Shown: in pieces, positions 1 to 42,977 of the stretch
Layout of the letters: each line of letters opens with the position of its first letter
Numbering within the stretch: position 1 is the stretch's first letter
DNA from: a virus
Lineage: Duplodnaviria > Caudoviricetes
IMG/VR virus record: IMGVR_UViG_3300037854_000066
Coordinates: 1 to 42,977 of that record
Length of the DNA: 42,977 nucleotides
Strand: one strand, 5' to 3'
The notes under the pieces: generated by a model
The model's input: the letters and a program-made list of their open reading frames with translations, nothing else
What the model was told of the DNA's origin: nothing
Database searches by the model: none
Position numbers and translations under genes: made by a program

Positions 1-222
1 ATGGATACACTACTCATTCATCCCAGTCACCAACTCCTAGGGGTAAGACCTGAATCGGTCGCCACGGGCACGAAGCGGGTGATCCTTGGGATCCTTTCTC
101 TAGTACTCTCGATCATTCTACTGGCTGTAGAAAACTATGACCTGATGAAGCCGAGAAGGCAGCAGGCCAAGAAGGAGGTCAGTATAAAGCGAGGAGCACG
201 CCGAAAATATGACAGCCTATGA
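1..222 (+). CDS. Hypothetical protein with one hydrophobic segment
   Basis: ORF with VILGILSLVLSIILLAV; ATGA overlap with next ORF; lies at the window edge. Confidence 0.5.
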   Translation: MDTLLIHPSHQLLGVRPESVATGTKRVILGILSLVLSIILLAVENYDLMKPRRQQAKKEVSIKRGARRKYDSL

Positions 223-548
223 AAGTCTATCTAAACCGAAGCAGTGAACTGCACTCGCTGACGATCCTGCACCTGCAGGGCTGGATCGAGGCACTGGATG
301 AAATCATGGCATCGGAAGACTGTCCCTTCGAAACTGCCAATGAGCTGGCTCTGCAGCTGGATCACTGGCGGGAGGAATTTCAAAAGCACTCAGGTGACCG
401 GCATGTGAAAAAAGAGCCGGTAGTGATCATCACGTATGGCGATCAGGTGATCCTGGTCTACAATCAACAAACCGGAGAATATATCAAACTAACCGTCATC
501 CCCCATCAGCTATGGAAGCAAGAGACATCCTTATCAGCAAAATCCTAA
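219..548 (+). CDS. Hypothetical phage protein
   Basis: ORF in a tightly packed co-directional run. Confidence 0.7.
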   Translation: MKVYLNRSSELHSLTILHLQGWIEALDEIMASEDCPFETANELALQLDHWREEFQKHSGDRHVKKEPVVIITYGDQVILVYNQQTGEYIKLTVIPHQLWKQETSLSAKS

Positions 549-778
549 ATACTCCGCCGCATCAACTCCCTCCTATCGTGAAGAGCTCAGGCTGCTACAC
601 GCTGGATGTGGTCTATGTGGGCGAGAAGTACAACAAGGTCGGGCTTAGCCTGGAAGAAGTACTGCAAGGCTACTGGCACTTTGTAACCAAGTGCAACTAT
701 AAATGTGTACGGCACGAGGATACTCTTCGTGACCTGCCTGTGCCAGCTGGCCGGGCGATCTATCCCAAGGAACTTTAA
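512..778 (+). CDS. Hypothetical phage protein
   Basis: ORF in a tightly packed co-directional run. Confidence 0.65.
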   Translation: MEARDILISKILNTPPHQLPPIVKSSGCYTLDVVYVGEKYNKVGLSLEEVLQGYWHFVTKCNYKCVRHEDTLRDLPVPAGRAIYPKEL

Positions 779-789
779 TCAATACCAAT

Positions 790-1059
790 ATGAAAAAATT
801 ACTCTTAATCCTGCTGATCGGGATGATCAGCATGATCAACAATGAATCGATGGAGACTGCGGAGCCTAGCATCCAAGTCGAACTGCATCAGAGCGAGTAC
901 ACAGCCGAACTATTAGGCTTGGGAAAGCCGAAGTACAAGATCAATAAGATCCAGCGACAGAACAGCCCCAAGCGAAAGAACAAGCGGAATAAAAGACTGC
1001 TGAAGAAGTGGGGACTGGCTGAGGTGGAGATTACTGGAAAGGAGGTGAATCGTGGCTAA
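790..1059 (+). CDS. Hypothetical protein, signal-peptide-like N-terminus and basic C-terminal half
   Basis: MKKLLLILLIGMISMI N-terminus; ends in the AAGGAGGTG junction motif. Confidence 0.65.
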   Translation: MKKLLLILLIGMISMINNESMETAEPSIQVELHQSEYTAELLGLGKPKYKINKIQRQNSPKRKNKRNKRLLKKWGLAEVEITGKEVNRG

Positions 1060-1360
1060 GGATCAATTTCTTATTCTATCCCTGAAGCATAGCGAAGGAT
1101 CAAAGCCCTGCTTCTGGCGACCTGATGACGCGGGATACACTACGATTCCCTGGGCGGCAGGTGTATATAATCGAGCAGCAGTAGAGGCAAATCCAAAGTA
1201 CTACAATAATGGGTATGATACGCTAGCTGTTGAATTCTCCAATCATGCACTGGAATCAATCGGGTTTAAGTGCAGCATGGATGTGAAAAAGGTTCAGGAA
1301 CTGGCAAAAGCCGCCAGAATTCAAAGAACACTGGAAGAAAAGGAGGTGTCCAATGGATAA
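1052..1360 (+). CDS. Hypothetical phage protein (FWRP..GYT...AG.Y motif)
   Basis: GTG start 13 nt after the beginning of AAGGAGGTG; 8-nt overlap with upstream gene. Confidence 0.8.
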   Translation: MAKDQFLILSLKHSEGSKPCFWRPDDAGYTTIPWAAGVYNRAAVEANPKYYNNGYDTLAVEFSNHALESIGFKCSMDVKKVQELAKAARIQRTLEEKEVSNG

Positions 1361-1580
1361 GCCAGTAATTCAAATCAAAATTGAAGGACCTCAAGGATCT
1401 GGGAAGACTACGCTAGCTCAGACTCTTACGACTCTCTTTCGGATTCTTGGTAGATACTTGGTCGTCAGTTCCACGGACAATACCAGCGATCGAGAATTAT
1501 TTCATCTAGAAGATGAGTATCATATCCTACAGATCACCACGGAGCAAACTCCAAAGGAAAAGGAGGTGAGTAATGGGTAA
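1353..1580 (+). CDS. Very small P-loop-containing protein
   Basis: IQIKIEGPQGSGKTT Walker A; SD-like motif at 1340-1348. Confidence 0.7.
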   Translation: MDKPVIQIKIEGPQGSGKTTLAQTLTTLFRILGRYLVVSSTDNTSDRELFHLEDEYHILQITTEQTPKEKEVSNG

Positions 1581-2001
1581 TGTAATCTCACCGGCATCTC
1601 TTCGGGAATTTAGGAAAAATCTGATCGAATCAAAATGGGAGGGTGAACCCCGTCTTGGACTTGGAATAGCCAATATGCTCTACATCAATAAAGGAGCCCA
1701 GCTGGCAATGAAATTAAACGCGGACGATCATCAGAATCATCTTCTAATCACTCAGGATGATGAAGGGTGGCTTTACATCAAAAAAACACCCTCTAGCAAT
1801 GTTACCTGGGAGGTGAAGAAATATAAGGATGGAGGAATGAGGATCACTAAGACTGCTCTTTGTCGATTCTTAAGAACATACTTTAAGATCAGGAAAAGTC
1901 AAACCGCAAGCTTTAAACTCACTCCGATGGAGGATGGATCTTTCCGTATCAATGTCCCTACTTTATCCATTGTAGAAGAAAAGGAGGTGTCCAATGGCTA
2001 A
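1573..2001 (+). CDS. Hypothetical phage protein
   Basis: SD-like motif at 1560-1568; 8-nt overlaps at both ends. Confidence 0.8.
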   Translation: MGNVISPASLREFRKNLIESKWEGEPRLGLGIANMLYINKGAQLAMKLNADDHQNHLLITQDDEGWLYIKKTPSSNVTWEVKKYKDGGMRITKTALCRFLRTYFKIRKSQTASFKLTPMEDGSFRINVPTLSIVEEKEVSNG

Positions 2002-2287
2002 GCTATCGTACACGAAACTGAATTCACCAAGTAGAGGAAGGTATGACCTGATGGTAGATGCGAAGGTGAAGGAACTGATAGACTGGTATGAGATCAGCAT
2101 GCTCTTGACTTTCGCTGCGGAATGGGAAGAGTGGGCAGTGGGTATTTCCGATACAAATGCCTTCAGCTTTAGGAATGCTTACCGATTCAAAATCGAAAAT
2201 GGAGTGGGTCAAATCTGGAGACAGTTCTCCGGCTCTGATAAGGATCCGATTCTGGTCTATGAAATCAAGGAGGTGGGTAATGGGTAA
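1994..2287 (+). CDS. Hypothetical phage protein
   Basis: SD-like motif at 1981-1989; 8-nt overlaps at both ends. Confidence 0.8.
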   Translation: MAKLSYTKLNSPSRGRYDLMVDAKVKELIDWYEISMLLTFAAEWEEWAVGISDTNAFSFRNAYRFKIENGVGQIWRQFSGSDKDPILVYEIKEVGNG

Positions 2288-2522
2288 GCTGTCTCTATTT
2301 GAATATATAGCCTCTGATTTACCGCCTGAAAGTAGCTCAAATGTTTTAAAAAGATTTGGATATTCAGACAGTTATCCTGCCAAAATAACTTCTGAAGAAA
2401 TCGAGATTCCACACTGGAATATAGTTTCTTATTCTTTCCGAAGAAGAAGGTGGGAAAATATGGACGCTGAAAGAGTTCAGGTAATTAATTGGTATTCGGA
2501 AAAGGAGGTGGGTAATGGGTAA
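2280..2522 (+). CDS. Hypothetical phage protein (start moved to ATG 2280)
   Basis: AAGGAGGTG at 2267-2275 places the start at 2280 (MGKLSLF), matching neighbouring junctions. Confidence 0.75.
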   Translation: MGKLSLFEYIASDLPPESSSNVLKRFGYSDSYPAKITSEEIEIPHWNIVSYSFRRRRWENMDAERVQVINWYSEKEVGNG

Positions 2523-3423
2523 GCTAAAACCAAATCAATTCCACCTGCCATCCGGTGGACGGATCACTGAGCGACCGATCCTATTTCAGACGGATATGGT
2601 GAAGGCTATCCTGGACGGAAGAAAGACGCAGACGAGGAGGAATATCAAGAACGTAGAGCTGCGTCCCTCCAAAAATGAAGGTCGATTTAACTTCAGTTAT
2701 GAAAGGAAGACAAGATTTGAAGCAGGAGTTAATCTTACTCTTGAATCGTTAAACCTGCCATTTACTGGAATACTTGATTTATGCCCCTACGGCAAGCCCG
2801 GCGATCTGCTTTGGGTGAGAGAGACTTGGCTGAAACTCGATCGAGATCATGTAATCACTTCTCAATATGCCTACAAATCAAATGGAGATCCAAATACTGA
2901 AGATCTGAGAAAGGACTATATAAAATCTGGAAGAAACTACAAATGGAAACCCTCAATCCATATGCCCAAGGATGCGGCGCGGATCTGGCTGATGGTCGAG
3001 GAGGTACGAGTGGAGCGACTGCAGGATATCAGTGAGGAGGATGCGATTGCAGAGGGCATAGGTACAACCAATGGAATTCCAGTTGGATTGACCTCACACT
3101 ATTTAGATTATTTGAATAATCGAAACTGTTACTCCTCACCATTTAACTCTTTCCAATCACTCTGGGCCTCGATTAACGGGGAGGAGTCCTGGAATGCCAA
3201 TCCATGGGTATGGGTGGTGAAGTTTCGGGTGATTGCTAATAATGGATATCATCGCTTGGATTGCATTGAGTGGAACTATCATGAGGTAATGAAGATCCAT
3301 GCAGATAGAGAGAAGCAATCCTATGAGACTGCCGCTCCCGATTCTCGGGATCGCAGTGACGGTAAACAGATTCCGGTGAGTGAAGACACTCACCGGGGCG
3401 GAAAGGAGGCTGGCCATGAATGA
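2515..3423 (+). CDS. Widespread phage protein, ASCH/PUA-like (ERPILF..MV.AILDGRKTQTRR family), with repeat-derived C-terminal extension
   Basis: Motifs ERPILFQTDMVKAILDGRKTQTRR, CPYGKPGDLLWVRETW, WKPSIHMP, ERLQDISEEDAIAEG, NPWVWVV. Confidence 0.8.
   Translation: MGKLKPNQFHLPSGGRITERPILFQTDMVKAILDGRKTQTRRNIKNVELRPSKNEGRFNFSYERKTRFEAGVNLTLESLNLPFTGILDLCPYGKPGDLLWVRETWLKLDRDHVITSQYAYKSNGDPNTEDLRKDYIKSGRNYKWKPSIHMPKDAARIWLMVEEVRVERLQDISEEDAIAEGIGTTNGIPVGLTSHYLDYLNNRNCYSSPFNSFQSLWASINGEESWNANPWVWVVKFRVIANNGYHRLDCIEWNYHEVMKIHADREKQSYETAAPDSRDRSDGKQIPVSEDTHRGGKEAGHE
3325..3360 (+). repeat. REP-like palindromic element core (GAGACTGC...TCGCAGTGAC), in-frame in CDS
   Basis: 3325-3368 matches 30999-31042 at 42 of 44 nt. 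Confidence 0.9.
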
Positions 3424-3862
3424 GCACTATCACGATCATGAGCAGGATGAGCGGGATTATTATGAGCGGTCCTTTACCCGAAGGCATGAATATGCTTGGT
3501 GGGCCTTTCGCTGGATGATCAAACTGATCATTCCGATGCTCTTGCTTTCCTGGCTATTCTTTGGATGCTCGTCGGCTCAGCCGATTGCTACTGAGTCAAC
3601 CGGCACGGTGATTCAGGTGGATGGTGAGCGCGTATTGGTCACCTTCAAAGTGGTGAATAAGAAATACGCGGATCAGGGCGTGAACTGGTTCTACATTCCG
3701 GGTCACAGCTACCAGGAAGGGGATCGGTATCCTGATCCGAAGAAGGATCCTTCGCTGGGATCGTCATTGCGAGGGAGGAGGAACGACTACCGCGGCAATC
3801 TTCTTACTGGTGAGACTGCTTCGGGCTACGCCTCTCGCAGTGACGGGATGACAATCAATTAA
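3416..3862 (+). CDS. Membrane/lipoprotein-like hypothetical protein (start moved to ATG 3416)
   Basis: AAGGAGGCT at 3403-3411; hydrophobic stretch ending FFGCSS; C-terminus encoded by a repeat element. Confidence 0.7.
   Translation: MNEHYHDHEQDERDYYERSFTRRHEYAWWAFRWMIKLIIPMLLLSWLFFGCSSAQPIATESTGTVIQVDGERVLVTFKVVNKKYADQGVNWFYIPGHSYQEGDRYPDPKKDPSLGSSLRGRRNDYRGNLLTGETASGYASRSDGMTIN
3762..3845 (+). repeat. Full-length REP-like palindromic element (CGTCATTGCGAG...CTCGCAGTGACG), inside CDS
   Basis: 12-bp terminal inverted repeat with one mismatch; internal GCAATC...GAGACTGC. Confidence 0.9.
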
Positions 3863-3876
3863 AGATCTACTTTGCT

Positions 3877-4137
3877 ATGAAAGAACAAGAACTGTATCAA
3901 CGGCATCTGGACTTTGCCGTAGGCGATGCCCGGGTGTGGTTTCGCAATATTCCCAGGCTGACTCATCGCTTTATCTGTCAGCGACTGGTGGACTCGATCA
4001 CGAGTCAGTTTCGCGGGCATGAGCTGATGCTCTTTCACTTTGAGCTGGCCAGAATCGAGGATCGGACCTATGAGATCCGCGTGAATAAGTCGGCTTACGT
4101 GAAGCTACTTGTCGGAAAGGAGGTGCATGATGAGTAA
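3877..4137 (+). CDS. Hypothetical phage protein
   Basis: ORF ending in the KEV junction motif. Confidence 0.7.
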   Translation: MKEQELYQRHLDFAVGDARVWFRNIPRLTHRFICQRLVDSITSQFRGHELMLFHFELARIEDRTYEIRVNKSAYVKLLVGKEVHDE

Positions 4138-4327
4138 GGAAGCGACGGTCCGTGAGAACATTACGCAGCTATCTACTCCGGAGCTATGCCAAAAGATCCG
4201 TGAGACGCAGGAGCTGATCTGCAACAATTTCAATCTGTGCTCTTCTATCCTGGACCTTAAAATCCGCGAGCTGCAACTGATGATCGAAGTGCGCGACAGC
4301 AGAAAGGAGGCTGATGATGGGGTATGA
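4130..4327 (+). CDS. Hypothetical small helical protein (start at 4127 or 4130)
   Basis: AAGGAGGTG at 4117-4125. Confidence 0.65.
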   Translation: MSKEATVRENITQLSTPELCQKIRETQELICNNFNLCSSILDLKIRELQLMIEVRDSRKEADDGV

Positions 4328-4574
4328 ATGGGACTTTGAACAGCGGGTAAAATCTGAGGATCTGCAACATGCAATCGACAAAATGGAGATAGCTGTCAAG
4401 AGCCTTGAGCTTCGGGTGAAGCATCCTCACTCCAAAATAGGAAACCGAATCCAATCACTAGAAAAATCAAAAAATGAAGTTAGAAACTGTCAACAATACC
4501 TCGAAGCAATCTTTGCAAGATACCTCAATCAGCTCCGAAAGGAAGCAGCTCGAAGAGTTCTTGATCAGGTTTGA
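4317..4574 (+). CDS. Hypothetical coiled-coil protein (start at 4314 or 4317)
   Basis: AAGGAGGCT at 4304-4312. Confidence 0.7.
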   Translation: MGYEWDFEQRVKSEDLQHAIDKMEIAVKSLELRVKHPHSKIGNRIQSLEKSKNEVRNCQQYLEAIFARYLNQLRKEAARRVLDQV

Positions 4575-4695
4575 CCTGCAGCAGGTGGAAAACAAGCTTC
4601 AGTATAACCGGAGCTTGAATGAGGAATCAAAGGCCCTTCTCAAAGCTTTCGCTCAAAGGCGTGAACAGGACCTTGCCGATCTACAGAAACTTTAA
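4561..4695 (+). CDS. Possible small hypothetical protein (start uncertain)
   Basis: 3' part of ORF 4474..4695 fills the gap before the primase; in-frame TTG at 4561. Confidence 0.35.
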   Translation: MIRFDLQQVENKLQYNRSLNEESKALLKAFAQRREQDLADLQKL

Positions 4696-4718
4696 TCTAA
4701 ACCACCAAGCACTTTTCG

Positions 4719-7208
4719 ATGAGTAACCAACCAACCCTATCTCCGGAGGTCAAGCTGTACTTTGAAGAACGCCTGCGGAGCCTATCGATCACCGAGGAAG
4801 TAAACCGTCTCTCCACTCCTATCTATGAGGGAGTGGAAGGTGGCGTGAAGGCCACGAAAGACCGGAAGGAAAGTATCTTCTTTGAGCCGCATCCGGAGGG
4901 AATTCAGATCAACTATTTCCTACCGAACGGCCATCATATGACCTGGCGCAAGGAGGGCAATAAGTGGCCAAGTAACTATAAGCGGATCCGACTGCAGAAG
5001 CCGAAACAATATGAGAAGGACGGACAGGTGCAGACGGCCAAATACATTCAGGAGAAAGGTTCGCCGGTCTTTCCCTTTCTGACTCCCGGAGTGATCAAGG
5101 CTTGGGTGGAAGGCAAGAAGATCAAGACGCTCTTTCTGATCGAGGGGGAGTTCAAGGCATTTAAAGGCTGGATGGCCAAGGAGCAGACCGAGCGAAAGGA
5201 GGAGGTGGAGTTTGTCGGACTGCCGGGAATTCATGGATTCTATGGCGGAGATCTGAACCATAAGCAGGAGATCAATGAGGTGGTGCAGCAGATCATTCTG
5301 GACTGCCAGGTGGAGCAGTTGGCACTGGTGACCGACTCGGATACGCTGACGGTCAACTATAAAGAAGGCAAGGATCTGTATCTGCGCCCGAAGTCATTCG
5401 CCAATGCGGTGAAGAACTTCAGAAACTCCGTGAAGTTGCTACTTCACAATCAGGACTGCGCCCTGAGCCGTGTCTATTTCCTACATCTGAAAACCAAGCT
5501 GTTGGACAAGGCTAAGGGACTGGATGATCTGATCCTGGCACAACCGGCCAAGACCACGGATATCATCGAGGATCTGTGCCGCTTTGACTTTGCAATGACC
5601 TACTTCGACGGCATACAGCTGATCGATGAGGAAATGGCAAAGGTGGATAAGTACTTTGGGATCGATGGAAAGGAGAACTTCTACACCCTGTATAAGGAAT
5701 TCATAGGAGCCAGGCCATTCATCTACAAGAAGATCAAGTATGAGTGGGGTGACAATGAGCTGAAGTATGTGAAGTCGGAGGAGGCGGATCTCTTTATGCG
5801 GGTGGGAATCGACTGGCTGAAGAAGGTGAAGACTCCCAATCACCGTGGCCTACTGGAAGAACGGGTGCAGCGGTGGAGTGTAGCGGAGATCAAGCGTGAC
5901 TATCCGAAGTACATTGCCGATCAGCTGATCAATAAGGATATCCCGCGATATGATGCCTTCTTCATTGAGCCGTGCTTTGATCTGAAAGAATATAAGCGGG
6001 TACTCCATGGCTGCTACAATCTGATGGAACCGCTGATGTGGGATCCGAAGCCCGGCAGGTTTGATCAGACGATCAAGTTTCTGAAGCACATCTTCGGAGG
6101 AGAGGGATCGATCACCTGGAATGAGCAGGAAAAATGCTATGAGGAGCATAATGTGAAAGCAGATCAGTTTTCCGTGGCGCTAGACTATCTGACCATCCTG
6201 CATCAGCATCCAAAGCAAAAGACCTTTGTGCCCTGCCTGGTATCCAAGGAGCAGGGAACGGGAAAGACTACATTCCTGGAATGGCTCTGCACGGTGTACA
6301 ATGGGAACGGGACGATCCTGGACAATGAGCGATTCAAGATGAACTTCAACGGGCACTATGCTTCAAAATTCATCATCGGACTGGATGAGGGATTCCTGGA
6401 CGTAGAGAAGAAAGCAGAGCGAGAGCGACTGAAGAAGATGGTGACTTCGAAGACGATGTTTCTCGAGATGAAGGGCGTCGATGTGAAAGAGATCCCCTAC
6501 TACGGCCACCTGATCATCTGCTCCAATGATGCCGACTCCCTGATGAAGATGGAGGAAGAGGATACCCGGTGGTTTGTGGTGAAGGTAGATCCGATCGATC
6601 AGAAGGATAAGGATCCCGACTATGAGAAGAAGCTGATGGAGGAGATTCCGCACTATCTGCACTACATCCAAAACCGGAAGATCTTTCATCCGAAAGAAGA
6701 CCGGCTGTGGTTCTCGCCGAAGGACTTCGAAACCGAGCAGATGCGCAAGATCATCCAGGTGACGAAAGCGAGACTGGATGCGGTGGTAGAGAACTGGGTG
6801 AAGGATATCTTCCTCACCTACAAGGTGGACGAGCTCCGCATCAATCGCAAGACGATGCTGCGGCAGCTGAATAATCCTGAGGTGTCCAAATACAAAATCG
6901 ACGAGAAGGAGCTGAAGTACTTCCTGGAAGAGAAGCGAAAGCTGAAGTATCAGGGTGCGGCACGATGCAAGATCCCGAGAGAGCTGGAAATATTTGGCGA
7001 GACCGTGACGGTGAAATACTGGGAGGAGGTGCAGCGGCACTATCTATTCAAGCCGGAGGAATGGCTGAGCGATGAGGAGTATCTGGAATACAAGGCTGGA
7101 TGGAATGTGAATCCTGATGAGGTGAAGAAAGAGGTGGCCAAGGCGATGCCGGCAGGATCGGTGAAGGATCTCTTTGATGGGGATGCGCCGAGTGAGCCGG
7201 GGTTTTAG
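4719..7208 (+). CDS. DNA primase-helicase (TOPRIM-like N-terminal domain + D5/SF3-type P-loop ATPase)
   Basis: LIEGEFKA, VTDSD and KGLDD TOPRIM-like motifs; EQGTGKTT Walker A, IGLDE Walker B, IICSN motif C. Confidence 0.88.
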   Translation: MSNQPTLSPEVKLYFEERLRSLSITEEVNRLSTPIYEGVEGGVKATKDRKESIFFEPHPEGIQINYFLPNGHHMTWRKEGNKWPSNYKRIRLQKPKQYEKDGQVQTAKYIQEKGSPVFPFLTPGVIKAWVEGKKIKTLFLIEGEFKAFKGWMAKEQTERKEEVEFVGLPGIHGFYGGDLNHKQEINEVVQQIILDCQVEQLALVTDSDTLTVNYKEGKDLYLRPKSFANAVKNFRNSVKLLLHNQDCALSRVYFLHLKTKLLDKAKGLDDLILAQPAKTTDIIEDLCRFDFAMTYFDGIQLIDEEMAKVDKYFGIDGKENFYTLYKEFIGARPFIYKKIKYEWGDNELKYVKSEEADLFMRVGIDWLKKVKTPNHRGLLEERVQRWSVAEIKRDYPKYIADQLINKDIPRYDAFFIEPCFDLKEYKRVLHGCYNLMEPLMWDPKPGRFDQTIKFLKHIFGGEGSITWNEQEKCYEEHNVKADQFSVALDYLTILHQHPKQKTFVPCLVSKEQGTGKTTFLEWLCTVYNGNGTILDNERFKMNFNGHYASKFIIGLDEGFLDVEKKAERERLKKMVTSKTMFLEMKGVDVKEIPYYGHLIICSNDADSLMKMEEEDTRWFVVKVDPIDQKDKDPDYEKKLMEEIPHYLHYIQNRKIFHPKEDRLWFSPKDFETEQMRKIIQVTKARLDAVVENWVKDIFLTYKVDELRINRKTMLRQLNNPEVSKYKIDEKELKYFLEEKRKLKYQGAARCKIPRELEIFGETVTVKYWEEVQRHYLFKPEEWLSDEEYLEYKAGWNVNPDEVKKEVAKAMPAGSVKDLFDGDAPSEPGF

Positions 7209-7243
7209 GGAGTTAAGAATTAGGAATTGAATAATTAAGAATT

Positions 7244-7753
7244 ATGTACTACAAAATCACAAACAAAGAATCAAAAGTGTATCAGGATCTGCATGCACAA
7301 CGAACCAAAGAGATTGAAATCGAATCAGAAAATGAAAGGCTTGTCCAAGAAAAAATTGTCCACGAATACAAGGGTTTCCTTGGAAGGCATGGGCAGCAAA
7401 CTTTCTCAAGAACATCTGAATATCATGGATTCAGTTTCAAAAATCCTGCAGAGCTAGACCCTAAAATTTGGGTAAAGGATAAGAAGCATTCCAACGTGTA
7501 TGTTCCGAACACCAGGACGAAAAAAGGAAGAGAGATGAAAGAGTTTCTTCTGAATGGATTGAAAGGTAGCCGATTTGATATAGTCTTTCAACTGGTCGGA
7601 ATCAAGAAACACAATAGTAGGTTCACTTTCCCATTCATGGAAATAGTAGGAGATGTGATCCTATTATATATGGATGATAATCACGAGCCTCTAGTGGATG
7701 ATGTCATAGAAATCACCAGTAAAGAGTTTGATCAAATACTCAATAAAGGATAG
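7244..7753 (+). CDS. Hypothetical protein (AT-rich)
   Basis: 169-aa ORF, co-directional. Confidence 0.8.
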   Translation: MYYKITNKESKVYQDLHAQRTKEIEIESENERLVQEKIVHEYKGFLGRHGQQTFSRTSEYHGFSFKNPAELDPKIWVKDKKHSNVYVPNTRTKKGREMKEFLLNGLKGSRFDIVFQLVGIKKHNSRFTFPFMEIVGDVILLYMDDNHEPLVDDVIEITSKEFDQILNKG

Positions 7754-7755
7754 CC

Positions 7756-8088
7756 ATGAGAAAGAATCGAAACAAAGCATTGTACCTGAAGGAGCTGAGC
7801 ATATTAGATTATGGTAAAGCACCGGAGCTAATTCAGAAACTATTTGATCACCTGAAGTATAAGGAACCAATGGACAAGATCCAGATTCAGAAAGCGGTGC
7901 ATGGGTATCCTGATTATTTCGAGTGGCGGACGAAGCCGAGTTTCTCGGATCGGTTTAAGCGGTTGAGTAATCTCAAAGAGGCCTATCGAATCGATATGAA
8001 AAATATTTCACCTGGTACGGTGAAGATGAAAGGAGAGGCAGGAGCTGAGACGGCGGCGGCTTTGGGGAAATTAATTCAACATAAATAA
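7756..8088 (+). CDS. Hypothetical protein
   Basis: ORF 2 nt after upstream stop. Confidence 0.7.
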   Translation: MRKNRNKALYLKELSILDYGKAPELIQKLFDHLKYKEPMDKIQIQKAVHGYPDYFEWRTKPSFSDRFKRLSNLKEAYRIDMKNISPGTVKMKGEAGAETAAALGKLIQHK

Positions 8089-8095
8089 ATCAAAA

Positions 8096-8326
8096 ATGGG
8101 AAATTGGAAGACACAAGGAGAGCTTGACAAGGATCAGGCGAAGAAAGAACTCACTGAATGTGAGGCTATGAAGGTGCTGCTGGCTAATAATGCTTTGGCA
8201 GCTGAGATCCATATCGCCGGCATGCGAATGGGTACCTGCGATAATGCATGGCTAATCCCTATCGTGGATAAGCAGATCGAGGAGCTGAATAAGTTTCTGA
8301 ATGGTGAAAAGAATCTGTGGGAATAG
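8096..8326 (+). CDS. Hypothetical protein
   Basis: ORF with A-rich leader. Confidence 0.7.
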   Translation: MGNWKTQGELDKDQAKKELTECEAMKVLLANNALAAEIHIAGMRMGTCDNAWLIPIVDKQIEELNKFLNGEKNLWE

Positions 8327-8328
8327 CC

Positions 8329-8736
8329 ATGACAAAAGCAAGACTAGAAGAAGTGATCATTGTGGAGTCCAATCGAGGATTGGGCGTACATGAGAGTGAC
8401 CCGGTGCGAAAGGTAACCAGCATCTTCCTAAAGGATGGAACGCTACTGGCGGAGATTGACTCTACAGAAGTTGGTGGAATCCGGTTGAAACAGGTCTTTA
8501 ATCCTCAAATGATTAATCAAGAAACTAATCCTGAATCTCTTTGGCCACCTCGATCTCAAATTATTGACCATAAATTGATGGCGCAAAACAACATGACAAG
8601 GGGAGATCAGTTGGGAGTTCCGGTAGATCCTTATAATCCAAGCAGAGGAGTGGAATGGAAGTATAGATATGAAATGACTTTCGAGGATGATGAAAAGATT
8701 AAAAAATACTTTGAATTAAAATCCAAAAAGCCATGA
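8329..8736 (+). CDS. Hypothetical protein (start likely ATG 8329)
   Basis: ATG 2 nt after upstream stop; ATGA overlap downstream. Confidence 0.7.
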   Translation: MTKARLEEVIIVESNRGLGVHESDPVRKVTSIFLKDGTLLAEIDSTEVGGIRLKQVFNPQMINQETNPESLWPPRSQIIDHKLMAQNNMTRGDQLGVPVDPYNPSRGVEWKYRYEMTFEDDEKIKKYFELKSKKP

Positions 8737-9170
8737 AAGCCCAGCAACTGATATTCGAAGAGCTAGATAGCCAATTTGGAAAAGTGTGGAGAGCTAGGAT
8801 CCCTATGTTTCATGATTTCTATGCGATCATGGTGGATCGGGAAACCGGCAAGACCAAGACGCTCTATCCTTTGAGTCAGAAGATGTTTCACAATTCGGTA
8901 GAAGAAGCAAAAGAATGGTGTCAGCGGGACTTTGAGATGCGGGTAAAACATCTATTGATAAGCGAACCCAACTCCTCCCCTGAAGGAGACGGGAACTTTA
9001 AAAGATATATGGCATTTGGATGCTCTAGATATTATCCTTCTGGAGGATTAAGCGATGTAATTGGAAGCTTTGACACTCCTGAAGAGGCAATTAAATGCTG
9101 TAAGCAAAGTACTCATGATTGGACAAATGTCTGGGATCGAATTGCTGATAGGGAAATTGAATTTGATTGA
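8733..9170 (+). CDS. Hypothetical protein, apparently two fused small domains
   Basis: C-terminal RYMAFG...YYPSGGLSD..GSFDT segment after a PNSSPEGDG linker. Confidence 0.7.
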   Translation: MKAQQLIFEELDSQFGKVWRARIPMFHDFYAIMVDRETGKTKTLYPLSQKMFHNSVEEAKEWCQRDFEMRVKHLLISEPNSSPEGDGNFKRYMAFGCSRYYPSGGLSDVIGSFDTPEEAIKCCKQSTHDWTNVWDRIADREIEFD

Positions 9171-9186
9171 ATCACACTATAAACCT

Positions 9187-9366
9187 ATGAAATATCTAAT
9201 CTTAAGAGACATCGATAAGGAGAATCCAAAAGTTGAGATAGACACTGATGGACGGGCTGATAAGTTCAAAACTTATTCGGAGGCAAAGAAATTTGCTGAA
9301 AAATGGCAGGTGCCAAACTACAGTATTGTAGCGGTGTGTGATGATAAAAGGAATTATTTGGTATGA
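9187..9366 (+). CDS. Hypothetical protein (start likely ATG 9187)
   Basis: MKYLILRD...FKTYSEAKKFA; ATGA overlap downstream. Confidence 0.6.
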   Translation: MKYLILRDIDKENPKVEIDTDGRADKFKTYSEAKKFAEKWQVPNYSIVAVCDDKRNYLV

Positions 9367-9584
9367 GCACAATGGTACGATTCAAAAATTATAGGATTAT
9401 CAAAATCCATCATAAAAAAACTGGAATCTTAATCGGATTCTGGATTATGAAAAAGGAAAACGGAAAATGGTTTGGAATTGCTGACGGCGATAAGCCTTTA
9501 CAATTTGATACAAAAGATGAAGCAATTAAATACGTACAATCATGCCTATCGACTACACAGAATACCATCCCAAGTGGAGCTTGA
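9363..9584 (+). CDS. Hypothetical protein
   Basis: FDTKDEAIKY motif similar to the neighbouring small ORFs. Confidence 0.6.
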   Translation: MSTMVRFKNYRIIKIHHKKTGILIGFWIMKKENGKWFGIADGDKPLQFDTKDEAIKYVQSCLSTTQNTIPSGA

Positions 9585-9847
9585 TCAGCAGGCTGATCCG
9601 GTTTCAAAGAGCTAAAAACCAATGTGAGTGGTGTGGAGCTGAGAACTACGCCCCACATCCAGTGACTGGTTCGAAGGTGGTCCTGACGGTCGCACATATC
9701 GACCGAAACAAGGACAATAATCGATTCGAAAATCTGGCAGCACTGTGCCAGCGGTGCCATCTACATCATGATAAGGAGCAGCATGCCGAAAATCGAAAGT
9801 ATGGAAGAAACTGGAAGGGAAAGCATCAGTTGAAGCTCGGGCTATGA
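9542..9847 (+). CDS. HNH endonuclease (Zn-binding)
   Basis: CEWC...LTVAHID..KDNN..ENLAALCQRCH. Confidence 0.9.
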   Translation: MPIDYTEYHPKWSLISRLIRFQRAKNQCEWCGAENYAPHPVTGSKVVLTVAHIDRNKDNNRFENLAALCQRCHLHHDKEQHAENRKYGRNWKGKHQLKLGL

Positions 9848-10029
9848 ACTACAAACTCTATTTCGAACTATTTGGAAAGAAGATGGTGACTACCATCCAG
9901 GCAGACAGCCGGGAAGAAGCTGAGCTGAAGTTACGGTCTAAAATCAAGATCCATAAGACGGAAGCAGTCTTGCCAGATTTAGGACCGTTTGGAAATATCC
10001 CGGATGTATTGAAGGATCTCTTTAAATGA
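9844..10029 (+). CDS. Hypothetical protein
   Basis: ATGA overlap; last gene before the hairpins. Confidence 0.65.
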   Translation: MNYKLYFELFGKKMVTTIQADSREEAELKLRSKIKIHKTEAVLPDLGPFGNIPDVLKDLFK

Positions 10030-10105
10030 GAAATGGCCGGTTAACATCAAGCCTGGTGCTGTGTCCCGAAGGGAATGGTGCTAGGTGACTGTTAACGGCA
10101 GTTTC
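10030..10105. repeat. Imperfect long hairpin, attC-like
   Basis: GAAATGGCCGGTTAACA ... TGTTAACGGCAGTTTC arms, inner CCTGG/CTAGG and TCCC-GAA-GGGA. Confidence 0.55.
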
Positions 10106-10147
10106 TGTCATTTGAATAACAAAAGATTGGGGATGTACGAATAAAGA

Positions 10148-10170
10148 AAAGCCGGCAGGAAGTCGGCTTT
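10148..10170. terminator. Intrinsic terminator-like hairpin
   Basis: AAAGCCGGC-AGGAA-GTCGGCTTT. Confidence 0.65.
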
Positions 10171-10198
10171 ATTGTTTTACACCTAACACTTTTCATCT

Positions 10199-10684
10199 AT
10201 GCCCCAATTAGACAAGAAGGCTGCCTGGCAGGTGGCCGAGCTCCAGGTGTCGTACAGACGCCATGAACCCCCATTGATTATCCGAGATTCTGAGGATGCG
10301 GCGAGCTGTCTGCACTCCTGTTGGGATCCTGATCTATTGGATATCCAGGAGCAGATCGCCGCACTCTATCTAGGAGTCAAGGGTGAGGTAATTGGCTATA
10401 GACTGATTAGTTCCGGCAAACTTAGCACTGCAAACCTGGACACTGCCCTACTGCTAAGCTGTGGGCTACTGGTCCGGGCGGATTCCTTTATCCTGGCGCA
10501 CAATCATCCCAGTGGAGACCCCAGTCCGAGCCGGACGGACATTCGCACGACGCTGCAGCTGTGCAAAGCGGCTGAGCTCGTGGGATTGGAGCTGTATGAT
10601 CATATTATACTAGCCCGGGATCTACGCTGGCACTCGATGGTGGATGAAGGCAACTTTGTCCCCCGGCGACTGATGCGCCGCTAG
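10199..10684 (+). CDS. radC: RadC-like JAB/MPN domain protein (copy 1)
   Basis: VAELQVSY, QEQ, ILAHNHPSGDPSPSRTD, LYDHII. Confidence 0.92.
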   Translation: MPQLDKKAAWQVAELQVSYRRHEPPLIIRDSEDAASCLHSCWDPDLLDIQEQIAALYLGVKGEVIGYRLISSGKLSTANLDTALLLSCGLLVRADSFILAHNHPSGDPSPSRTDIRTTLQLCKAAELVGLELYDHIILARDLRWHSMVDEGNFVPRRLMRR

Positions 10685-10690
10685 CCTGAT

Positions 10691-10724
10691 AAGCCCGAAC
10701 TCTTACGAATTCGGGCTTTATTTC
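10691..10724 (+). terminator. Intrinsic terminator
   Basis: AAGCCCGAA...TTCGGGCTT followed by TATTTC just after the radC stop. Confidence 0.75.
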
Positions 10725-10798
10725 TTGGAAAAGTACACAACTAAAAACTTAGACACTTTACCCAAAATCGGGTAAAATTATTGTGCGTGAAAAAAGGC

Positions 10799-11041
10799 GT
10801 TACAATGTTACATTCTGTTGTCATATTAAAAAATATAGGAATAGAGACAGTATAGGGGGTTTTGGTCACAACAAAATGTAACAAATGACAACAAATCTTG
10901 GCTTTCAGTTTGTTACATGCAACATTGTTGCACAACAAAATGTAACAAATCGATTTGAAAATGTAACAAAAATGTTACACCGCTATTTGACTGAAAGTCA
11001 GAAAATTAGACCCTAAAAAAAACAGGCCACAACAATGTAAC
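10799..11041. repeat. TGTAAC/GTTACA iteron-like cluster, candidate replication origin
   Basis: 20-bp exact repeat CACAACAAAATGTAACAAAT at 10867 and 10931; partial copies at 10958 and 11028; inverted copies at 10799-10814, 10909 and 10971; AT-rich, non-coding. Confidence 0.7.
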
Positions 11042-11064
11042 GCGATTTCTAAGTTTGGCAAAAA

Positions 11065-11403
11065 ATGCCTAAATTGGTGAAAATCACCAGTCAAAAGAAC
11101 CGACTTAGAAAAATACAATTTATGGAGCGATACTTTGTCGATGAGGGTAAGCGGAAGTATTACAAATTGCAGGAGCAAGGTAGCGGAGCCTCGCTCTACT
11201 GGGTGCACGTGGCAGGCTTTGAGGATGGCAGCTTTGTGCATTCCAGGGGCATGGACAAGCTTGAGAGCTTTGAAAAGGGCTTGGAGGTCTGCGGTCTTCT
11301 GGCCAAGCCCTGTGATGAATCCGACTACATTGACGCCTTGAAAGGCTACTTCTCTGTAGATAAGAAAGTGCGGGAACACTTCATCCAGAAGTACAATCTG
11401 TAA
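11065..11403 (+). CDS. Hypothetical protein
   Basis: 112-aa ORF; start uncertain. Confidence 0.6.
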   Translation: MPKLVKITSQKNRLRKIQFMERYFVDEGKRKYYKLQEQGSGASLYWVHVAGFEDGSFVHSRGMDKLESFEKGLEVCGLLAKPCDESDYIDALKGYFSVDKKVREHFIQKYNL

Positions 11404-11421
11404 AAATATGTGGGGTAAATA

Positions 11422-11457
11422 TGTCCTAAACCTATCTGTGACAATTGGTGATATTCA
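11422..11457 (+). promoter_or_regulatory. Candidate late promoter TGTCC-N23-GATATTCA
   Basis: One of six intergenic copies with identical spacing. Confidence 0.6.
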
Positions 11458-11466
11458 CCAAAGAAG

Positions 11467-11892
11467 ATGAAAGCGTACGAAATACCTGTTTCCAGACCTG
11501 CACTGAAGATGCTCAAGCGAGACCATGGCTACAGCCGGCACATTGTGATCGATCGCTGGGTCTATGCGAAATGCCAGGGAAATATCCATCAATGGCGAAG
11601 GTATCTGGCGAACACTGCGAGCAATCAGGTTCGCATCACCGTAGTCTCCCGCTATGCATCACCCGGCAAGCTGTACACCTGCGCCCGGCTGATGGAATTT
11701 GAGTTTGACATCAAGATGATGACCTATATACAAGGAGCGACCGAGGCAGGGATGGCAGCAGCTGAGGCCATTCGGTGTTTCTTTGAGAAATACGACATCT
11801 CAGAGGAAGACATGAAGCTGGAAACGGCCTATAAACGCTGGCAACGCTTTCAAGACAAAGAATATCAACGCGATCTGATCCCCCTCTGGTAA
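11467..11892 (+). CDS. Putative transcriptional regulator / late-gene activator
   Basis: C-terminal helical AIRCFFEKYDISEEDMKLETAYKRWQR; sits at the head of the structural module; function inferred. Confidence 0.55.
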   Translation: MKAYEIPVSRPALKMLKRDHGYSRHIVIDRWVYAKCQGNIHQWRRYLANTASNQVRITVVSRYASPGKLYTCARLMEFEFDIKMMTYIQGATEAGMAAAEAIRCFFEKYDISEEDMKLETAYKRWQRFQDKEYQRDLIPLW

Positions 11893-12299
11893 TGGAAAGA
11901 ACCTCACTGATCATCGGCCTTCGACTGGCCTCATCCACCAACTATCCCAATCTGACATTGGTCGACGGCCTGCCCGATGCGAGCAGCCTGAGCACCTACT
12001 TCACTGTGCTTGACCTGGTACCCGAGCGGAATGATCTGCAAGAAGTCAGCGAATACAACGCCATGCAGGGTGAGGCCCTGCAAGTGACCATCCGTGCCCA
12101 TCTCTATCGCGATGATATGAGCTATCCCAACTATCTCAATGCGCATCTGATGGCCTATGTAGAGATGAGCAATGGGGAGAAGTATCTGATTGGAGACAAT
12201 CAGAATCCATTGACCTACTCATTCAGCAGGAACTCCGGAGCCGGCAATGCCGATCAGCGCGAGACAGAGATCCGCCTGACGGGAATATTCCCCCAATAG
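11892..12299 (+). CDS. Hypothetical protein (possible virion beta-rich protein)
   Basis: TAATG coupling; YLIG..QNPL motif. Confidence 0.7.
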   Translation: MERTSLIIGLRLASSTNYPNLTLVDGLPDASSLSTYFTVLDLVPERNDLQEVSEYNAMQGEALQVTIRAHLYRDDMSYPNYLNAHLMAYVEMSNGEKYLIGDNQNPLTYSFSRNSGAGNADQRETEIRLTGIFPQ

Positions 12300-12308
12300 G
12301 CCAAAATC

Positions 12309-12344
12309 TGTCCTGAATGGCGCGTGGCAATATGGGTATCCTTG
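12309..12344 (+). promoter_or_regulatory. Candidate late promoter TGTCC-N23-TATCCTTG
   Basis: Directly upstream of the head protease gene. Confidence 0.65.
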
Positions 12345-12372
12345 AGTCTCAATACTCAGGAACCCTATTCCG

Positions 12373-13599
12373 ATGGCACGAAAAAACCAGAAATTCTATG
12401 AAATAGTCAATCAATCCGACGACAGCAAGTCAGTCGATATTCTGATGTATGGATCCATTCCCAGCTGGGATGAGGATACCTACAAGATGAAGAACTCAGC
12501 AGAATCCTTTGCCAAGGAGCTGAAGAACCTAGAGAAAGACTACGATCGGATCAACATCCACATCAATTCACCAGGGGGTTCTCTGTACCACGCCTTCCCC
12601 ATCTTCAATGCGATCCGCAATTCGAAGAAAGAAATCCACACCTACAATGATGGCCTTGCCGCTTCTGCCGGTGGCCTCTTGCTGCTAGCTGGCAAGAAGG
12701 TACACACCGCCAAAAACGGCATCCTGATGATTCACAATGCCATGGCTTGGGCTTATGGTAATTCTGATGATTTCCGGGAGACCATGAAAACGCTTGATAC
12801 CTATGATGGGATCATTGCGAAGCTATTTGCAGAGCGAACCGGGATGAGTGAGGAGGATGTGAAGGAGAAATACCTGAACTACAAGGATCACTGGCTGGAT
12901 GCGGAGGAAGCTTTGGAAGCTGGATTCATCGACGAGATCGAGGAATACGAGTCAGAGGATGCGCCACCGAGCAATATCACAGAGATGGCCTTTAACGAGG
13001 TCCTGAATCTGTATCGGGCAAAGGAGGAGAAATCAGAATCCTTCCTGGACAAAGTAGTGAATAAGGTGCGGGCTGTGATGGGGGCTGATTCTAAAGAGAC
13101 TGCCGCGTCTCGTACCTCGCCTCGCAGTGACGAGAGCGATAAGGAGACTGCTTCGACCGCAAAAGCGGATCTCGCAGTGACGGAACCACAATTGAACCAC
13201 AAACCAAAAACTGATATGGACTTTAAGAATGCCCTGGAGATCCTGAACAAGGAGAATCCAAGCGCCGAGGAGTTGCAGGCTGTCAAGAATGACATCACGG
13301 CTTTCACCGGTGCCAATGAGCGATTCACCGCAGAAGAGGTGACCGCAAAAGTAGATGCAGCTAAGCAGGAGATTCAGAATCAACTGGATGCTGCCAATAC
13401 CGAGAAGACCAACCTTGAAAACAAGGTGAAAGATCTCGAAGCGACTGTGAATTCCTACAAGGAATCCGGTGTGACTCCTTCGAATGTGAAGGATGGTAAG
13501 AAAGACCCGATCGATGCTGATGAGCAAGAGAACCTGCTCACAGAGGCTGACATCGAGATTCGCAACATGCGCAAGCAGATGGGAATCGCGGCAGAATAA
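12373..13599 (+). CDS. ClpP-like head maturation protease with C-terminal scaffold-like coiled coil
   Basis: IHINSPGG, DGLAASAG (Ser), LMIHN (His), WLDAEEALEAGFIDEI. Confidence 0.93.
   Translation: MARKNQKFYEIVNQSDDSKSVDILMYGSIPSWDEDTYKMKNSAESFAKELKNLEKDYDRINIHINSPGGSLYHAFPIFNAIRNSKKEIHTYNDGLAASAGGLLLLAGKKVHTAKNGILMIHNAMAWAYGNSDDFRETMKTLDTYDGIIAKLFAERTGMSEEDVKEKYLNYKDHWLDAEEALEAGFIDEIEEYESEDAPPSNITEMAFNEVLNLYRAKEEKSESFLDKVVNKVRAVMGADSKETAASRTSPRSDESDKETASTAKADLAVTEPQLNHKPKTDMDFKNALEILNKENPSAEELQAVKNDITAFTGANERFTAEEVTAKVDAAKQEIQNQLDAANTEKTNLENKVKDLEATVNSYKESGVTPSNVKDGKKDPIDADEQENLLTEADIEIRNMRKQMGIAAE
13096..13181 (+). repeat. Two tandem REP-like cores inside the protease linker
   Basis: GAGACTGC...CTCGCAGTGAC at 13096-13131 and 13144-13181. 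Confidence 0.9.
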
Positions 13600-13624
13600 G
13601 CAACCACTAAACCAACTGAATACC

Positions 13625-14863
13625 GTGAAAACAATCAAATTCATCTTTAGCGTCTTGGTGGCGCTATTCATCGGGACCGCTGTTCAGGCATCAACTGGCC
13701 TGAATGCCTTTGCGGTGGCCGGTACTGTGCTGGGATCCGGTGCGATCCTCCCCTATGTCGTCAAGGACTTGCCGAAGGGCATGGCCTTTATGGCTGTGTC
13801 TCCTGCGACTGATATCTCTGCACTGCAGGGCTATATCACCAAGTATGACAAGACACTGATCTATCAAATGCTGAACGGGCTGGACTTTGTCAAAGACTTG
13901 GCCATCATCCGAAATCTACGTGAACCAAGGGCTTTGCCTAAGATGACGGTAGATGAGGGTGTACGTCGATTGAACTTAGACATCGAGCAGGCTAAAGGCG
14001 GAAGAAGCTGGACAGAGCGAATCATCACTCCTCAACTGGGAATGAAGATCATTAAGATGATCCCTGAGGAAGTGCGTGAGTCCTTTATGTCCGAGATGCT
14101 TGATCCAAATGCGAAGGAGCTTCCTTTCGCTCAGTGGGTATGGGCTCGTGAGTTTGAGAAGATCGCTTCCGAACTGAACGATAACTTCTATCTGAACACC
14201 CGTCCGACTGTCGTTCCATTTGATGCAGCTGCTACCTATGCAGTCGGAGCTCATGTGCTGTATAAGGAAGTAATCTACAAGCAGGTCTCTGCCGGTACGA
14301 CTACCGCAGGTGAATCACCTGAAAGTGCCTCTGCCAAGTGGGAGGATGTGGATAACAAGGTGCTCTTCGAAGGTCCTGATGCAGTGATCAAGAAAGCTAT
14401 CTCTACCGAAGGTCTCTTGGCCGTGGGTACGGGTACTTTCGATGAAGGAGATGCCTATGCCTACTTCAAGGAAATGTGGGGAGCTGTGACTGAAGCACAC
14501 AAGAACAAGGGTATGGTAGCCCATGTATCCTATGATGTGCAGCAGGACTTGGCTGAGAACATCAACACCCTATTCGGTTCCGGCAAAGGAATCGGCGGAG
14601 TGGACATCGAGGAAGGTAACTCCTTCATCATGAAGAACACCGGTGGGCGATTGAGAATCGTACCTCACACCTGGATGGGATCATCCAGACGAGTGATCAT
14701 GACGCATCCAGGCAATGCGGTGCTAGGCTTGAACGCTGCTTCTGACTCTCAGAAAGTAGGCAAGGTAGTGGAGACACTTCACGGATACCGAGCGATCGTG
14801 AAATTCATCTTGGCTTTCCAGTTCCGTGACTTGGAGAACCTGTACGTAAACGACCAGGCTTAA
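13625..14863 (+). CDS. Major capsid protein (probable; GTG start 13625)
   Basis: Follows the protease; about 410 aa; C-terminal RRVIMTHPGNAVLG...AFQF pattern; assignment mainly positional. Confidence 0.75.
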   Translation: MKTIKFIFSVLVALFIGTAVQASTGLNAFAVAGTVLGSGAILPYVVKDLPKGMAFMAVSPATDISALQGYITKYDKTLIYQMLNGLDFVKDLAIIRNLREPRALPKMTVDEGVRRLNLDIEQAKGGRSWTERIITPQLGMKIIKMIPEEVRESFMSEMLDPNAKELPFAQWVWAREFEKIASELNDNFYLNTRPTVVPFDAAATYAVGAHVLYKEVIYKQVSAGTTTAGESPESASAKWEDVDNKVLFEGPDAVIKKAISTEGLLAVGTGTFDEGDAYAYFKEMWGAVTEAHKNKGMVAHVSYDVQQDLAENINTLFGSGKGIGGVDIEEGNSFIMKNTGGRLRIVPHTWMGSSRRVIMTHPGNAVLGLNAASDSQKVGKVVETLHGYRAIVKFILAFQFRDLENLYVNDQA

Positions 14864-14865
14864 TC

Positions 14866-15246
14866 ATGGCAGATACTAAGAAAAACGCAGGAGCTCCGGC
14901 TCCTGCTACTCCTGAAAAAGGAACGACAGCAAGCGAAGCAACCGCAAAGTCCCTCCAAGTGGATGCTTCCGAACTAGAGGCTAAAGTGGCAACACTTGAG
15001 CAAGAGAATGCTGCATTGAAAGCAGAGCTGAAGGATGCTGCTGAAGTAGTGGCAGACCTGAAGGAGCAGTTGGCAGATAAGGCCAATGCAGGCGTCTTGA
15101 CCGTGAAGGTTGGAGGCAAGAAGTATCGCGTAGTGGGAGGCTGTGTACTAGCAGGAAAGCGCTACACGAAGGAAGAGATCGCGGCTGATGCGAAGATCGC
15201 AGAGCAGCTGATCAAGAAAGGGTCTCAATTGGTCATCCCAAACTAA
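14866..15246 (+). CDS. Coiled-coil virion-associated protein
   Basis: Ala/Glu/Lys heptads, directly after the capsid gene. Confidence 0.7.
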   Translation: MADTKKNAGAPAPATPEKGTTASEATAKSLQVDASELEAKVATLEQENAALKAELKDAAEVVADLKEQLADKANAGVLTVKVGGKKYRVVGGCVLAGKRYTKEEIAADAKIAEQLIKKGSQLVIPN

Positions 15247-15254
15247 GCTAAGCA

Positions 15255-15797
15255 ATGGAAATATATGACTTTGAAGGCGTCGTAAATCTGGAGGAGTCCG
15301 CAGGACTTCAGATCGAGGTAGCGATTGCCGATTACCGAGATATCGAGACATATCCAGCTCTACCAGATTTAGCTGCTGCCACTTCCAATGCTGAGCATGT
15401 GGATCTTGCAGATGCTGTCTTTGTTATGAAGACTGGTAAGAAGTTTCACAGATTCCAGGGATCCTTGGAGAAGAATGCCTTCAACTCCAATCTGGTAGGA
15501 CCACGCGGAGCGAAATCTTTCGAGAATACGCTGACTGTGATCCGAAATGCTGTGAACAAGGACTTGACCGGATGGCTAAGAGCTAACCGAAATAGACCGT
15601 GTATTGTGGCGTTCCGTCCTTTGGGCGAGTCGCAGTGGGTGTTCCTAGGATACGAAGGCCTTTGGGCTGAGATAGATGAAGGACAGATGGATATTCCTGG
15701 TGAGATTGCCGGGGAGAAGATGACCATGTTTACCGTGCGCTCGATCTTTCATCCTCCGTTCTACATCGATGCGATTCCTTTCACTGAAGGTGTCTAA
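15255..15797 (+). CDS. Probable major tail tube protein
   Basis: 180 aa, beta-rich pattern (GPRGAKSFENTL, WVFLG); positional inference. Confidence 0.55.
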   Translation: MEIYDFEGVVNLEESAGLQIEVAIADYRDIETYPALPDLAAATSNAEHVDLADAVFVMKTGKKFHRFQGSLEKNAFNSNLVGPRGAKSFENTLTVIRNAVNKDLTGWLRANRNRPCIVAFRPLGESQWVFLGYEGLWAEIDEGQMDIPGEIAGEKMTMFTVRSIFHPPFYIDAIPFTEGV

Positions 15798-15799
15798 GT

Positions 15800-15995
15800 G
15801 ATGGCTAAGAAAGGAACGCTGATACTGGATGGAGCCTATGAGGTGCTATATGTCAAGCCCGGCGTGATCGGGTATGGCAAGAGCTTCGTAGATCTAAGCA
15901 AACTGACCCCTGCCAAGGCTGAGGAGCTGGTGAAAGCCGGTTGCCCTTACCTGCGCAAGGTGGAGAAGAAAGCTGCTCCGAGCAAGGAGAAATAG
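15800..15995 (+). CDS. Small hypothetical virion-module protein (start approximate)
   Basis: VDLSKLTPAKAEELVKAGCPYL; last gene before the terminator. Confidence 0.6.
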
Positions 15996-16029
15996 AAATG
16001 ACATAGATTAATGGGTAATATGATGAAGC

Positions 16030-16079
16030 AAAGCCCCTCGTCCCGATAGCTATCGGGATCGAGGGGCTTTCTTTGTTTT
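16030..16079 (+). terminator. Intrinsic terminator containing the palindrome TCCCGATAGCTATCGGGA
   Basis: AAAGCCCCTCG...CGAGGGGCTTT stem followed by a T-rich tail. Confidence 0.85.
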
Positions 16080-16213
16080 AGGTGTGAAGCTATGAGTTGG
16101 TAGATGTAAATTCTTTGGGGCTCCGGGCGGGCTCTACGCGCTACACGGTAGCCTGCTTCGATCCCTGAGCCAGTCCTTACCATGGGAATGGTCAAATCGA
16201 TTTGAACAATATC

Positions 16214-16318
16214 GGAAGCTGATCCCGACACGAGGCAAGAGACTACGGCATAAAGCCCACCCACTATTCACATGCTTATTTATTCCGTTTCCTCTTGCAC
16301 TTAGTCGGTCTGAGTTCC
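16214..16318. repeat. Long hairpin direct repeat, copy 1
   Basis: 41-nt left arm and 40-nt right arm identical to copy 2; 24-nt unique centre. Confidence 0.92.
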
Positions 16319-16387
16319 GGGGGCTGATATCCAAATCAATTTCATTCAATCCTCCAGCGCAAGGAGTCTAAAGTCTGCACGGATATC

Positions 16388-16840
16388 ATGAAAACTTCCT
16401 CACACAGAATCGGCGAACTTAAAGTCATCTATCGCACTACTGCTTTGCCCTATCACAAGATCAGGAGCTCGTATGACACTTATGAGTTTCTAAAGAAGGT
16501 ATGGGATGAAGATCTGATTGAGTACATCGAACAATTCTGCATCATCCTGCTGAGCAGATCGAATCAAGTGATCGGCTATGACTTCATCTCGATGGGTGGC
16601 ACTGCCGGCACAGTAGTCGATGCCAAGGTGGTCTTTCAGACAGCACTTCTAGGTAACGCCAGTTCGATCATCTTGGCACACAATCATCCTAGTGGAAACC
16701 TCTCGCCTTCGGAGCCAGACAAACGGATGACTAGCCGAGTCTTTGAGATCGGTAAATCACTGGATATGCCAATTCTAGATCATATGATCATGACAAAAGA
16801 CGGATACTTCAGCTTCGCAGATGAAGGTATTATGAGATAA
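16388..16840 (+). CDS. radC: RadC-like JAB/MPN domain protein (copy 2)
   Basis: IGELKVIY, EQF, GGTAGTVVD, ILAHNHPSGNLSPSEPD, LDHMI, YFSFADEG. Confidence 0.95.
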   Translation: MKTSSHRIGELKVIYRTTALPYHKIRSSYDTYEFLKKVWDEDLIEYIEQFCIILLSRSNQVIGYDFISMGGTAGTVVDAKVVFQTALLGNASSIILAHNHPSGNLSPSEPDKRMTSRVFEIGKSLDMPILDHMIMTKDGYFSFADEGIMR

Positions 16841-16863
16841 GGGCTTCGGCCCTTTATTTATTT
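16839..16863 (+). terminator. Intrinsic terminator (UUCG loop)
   Basis: AAGGGC-TTCG-GCCCTT followed by TATTTATTT. Confidence 0.8.
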
Positions 16864-16904
16864 GACTTGGGGAAAGGCTTGGACGCATCTGTGCGCGAAA
16901 GTTA

Positions 16905-17008
16905 GGAAGCTGATCCCGACACGAGGCAAGAGACTACGGCATAAATCCAACGCTGAATACCAGGCTGGTTTATTCCGTTTCCTCTTGCACTTAGTCGGTC
17001 TGAGTTCC
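16905..17008. repeat. Long hairpin direct repeat, copy 2
   Basis: Arms identical to copy 1; 23-nt unique centre. Confidence 0.92.
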
Positions 17009-17066
17009 TGGTATGCCCGCTTACATATCCTCCCCGCCAGGAGGCGAAAGTAGGCGGTAGATTAGT

Positions 17067-17486
17067 ATGAATTACCTGGTCAAAACACACAAATTCGGAA
17101 CGCGGTACAAGGGGCCGCACTTCTTCGTCCTCAATCGTGGGCGCAATACAGGGAAAGTCCTGCATCAAGAATGCCCTAACTGCTGGGTGATTCAAACCGA
17201 TGAAGAAGAGACTGCCGAGCGACTGCAATACATCATCGGAGCTCTTCATATGTCTCATAAGATCCGGCGCATGCTGATCGGCTCGGTGATCATGTATGTG
17301 CGAATCTCAGACTTCAGAAAACTGCTGAAGAGCTACACCACGATTATCCAATTTGATGAGAAGTGGGATGCTGATTTGATTGCAATCCGAGAGGCCATCA
17401 AGCTACGCGATACCTATCTGCAGCAAAGGAAGCTCTTGGACATGCTATTGCAGGTTCGATATTACAATTTACTAAAGGGGCTTTAG
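17067..17486 (+). CDS. Conserved hypothetical protein, recalled as DUF6943-like
   Basis: HFFVLNRGRNTGK...CPNCW...LIGSVI motifs; family name from memory. Confidence 0.65.
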   Translation: MNYLVKTHKFGTRYKGPHFFVLNRGRNTGKVLHQECPNCWVIQTDEEETAERLQYIIGALHMSHKIRRMLIGSVIMYVRISDFRKLLKSYTTIIQFDEKWDADLIAIREAIKLRDTYLQQRKLLDMLLQVRYYNLLKGL

Positions 17487-17498
17487 GCCTCTTTATTT
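17473..17498 (+). terminator. Intrinsic terminator
   Basis: TAAAGGGGC...GCCTCTTTA followed by TTT. Confidence 0.65.
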
Positions 17499-17533
17499 GT
17501 CCGAAGCCTTGCAATTGCAAGTAATGATATTCG
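17498..17533 (+). promoter_or_regulatory. Candidate late promoter TGTCC-N23-GATATTCG
   Basis: Heads the packaging operon; spacer contains the palindrome TTGCAATTGCAA. Confidence 0.6.
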
Positions 17534-17536
17534 GAC

Positions 17537-18178
17537 ATGCTAGAAGAATTGCAATCGATACTCCATGACTTTGACTATGGCCGGGCATTGGCTTGGTTTA
17601 AGAAACATGTGTCCGGGAAGTTCTTTGTCAAAGAACTTCTCGATAAAGGAGAAGACCCCTATAATCGAAAGAAGCTCATTGAAGAGCTGCGTGCTATAGA
17701 GGAAGGGATGATTCCTAAGGAATCACCACTCGACACTCTACACTCTACACCTGAGGTGCATAGTTCAGAGCAAAGAGTGCTGAGTGAACCAGTTGTAGTC
17801 ACTAGTGCACCACCTACCCTATCAGAAGCCCTTCTGGATGAGCAATGGAAACCACTTTACAAGGAGGCTAATCACTACTTTGAGACGATTGGATTCTTAC
17901 CTACTCCGGAGGAGCGGAAAGAAGCTGCTTTCAAGATATTGGACTTGATGGATGAGGTGGAGCGGATTTGGGATGAGAAAGAGTTTGTCCGTAAGCATGG
18001 GCAGCGGCCAGACTTTCCCGATCAGGGGATCGAAAGCCTGACTACTGCCCAGATGGTGACTCGGATCAATACATTGCGCAGCTATATCTCCAAGGCTAAC
18101 AAAGGCAAGCTGAAGAAAGAACGGATCCCTGAATGGGAGGCCGAAAAGGCAGAGCTGGAAAGGAGGGTCCGAGGATGA
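17537..18178 (+). CDS. Hypothetical helical protein, first gene of the packaging operon
   Basis: 213-aa ORF with ATGA overlap. Confidence 0.75.
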   Translation: MLEELQSILHDFDYGRALAWFKKHVSGKFFVKELLDKGEDPYNRKKLIEELRAIEEGMIPKESPLDTLHSTPEVHSSEQRVLSEPVVVTSAPPTLSEALLDEQWKPLYKEANHYFETIGFLPTPEERKEAAFKILDLMDEVERIWDEKEFVRKHGQRPDFPDQGIESLTTAQMVTRINTLRSYISKANKGKLKKERIPEWEAEKAELERRVRG

Positions 18179-18768
18179 GCCTATTCAAGATCAAGGATCT
18201 GTCATCCAAACCCGCTGTCAAACCCCTTTCGCCTAGCGGACTCAAGCAGTCTGCCAGCGGAGCGCACAGATTGGGCAAATCACTGATTGACCTAGAGCGA
18301 ACCATCGAGGAGCTCGTGCCCGACCAAGCCCTGCAGTTTGCAACCGCAGGACGATGGTCTATGCACCAGCTCCTGGAATATCTGCTTCGAAAGACCGGGC
18401 CGTGCCGCGTTTGGATGACAACCTGGACTATCACAGAAGAACCTATGCGAGCACTACTAGGAATGATTACCGATGGGCTCATCCTGGAACTCAATGCCGT
18501 GCTAGACTATCGAATCGAACGAAGAAAGCCCGAGGCCTTTCAGTTAGCGAATTCCATCATCACCCGAATAAGACTCACAAAATGCCATGCGAAAGTATTG
18601 GTATTGGAAAATGAGAATTGGTCTGTAACGATCCTGGGATCAGCCAACTTCTCCAAGAATCCACGAATCGAAGCAGGGGTAATATTCTCAGATAAAAAAT
18701 CAGCTGACTTTCATAAAAAATGGATCAATGATGTGATCGACGGAAAGGAGGTATGGCGTGCTAAATGA
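18175..18768 (+). CDS. Phospholipase D-superfamily (single HxK) nuclease-like protein (start ATG 18175)
   Basis: CHAKVLVLE...ILGSANFSKNPRIE. Confidence 0.8.
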   Translation: MSLFKIKDLSSKPAVKPLSPSGLKQSASGAHRLGKSLIDLERTIEELVPDQALQFATAGRWSMHQLLEYLLRKTGPCRVWMTTWTITEEPMRALLGMITDGLILELNAVLDYRIERRKPEAFQLANSIITRIRLTKCHAKVLVLENENWSVTILGSANFSKNPRIEAGVIFSDKKSADFHKKWINDVIDGKEVWRAK

Positions 18769-19006
18769 GGAACAACAAAGCGAGATAGAAGAACTAGCAG
18801 GCTATTTCTTCACCGAAGATGAAGTGGAAGAGATAAGTGGAATCTCAAAGAATGCCCAGGGATTTAAAAAAGCATTTCGAAAAGGAAGCTTGATAGCAGA
18901 GGCAGAGATAAGGAAATCAATTATCGAACTAGCCAAAGCAGGCAGCAGCCCTGCCCAGACTTTAGCCTGGCGAATGCTAGAATCTCAAAAAAGAACTGAA
19001 TACTGA
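18758..19006 (+). CDS. Small helix-turn-helix-like protein (terminase small subunit candidate)
   Basis: IEELAGYFFTEDEVEEI...LAKAGSSPAQ; position in packaging operon. Confidence 0.6.
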   Translation: MLNEEQQSEIEELAGYFFTEDEVEEISGISKNAQGFKKAFRKGSLIAEAEIRKSIIELAKAGSSPAQTLAWRMLESQKRTEY

Positions 19007-19650
19007 TGGGAACGAATAATTCAGAACATAATAATGTCCTTCAAAACCGGGTTGGAGAAAAGCCTATCCGAGAGCTGACGCTTCGCACGGATGTAGAGAA
19101 GATTATTCTCTATTTCCAAGGGAAATTGAGTCATCATAAGCTTTCGGAGGCTTTGGAGCGCAAGATCAATCGCATGAAGCAGACAGCTGAGCTGATCACC
19201 AAATATGGGGGCGCAAAGAAGGTAATCCCTATCCTTCAGGAACTCTTCGAGATATCCTTCTCGCAAGCTCGAAGGCTATATATCGAGACGCAGGAAGCCT
19301 TTGGTGAGGTGACACACTTTAACCGGCAGTTTCACATCGATACCTACATCCAGATGCTGATTGAAGGAGCCAACCAGGCTAAGAAAGCAGGAGACTTTCG
19401 CAGCTATTCAAGTTTGATGAAAGAGTATAAAGAGGCGATCAAGGAATTCATGGGCACAAACGAGGCCGATATCTATAAAAGATTGCAAGTACCCGAGTTT
19501 CAGCTTGGATTCTTCCCTGAGGAATTGAAAATCAAATTACCGCAGAACTTCAAATCCAAACTAGAGAAGCTAAAAGAAGCTAAGCGAAAGGATGAAATCG
19601 AAGATGCAATCATACTAGAGCCAGAGGCACATGAAGAAGATCCACTATAA
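19006..19650 (+). CDS. Helical protein, terminase small subunit candidate
   Basis: Immediately upstream of and overlapping terL; FEISFSQARRLY HTH-like segment. Confidence 0.6.
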   Translation: MGTNNSEHNNVLQNRVGEKPIRELTLRTDVEKIILYFQGKLSHHKLSEALERKINRMKQTAELITKYGGAKKVIPILQELFEISFSQARRLYIETQEAFGEVTHFNRQFHIDTYIQMLIEGANQAKKAGDFRSYSSLMKEYKEAIKEFMGTNEADIYKRLQVPEFQLGFFPEELKIKLPQNFKSKLEKLKEAKRKDEIEDAIILEPEAHEEDPL

Positions 19651-21253
19651 TCCTCCCCAGCTCGAGTACTCGCTGATCCGTCCGCAAATCGGGACCTGCA
19701 TTTGGGGGCGTGGTACCGGGAAGACAGAAGGACCAGGAGCAGAATTCACAGCCCGTAATGCAATCGATATGCCCGGAAGCTTGGGCGGAATTGTGTCTAT
19801 TACCTATGACAAGCTTCTCAATATGATCATCCCAGCCCTTAAAGTAGGCTGGGAAAGGATGGGGTTTAAGGAGAATGTGCATTACTGGATCAGGAAGGCT
19901 CCGCCCGAGGAATTGCAGATTCCGAAGGCCTACAGGCAGCCAGATACCAATCAGCATTTGATTAAGTGGTGGAACGGCTCAGCCATGCTCTTGATTTCGC
20001 TTGATCGTATTCATATCTCCAATGGAGCTTCACTTGCATGGATCTATGCTGATGAGGTGAAGTTCTTCCCCAGGGAAAAGTTCAAAGAAGTGCTCTTGAC
20101 CTTGAGAGGCCAAGCACATCTCTATGGTGAGCAAAGCTGCTGTGAATCTATGCTATTGACTACGGATCAGCCAAGGCCCAAGATGCCAGGGGATTGGGTT
20201 TATGATTTGGAAAAAGAAAGTGATGAAGAAACTGCGCGAGTGATCCTTGGTGTGCAATATGAAATCTATCAATTACGCGAGGAGCAAATCAAATCCAAGA
20301 GTAAGAAACGAATAAAGCAGATTGAGAAGGAAATTCAAGGATATCTTGATGACATCAATCTCCTGCGAAAGGGATTGAATTGGGTAAGTCGAGCGAGCAC
20401 CTTAGACAATGTACATGCTCTTGGATTGAAGGTCATCGAAAATCTAAAAGTCAGCCTGACGCCATATGAATTCAGCCTATCGGTATTGAACAAGAAACCC
20501 GATAAGGCCGAGGATGCTTTCTATCATTTGCTTTCGGATGATAAGCATGGATACTATGCACCAAATATCGAGTTTATTGATTCGATTGATTTGGAGTATG
20601 GCAATAGCCGGCGCGATTGCAGATGGGACGCTGACTTGGATTACAACCTACCCCTTGAAATCGGATGTGACTACAACAGTGCCATTAACTGGGTGGTGAT
20701 TGGTCAAGAGAAGGAAGAGAGCTTTGATATACTCAACTCCATGTATGTACTAAAGCCCAAGAAGATCAAAGACCTTGTGAAGCGGTTCGATCGATACTAT
20801 GCAGAGAAGAAGAAGGTAAACAATACAATTATCTATTACTATGACCATACTGCAATAGGTGAGAATGCAAAGGATGATATTTCCTTTGCCGATGAATGGA
20901 TTAATGGCCTGACTACACTAGGCTGGAATGTGCAAGGGGTGTACACACATCAAAGCCCAACACACAGAAGTAGATTCTTCTTGTATGAAAAGATCCTGGC
21001 AGGAGACAAAGAGCTGAAACCATTCAGAATAAACCTGAGCAACAACATAGACCTAATGATTAGCCTGAAGGCTACGCAGACAACCAAGGATAGAAAGGGG
21101 GACTTTAAGAAAGATAAGTCATCCGAGATCAAGAAGGGAGTAGCACCAGAACACGCCACCCATGGGGGCGAAGCACTCGACACACTCATCTGGCCAAAAT
21201 ATAGAGACCAAATCAAAGGGGGCTCATCCTATCTGATGGCAGGTGCAGGATAA
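19631..21253 (+). CDS. terL: Terminase large subunit
   Basis: GRGTGKT Walker A, WIYADE Walker B, LLTTD, IGCDYN and THGGEALD RNase H-like nuclease motifs. Confidence 0.88.
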   Translation: MKKIHYNPPQLEYSLIRPQIGTCIWGRGTGKTEGPGAEFTARNAIDMPGSLGGIVSITYDKLLNMIIPALKVGWERMGFKENVHYWIRKAPPEELQIPKAYRQPDTNQHLIKWWNGSAMLLISLDRIHISNGASLAWIYADEVKFFPREKFKEVLLTLRGQAHLYGEQSCCESMLLTTDQPRPKMPGDWVYDLEKESDEETARVILGVQYEIYQLREEQIKSKSKKRIKQIEKEIQGYLDDINLLRKGLNWVSRASTLDNVHALGLKVIENLKVSLTPYEFSLSVLNKKPDKAEDAFYHLLSDDKHGYYAPNIEFIDSIDLEYGNSRRDCRWDADLDYNLPLEIGCDYNSAINWVVIGQEKEESFDILNSMYVLKPKKIKDLVKRFDRYYAEKKKVNNTIIYYYDHTAIGENAKDDISFADEWINGLTTLGWNVQGVYTHQSPTHRSRFFLYEKILAGDKELKPFRINLSNNIDLMISLKATQTTKDRKGDFKKDKSSEIKKGVAPEHATHGGEALDTLIWPKYRDQIKGGSSYLMAGAG

Positions 21254-21467
21254 TTTCAACACTTCAATATAGGGGGCGCAAATCACATACGGCGCAATTG
21301 CTAGCCCTGCAATTGCACACGGACGACAGGGCGGGTCGGTGGTCGATTGTTTCACGTCGCGTTCCGTCTTTCTAACTAAAGCCGGAACGCGGTGAAAATC
21401 AACGGTGTGGAAAAATAAAAATGGAAAAACTCACTCGTTTTTCAACATTTCAAAGGCCACTATTTCT

Positions 21468-21503
21468 TGTCCTATCCAGCTCAAGGATTTCCCCGCATCT
21501 TTC
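21468..21503 (+). promoter_or_regulatory. Candidate late promoter TGTCC-N23-CATCTTTC
   Basis: Heads the portal/lysis operon. Confidence 0.6.
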
Positions 21504-21508
21504 AGCTA

Positions 21509-21829
21509 ATGATTAGACTGAAAGATGCGCTGAAACTCATGGACCGCCTCGATCATCGAGGCAAGCCCATTCCTTTCAGCCTGAGCTTCGTCACTGCTGA
21601 CCGCAGACGAAACTCAGGCGGGGAAATCCTCTCGCTGGAAGGGTGCATCCTGAGTAAGCACAACAAACAACTGCCGCAGCATGCACGAAGGGTAGACGGA
21701 TTTGGGGGCTCTCGGAAGCCTGCAAGTCACGAAAATGCCACCCGTAACATCCAGACTCCTGACGGTAGTATCAAGAAGGTCCATATCAGATTGATCAAGG
21801 TATTCAACGGACAGACAATCATATGGTAA
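21509..21829 (+). CDS. Conserved phage hypothetical protein (start ATG 21509)
   Basis: FSLSFVTAD...GG...HENATRNI...KVHIRLI..FNG. Confidence 0.75.
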   Translation: MIRLKDALKLMDRLDHRGKPIPFSLSFVTADRRRNSGGEILSLEGCILSKHNKQLPQHARRVDGFGGSRKPASHENATRNIQTPDGSIKKVHIRLIKVFNGQTIIW

Positions 21830-23172
21830 GTAATCCCGATGGCTCACTCGTGTACTTCGAAGGGCCGATGCTCTTCACCGCTGGACAGCAGACTCAGCCA
21901 ATAAAAACGCCTCCATCCAAGACGGAGGAAGCTGAGCAGGATGTCATTGCTGACTGGGGTGAGGAAAACAACTTTCCTGAGAAAGCGCGCAAAGCAAAGG
22001 AATCCAACCCAGATCTGGGTTCTGCCCTGGACTGGAAAGCCCGTGCACTCTACGCCGGTGGAATTGGCTATACAATCAAAGACCGGGCAACCGGTGAGCC
22101 TGCCTCAGTAGGCGCAAACGATGTGCGATCACTTGCCTATAAGATTGATCAGTTCATCTTTCGAAATCGACATTATCCGCTTCAGGCAGCGATCGACTTC
22201 TATGATCTATTCAATGTCTTTCCGGAGGTGATCATCTCGGATGACCGACAGCGAATCGAACGCATCACTGCCCTGGAAGCCAGAAACTGCCGATACAAGC
22301 GCAGAGACAAGCAAGGGAATCTCTCTAAGGTCCTAATCCATCCCGACTGGATGGAATGGGACAGCACCGAGAAAGACCCTAAGCTGCGCAAGATCGAACT
22401 TCTGGATCCGCTTACTGCTGATCCGGACAAGATCAAAGCTGACAAGGGTAAAACCCTTCGCTATGTCTATCCTCTCTCCTATCCTACCGGACGCAACTAT
22501 TATCAACTGCCTCACTGGTGGTCTGTGAAGGTTTCCAAATGGCTGGACTTCGGCAATATGATCCCGACCGTCAAGGAAACTATTCTCAGGAATATCGCGC
22601 TGATCCGCTATCACATCCAAATGCCGGACTACTGGATGAGTGAGAAGTACAAGAACTGGAACTCGATGACGGATGAGGAGAAGAAGAAGGCGACGGAGAA
22701 GGAATTTAAGATTGTGAATGACGTACTGACCAAGCCTGAGAATGCCGGGAAGTCCATCTTCACGATGTACAAGATCGTGAACGGCATGGGCAAGGAGTAC
22801 GGCGGCTGGAAGATCGAGGCGGTGGATGATAAGATGAAGGACGGTGCCTTGCTGGCTGACTCTTCGGAGGCAACGATCAAAGTATTCTCTGCCACTTCAA
22901 TAGATCCTGCGCTCCATGGACTGATCCCCGGCAAAGGCGGATCCAACCGCTCCGGATCTGATAAGCGCGAGGCTCTGAATATCTATATGAGCCTAATCGA
23001 AGCACACGAACACATCCTACTCGATCCATGGAACTTCGCAGCCTGGTACAATGAATGGAACTCCCCCGACTTTGAGGTGAAGTTTCACTTCCGCAAGCCA
23101 CTGCTGCAGACGCTGAACCAAGTCACACCGTCACAACGTGACACAATCCCTGCTGAAGATGTTGATCAATAA
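21823..23172 (+). CDS. Portal protein (probable)
   Basis: 449 aa; WGEENNFP, YYQLPHW, ENAGKS, SGSDKRE; located downstream of terL. Confidence 0.78.
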   Translation: MVSNPDGSLVYFEGPMLFTAGQQTQPIKTPPSKTEEAEQDVIADWGEENNFPEKARKAKESNPDLGSALDWKARALYAGGIGYTIKDRATGEPASVGANDVRSLAYKIDQFIFRNRHYPLQAAIDFYDLFNVFPEVIISDDRQRIERITALEARNCRYKRRDKQGNLSKVLIHPDWMEWDSTEKDPKLRKIELLDPLTADPDKIKADKGKTLRYVYPLSYPTGRNYYQLPHWWSVKVSKWLDFGNMIPTVKETILRNIALIRYHIQMPDYWMSEKYKNWNSMTDEEKKKATEKEFKIVNDVLTKPENAGKSIFTMYKIVNGMGKEYGGWKIEAVDDKMKDGALLADSSEATIKVFSATSIDPALHGLIPGKGGSNRSGSDKREALNIYMSLIEAHEHILLDPWNFAAWYNEWNSPDFEVKFHFRKPLLQTLNQVTPSQRDTIPAEDVDQ

Positions 23173-24148
23173 TACCGACGAACTGAAAGAATACATTCCG
23201 GCGTCTGTGACGCTGGAATTTGCTGATATACGGCCGAAAGTCAGGCTCGTAGAGCGTGAGATCATTCAACGAATATTCTCAAACGCTGTCTACGAACGCC
23301 TCACCACTATTGGAGCGCCTACCGCTCAGGACACTGCGCTCAAAGCTCTGCTGGCCGAGTCGGTAGCGCACCTGGCCTTATTGGACTATCTGGCATTTGG
23401 GCAAGTGCAGATCAACTCAGCCGGGGTGCAAATCGCTTCCAATGATCAGATGAAGACGGCCTTCGAATGGCAAATCGACGAACTCAAAACCCAATGCTCC
23501 CGCCAAGGCTGGTCTGCGATCGAGTCTGCACTGGAATACTGCGAGACCCTACCCAATGGGGAGCTCAAAAACCTTTGGATACAAACTGAAAGCTATACCA
23601 CCAACCAATCCCGACTGCTGCCGACGCTTCGCAAGTTTGAAACCTATGTGAACCTGGGGCACAGTCGGGTACTCTTCAACAAGCTCCTGCCGATCATCAA
23701 TGAGAAGCAGGAGGAAGTGATCCTGCCGGCTGTGGGAAAGGCATTGTTTGACAAGCTGGTGAATCCAGCCGCTGAGCAGGATGAAGATAAGAAGACGGCA
23801 CTGACCCAAGCCCATCGCCTGGCATCGCGTGCGCTGGCTTACATCACGGTAGGTGAAGGATTCCAGGACTCCATGCTGATCCTATCGGACAATGGCCCGC
23901 TGGTGATCAATGGCATGCAGTCCAGACTGGCCAAGGCCAAGCAAACAGCCCCGACTGAACTGGTGCAGGCGATCGCTGCCAGCCATCAGAAGCGAGGAGC
24001 AGGAGCTTTGCGTGAGCTGATCGAGTACTGCCAGAGCCAGTCAACTGTCCTAACGGAATATCAGGAGTCAACGAACTTTATCTCAAACGCTGACCAAACT
24101 GAACATATTCCACGAAACGACCCCGACTGGGGCATAGCCTTCTTCTAG
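23159..24148 (+). CDS. Head completion/adaptor-like protein, recalled as DUF6712-like (start ATG 23159)
   Basis: Two internally similar helical halves; follows the portal. Confidence 0.6.
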   Translation: MLINNTDELKEYIPASVTLEFADIRPKVRLVEREIIQRIFSNAVYERLTTIGAPTAQDTALKALLAESVAHLALLDYLAFGQVQINSAGVQIASNDQMKTAFEWQIDELKTQCSRQGWSAIESALEYCETLPNGELKNLWIQTESYTTNQSRLLPTLRKFETYVNLGHSRVLFNKLLPIINEKQEEVILPAVGKALFDKLVNPAAEQDEDKKTALTQAHRLASRALAYITVGEGFQDSMLILSDNGPLVINGMQSRLAKAKQTAPTELVQAIAASHQKRGAGALRELIEYCQSQSTVLTEYQESTNFISNADQTEHIPRNDPDWGIAFF

Positions 24149-24151
24149 ACC

Positions 24152-24457
24152 ATGACTTTAGACACTTCGATTCCAGTATGGGGAATCATGCTCTTTATTC
24201 TTCCTTTCATCCTCACTGGACTATTCTCGCTCTTCAAGATGTGGCGAGATCTACAGCAGCACAGCCGGGACATTCATGAGCTATCGGAAGATCAGCAGGA
24301 AGTACGCCAGCTGATCGAAGACAAGAATGAGAAAACCCTGGCAGAAATCAAGAAGCTAGAGGTAGCATTTACCCTTCAGAAGGAAAGTCTGGTAGAGATC
24401 AAGACATTACTCAACCTCATCCTACATAACCGCATCCGCCATGAAGACAACTCTTAA
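24152..24457 (+). CDS. Single-TM coiled-coil protein (holin/antiholin candidate)
   Basis: N-terminal hydrophobic helix, then heptads; upstream of the lysin. Confidence 0.6.
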   Translation: MTLDTSIPVWGIMLFILPFILTGLFSLFKMWRDLQQHSRDIHELSEDQQEVRQLIEDKNEKTLAEIKKLEVAFTLQKESLVEIKTLLNLILHNRIRHEDNS

Positions 24458-24824
24458 GAATATCTGGACCCGACTCAAATCATGGCTGGAACGCTGGCCG
24501 GAAACCTGGGCCGAACCGCTCGGAATAGTCTTGTTTCTGGCAACTATCCCACTATTCAACTGGATGCTATCCGCATCCAGAGCACCTGAGATGATGACGC
24601 TGCAGAACATCATCATCACCGGCATCGAGATCGCCGCAATCAATGCGCTGGCCTTTATCGGTATCCTGCTCAACTTCTCAGTCATCTATGACTGGTACAA
24701 GAAGAAGAATCCTCTGAAATCTGACTGGCTCAAACTCGAACCCTGGCAACGATGGCTCACTTTCATCCTACTGTATTTGGGATTCTTCTTGGCTGGTTCC
24801 TTACTCTTTGCCAGCCTGCAATAG
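24441..24824 (+). CDS. Multi-pass membrane protein (holin candidate)
   Basis: Three hydrophobic segments; adjacent to the lysin. Confidence 0.6.
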   Translation: MKTTLKNIWTRLKSWLERWPETWAEPLGIVLFLATIPLFNWMLSASRAPEMMTLQNIIITGIEIAAINALAFIGILLNFSVIYDWYKKKNPLKSDWLKLEPWQRWLTFILLYLGFFLAGSLLFASLQ

Positions 24825-25387
24825 GCCAGCGAAGCTTTGGACCCGAATCAAGAGAATATTCCCCTGCTCCCAGCATCCGTAAGGAAGTGGCCGCGATCTA
24901 TCATGCCGAAGTAGGCACGCTAGAGATCGGTCGCAACAATCACGGACCCGGACCCAAGAAATACCTGGCATCCTGTGGACTGGATGAAGGCTTTGCCTAT
25001 TGCGCATGCTTTGTCAAGTGGGTGCTCGAAGCCTGTAGCATTCCCACCAAGGGTGGAAATGCCTGGTCTCCAAGTTGGTTTCCGGAGTCACGAGTGATTT
25101 GGAGGAATGGGAATGTAGTCAATCACGAGACTGCTTCGCTCCCTTCGTCCGCTCGCAGTGACGGAAAGCCACAGCAAGGAGATGTGTTTGGGCTTTATTT
25201 CAGCAAGCTAGGCAGAATCGGACATGTGGGCTTTGTGGATCAATGGGGTGGTCCAAGGAGCGACGACTGGGTGTATACGGTAGAAGGAAACACCAACGGC
25301 GAAGGATCCCGTGAGGGTGACGGCGTGCATGCCAGGCGCCGACTCAAACGAAGTATTCACCTGGTAGCTAACTGGATCGATCGATGA
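24752..25387 (+). CDS. CHAP-domain endolysin
   Basis: YCACFVKW (Cys), GHVGFV (His), TVEGNT; hydrophobic N-terminus. Confidence 0.85.
   Translation: MAHFHPTVFGILLGWFLTLCQPAIGQRSFGPESREYSPAPSIRKEVAAIYHAEVGTLEIGRNNHGPGPKKYLASCGLDEGFAYCACFVKWVLEACSIPTKGGNAWSPSWFPESRVIWRNGNVVNHETASLPSSARSDGKPQQGDVFGLYFSKLGRIGHVGFVDQWGGPRSDDWVYTVEGNTNGEGSREGDGVHARRRLKRSIHLVANWIDR
25127..25162 (+). repeat. REP-like core in-frame inside the endolysin
   Basis: GAGACTGCTTCGCTCCCTTCGTCCGCTCGCAGTGAC = ETASLPSSARSD. Confidence 0.9.
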
Positions 25388-25902
25388 AAGTACGTGCATT
25401 TCTATTCCTCTATTTCCTCATCCTGCTGGCCAGTGTCCTGCTGACAAGCTGTGATGTGACCAAGAATATCTTTCGCAAGAAAGAGAAAGAGAAAACAAAC
25501 CAAAGCACCGAAACCGAAACATCCGTCCGTCAGCAACTCACTGATGATTGGTCGCGCATTCACACTGCACTATTTCACCGAAATGGGCAACTCTGGATCG
25601 AGTTTGACTCGATTGCTCAGATTGATCTCACGCCCAGCGGAATGAGGGCGATTGGCTATAACCCAGTCATTCACGGGCAGGTGCAGTCATTTGGCAGAGA
25701 CTCGACGAAGGAGGAAAGATCCACTGTACTGCTGATCGAGCAGGACAGTGTGACCCGACAGGAGAAGCAAAGCGAGTCAGAGCGTCAAGAATTCAAGAAA
25801 GAGAAAGAGCAAAAGAGCCAGAAGATAGCCCCGATTCTAGTCCTCGGGCTATTGCTGGTGATTGCCTTGATTTATGGAGCAAAACAATTCAAACTATTCT
25901 AA
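25384..25902 (+). CDS. Unimolecular spanin-like lipoprotein
   Basis: Lipobox LLTSC plus C-terminal TM helix, directly after the endolysin. Confidence 0.65.
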   Translation: MKVRAFLFLYFLILLASVLLTSCDVTKNIFRKKEKEKTNQSTETETSVRQQLTDDWSRIHTALFHRNGQLWIEFDSIAQIDLTPSGMRAIGYNPVIHGQVQSFGRDSTKEERSTVLLIEQDSVTRQEKQSESERQEFKKEKEQKSQKIAPILVLGLLLVIALIYGAKQFKLF

Positions 25903-25904
25903 CC

Positions 25905-26294
25905 ATGAGAAAACTACTCAACCTCAGCCTGATCCTGTTGACTGCTACCGCACTGCTATCAGGATGCAACCTTGGCAAGACCGTGACGGTCAAAGACACC
26001 GTCAAGCAGGTCATTGCCACCACTGCCGACTACTATGACTTCTATATCCCGGGAGTCGGTCAAGGCACTGTGAAGGATTACAAAGGGATCATCTCATCCA
26101 ACTGGGATGACAAGGATCTTCTGATCGACATTGTGCCGGCTGTAGACAAGGCAGATGCCGGATACTTTGTGATCCGCCCTGCTGCAGGGATGCAGAGCGA
26201 CACCGCTTTGGCACCGAGTGCCAGTGCTGAGTCCTCCCTATCGGTACCGATCGGGCAGCTAAAACATGCCACATCGAAGCGAAGAGGCAACTAA
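25905..26294 (+). CDS. Lipoprotein of unknown function
   Basis: Signal peptide with lipobox LLSGC. Confidence 0.7.
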   Translation: MRKLLNLSLILLTATALLSGCNLGKTVTVKDTVKQVIATTADYYDFYIPGVGQGTVKDYKGIISSNWDDKDLLIDIVPAVDKADAGYFVIRPAAGMQSDTALAPSASAESSLSVPIGQLKHATSKRRGN

Positions 26295-26297
26295 ACC

Positions 26298-27155
26298 ATG
26301 CATGCCATCTATCTACATGGCAAGACATACCCAATCCCCTCGCGATGGGATGAGCTATCTGCCAGGCAACTGGTGCGGATCGCGTGGCTCTCTACGCTAA
26401 AGAAGGACAGTCTGGCCAAGGCTAAACTCTTCTTCTTCATCCTGACCTCTTCCCTTCCATACTGGAAGCGGCTAAGGCTTCAATACTTCTACCTAATCCA
26501 GGCGAGTACGGAAGAGCGGGGGGATTTCCTGCGTTTGGTGGATAGCTTCTCCGAAAGTCGGCACTTTGTGAAGCAAATCATGCCAAAGTTGTGGGGTAAA
26601 ACTGTCCTATTGCACGGTCCAGCAGATGGACTGTCAAATGCCAGTCTCTATGAGTTCATTACAGCGGAGAAATATTTCCTGAATTACCTGGCCAATCCCA
26701 CGAAAGAAGAATCTGAAGAATGGCTCAATCGGCTGGTGGCAACGCTATATCGGCAGAAGCGATCGGGCTTTGATCCGATGGTGGATAAGGATGGCCGTAT
26801 TCCGCTGACAGATGTAGGCACGCGCTATCGATTACGCTACACGGCCAAGATGCCTTTGCATACCAAGCTGGCCGTGCTGATGTGGTTTGACGGATGCCGT
26901 CAACATATCATCGATCGCTTTCCGCTCATATTTCCCAAGCCGAAGACAGGCAAAGCCAATCCCCTGGAGAAAGTGAAATCTGCCGGAAATCCTACACAAG
27001 CCTGGCTACAACTGATCTCCGAGCTGGCCGGAGGCATGACCAACTATGAAGCGATCGGCAATACCAATCTCTACACCGCCCTCACCGACATCTCCTATCG
27101 GATCAAGAAGAACCAGGAGCAAGAGCGGGCACGGGCCAAATCCAAACGCAAATGA
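26298..27155 (+). CDS. Conserved phage protein (tail assembly chaperone-like)
   Basis: IPSRWDELS, GPADGL, LVATLYR, FPLIF; function inferred. Confidence 0.6.
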   Translation: MHAIYLHGKTYPIPSRWDELSARQLVRIAWLSTLKKDSLAKAKLFFFILTSSLPYWKRLRLQYFYLIQASTEERGDFLRLVDSFSESRHFVKQIMPKLWGKTVLLHGPADGLSNASLYEFITAEKYFLNYLANPTKEESEEWLNRLVATLYRQKRSGFDPMVDKDGRIPLTDVGTRYRLRYTAKMPLHTKLAVLMWFDGCRQHIIDRFPLIFPKPKTGKANPLEKVKSAGNPTQAWLQLISELAGGMTNYEAIGNTNLYTALTDISYRIKKNQEQERARAKSKRK

Positions 27156-27685
27156 TCCTATTCTCAGAATACTGCGACTACTTCGAAGGCTTAGCCAGGA
27201 AGTTTAAATCCATCGGCCATACTGATGAGGTGCCGCGCTTTGCGAATCTGGATATCGATGATATCCTCAGCTCTCAGCGCACGAAGCTCGACTTCACCAA
27301 TCCCGTGATGATCCTGGAGAATCCGGAGGGAGAGCTCGGGTGGATCCACGGTCAGCTATCTGACCGCAAGCTAGGAGCCTTTATGATCCTGAAGAATGTG
27401 CCGCGCAATGATCCGGAAAAGAAGAAGGCCGTGATGGATGAGTGCCAGACCCTCGGTCAGGCTATCATCGCCCGGATGCAATACGAGAAGATCAATCTGC
27501 ATAAGGCGAATTTGGATTCACCCTATGAAAGCATGATCAAATTCTTTGATCTAAATGAGGTCAAATACAACAAAGTCGGCCCGATCTTCAATGACTGCTT
27601 TGGCTGGCGATTTGAAATTGAATTTGCAAGGCAGGATCCCCTTCCCTTTGATTCGGATGAGTGGACTGACTTTGATGAACCATAA
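27152..27685 (+). CDS. Neck/tail-terminator-like protein
   Basis: 177 aa; VGPIFNDCFGWRFEI C-terminal strand; positional inference. Confidence 0.5.
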   Translation: MILFSEYCDYFEGLARKFKSIGHTDEVPRFANLDIDDILSSQRTKLDFTNPVMILENPEGELGWIHGQLSDRKLGAFMILKNVPRNDPEKKKAVMDECQTLGQAIIARMQYEKINLHKANLDSPYESMIKFFDLNEVKYNKVGPIFNDCFGWRFEIEFARQDPLPFDSDEWTDFDEP

Positions 27686-27696
27686 ACCACGAAACG

Positions 27697-28095
27697 ATGA
27701 GAGCATTCTTGATCAAATACCTATTTGGGCGATACTGGTGGAAATTCCCCTGGCAAAGCCGCTACAACTCCACTGACCGCGGAGCATTCTGGAATTTCAA
27801 CGGCTTTCTGCTGATCGCTATTCTATTCCTGATCACAGGATCCGAACTGATCATCAGCCTATCTATTCCCTGGGCACTGCAGGTGCTTTACTTTGGATTT
27901 GATCTGAGAGGCTATGGCTACTTCAGCCGCTACCCGGTGAAGTGGAAGGAGCTGGACGATGAGCAGAAGTGGTACTATGGGCAGGCGGCCCTGAGTGGTC
28001 AGTTGACGAAGCGATTGAAATTCAGCAGCTATCAAATGAGCGAGTGGATGGGTATCAATAATCGGTTTAAGGATAAGTACAATTTGCGTAAATGA
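27697..28095 (+). CDS. Membrane hypothetical protein
   Basis: Central hydrophobic segment, aromatic-rich. Confidence 0.65.
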   Translation: MRAFLIKYLFGRYWWKFPWQSRYNSTDRGAFWNFNGFLLIAILFLITGSELIISLSIPWALQVLYFGFDLRGYGYFSRYPVKWKELDDEQKWYYGQAALSGQLTKRLKFSSYQMSEWMGINNRFKDKYNLRK

Positions 28096-28517
28096 ATCTC
28101 GAAACCCTCAAGACACTCACGGACTGGTCAAGGCGTACCGCACTGGTGCTGGATCGGGAGATCGTGCGCTGGAAGCTTCAGGACACGCGAGACCTACAGC
28201 AATCGCTCAAGGAGCGGGTAGATCAGAAGACCGAGTCCCTGCTGGTGGCGCAGCTGCAATTCTTGGTCCGAGGTCGCTTTCAGGATATGGGTGCCGGGCG
28301 TGGCTCCAAGCGAAACTTTGAGTCACGTGATGGCAATCGTGAACTGCTGGGAGGCTCCAAGCGCAAGGCGAAGCGCTGGTATTCCCGTGCCTTCTGGGGA
28401 CGAATCAATGATCTGCAAGGTGTGCTCGGCTATCGCCTGATGGAAAGTGCTATCAACTCCGTGAAAGAACCCCTCGAATGGCGATCCACTGGCAATGTCG
28501 GCAGGCCGATGTTGTGA
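28092..28517 (+). CDS. Basic neck/virion morphogenesis-like protein
   Basis: T..L..SL, GRFQDMGAGRG, RKAKRWYSR. Confidence 0.6.
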   Translation: MNLETLKTLTDWSRRTALVLDREIVRWKLQDTRDLQQSLKERVDQKTESLLVAQLQFLVRGRFQDMGAGRGSKRNFESRDGNRELLGGSKRKAKRWYSRAFWGRINDLQGVLGYRLMESAINSVKEPLEWRSTGNVGRPML

Positions 28518-28590
28518 TAAGTAATTATCACTTGTTTTATTTGGTGGAAATTGCTTAATTAGAACTGCGAATCCTTTTAAAGGTAAAAGT

Positions 28591-28869
28591 GGGGGAGACA
28601 GACGACGGTTTCCTCCCCTTTATTTGACATCTAACCATCCGAAGAGAGGCGAGCGCCTTGATCTGATACTGAAAACCTGATGGAGGGCATGCCCGTGAGG
28701 ATACGCTGTTTAAACCTCACATGCCAAAGGGACGGACAGTCGATTCAGGAAGTCCACGGGTCAGATTAGCAGCAAAGGTGCTGTAGGTCCAATAGAGCAG
28801 ATGAGCCGGCCCGCAAGTATGGAGACGGCTCAAATACCAGGCAAAGCCCCAGGAATACTCTTGGGGCTT
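28591..28869 (+). ncRNA. Candidate large structured non-coding RNA
   Basis: No ORF; at least eight mutually nested helices found by eye; ends in a terminator. Confidence 0.6.
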
Positions 28870-28873
28870 ATTT
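28844..28873 (+). terminator. Intrinsic terminator
   Basis: AAGCCCCAGGA-ATAC-TCTTGGGGCTT followed by ATTT. Confidence 0.8.
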
Positions 28874-28920
28874 GATTAATGACTTTCTGAAAGTGAATTC
28901 TTTAATTTAATATTGTAAAG

Positions 28921-29394
28921 ATGAAGGCCAGCTCCATTAGCAGCAGAAACAGAAACAGCGGACTATTCACTGAAAGTGAATGGGAACCCGGTATTTGGCT
29001 TGCCGCATTTCTTATGTTTTCGATGATGGGAATTCTAATTCCAGCTTTCGCTTATATCGGCATTCCCTTACTATCGATGCTTTACTTCAGAGATGTAATT
29101 AGAGATATGATACTCCAAATTTCCTTGGTAAGATCCCTGCTGGGCGGTAATTGGCAACTGGTGGAATACCACATATGCCCCAGATTTACTGGTGGAAATT
29201 GGAGAGTCATAAGCATTTGGGAAAGAAGCCCAGGACATACCTTCCGATTCGATCCTTCCAAGGGGGACTATTTCGAAATATTAAGAAGGAATTCAGATCG
29301 AAGCAACAGGCTATTTTCGGCCAAAGAATGTAAGTTGATTCTCTTTGGTGCCTTAGTGATGGCAATTCTTTTCCTGCTTCCTTATTTTCTTTAG
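28921..29394 (+). CDS. Moron-like membrane protein
   Basis: AT-rich; N-terminal and C-terminal hydrophobic helices. Confidence 0.65.
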   Translation: MKASSISSRNRNSGLFTESEWEPGIWLAAFLMFSMMGILIPAFAYIGIPLLSMLYFRDVIRDMILQISLVRSLLGGNWQLVEYHICPRFTGGNWRVISIWERSPGHTFRFDPSKGDYFEILRRNSDRSNRLFSAKECKLILFGALVMAILFLLPYFL

Positions 29395-29466
29395 GAGAAT
29401 AGACAATATGCTTCTTGCTCTGTATGCTGCAAGTAATTAAAGACCCTGATCATTTACAAAGTCATT

Positions 29467-29781
29467 ATGAAACATCTATCCGAACTAGACCATCTAGCCA
29501 TCAACCGAATACTTCTCTATGAGCCATTCAATAAAGAAGAAGTTGAGCGAGCTTATAAGGTATTTGGTATTCATTACACACTACACTTTCTTGGTGTAGT
29601 ACGACAACTTGCAATCGGAATCGACAGTGCCCTCAATCTAATTGGTCAGCTGCAAGACCACTATGATATTCCTTCAAACTGGGAAGAAATAGATCCAACC
29701 AAGCAAAGATCCTACTTTAATGCTGCGATGAACTGGTTGAGAAGTATTATGAAAGGCACCATTTCCCTTGACGCTTATTAA
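29467..29781 (+). CDS. Moron-like hypothetical protein
   Basis: AT-rich 104-aa ORF. Confidence 0.65.
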   Translation: MKHLSELDHLAINRILLYEPFNKEEVERAYKVFGIHYTLHFLGVVRQLAIGIDSALNLIGQLQDHYDIPSNWEEIDPTKQRSYFNAAMNWLRSIMKGTISLDAY

Positions 29782-29792
29782 TTACTAGCCCC

Positions 29793-29828
29793 TGTCCAAA
29801 GCCCTTACTTCTTTCCGAGCCATCTTGC
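29793..29828 (+). promoter_or_regulatory. Candidate late promoter TGTCC-N23-CATCTTGC
   Basis: Heads the tail operon. Confidence 0.55.
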
Positions 29829-29857
29829 TTCTAGATTCTTGATTCTACTATCTAGCT

Positions 29858-30991
29858 ATGGCTGTTTCCCTTGTTTCCGCTCTTCCTACTATCCATCCGG
29901 TCTATGATCCGCTGATCGTCGCGCTACAGGATGCCGGAGATCCGGCCTCTGCACGAACCGGACAGTCTCAGGTAGAAGTACAACTCGAGATCGAGGATGT
30001 GCTCAACTCTGACTCCTGGAGGCTGATCGGCGAATACCTCAATCCCTACAACTACGACACGGATGAAGCGCAGGTAAATCTCAATCAGGCGCTGATCGGT
30101 GCGCTGGATCATTTCATCCCTGACCTGACCAGCTCCGGAAAGCAAGCCATCACCGGTACTATCAAACGCTATCGCTTGAAAGCTCGCGATGTGGTAGACG
30201 GTGAGGCGCAGGGCAGCTTTGCGACGCTGGGCCCCGCGCTGGCCTGGCTGGCCGGAAATCCCTATCCGCAGATCGGAACAGATCTATTGGATGGCAAAGC
30301 CTATCTACTTCTATCCAGCAGATCCCTTGCCCGCAGACTGCATCCCAACGAGACTATCAGCCTGCAGGTGCTGCCCGTAGTCAGCGGAACTCCTACCCTA
30401 CGTATCAAAGCAAACTTCACCGACGGTACCGATCAAACCGATACCACGGCTCTGAGTGCAGCGACTGCACTGGTGCCTTTCTATGTCAATATCACGCTGC
30501 CAAGCTATGTCAAGGCTGTACGAAGTCTAGAGATAGACTTTACCGGGCTGACTGGCACAGCTGAGAAGTTGATCTATTGGATGATTCAGAAGCCTTCACC
30601 CTACTTTCGTCAGCTCTTCTACTGCAATAGCCTGGGCGGACTGGATCACTTGGCCCTGACCGGTAAGTGTGAGGAGATCAATCAGCCGATCAGCGAGCTA
30701 TTTGAGGCGCAGGAATATCCTCCGACGAACGCACAGCGGGGAAATACCCGTGCATTCAATCAGCGGGCTGTCGATAGCCTGGTACTTCGCACCGGCTACA
30801 TGAGTGAAGACGAGCTCCGGTCACTGCGTGACTTGACCCTGCGAAATGAAGTGTACATCCAAGAGGGCAATGCTTTGCGCAAGCTTATTCTCAACAATAG
30901 CCAATGGCGCGTGAAGACGGATGGTGACTTCCTGCATGCGCTGGAAGTGACAGCGCGATATGCCTGGGAAGAACGGGCTTATGGAAGGTAG
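29858..30991 (+). CDS. Tail/baseplate structural protein
   Basis: FYCNSLGGLD...TG and LRTGYM motifs; beta-rich. Confidence 0.65.
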   Translation: MAVSLVSALPTIHPVYDPLIVALQDAGDPASARTGQSQVEVQLEIEDVLNSDSWRLIGEYLNPYNYDTDEAQVNLNQALIGALDHFIPDLTSSGKQAITGTIKRYRLKARDVVDGEAQGSFATLGPALAWLAGNPYPQIGTDLLDGKAYLLLSSRSLARRLHPNETISLQVLPVVSGTPTLRIKANFTDGTDQTDTTALSAATALVPFYVNITLPSYVKAVRSLEIDFTGLTGTAEKLIYWMIQKPSPYFRQLFYCNSLGGLDHLALTGKCEEINQPISELFEAQEYPPTNAQRGNTRAFNQRAVDSLVLRTGYMSEDELRSLRDLTLRNEVYIQEGNALRKLILNNSQWRVKTDGDFLHALEVTARYAWEERAYGR

Positions 30992-30998
30992 CGTCATT

Positions 30999-31034
30999 GA
31001 GACTGCTTCTCCCGATTCTCGGGATCGCAGTGAC
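30999..31034 (+). repeat. REP-like core, intergenic
   Basis: Near-identical to 3325-3360; preceded by truncated CGTCATT. Confidence 0.9.
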
Positions 31035-31068
31035 GGTAAACACTACAAATAACATCTAACAATCTAGC

Positions 31069-33669
31069 ATGAGTCTGGTACTACTCAAACAGGAACGAAT
31101 CGGAGAGAATCCCGCGACTGGGATCGATATATTCGAGCAGACTTTCTTCAATACTTCGAATACAACCGTATTCACCAACGAACTGGAAGCCGGTGACCTG
31201 GACGAATATGAGATGCAGACTGGGCAGCTGGTATTTGATACCGGAGGAGGTACCCAATACATCTACGATGGTGCAGGTGGTGTGACTACCCAATCCACTC
31301 CCGGAAGTGCCACCTATCAGCTGATCGCGATCCGCGTGGATGCGCTGGGCGATACGGTGACAGATTCGCTGGGATTCTTTGAAGAAGGTGCGACTGTGCT
31401 GGTGAGTTCAGAGCCCAAGAGCGGCTTTGTCTTTAGCAAGTGGACCAGACTGGGTGTGCAGGTGTCGGGCTCCATCTCTTTCACCTATACCATGCCTGCT
31501 GCCAATACCATCCTACAGGCCAACTATGTAGAAGATGAAGCCGCTCCGGATCCACCGACTCCAATCCCTTTGCCGAGCAAATACTATCCGCTTGAGCTTC
31601 GCATTCTGCGAAATGGAGCCTATGTGCAGATTCCGCTTCCGCCCTTTGTGCAGCGGCAGTTCAGCAATCTCTTTGACTCCGAACTGGAAGGAGACTATTC
31701 CTATCCGGTGACGATTCCCCTTTCACCCAAGGAAATGATCTCGCTAGGCCTGCCCAATGATCCACAGACTGCAGAGAGCTTTGCGGAGCCTATCCTTGCC
31801 GAAGTCTGGGCCCATGGCAATCGACGCTATCAAGGCTATCTCGATATTCTGAAGGCCGACGAGGATCGGGTGCGGGCGAGCTTTATTCTGGACTCAGGGT
31901 TCTTTATCCAGGCGAATCAGGAACTGACCCTGCCGAGCTGCTATGAGACGAGCGACGAGATCGATATCAGCGGACAGACGGTCTATGCCGTGGGAGGCTT
32001 TGAGTTGCGATTCAACTACCGGGATATCCGGGTGACGGTGAACAGCAACAGCAGATCCTTTCTGACTGCCGAATACCCCGACCATGTGAGCATGCTGGAA
32101 GCTATTCGCGGCTGGCTCAATGGACTCAGCCTGGGACTGGATATTACCGTCGAATACTCCGAGGATCTCACCGATGAAACCTCCAAGATCATCTACTGGG
32201 ATACGACTACCATCACCACCTGCGTGCTGGAACCAGTCAGCGGAACAAGCCGCTACACCCGAGCAAAGAAGCTGACGAGCAAGCGCTTTGTGATGGATCC
32301 CTGGAACAACTTCGATGAGGCAAACCGCATCGCCTTTCCGACCATCTACAACCGCAACCTGTACGAAGGCAACAATGAGTTGCACGATGGTATCGTCAAC
32401 CGCTACGACGAGCAGGGCAGGCTCTATGTGTCCAATGTGCGCTATCTGACCTACTCCGAGTCATTCCGCTGGGAGCATTGCATCATTCCTTTCCTCTACT
32501 TGACCGATGTGGTCAAGCAGGTATTCAAGAAGCTCGGAATCGCTGTCTCGGGTGAATTCTTCGAAAGCGATCTGATCAAGCGCATGCTGCTGTATAATAA
32601 CCGCACGCTGGACTTTGTGCAGGTGGCGATCAACGGCACGCCAAGCCGCCGAACAGCCTTTGCCATCCATCGAGGAGATGATCACCAGGAGAATGAGAGC
32701 TACTTCTATGAGAATGTGCATGACTTGGTGATCAAGCTGGCCAATCATGCCCCGGCCTACTCCGTGATCGAGTTCCTGAAAGGCCTGAAGAACTTCTTTG
32801 GGTTGAAATATGACTTTAATCTACTACAGAGTAAAGTAGAGATCCGCTTTGTGCGGGAGAAGCTCCGTTCCCGTGTGGTGCTTGACTTGACCCAGTCAGC
32901 TGGCAAGGTCTACACACTGGAACATGGCAAAGGCTTGGGAATCGCCTTTAAATACGAGAATCCCGATCCCCTGATGCAGGATGGCAATGAGCCCTTTGAG
33001 TTTGTGCCTGATACTATCTCCATGGCGGCTACCTATACCGTGCAGAACTTTGGCGCATTGACTGCGCTCGATGCTGAGCTCTTTGAGACTGCCTTTGTGC
33101 AATCGATCCGCGCGGTATTCACCTTGACACCCGATCAGTCCAATCCACCCTACTGGAAACTTACCAGCTGGCGACAGCAGGAAGAAACCCAAGCCAATCT
33201 GAAGAATTGGAATCTAGGGCTATACCCGATGGTGGATGTGGTGATCAATGGGCGAAAGATGCCAGGCATCGAGGTGACGGCCAATAATCCGGAGGTGAAT
33301 CTGACCAATAAAGAGAGTGGCCTTCGAATCATGGCCTACTATGGACAGCAGGAGGATTCGCTCGATCGTCCCTATGCCTTTGCTAGCTGTACGCGCTTTA
33401 ATGCCAAGGAAGTATTGAGTCTCGATCAGTATGACTTGGATATCCGCGGAGCTGATATTGCGCCGCTGCATGAAGATGTAGAGCGGATTCTGACCAGTTC
33501 CAAGCTGTACGAGACCGAGCTGCTGCTGGATGACTACACGCTCTTTCAGTTGTCCAAGACCCCTATCCTGCGAATTGCGAATATTGACTATGCAATCATC
33601 GAGATCGAGGTGCAGAATACGACGAAAGAAATGGCTGTGGGAAAGGTGAAGTTGTACAAACTAAAGTGA
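31069..33669 (+). CDS. Tail hub/baseplate-like protein with an InlB-B-repeat-like domain near the N-terminus
   Basis: EEGATVLVSSEPKSGFVFSKW...FTYTMPAANTILQANY; GDYSYPVTIP; EFLKGLKNFFGL. Confidence 0.65.
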   Translation: MSLVLLKQERIGENPATGIDIFEQTFFNTSNTTVFTNELEAGDLDEYEMQTGQLVFDTGGGTQYIYDGAGGVTTQSTPGSATYQLIAIRVDALGDTVTDSLGFFEEGATVLVSSEPKSGFVFSKWTRLGVQVSGSISFTYTMPAANTILQANYVEDEAAPDPPTPIPLPSKYYPLELRILRNGAYVQIPLPPFVQRQFSNLFDSELEGDYSYPVTIPLSPKEMISLGLPNDPQTAESFAEPILAEVWAHGNRRYQGYLDILKADEDRVRASFILDSGFFIQANQELTLPSCYETSDEIDISGQTVYAVGGFELRFNYRDIRVTVNSNSRSFLTAEYPDHVSMLEAIRGWLNGLSLGLDITVEYSEDLTDETSKIIYWDTTTITTCVLEPVSGTSRYTRAKKLTSKRFVMDPWNNFDEANRIAFPTIYNRNLYEGNNELHDGIVNRYDEQGRLYVSNVRYLTYSESFRWEHCIIPFLYLTDVVKQVFKKLGIAVSGEFFESDLIKRMLLYNNRTLDFVQVAINGTPSRRTAFAIHRGDDHQENESYFYENVHDLVIKLANHAPAYSVIEFLKGLKNFFGLKYDFNLLQSKVEIRFVREKLRSRVVLDLTQSAGKVYTLEHGKGLGIAFKYENPDPLMQDGNEPFEFVPDTISMAATYTVQNFGALTALDAELFETAFVQSIRAVFTLTPDQSNPPYWKLTSWRQQEETQANLKNWNLGLYPMVDVVINGRKMPGIEVTANNPEVNLTNKESGLRIMAYYGQQEDSLDRPYAFASCTRFNAKEVLSLDQYDLDIRGADIAPLHEDVERILTSSKLYETELLLDDYTLFQLSKTPILRIANIDYAIIEIEVQNTTKEMAVGKVKLYKLK

Positions 33670-33682
33670 GGGTAAAGGATAA

Positions 33683-35740
33683 ATGTCAAGAGCAAGACTA
33701 TCGGAAGAATTAAACAGACTCCTTCCCGGAGAGCAGTGGAAGCGTGTGCGAGAAGGGATCCTGGCCGCCGCCAACTACAGCGGTCAGCGAACGGATCAGC
33801 TTCGGCAGAATATCGATGAAGCCAACCGGCTCAAGACCGGAGTTTTGGTAAATGGCACCGTGGACTTTACCAGCACCACCAATGCCGATCTGAGCGGCTT
33901 TGCATGGGTCATAGACTATCAAATATTTCAACAAACTGCCGCAGAATCGATCACCGTAGATGCGCCAGATGCTGACTTTCCGCGGCCAGATATATTCGTA
34001 GGCTTAGATGATGGTTCGATAGAGTATAGAGCTGGGACGGTGGATGAGTTTGGAAATGTAGAAGAACCCACTTTCAATCCTGTGAGCGAAGTCTTGCTTC
34101 GAGCAGTCACCAGAAACCCCGATAATACCAACGATGAGGAGGAAACAGAAGCAGGGGCTTCCGCCTTTGTTTCCAAAGTAGCTACTGGCACCGAAGTGAT
34201 GCAAGGATCACTCGCCATCGCCACATTGGCTCAGGGCCAAAACGACTACGTCAGAGCTGATCCAAACGGTAAGCTGCAGGTAGTACGTGGAGATAAAGCA
34301 GGAGCAAGAGCCACCCTTCAGGGAACGCCTGGATGGGCTCGAATACTCACGATCAACTGTGACTTTACAAGACAGCTGAACTATGGTCTAACTATGGAGC
34401 TATCCGCCGTCGAGTCCAACGACTACCAGACAGCCAAGCTAACCTTCTACATTCGATTCAACAGCTCCGGAGTGATCCAGGATTCCTCCCTATTGCTATT
34501 TGGAAAAGTGACACCAGCGCGGTACAAGATCGTGAAGATCGATACCGATACTTATGAGCTATGGTTTCAGCACTTCACCAGTCTGACCCTCTATGTATGG
34601 CGACCGCTCTTTTCCTTTGGATCCATCGACAAATACACGCTCTACACCAATCAGCCCATCACCAGCCTGCCTGCAGGTGATCAGCTAGACTTCGTGGAGT
34701 ATGGCGGAGGCACAGAGCTTGATGCGGATATCGTGGATGCGCTGGAGGCTTCATTGACTGATTCTCCCGGCACATCCAATCGCTACGTCACAGTCAATCT
34801 CCTGAACTCCTATGCCTATGTGCAGGAAGCTCCCAACGATGGCAAAGGCTATGTGAGACTTTCGGAATCCTGGACACAAGTATCTCCCTATCACCTGGCA
34901 CAAGCAGGAGCTACAGATGGTCAAGTACTTACTTGGAATGCTGCTAATGGCCGCTATGAGCCAGCTACTCCGAGTGGCGGGGGTGGTGGAAGTTTGTGGA
35001 CCGAGGGAAGCGGGTTTATTTATAGGAACACTCCCGTTGTAATAGGCGATTCATCTTGGAGTAATTCAGCCTCATTAACTGTCAAAGGGAATGCAACTGC
35101 TGGCTCATGGGTTTTTAAAGCTCAAGATAGTAGTGGCAGTAATTTGATTGCTCTATTAAATGATCGGAGGCTTTGGATGTATTCTGATATAATTAATATA
35201 GGGAATAATCCAAGTGGGGCAACTGGCGTTACTATTAAATCATATTACACAGGGGGAAATAGCAATGTATTTGCAGTCTTAGACTCTTCCAATAATACAC
35301 TTTTTAAGGTATTTGCAAATGGAGCAATAGGTATTAGTACTGATAGATTGGTTTTAGGTAACCCATCATCTTCACCATTTACTGGAATTACAGTAAAAGT
35401 GCCTGGTACAGGATTCACCTTCGCTCATCAAATTCAAGACAGTACAGGCACATCTAATCTAGATATTTATGCGAATGGGGGTATCTTTTCAAACTCATTC
35501 AGAAATGGATTTGGAATTAAGACAGGAGTTATAGCTGGAGGATCACATTTCAAGGGAAGCGGAACAGGTACAGGTGAAATATTTGTAGTCCAAAACGGAG
35601 CTAATCAAAGAGCTTTTGAAATAAGAGGCAATAGACAGATTCTAATGCATGCATTGCCAATATCTGATCCCGGTTTAGCAGAAAGCTTATATAAATACAA
35701 CGATGGAACAAGAACTTATATCTGTATTTCAGAAGGGTAA
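33683..35740 (+). CDS. Tail fibre / receptor-binding protein
   Basis: EAPNDGKGYVR and GATDGQVLTWN fibre motifs, SGGGGGSLW linker, Gly/Ser/Asn-rich repetitive C-terminus. Confidence 0.75.
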   Translation: MSRARLSEELNRLLPGEQWKRVREGILAAANYSGQRTDQLRQNIDEANRLKTGVLVNGTVDFTSTTNADLSGFAWVIDYQIFQQTAAESITVDAPDADFPRPDIFVGLDDGSIEYRAGTVDEFGNVEEPTFNPVSEVLLRAVTRNPDNTNDEEETEAGASAFVSKVATGTEVMQGSLAIATLAQGQNDYVRADPNGKLQVVRGDKAGARATLQGTPGWARILTINCDFTRQLNYGLTMELSAVESNDYQTAKLTFYIRFNSSGVIQDSSLLLFGKVTPARYKIVKIDTDTYELWFQHFTSLTLYVWRPLFSFGSIDKYTLYTNQPITSLPAGDQLDFVEYGGGTELDADIVDALEASLTDSPGTSNRYVTVNLLNSYAYVQEAPNDGKGYVRLSESWTQVSPYHLAQAGATDGQVLTWNAANGRYEPATPSGGGGGSLWTEGSGFIYRNTPVVIGDSSWSNSASLTVKGNATAGSWVFKAQDSSGSNLIALLNDRRLWMYSDIINIGNNPSGATGVTIKSYYTGGNSNVFAVLDSSNNTLFKVFANGAIGISTDRLVLGNPSSSPFTGITVKVPGTGFTFAHQIQDSTGTSNLDIYANGGIFSNSFRNGFGIKTGVIAGGSHFKGSGTGTGEIFVVQNGANQRAFEIRGNRQILMHALPISDPGLAESLYKYNDGTRTYICISEG

Positions 35741-35743
35741 ATT

Positions 35744-36196
35744 ATGGAACTAATTAAGACACCATTTGGAGATATTGATTTGGACGTAGTGCCAATCAGC
35801 TTCTTTATTTCAGACAGCAGCCTGGGCACGCGTAGAAAGGTGCAGTTTGAAGGAATCAAATCCATGACTGAGCGTGGTCAGTTTGCACAGATTGTCTGGC
35901 TGATCTGGCAGTATGATCAGGAAGGAAACTTGCTCAATGAGCTAGATGCCGTACAAGGCCGTCAGGTGATCACTCCGGTATCGGGCCAGAATCGAGTGAC
36001 AGCAGAAGGAATTCTGATCATGCGTGAGGCATTTCCGGAAGGTGAAGTGGGAGATCGAGCCTATCAAATGGCCTTTGACAAGGGATATAATGAATATCAA
36101 TACTGGATGGCACTACTTAGGCTGGCTCCGCTTCCTGTAGTGCTTAACGCAGCCGGAAATCTTCTGGCTCAATACGAACGATACGACAGACCTTAA
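35744..36196 (+). CDS. Hypothetical tail-associated protein
   Basis: Directly follows the fibre gene. Confidence 0.7.
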   Translation: MELIKTPFGDIDLDVVPISFFISDSSLGTRRKVQFEGIKSMTERGQFAQIVWLIWQYDQEGNLLNELDAVQGRQVITPVSGQNRVTAEGILIMREAFPEGEVGDRAYQMAFDKGYNEYQYWMALLRLAPLPVVLNAAGNLLAQYERYDRP

Positions 36197-36207
36197 TTAT
36201 ACAAACT

Positions 36208-36504
36208 ATGCATAAGATCAATCTCAAGAAACCGCTCACAGTATTCGGAAATCCAGCTCATGACGGAAGCGGGGCTATTCTGATCAATGAAGCCATCGCC
36301 AATTGCCTAATTCAAGGCCGAACCTCCAATCCAGCGAAGAATATGTCTATCTGCCTTCGTCTACACGACCAAGGAGAATTGGAATTGGATGATCATGATT
36401 TGGAGTTTCTGAAATCTACCATCAATCAGTGCCAGACTGCCACTGACCTACTGATCGGCACTGTGCTAAAGGAAATCGAAGAGCAGACTAAGAAAGCGGA
36501 GTAA
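36208..36504 (+). CDS. Hypothetical tail-associated protein (fibre chaperone candidate)
   Basis: INLKKPL..FG...GELELDDHDLEFLK. Confidence 0.65.
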   Translation: MHKINLKKPLTVFGNPAHDGSGAILINEAIANCLIQGRTSNPAKNMSICLRLHDQGELELDDHDLEFLKSTINQCQTATDLLIGTVLKEIEEQTKKAE

Positions 36505-36653
36505 TCTCCGCTTTCTCATCACCACCACTTCCTAAATCCTTTCTTGTCTCCGGGCTTGCGGTTACGATACCTGCCGAATCTGGATCCAAGCCAGATGGCC
36601 AGGAACCAGATGAGGAGGATGAGGGGGATGTAGTACCATTCCATGCTATTAAA

Positions 36654-37046
36654 TCAATTCTTCTTTGTAAGTCCGTATTTCTTCGGCTTTGGTAAGTCAC
36701 TGACATCCCCAGGAGGATAAACCATCGGAATAGCGAATTCTATATTGGTGATGCTTTGATTAGAGTTGCTCGACTGTTCTTGAGCTCCACCACTGAACAA
36801 ACCGGTTAGGACGGCAATTCCAGCTTTGGTGCCATCCTCACTCCCAGCAGATACGCCTACATTAAACTTCACCTCGTTCACAGCTCTATTTCCATATCCG
36901 TCATTTCTGACTACGGATGAGTCTCCAGTCCTTATAATAGCCTCTGGTGCGATGATAGCGCCTGTTTCATGCAATGATTCTTGAGCATCCGATATTCCCT
37001 GTGCGATTTGGGTCAGGGTTTCCTTGATAAATTCCTTTAATTCCAT
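36654..37046 (-). CDS. Moron, recalled as Trypco2-like
   Basis: MELKEFIKETLTQIAQGISDAQ...VKFNVGV...IEFAIPM; family name from memory. Confidence 0.7.
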   Translation of the reverse strand: MELKEFIKETLTQIAQGISDAQESLHETGAIIAPEAIIRTGDSSVVRNDGYGNRAVNEVKFNVGVSAGSEDGTKAGIAVLTGLFSGGAQEQSSNSNQSITNIEFAIPMVYPPGDVSDLPKPKKYGLTKKN

Positions 37047-37141
37047 GGTTTATTAATTTGGTTTCTAAAGATAAGATAATAGGTAAAGGCAGAAATCTGA
37101 ACCAGTACAGACAGAAATCAAAGAATTCTTCTTAAAACCAC

Positions 37142-37177
37142 TGTCCTACACTCTCCCAGGCATTTCTTGCACTTTGG
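37142..37177 (+). promoter_or_regulatory. Candidate late promoter TGTCC-N23-CACTTTGG
   Basis: Heads the tape measure gene. Confidence 0.6.
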
Positions 37178-37180
37178 TTT

Positions 37181-37261
37181 CGTCATTGCGATCCCGATGC
37201 GTCGGGAGAAGCAATCTCACAAATGAGACTGCCACGGCTCGTCCCTCGCCTCGCAGTGACG
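37181..37261 (+). repeat. Full-length REP-like element in the tape measure leader
   Basis: CGTCATTGCGA...GCAATCTC...GAGACTGC...TCGCAGTGACG. Confidence 0.9.
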
Positions 37262-37277
37262 ATAAACCAATAAAGAA

Positions 37278-40277
37278 ATGGCCAAAGTCAAAGAAGATCT
37301 CTCGCGTGTCCGTCTGGAGGTGGACGGAAAACAGGCAATCAATCAGCTGGGCAAGCTGGAAATGGAGGCGAAGGAGCTTCGCATCGACCTGAAGAATGCC
37401 AAGAAAGGCACGGAGGAATACATCGCCACCAATAAGAAGCTGAAAGCCGTCGAGGCGAATATCAAGTCCATGCGAAAGGAGCTGGGCCTGACTGGCATGA
37501 CCATGTCGCAGCTCTCCCGCTATCAGCGCGAACTCCGAAAGGAAATTCAGAATACGACCACTAAAGGCACTGCCGAATACAAGCAGCTCAAAGCCGAGCT
37601 CCTGCAGGTAAATAAGGTACTTACCCAACAACGCAAAGAACTGGCCGGCACGGCCGGATTCTTTGGTGATATCAAGAAGGAATTGAAGTCCTTTGCCGTG
37701 CTGGCTGTGGGTGCCTTAGGAATCACCGAACTGATCGGTCGCTTCCAAAACCTCATACGTGGATCCGCTGAGCTTTCAGATCAGTTTTCAGATGTACAGA
37801 AAACCACGGAACTCACCAAGTTGGAACTGGAAGCACTGATGAAGGAATTCAAAACCTTCAATACCCGAACGCCACGGGCTGAACTCCTGAAGCTGGCCGA
37901 TGAGGCCGGAAAGATGGGTATCAGAGGAGTGAAGAATATCGCCAGCTATGTACAACAGACCAATGAACTCACCACTGCGCTGGGTGATCTGGGAGATAAT
38001 GCAGGTTTGAAAGTGGCTAAGATGGCCGATCGATTTGACGTATCCATGCGACAGATCGGATCCGGGATCAATGCCGTGGCCGATAATACCAAGGCCACTG
38101 CGCCATTCATTACAGAATTCCTCAGCAGACTATCAGGCATCGCCAATGAGATCGATATCAAAGCCGGTGACATCCTCGGCTATGGTGCGGCCATCGATGA
38201 GATGGGCCTCAATGTGGAAATGTCATCGACTGCGCTCAATAACTTCTTTATTGACTTTACCAAGAACACCGAGGCCTTTGGCGAGGCCGCAGGTTTTGCC
38301 GAAGGCGAACTCTCCAAACTCGTGGGCGAGCAGGGAGCCAATGAAGGATTCCTGGCATTTCTCGAGCGACTGAAAGAAGCCAATCCAGAAAGTGCCGAAT
38401 TCCTTCGAAAGCTAGAGCAGCTGGGAATCGATGGCACGCGTGGATCTCAAGTATTTCTGGCACTATCTCAGAACGTAGACCAGCTTCGAAGCCGACAAGC
38501 TTTGGCCAATGCCGAAATTGCCAAAGGCACCTCCCTGACGGAAGAGTACAACCGGAAGAATGAGAACTTTGCCGGAAACCTGGAACGCATTCAGAAATGG
38601 TTTGCAGGATTCTTTGTGAATGGCGGAGTGATGGATACGCTAAATGAGTTTGTCGGCCTATGGGCCAAGTGGATCCGGATTCCGATCTCCCAGAAACTCG
38701 AAGATGAGCGCACCCAGCTACAGCTGACTTTGATGAAGATCAGTGACACGAATATTGCCCAGGATAAACGAGTGAAACTGATCGAGGAGCTCAAGGCGCA
38801 GTATCCTCAATACCTGGCCGATATCAATTCAGAGAAAGTCACCAATAACCAGCTGGCCACTTCCATCGCTGCGATCAATAAGGAATTGGTGAACAAGATC
38901 ATACTCCAATCAAAAGAAGAAGAGCTGCAGGACTCAGCGGGCAAAGTAGCCCGGACACAGATCAGGCTTTGGAAAGAAGAAGAAGAACTCATGCGCGAGA
39001 TGATCAAGATCTCCGAGGAATACAATCTCAAGATCCTGACAGTTGGTACCACCGCCGATAAGGCCAGCAACCTATTGGAGAAAGCGGCTGCCTTCACCCA
39101 GAATCAGGAAGGCCGAGACGGAAAGCTGATAGGTCCAACCGCCAAACTGATCACACTCTATGGGCAATATCAGCAGACGACCGAAGCGCTGAATGTGCTG
39201 GAAACCCAGAACAATCTCATTCTGGACGAGAAGAACAAACTGATCGAGCGACTTGGAATCAATATGCAGGATCTGCAGACAGACGACACCTTTGAGGTGG
39301 GTAATCCTACTATTGGTGGAACAGAGCCCACCAATGAAGACGTGCAGAACTTTGCCAATGAGGTTGAAGAGGTATTCCGCAATATTCAGGTCAATGCTGC
39401 CGAGGCGAAGGATAGCACACTGGTCAGTACCGAGCTCATGTTTGATCAACTGATCAAGCTCGGCGAGAAGTATAATGTGGATATGTCTCAGCTCGAAGAA
39501 GATCGGGCAGCCGAGCGCAAGCGAAATCAAGAGCAGGCGCTCAAAGATGAGATTGATATTGCTAATGCCAAGCAGATGATTGCCCAGGGCTTGAGTGTGT
39601 CGCTTAGTGCAGCGATAGACTTTATCGGCAATAGGCAGGGAGAGCTGACCGGATTTCAGAAGATGCTGACCATCGCCCAGATAGCCATCGACTCCGCAGC
39701 TGCACTCGGTAAGATTGTGCCACTGGCTGCAGAAGCCTCTGCAGGTTCGGGGCCTGCTGCGCCCTTTGTCTTTGCCGGATACATCGCGACGATGGCGGGC
39801 ACAGTGCTGACAGCTATTGCCCGGGCAAAGCAGGCTTTGACCGATGCCAATGTACCAGACTGGAATCCTGACAATGGTCCCCAGGATAATTCACCACGGC
39901 AGCGGGCAGTGTCCGCTCCAAGATCCAGCTTCTACTACGGTGGCTACACCGGGAATCTCGGTATGGGCACCGGTGATCAGTACGGGGAATTTGCGGGCAT
40001 GGTGCATCAGCGGGAATATGTGATCCCCGAGGTGACTGTAAGTGATCCCTATGTAGCCAACCTTCTGCCGGCGATCGAGCAAATCCGCCAGGATAATATC
40101 CGAGGCTTTAGCTCGATGGGAAGTGGGATGAATATGGGTAGAATGGAGAAACTCCTTGAGGGTATTCTGTCAGCTACTCAAAACTTCCCGAAAGAAATCA
40201 AGGGTAAGTGGGTATATTCGGATTTGGAAGAATTGGAGGAAGAGGATAATTTGCTGAAGAGCAGGTATAGGGCTTAA
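37278..40277 (+). CDS. Tail tape measure protein
   Basis: 999 aa helical; SDVQKTT, ADEAGKMGI core; C-terminal GGYTG...AGMVHQREYVIP. Confidence 0.92.
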   Translation: MAKVKEDLSRVRLEVDGKQAINQLGKLEMEAKELRIDLKNAKKGTEEYIATNKKLKAVEANIKSMRKELGLTGMTMSQLSRYQRELRKEIQNTTTKGTAEYKQLKAELLQVNKVLTQQRKELAGTAGFFGDIKKELKSFAVLAVGALGITELIGRFQNLIRGSAELSDQFSDVQKTTELTKLELEALMKEFKTFNTRTPRAELLKLADEAGKMGIRGVKNIASYVQQTNELTTALGDLGDNAGLKVAKMADRFDVSMRQIGSGINAVADNTKATAPFITEFLSRLSGIANEIDIKAGDILGYGAAIDEMGLNVEMSSTALNNFFIDFTKNTEAFGEAAGFAEGELSKLVGEQGANEGFLAFLERLKEANPESAEFLRKLEQLGIDGTRGSQVFLALSQNVDQLRSRQALANAEIAKGTSLTEEYNRKNENFAGNLERIQKWFAGFFVNGGVMDTLNEFVGLWAKWIRIPISQKLEDERTQLQLTLMKISDTNIAQDKRVKLIEELKAQYPQYLADINSEKVTNNQLATSIAAINKELVNKIILQSKEEELQDSAGKVARTQIRLWKEEEELMREMIKISEEYNLKILTVGTTADKASNLLEKAAAFTQNQEGRDGKLIGPTAKLITLYGQYQQTTEALNVLETQNNLILDEKNKLIERLGINMQDLQTDDTFEVGNPTIGGTEPTNEDVQNFANEVEEVFRNIQVNAAEAKDSTLVSTELMFDQLIKLGEKYNVDMSQLEEDRAAERKRNQEQALKDEIDIANAKQMIAQGLSVSLSAAIDFIGNRQGELTGFQKMLTIAQIAIDSAAALGKIVPLAAEASAGSGPAAPFVFAGYIATMAGTVLTAIARAKQALTDANVPDWNPDNGPQDNSPRQRAVSAPRSSFYYGGYTGNLGMGTGDQYGEFAGMVHQREYVIPEVTVSDPYVANLLPAIEQIRQDNIRGFSSMGSGMNMGRMEKLLEGILSATQNFPKEIKGKWVYSDLEELEEEDNLLKSRYRA

Positions 40278-41158
40278 GAATATTGGATATTAATAATTCC
40301 TCTATTTCGTAATTCAAAGAAACATCGAGCAGTGGCCAGCGTATCCGTATTAGCTTGATGCAATCCTTCTGGCTCCGTCCCAAACAAGTGGGTATGTAAC
40401 TCCGACAGAGTTCCGTTCTTCTTTCTGCCATTGATATCCAATGGTGTAAAGTCATGGAGATTCCTGGCATACTCCATGGTGCATATCCACGGTATTCTGA
40501 AGTCATCTGCCACTTTGAACCGCCTCATATTTGCTTCAATCACATCATGATCAAAGGCTGCATTATGCGCTACCATGAAATCAACCTCCATGCTAAGCTC
40601 ATACAGTCGATCAAGAATTGAGTTGGGTTTGACTCCCATTGTTTTGCACATTTCATCGGTAATACCATGAATTTCTATACTATCAGGAGGTAGCGGTCTA
40701 GGCTGTTTGAAGATGACTGATTCAGACTCGATCAATTCATCATCGCTGTCGTATACCTGGTAAGCGAGCTGAACAATCCGAGGCCAATTGCTTAGATTCT
40801 TTGGGTCCTTATTTCTGTACTTTCTCAGCCCTGAAGTTTCTACATCCAGAATAATGTAAGCCGGTTCTTCTGAACCAGCTGAAATAAGGACGGTATCTTT
40901 CGAGAATCTTGGATCGTCTGGCTCAATATCATCTACGACGGGATATTCCACCGTGATAGAAATATTCGGACTTCGTTTCTTAGATTCTTTGATAGGCTTC
41001 TCTTCAGGCTCAGAGATAGCCCTATCAAATGATTCTTTGATAAACCGATCTGCAGGAGTTTCCGACGTACCTTGGCGAGATGGTTTGTTTGCTAGTTTGT
41101 AAAGTGCGTAGATCAGAAGCGCAATGAGCGCCCCATAGAAGAGGTATGTAATAAACAT
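40274..41158 (-). CDS. DEDDh 3'-5' exonuclease (DnaQ-like) with N-terminal TM anchor
   Basis: LDVETSG (ExoI), VAHNAAFD (ExoII), HQANTD (ExoIII); hydrophobic residues 2-21. Confidence 0.88.
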   Translation of the reverse strand: MFITYLFYGALIALLIYALYKLANKPSRQGTSETPADRFIKESFDRAISEPEEKPIKESKKRSPNISITVEYPVVDDIEPDDPRFSKDTVLISAGSEEPAYIILDVETSGLRKYRNKDPKNLSNWPRIVQLAYQVYDSDDELIESESVIFKQPRPLPPDSIEIHGITDEMCKTMGVKPNSILDRLYELSMEVDFMVAHNAAFDHDVIEANMRRFKVADDFRIPWICTMEYARNLHDFTPLDINGRKKNGTLSELHTHLFGTEPEGLHQANTDTLATARCFFELRNRGIINIQYS

Positions 41159-41217
41159 TTGAAAAGTAGTTTGATGAAAAGTATCTTGTAACTATAATTC
41201 AATTAAATAAATCCTAA

Positions 41218-41562
41218 ATGAAAAACCTAATTCCGCTGATTCTCTTACTTTTCGCATGTTCTTCTCCTGGCCTTGAAGGCAATTGGACTGCATCCAATAT
41301 GTACACTTCTTCTCCCGGTTCTGGAATGCAAACTCTTGACCTACCATTTCAGTCTGTCAGATTCTTTGCTGACTCCGTGGAAGTAGATGGAGAAATGGCT
41401 GGAATTGTTACCGAAAAGATTCAAGGAGAAGATCATTTGATCTTTAGATACCAGGACACCACCCGGTACTTTGTCATCAAAGATCTTGAAAGTAATCTGA
41501 TGATCCTGGAAACTGACTCCTTCTACCAAGGGCAGAAAGCTCTTGTATCCCTGAAAAGATAA
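41218..41562 (+). CDS. Lipoprotein, lipocalin-like
   Basis: Lipobox LFAC; LEGNW motif after the signal peptide. Confidence 0.7.
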   Translation: MKNLIPLILLLFACSSPGLEGNWTASNMYTSSPGSGMQTLDLPFQSVRFFADSVEVDGEMAGIVTEKIQGEDHLIFRYQDTTRYFVIKDLESNLMILETDSFYQGQKALVSLKR

Positions 41563-41576
41563 CTGCATCTTTGTTT

Positions 41577-41681
41577 TGCTGACCGTATTGAAATTGATTG
41601 CCGCGCCTGCTCCTAGGAAATGGGGGCCGGAGTGTGGGTGAAAGTCCCATCCTGCTATGCGTGGCATCAGTACGGTCAGCA
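41577..41681 (+). ncRNA. Candidate structured RNA / 5' leader
   Basis: 15-bp closing stem, 8-bp inner stem, two small hairpins; -7-like box CATCTTTG at 41566-41573. Confidence 0.55.
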
Positions 41682-41701
41682 CCACCGTAGCCCCCTCTAT
41701 T

Positions 41702-41938
41702 ATGGAAACAAAGATGCTGACCGAGGCGGATCTGACCGCTATCAACACGAAATTCAACCTGGACCTGGACTATGAGAATGCGACGCACTATCGAGCGGCG
41801 CAGGTGATCTGGTCTATCTCCCGACTCAAAGACCTAAGTCTGGAAGCTCTCCCTGATCGGGATACTCCAAAAGCAGACCCAGACCGCGAAGGTACCGCTT
41901 CGTCATGTCCAAGCTCGAATGCCGACACTGACGACTGA
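41702..41938 (+). CDS. Possible small protein overlapping the integrase 3' end antisense
   Basis: ATG 20 nt after the structured leader; only the first ~41 codons lie outside the integrase. Confidence 0.35.
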   Translation: METKMLTEADLTAINTKFNLDLDYENATHYRAAQVIWSISRLKDLSLEALPDRDTPKADPDREGTASSCPSSNADTDD

Positions 41939-42977
41939 CAAACTCGATATCTCTGGTTTGTCGATAGGTGTCGGTAACACCAGTATGCTTCCAGCAGTAG
42001 AGGGTGTATTCCTTTGACAACTTAAGATCCTTCCGAATCTGTAGGTGTCTATTTGAAAAATAGTGCTTACATGGCCTCTTAACGCCTGGGAGTCCATCGT
42101 GGCTAATGATGTAATAATGCTCAGGGGCTTGACGGATTTTGTTTTTTTCAATTAGTCTTTCCAGTGCCGGCGAGATTAGGACGTGTTCAGACTTTTTGTT
42201 TTTTGAAATATGTCCTGGTACAAAGATGGTGCGCTCTTGGATATGCTTCACCTGAAGCTGTAATAATTCCCCGGGACGGATAAATGAATAGTACATAAAT
42301 TGAACCAGCGGGAGGATCTCTGGACATTCCTGAGCATACCTTTCCAAAAGTTTGCTTTGCAGATCCTTTTGAAAGGCCTGTTGATTTACTTGGTCTGTAG
42401 AAAACAGTTTGATGCCTTTAGTAGGTGAGGCGGATATTATTTCTGCATTCACTAAGTCATTGAACAGTAGCTTGGTAAATCTGATATACATATTCTTGGT
42501 GGTATTGCTGACTTTTCTGTCATAAAGGAATGCGAGAAATTCATCGACTAGGGGTCTGTCAACAAATTGCAGAGGAATTGATTCTTGATTTTTTTTAGAG
42601 AGAAAGACTTTGAGTTGATGAATAAGAAATTCCATCATTTTAATGGCTCGGACGCGTACTTGAACTTTTTTCCGATCTGCTGCCAGTTCCCAGGCATCTA
42701 TCCAAGTAATCAATCCCGAAGATGAATTTTTGATGGCAGTAGTTTCACCCAAGTGATAGCCTTCTATGAGCAGCCTGTTGATTTCTTTTATCAACCGATT
42801 TGCCTGATTGAGTCTTTGAGCTTTGGTTTTGAAATTATTTGAAATCCACTTTTGTTTCCTGACAAGTCGATGGGTTCTGGTATCCCATACGTAAAAAGTA
42901 ACTCTCCATCTTTTGGATAGATCGCCACCGGCATCATATAAAGTTGCAAGTTTGTATGGGTAATTTTTCTTGGTCAA
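41826..42977 (-). CDS. int: Tyrosine recombinase / phage integrase
   Basis: SFIRPGEL (Arg), SKNKK (Lys), YCWKHTG, CRHSSLDMTKRY (His, Tyr); N-terminal arm-binding-like and SAM-like regions. Confidence 0.93.
   Translation of the reverse strand: MTKKNYPYKLATLYDAGGDLSKRWRVTFYVWDTRTHRLVRKQKWISNNFKTKAQRLNQANRLIKEINRLLIEGYHLGETTAIKNSSSGLITWIDAWELAADRKKVQVRVRAIKMMEFLIHQLKVFLSKKNQESIPLQFVDRPLVDEFLAFLYDRKVSNTTKNMYIRFTKLLFNDLVNAEIISASPTKGIKLFSTDQVNQQAFQKDLQSKLLERYAQECPEILPLVQFMYYSFIRPGELLQLQVKHIQERTIFVPGHISKNKKSEHVLISPALERLIEKNKIRQAPEHYYIISHDGLPGVKRPCKHYFSNRHLQIRKDLKLSKEYTLYCWKHTGVTDTYRQTRDIEFVSRQCRHSSLDMTKRYLRGLGLLLEYPDQGELPDLGL

Follow-up and report, generated by a model that had tools for sequence, protein, structure and literature searches.

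The two long imperfect hairpins described here probably act as promoters on single-stranded DNA: each is taken, with good confidence and on the evidence of sequence and predicted folds, to be an Frpo-type promoter for the Bacteroidota housekeeping sigma factor, which would drive radC in the first unit and a DUF6943 gene in the second. The promoter boxes are carried on the strand that faces away from the gene and, hence, the gene is likely to be on solely when this strand is single and folded. Both hairpins lie in the window, i.e. the whole stretch of DNA that was analysed (42,977 nucleotides). The window is a 43-kb prophage-like record with genes for an integrase, a ClpP-type head protease, a tape measure, an endolysin and a primase and with a weak portal match; neither a relaxase nor a reverse transcriptase was found among its 62 ORFs.

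A first-pass annotation had described two units with identical arms around different centres, and this was borne out: the left arms (16214-16254 and 16905-16945) are identical over 41 nt and the right arms (16279-16318 and 16969-17008) over 40 nt, with tips of 24 nt in unit 1 and 23 nt in unit 2. The arms do form an imperfect hairpin, since both copies fold better than nearly all of 200 shuffles on both strands (DNA z -2.6 to -4.4). The distance from arm to ATG, given earlier as about 60-70 nt, is 69 nt in the radC unit and 58 nt in the DUF6943 unit; the RadC/JAB and DUF6943 identities hold (E 2e-35 and E 2e-29), and a terminator of its own for each gene stands by scan for radC and by visible sequence for DUF6943 (Table 1). 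Two points required revision. The flanks had been called unrelated; they carry function, the left flank holding the minus-strand -7 box and a further outer stem, and the hairpin boundaries had been drawn too narrowly. The centres had likewise been called unrelated; there is a weak homology between the two tips, with 44 of 2000 shuffles reaching their score, and both resemble the tips of other members of the hairpin family.

Table 1. Features of the two hairpin-gene units, in window positions
Feature	Position	Strand	Remarks
Flavo-1-like hairpin, stem-shortened	16116..16175	-	about 60 nt upstream of unit 1; aligns to the L121 homolog
Hairpin 1, full extent	16193..16341	-	folds on the template strand; 110 bits with model R1 (built with this copy)
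Hairpin 1, parts	invariant core 16235-16254/16279-16298; tip 16255-16278	-	outer stem, spacer stem, core and tip
Unit 1 -7 box position	16213-16206 (16206..16213)	-	GATATTGT; degenerate, predicted partly paired
Unit 1 -33-like TCTTGC	16235..16240	-	box consensus from PMC2483708, PMC7366714
Small leader hairpin before radC	16351..16375	+	CCTCC..GGAG, then AAAG
Stand-alone RadC/JAB gene, 150 aa	16388..16840	+	PF04002, E 2.2e-35; HxH and D motif visible
Terminator-like intrinsic hairpin after radC	16839..16864	+	found by terminator scan
Hairpin 2, full extent	16881..17033	-	template strand; 98 bits with model R1 (built with this copy)
Hairpin 2, parts	core 16926-16945/16969-16988; tip 16946-16968	-	
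Unit 2 -7 box	16904-16897 (16897..16904)	-	TAACTTTC; 1 mismatch; 21-22 nt past TTG
Unit 2 -33-like TCTTGC	16926..16931	-	
Small leader hairpin before DUF6943	17029..17055	+	
DUF6943 gene, 139 aa	17067..17486	+	PF22105, E 2e-29
Terminator-like hairpin after DUF6943	about 17474..17499	+	visible in sequence; not listed by terminator scan

The closest named relatives of the window RadC are Cyclobacterium/Algoriphagus proteins. Blastn of window positions 16100-17520 gave no match in phages or plasmids, and a single-protein scan of viral contigs with DUF6943 gave none either. The window has another RadC/JAB gene at 10199-10684, which is more divergent, has a terminator of its own and lacks a hairpin of this family; a search of the window with model R1 returned hairpins 1 and 2 only. 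Some further elements of the window may be recorded. A CCTCC..GGAG-AAAG leader hairpin precedes both start codons; its pattern matches 7/122 family copies (six in the prophage loci shown here, plus L244), L284 shows a leader hairpin too, and it is possibly a translation signal. Five REP-like palindromes (GAGACTGC..CGCAGTGAC) occur at 3324-3368, 13095-13139, 25126-25170, 30998-31042 and 37224-37268, some of them within ORFs. Between 1036 and 4140, GAAAGGAGGTG..ATG elements are repeated at the junctions of small early genes; the motif is Shine-Dalgarno-like, which is unusual for Bacteroidota. The AT-rich intergenic stretch 10740-11060, with several TGTAACA/TGTTACA repeats ahead of the head genes, is possibly an origin or operator region.

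Through the window RadC protein, a viral contig (L121) was identified that has both units in the same place; it reads GCAAAAG/CTTTTGC where the window reads GCAAGAG/CTCTTGC, and its outer stems differ yet pair. The search of the arms across Bacteroidota suggested in the first-pass annotation proved productive: the shared-core pattern gave 122 stretches in GTDB genomes (total estimated at about 130) and other cargo genes with them, 118 of the 122 being titled Bacteroidota and three being short contigs of bins from other phyla. The analysed set comprises 122 elements after orienting and deduplication, to which the window, L121 and L122 contribute five; L206 was left out on account of its ambiguous orientation. 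An exact scan for the right arm gave no matches, and a loose pattern scan of viral contigs returned about 2300 stretches, mostly chance, and was not used. With a covariance model, the element was found in 6/150 further Bacteroidota genomes (20 candidates scored per genome), and these copies show more paired core changes. Most genomes hold one or two scattered copies, and copy counts throughout are not independent because the copies are related.

The family core reads GCAA[AG]AGACTACGGCATAAA, a tip of 11-33 nt, and TTTATTCCGTTTCCT[TC]TTGC; it consists of 20+20 nt, is mismatched and near-invariant and encloses a variable tip, the invariance and part of the strand asymmetry described below being built in because the core was the search pattern. 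The covariation proposed as a check is present in both the core pair and the outer stem. At the variable core pair, 68 of the 122 copies have A-T and 52 have G-C, and in 2 the pair is broken; outside the search pattern, the left flank finds a better partner in the right flank of its own copy than in those of other copies in 89/122 cases (37/52 clusters). RNAalifold on 40 copies gives a single covarying column, the core pair, owing to the lack of alignment in the outer stem. The invariant mismatched core is conserved beyond promoter needs, and elements of the Frpo type are also able to prime and to stall second-strand synthesis (10.64898/2026.01.09.698686); both points speak for a hairpin that is mainly a single-strand origin, priming signal or replication roadblock, with gene transcription secondary. 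This is considered unlikely, as there is one copy per gene, each gene has its own terminator and the geometry directs polymerase into the gene, although the two roles are not exclusive.

The template strand folds more stably than the sense strand in 118/122 copies with DNA energies and in 104/122 even with RNA energies, and its outer-stem mismatches are mostly purine-purine. On the sense strand, pyrimidine-pyrimidine mismatches (161) outnumber purine-purine ones (59), without an excess of G-U (43) over A-C (39). This asymmetry disfavours the scaffold RNA on the sense strand which the first-pass annotation had offered as an option. It bears equally on a structured sense-strand RNA leader like the radC or Pedo-repair motifs, a reading that is quite improbable even though the element folds well as RNA (z about -4) and precedes radC-type genes, since it would leave the reversed -7 box unexplained and has no Rfam match: the Rfam comparison suggested earlier, including radC and Pedo-repair, gave nothing at the window hairpins at the gathering threshold or at E 10 and none at the element in 20 family loci.

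Housekeeping promoters of Bacteroidota carry TTTG at -33 and TAnnTTTG at -7 (PMC2483708, PMC7366714). The 3' arm of the template strand ends in TTTTGC or TCTTGC (TTTTGC in 68/122 copies), and a ≤1-mismatch -7 box lies at the expected distance on this arm in 67/122 copies as against 1/122 on the sense side; shuffled controls gave a mean of 8.0 and a maximum of 22. The typical distance past TTG is 21 nt. After clustering, the count is 28/52 for the template arm versus 1/52 for the sense side, and an unguided alignment returns the -7 box as the consensus. The box sits just outside the 41-nt left arm and is directed away from the gene in duplex DNA. A scan for sigma-70-type sites found none at the window hairpins.

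In the predicted folds of 28 representatives, the mean pairing, 0.65 just before the first T of the -7 box and 0.46 on this T itself, drops to 0.12-0.21 over the four positions that follow and then rises again, a dip that is partly an artefact because the copies were selected for a box on one arm only. A stem that ends at the first T, with the -7 box open, resembles a pre-opened promoter in these models. Unit 2 of the window follows this pattern, with the first T predicted to be paired and the remainder in a bubble. The unit 1 box reads TACCTTTG in the homologs L121 and L122 and GAACTTTG in L284; given its degenerate and, by prediction, partly closed box, the unit 1 promoter of the window may be weak.

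The spacing between the boxes distinguishes a folded from a duplex promoter. A ≤1-mismatch box at the standard linear distance is lacking in 55/122 copies. In a spacer test set of 126 copies (the 122 and four diverged phage copies), a box was found 15-56 nt past TTG in 107, and 19/126 have none there. In 70/107 copies, the linear spacer does not exceed 28 nt (mode 21), which fits duplex DNA also, and 58 of the 68 measurable short-spacer copies have a distance of 19-23 nt along the opposite arm. The other 37/107 have linear spacers of 30-51 nt, which exceed what a duplex promoter allows; measured along the template arm of the fold, the distance comes to 19-21 nt in 24 of the 31 measurable copies (six were not measurable) and in 10 of 15 sequence clusters, as against 2.9/31 expected for random box positions. 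In the predicted fold, the extra spacer sequence of these copies loops out. The long-spacer geometry thus implies function solely in the folded single strand, and the single-stranded promoter comparable to Frpo, one of several options in the first-pass annotation, is strongly supported by the template-arm boxes and the folded spacing. An ordinary leftward duplex promoter for antisense RNA beside an inverted protein-binding repeat is very improbable: the minus-strand -33/-7 spacing is right for duplex DNA in most copies, window unit 2 included, so some leftward transcription is possible, but the long-spacer copies do not fit, and the covariation, the variable tip and the link to the gene on the opposite side are left unexplained.

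Cargo was counted by a scripted downstream-ORF search of 78 genome copies with 3-kb flanks. A downstream ORF was found in 64/78: ArdC in 24, RadC in 18, SSB in 5, DUF6266 in 2, MutS_I in 1 and no family in 14. Hence, 50/78 copies precede a gene of these five families and 28/78 lack a recognisable downstream gene (14 without an ORF). Among the weaker, model-found copies, 11/15 have an ORF (RadC 5, SSB 3, DUF932 1, none 2). The hairpin usually lies 60-90 nt before the start codon, with one copy per gene. One locus (L186, 2564-4248) shows a DUF6943 gene and a 180-aa ORF, followed by a hairpin before a stand-alone MutS_I domain gene. ArdC-N, RadC and MutS-I have been described as early-conflict domains of mobile elements, the activity of RadC being merely hypothesised (PMC5512222). 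The early anti-defence expression suggested in the first-pass annotation fits this cargo (ardC, ssb, radC), whereas the expression itself we infer.

Relaxase-type genes (PF03432 and DUF5712, the latter of which we take to be a Bacteroidota relaxase) were compared with 45 oriented copies in 36 genomes chosen for long contigs, one G004 element being left out because its orientation was ambiguous. Such a gene lies within 20 kb of 13/45 copies (at most 0.8 expected) and within 110 kb of 26/45 (at most 4.5 expected; 20 genomes); 19/45 copies are not near any relaxase found. All 26 neighbouring copies match the relaxase in strand, though these are not 26 independent events because related elements share layouts. 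In the F-plasmid layout, a strand shared with the relaxase makes the transferred strand the template, and, from the relaxase orientation, the cargo genes would sit on the transferred strand. Genes for coupling proteins, MobC, ParA/Rep, ArdA and toxin-antitoxin systems lie beside some copies (149 ORFs at 36 loci).

The radC-DUF6943 order is found at the same site in 5/5 close prophages (L121, L122, L252, L284 and L286), the terminase being 71-79% identical in the four loci where it was fetched. All five have a hairpin before radC. The second hairpin, before DUF6943, was found by pattern or model in L121, L284, L286 and a short metagenome contig (L250); in L122 and L252, it is diverged and long-spacer, with the -7 box in a bubble. 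Identity to the window proteins is 48-62% for RadC and 32-50% for DUF6943, and the fold and boxes persist. In four distant prophage loci (terminase 40-46%), the fetched stretches held no radC, DUF6943 or hairpin. The fixed block therefore has the look of a single ancient acquisition that was retained, not a changing array. The identical arms with different tips are explained by the family-wide constraint on the core together with duplication or conversion between copies. The copies in L250 share one tip and have different outer stems. At least two prophages (L122 and L252) have an extra gene between radC and DUF6943. This 80-aa gene has its own unrelated long hairpin (L122 3030-3205, L252 8935-9110; z between -7 and -11), in which a bulge holds a reversed CATCTTTG box; from its modelled fold, this hairpin is probably a single-strand promoter of a second class.

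An attC-like folded recombination site of a gene-cassette array, raised in the first-pass annotation as a means of gene acquisition, would suit the long imperfect hairpin, the variable tip, the repeat-gene-repeat-gene layout and the tips that differ between phages while the arms stay alike, but is scarcely credible given that 0/122 copies have attC-type ends, that the gene order is fixed in the window and the five related prophages, that most genomes have one or two scattered copies and that no joint skipping a unit was seen in the contigs of four DNA runs (contigs cannot show absence).

Another hairpin, of Flavo-1 type, precedes the first promoter hairpin in the window, L121, L122, L252, L250, L284 and L286 and also lies ahead of three ssb-linked genome copies, always in the same orientation. 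In L121 (2439-2520), it scores 44.9 bits on RF01705 (cut-off 42 bits); the window copy is below Rfam detection. A match to a Flavo-1-like profile lies within 500 nt upstream of 6/83 copies, three of which had gone into the profile itself, and downstream of none. Flavo-1 may itself be a single-strand DNA element.

For the single-strand promoter, the following course is proposed. The freed minus strand would fold back, with its 3' arm serving as the non-template strand and its 5' arm as the template; the stem would extend to the first T of the -7 box, the remainder of which would form a pre-opened bubble. RNA polymerase would start at about 16330-16335 and 17020-17025 (predicted starts) and read each gene to its terminator, until second-strand synthesis switches the promoter off. 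The two-gene block would have been acquired from conjugative elements by an ancestor of the prophage clade and retained. We infer hairpin activity, an ICE origin and an anti-defence role of the cargo. Tailed phages are not known to have a single-stranded stage at entry; their DNA might become single-stranded when the lysogen's chromosome is transferred by conjugation, in replication intermediates, through resection or by supercoiling-driven extrusion.

The DUF6943 protein gives a weak structural lead. Its predicted model (pLDDT 68) matches a Methylase_S model at an Atlas TM of 0.73, which is under the naming bar, and aligns with 7eew_A 472-634 (VIA Z 5.3, rmsd 3.7, 117 residues aligned), the other VIA rows covering mostly the C-terminal helix only; Foldseek gave no match to the model at E 0.001, and neither did a PDB sequence search with the protein. 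The models hint at a likeness to half of a type I restriction specificity subunit (a target-recognition domain and a helix) which, if true, would suit an anti-restriction decoy role. It is conceivable, though we regard it as doubtful, that a clade of tailed temperate phages keeps single-strand-gated promoters as a sensor: when its own DNA becomes single-stranded, whether by replication, by nuclease resection or as the lysogen's chromosome is passed on by conjugation, host RNA polymerase would fire a JAB-domain enzyme and a half-HsdS-like type I restriction decoy, with a Bacteroidota factor reading the invariant mismatched core.

To our knowledge, single-strand promoters have so far been shown on enterobacterial plasmids alone, and the hairpin family would be the Bacteroidota version of such a promoter. 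The spacer inserts, whose geometry suits a promoter only in the folded state, amount to a built-in natural test. The hairpin would also mark the first-expressed genes of Bacteroidota conjugative elements, and DUF6943, DUF6266 and DUF932 thereby become anti-defence candidates. That a prophage clade has kept the hairpin leads to the question of when the DNA of a tailed phage is single-stranded long enough for transcription.

As for known systems, integron attC sites end in RYYYAAC ... GTTRRRY. They share with the Bacteroidota hairpin an imperfect hairpin beside a gene and a variable terminal part, but the latter lacks such ends, precedes a gene with promoter boxes and has a fixed gene content. 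The UG27 ncRNA arrays of Bacteroidota prophages similarly consist of repeated hairpins with conserved flanks and a variable centre; they are intergenic arrays beside a reverse transcriptase (10.64898/2026.09.22.753630), whereas here there is one hairpin per gene. The Rfam motifs radC (RF01754) and Pedo-repair (RF01715) and STAXI are structured elements before radC, ssb or anti-restriction genes, and for STAXI a function in single-stranded DNA was raised; the radC motif, however, is listed for Proteobacteria, and two supplement rows for Pedo-repair lack the present core (PMC2864571). Flavo-1 matches the neighbouring hairpin, not the promoter hairpin. In the literature covered, with most subscription papers and the supplements of PMC11541004 and PMC12672017 outside its scope, there was no description of the motif, of Bacteroidota single-strand promoters or of DUF6943; the published genome-wide Frpo search used sigma-70 boxes, and 'bacteroid' occurs 0 times in its main text (PMC11541004). 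Blastn against PLSDB plasmids gave no similar DNA, and sequence similarity to Frpo/ssi class 1 (Frpo1/2) was not found.

The closest parallel is Frpo itself. The stem-loops of F and IncI plasmids reconstitute promoter boxes, are active on single-stranded DNA and are shut off by second-strand synthesis (PMC9849209, PMC12672017). Both Frpo and the Bacteroidota hairpin are long template-strand stem-loops that reconstitute housekeeping promoter boxes, precede ssb and anti-restriction genes and are tied in strand to conjugative transfer. They differ in that the Bacteroidota hairpin, as a predicted promoter, uses -33/-7 boxes where Frpo has TTGACA/TATAAT and has an invariant mismatched core in place of an AT-rich UP element; it also accommodates spacer inserts by looping them out, and tailed prophages have kept it.

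Follow-up and report, generated by a model that had tools for sequence, protein, structure and literature searches.

A probable structured RNA with a predicted pseudoknotted module in a variable slot of a temperate Bacteroidota phage

The DNA analysed here, referred to as the window, is a stretch of 42,977 nt that makes up the record of a temperate phage (43 kb), in which an integrase, a tape-measure protein and a CHAP endolysin are encoded. An element of about 280 nt (28591-28869, plus strand) lies directly 3' of a late gene of 141 aa (28092-28517, plus strand) that anchors a slot of variable content. As the closest named relatives of the 141-aa gene belong to Cyclobacteriaceae, we infer that the host is a member of this family. 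The gene has 66 homologues, and in distant relatives the homologue stands directly 5' of a gene resembling the tape-measure gene; searches of PHROGs and Pfam gave no family for it, and the label 'neck genes' attached to this region in a preliminary description was thus not confirmed. Downstream of the element, and outside it, are two orphan ORFs of 157 aa and 104 aa (28921-29781, plus strand), for which family searches returned no family and no toxin family; the 157-aa protein has a single other homologue, P0068. A 132-aa ORF at window 27697 precedes the 141-aa gene, and its homologue in one relative (L015, 3481-3882) follows that gene instead, which suggests that this ORF is itself a mobile moron.

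Other repeats and signals are present in the window. Early genes (1036-4140 and 18742-18768) carry a strong Shine-Dalgarno-like repeat 5' of their start codons; Bacteroidota seldom use Shine-Dalgarno sites. Two copies of a repeat of about 110 nt, with blocks 92-96% identical, flank a RadC-like gene (16388-16840) at 16214-16321 and 16905-17011, and could possibly represent a second RNA motif or a recombination site; the window has another RadC-like gene at 10199-10684. A REP-like repeat, palindromic and 45 nt long, occurs in five copies (3324, 13095, 25126, 30998 and 37224), one of them inside the endolysin gene and one inside a 408-aa ORF at 12373.

The element has a GC content of 53%, compared with 27% just upstream and 48% for the whole window, and so is relatively GC-rich, as had been claimed. 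It was also described as free of ORFs, and this holds: no ORF of at least 40 aa overlaps it, the longest being 29 aa on the plus strand and 38 aa on the minus strand. Comparison with Rfam gave no match at gathering score and only weak, unrelated matches at E up to 10, in keeping with the inability of the preliminary description to assign the element to a known class of RNA. ARAGORN and Rfam call no tRNA or tmRNA gene in the window, and the element has no cloverleaf, T-loop or anticodon arm. Reading of the sequence for a tmRNA tag frame placed a stop codon five codons ahead of the stop codon in the loop, and among close homologues, which carry frame-breaking indels, no conserved tag reading frame was found. 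Self-comparison revealed no second copy of the element in the window, and antisense targets within the window were limited to matches of 11 nt. The count of GGA is at chance level, and there is thus no signal of a CsrA sponge.

We surveyed the slot in nine distinct relatives whose 141-aa gene is at least 50% identical (L015, L016, L017, L025, L026, L035/L036, L037, L038 and L078). None of the nine has this RNA in its slot. Three (L016, L017 and L078) have a called tRNA gene there, and a fourth, L026, has a tRNA-like cloverleaf called by neither program; the remaining five have unrelated genes or repeats. In L017, L078 and L026 a hairpin similar to that at the 5' end of the element lies just 5' of the tRNA or tRNA-like fold, with a terminator on the 3' side. 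The cloverleaf of L026 (3530-3600), which escapes both ARAGORN and Rfam, is degenerate and retains its T-loop intact. On the reverse strand of L078, past the 141-aa homologue, is a stretch of about 500 nt that holds only RNA features (a hairpin, tRNA-Trp, several long hairpins and a terminator), and a similar tail stands behind tRNA-Met in L016; compared with Rfam, these tail stretches gave nothing beyond tRNA. Behind the tRNA in L016, L017, L026 and L078 there is each time a run rich in purines and then a G-rich stem, a combination also seen at window 28641-28658.

Words of the stretch are contained in eight public sequencing runs, none of them registered as RNA, so that they have no bearing on expression. 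Six were compared: X2, X3 and X5 from one study, X4 and X8 from two more, and X7. The element is carried by X2, X3, X4, X5 and X8, in contigs that represent three other studies, and in X4 and X8 it is located directly 3' of the same gene as in the window. We found that the element has changed less than its surroundings. The window and X4 differ 8 times over 243 nt of core and 43 times over 237 nt of upstream flank (P = 7e-8), and for X8 the counts are 18 over 287 nt of element and 29 over 151 nt of coding DNA (P = 7e-5, both by Fisher's exact test, with boundaries of core and flank that were chosen after the data had been seen). Overall, differences amount to 3-6% in the element and 18-19% in the flank. 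A single plus-strand mini-ORF spans the conserved module described below, and indels that break its frame (+1 in X4, +2 in X2 and X5, -1 in X8) fall inside it. Variation is concentrated in the leader, loops and bulges, and the neighbouring stems are invariant. The high identity could also stem from recent transfer of a cassette.

These comparisons also bear on the two downstream ORFs, for which the preliminary description had proposed the element as an antitoxin. In X2, X4 and X8 homology stops at 28874-80 and the downstream DNA differs; in X7 the terminator and the DNA that follows are present behind a different upstream sequence. The RNA thus occurs without the morons, and the terminator and downstream DNA occur without the RNA, which indicates that RNA and moron travel apart. 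The sequence that precedes the position of window 28844 in X7 (record 7) is GC-balanced and may be another RNA of this slot. That the element serves as RNA antitoxin or cis-regulator of the two morons is suggested by their adjacency, as a pseudoknotted RNA, a terminator and then an ORF resemble the layout of type III systems; with neither ORF in a toxin family, the RNA present in a single copy, and RNA and next moron gene each found alone, this proposal is largely refuted and we regard it as highly improbable.

Several parts can be distinguished along the element and its upstream border. A palindrome that covers the stop codon of the 141-aa gene (28515-28530) is present once in the window. It had been singled out in the preliminary description, and is not conserved: X4 differs at 28516, 28520 and 28522, and X8 carries an insertion; the palindrome is probably not an operator. 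It overlaps a conserved AT-rich block of 44 nt (28523-28566), predicted to be a plus-strand promoter of the Bacteroidota type, in which no X4 change is found among the differences listed. The block has TTG at 28532-34, and 28555-62 matches four of the six fixed positions of TAnnTTTG, the consensus given in PMC7641319; there is no perfect TAnnTTTG box near the element. The records of X2 (28524-28683) and X3 (28536-28727) each contain one difference. The leader that follows (28567-28590) is variable, with at least 12 substitutions and also insertions in X4, and differs in X8 too.

The 5' hairpin (28591-28618) folds better than shuffled sequences (z -2.9) and is predicted to be terminator-like. 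At the loosely aligned end of X4, its stem is retained and its loop replaced. It likely shields the 5' end, and could alternatively terminate read-through from upstream. At the other end, a terminator-like hairpin of the intrinsic type, whose U tail is weak (28844-28877), marks the point where homology ends; one X4 contig keeps the base of the stem and has a new upper stem, and a change at 28845 in X8 preserves the pair. Both end hairpins had been proposed from the window alone, and both are upheld by the retention of their stems in homologues.

Between them lies the RNA core (28621-28836), in which differences are fewer than in the flank in both X4 and X8. Its ends may close through a weak A-U stem (28621-25/28832-36), which has no change among the homologues and hence is uninformative on pairing. 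A small tetraloop hairpin (28647-28658), present in the minimum free energy fold, is invariant in close homologues. It is followed by a long stalk (28658-28769) formed by 28658-67/28760-69 and then 28668-70/28751-53, with z -1.7; its paired positions are invariant and three substitutions lie in the variable bulge at 28754-59. The stalk bears a conserved module of 75 nt (28676-28749) with a closing helix (28676-83/28741-49), a hairpin (28685-94), a stem with a 14-nt loop (28695-700/28715-20) and a purine-rich linker (28726-35). A pseudoknot (28705-28740) is predicted between 28705-09 and 28736-40, with two further G-U pairs possible, and both strands are invariant in close homologues. On the 3' side of the stalk are a hairpin (28769-28784; P 0.92-0.96), in which a change at 28779 breaks only the pair that closes the loop, and a tentative, weak stem of 3 bp with a variable loop (28787-28802). 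In the register 28787-89/28800-02 a change at 28802 converts G-U to G-C, and the bases that vary in the loop are 28792 and 28795. The core ends in a stable hairpin (28803-28831; P 0.98, z -2.7) that is invariant in close homologues.

We compared the folding of the region with that of shuffled sequences, as the preliminary description had suggested. The whole region gives z -2.7 on the plus strand and -1.0 on the minus strand. Once the two end hairpins are removed, the core gives z -0.85, and 42 of 200 shuffles fold equally well, so that the expected excess of folding stability is found for the whole stretch and is owed to its end hairpins, the core being near chance. Perfect helices of at least 5 bp are likewise no more frequent in the core (13) than in shuffles (13.8). 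It follows that the helices listed in the preliminary description are no evidence on their own. That list named six long-range complementarities and the palindrome, and all are present in the sequence. They cannot all form together: two of them overlap at base 28720, and the outer 7-bp stem and the GAGCCG hairpin (P 0.98) both use 28830-31. The homologues back part of the nested fold, namely the 5' hairpin, the terminator, 28695-700/28715-20 and a helix around 28676-80/28745-49. They do not support the CATCT/AGATG helix, in which 28802 is changed in all four of the runs that cover the site with its partner unaltered, or GGCATG/CATGCC (28686-91/28720-25), in which X8 has two disruptive changes and whose 3' strand is missing in the distant homologue described below. 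The conserved pseudoknotted module was absent from the list. On sequence comparison, the nested fold thus appears only half right and in need of revision.

The module was recognised through a distant homologue. A pattern scan with a 16-nt loop motif returned 11 viral matches, of which one, L094, is real. Positions 384-447 of L094 align with window 28684-28744 at 24.5 bits, and identity extends to two more blocks, one of 10 and one of 13 nt, outside the search pattern (chance about 4e-12). L094 comes from a distant Bacteroidota phage of the same broad family as the window phage, and has the module in a different slot, ahead of genes that match window 21467 and 21823 at 35% and 28% identity. About 40 module bases, largely unpaired, are identical in two phages whose neighbouring proteins are 28-35% identical.

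Comparison of the two sequences gives a model of a closed three-way junction that would consist of the closing helix, the small hairpin, and the stem with its pseudoknotted loop. The closing helix is retained with different letters (7 of 8 pairs and one bulge in the window; 10 of 12 pairs in L099), and a change at 28742 in X8 mends its one mismatch in the window. The module stem of L094 has one pair more, and U-A in place of one G-C pair. All five pairs of the pseudoknot can form in both sequences, with a single one-sided change (G-U to G-C) and duplex energies of -5.8 and -7.2 kcal/mol. Of the 36 cells counted on the alignment of the two, 34 are paired, and three changes are two-sided, for a structure that was drawn from these same sequences; pairing is 94% in register and 30-49% in slid registers. 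As 47 of 500 shuffles reach the pairing score, this covariation is consistent with the structure and is not significant. Compensatory change, on which the preliminary description had proposed to judge the fold, is accordingly limited to these three two-sided changes, and there is none in the core among the close homologues, which are 94-97% identical. Folded without the pseudoknot, the module is at chance (z -0.4 and +0.9).

The context of the module in L094 is different. There it lies within the final 25 codons of an ORF of 133 aa, whose N-terminus is hydrophobic and resembles a signal peptide and which has a perfect TAnnTTTG (-7) box upstream and a terminator downstream; the stand-alone 133-aa ORF with a start like that of a signal peptide, one homologue and the RNA module in its last codons is at L099 1139-1540. 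The 133-aa protein, P0069, has one homologue, P0070, which keeps the C-terminal residues; searches with P0069 gave no family and no usable fold match, and the literature yielded nothing relevant on a C-terminal peptide motif of small Bacteroidota proteins. Outside the module, the window RNA matches nothing in L094 significantly (56 of 500 and 215 of 500 shuffles are as good for the two flanks). The mini-ORF of the window spans the module and shares the four residues of P0069 on each side of it, with another frame between, which suggests a common origin with a gene of this kind; the identity of bases that are read in different frames suggests that selection acts on the RNA. As P0070 keeps the C-terminal peptide, coding constraint may contribute to conservation in L094.

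The position of the module in L094, in the last codons of an ORF and just 5' of a terminator, and the residues shared by P0069 and the mini-ORF are both as expected if the module acts in cis by pausing ribosomes or blocking a nuclease, the window RNA then being a descendant of an L094-like mRNA that lost its frame and now gives rise to a stable processed small RNA. We consider this improbable, given that the frame changes in the middle of the module, that the close homologues add indels of +1, +2 and -1, that similarity to the L094 mRNA is not significant in the flanks and that nothing in the window is there to be controlled.

Searches for further members returned no other homologue. DNA searches of phage and plasmid records gave no match (in one, only chance matches with E of 2-8), and a phage protein search none. 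By BLAST the element is found in none of 401 genomes of the family and none of 301 of the order; one of 123 genomes of the genus and one of five further genomes gave short chance matches in genes. A first structural model (R1) identified nothing real in 86 loci, nor anything in the sets of five and 123 genomes, and a second (R2) had no match in sets of 25 records, 150 and 101 and one in another 150, which is a false match inside a long gene. A pattern search of the 86 loci gave none. Other viral pattern scans produced 14 and 21 matches, none of them related, and further scans produced none. One candidate, L089, showed plausible pairing and was rejected as it lies inside a long reading frame and the rest of the element is missing. 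We found no description of the element in the literature searched, which left most subscription papers outside, nor the motif in three of the six supplementary files of PMC10690425, whose alignments may contain it. The RNA family looks rare, and samples that lack a real match do not prove its absence.

Absence from the genomes sampled, core folding and helix counts at chance, and close homologues of high identity with no two-sided change are all compatible with a non-functional remnant, spread by recent recombination among related phages and composed of two terminators and chance pairings. Such an origin would leave unexplained why leader, loops and bulges vary beside invariant stems, and why L094 shares with the window both identical blocks and a pairing specific to one register; we think it a poor explanation, less probable than action in cis. 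Very likely the element is instead a functional structured RNA. Its claimed status as a stand-alone phage RNA is supported, as far as sequence can do so, by conservation, frame-breaking indels, retained end hairpins, location in a tRNA slot and a distant homologue compatible with the structure. It is real and probably represents a new, undescribed family of phage RNA with a small core.

This RNA resembles several known systems, in setting (GOLLD and ROOL), in host range and size (theta ribozymes) or in predicted fold (type III antitoxins), and differs from each in a defining feature. As with GOLLD and ROOL, the location is a prophage tRNA site, a tRNA occupying the slot of three of nine close relatives. 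Many GOLLD members exceed 800 nt, according to 10.1101/2024.12.08.627333, whereas this RNA has about 280 nt, matches no GOLLD or ROOL covariance model and has only the 75-nt module as a shared part. The tRNA morons of L016, L017 and L078 occupy the same slot with the same layout (AT-rich promoter-like block, tRNA, hairpins and terminator), including in L017 and L078 the 5' hairpin, and differ in having the cloverleaf, T-loop and anticodon arm. Type III antitoxins (ToxI and CptI) and the pseudo-ToxI of phage TE are pseudoknotted RNAs that neutralise a protein in trans, as described in PMC5086642, and this is conceivable here; those antitoxins comprise tandem repeats of about 35 nt with a linked toxin, and here there is one copy in a scaffold and no linked toxin.

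Theta ribozymes, minimal HDV-like RNAs, are small, pseudoknotted and situated at phage tRNA loci, adjoining phage tRNAs, with about 90% in Bacteroidota hosts (PMC10879173). They have a nested double pseudoknot with a catalytic C in J4/2; the module has a single predicted pseudoknot in a three-way junction, no adjoining tRNA and no Rfam match. An HDV-like or theta fold was also considered by eye and rejected, as a similar order of helices requires 28686-91/28720-25, missing in L094, and there is no P4. Other classes were rejected by eye, on their characteristic features: RNase P RNA (similar motif order, no partner strand for P4), group II introns, in which domain 6 comes after domain 5 (a 29-nt hairpin with AGC that is short and followed by the terminator), and group I introns (no P7 guanosine site with a G-C pair and bulge), none with an Rfam match, as well as SAM riboswitches, twister-sister, pistol, hammerhead and TnpB guide RNAs. 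Still, a module of about 60-75 nt with a predicted pseudoknot, with many invariant unpaired bases and portable between contexts, could be a small ribozyme of a class not described before, one that cleaves itself or processes RNA and so brings about the maturation or turnover of the phage RNA carrying it. This is the main rival to the reading favoured below and appears unlikely, if less so than action in cis: neither phage has an Rfam match at E up to 10, the closing helix would keep both products together, a cut in L094 would hit an ORF that is apparently maintained, and the window has no tRNA to process.

A junction, a pseudoknot and invariant joining strands are common anatomy for aptamers, and the module is predicted to have all three; it might on this ground bind a metabolite and serve as sponge or sensor. 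With no expression platform, no constant downstream gene and no match to an Rfam riboswitch, we judge this very improbable, below even the remnant.

The explanation that we favour, tentatively and from sequence comparison, is that a temperate phage of Bacteroidota here carries a stand-alone gene for a non-coding RNA, and that the predicted pseudoknotted module of this RNA may intercept a host protein in trans, as a decoy. A decoy is preferred as the module is portable, is closed on both sides, contains many invariant unpaired bases and, in cis, meets nothing constant that it could regulate. One of the two phages presents it at the end of a stalk in a non-coding RNA and the other within the final codons of an mRNA, as would suit a surface for binding that is portable and has only to be abundant. 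Transcription would start from the element's own host-type promoter, predicted from an imperfect match, and yield one transcript of about 300 nt, from about 28570 to about 28875, protected by its end hairpins. The stalk would raise the 75-nt module, which would fold with the pseudoknot predicted from two sequences. Most speculatively, the module would then act in trans, for example by titrating a host anti-phage nuclease or RNA-binding protein, a role that the slot tRNAs may fill in relatives. As a precedent, phage TE suppressed a host toxin by means of a pseudo-ToxI RNA (PMC5086642).

For the structured RNAs that prophages keep at tRNA sites the question of purpose is still open, and those known so far are large and difficult to take apart. 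The shared module of 75 nt is small enough for direct in vitro tests of cleavage, folding and binding, and its occurrence in both a non-coding scaffold and an mRNA would be unusual. It is possible, if rather doubtful, that it belongs to a class of RNA modules new for Bacteroidota phages, portable and either catalytic or protein-binding; if so, it would be either a new class of self-cleaving ribozyme or a Bacteroidota RNA counter-defence factor, and either would be of wide interest.
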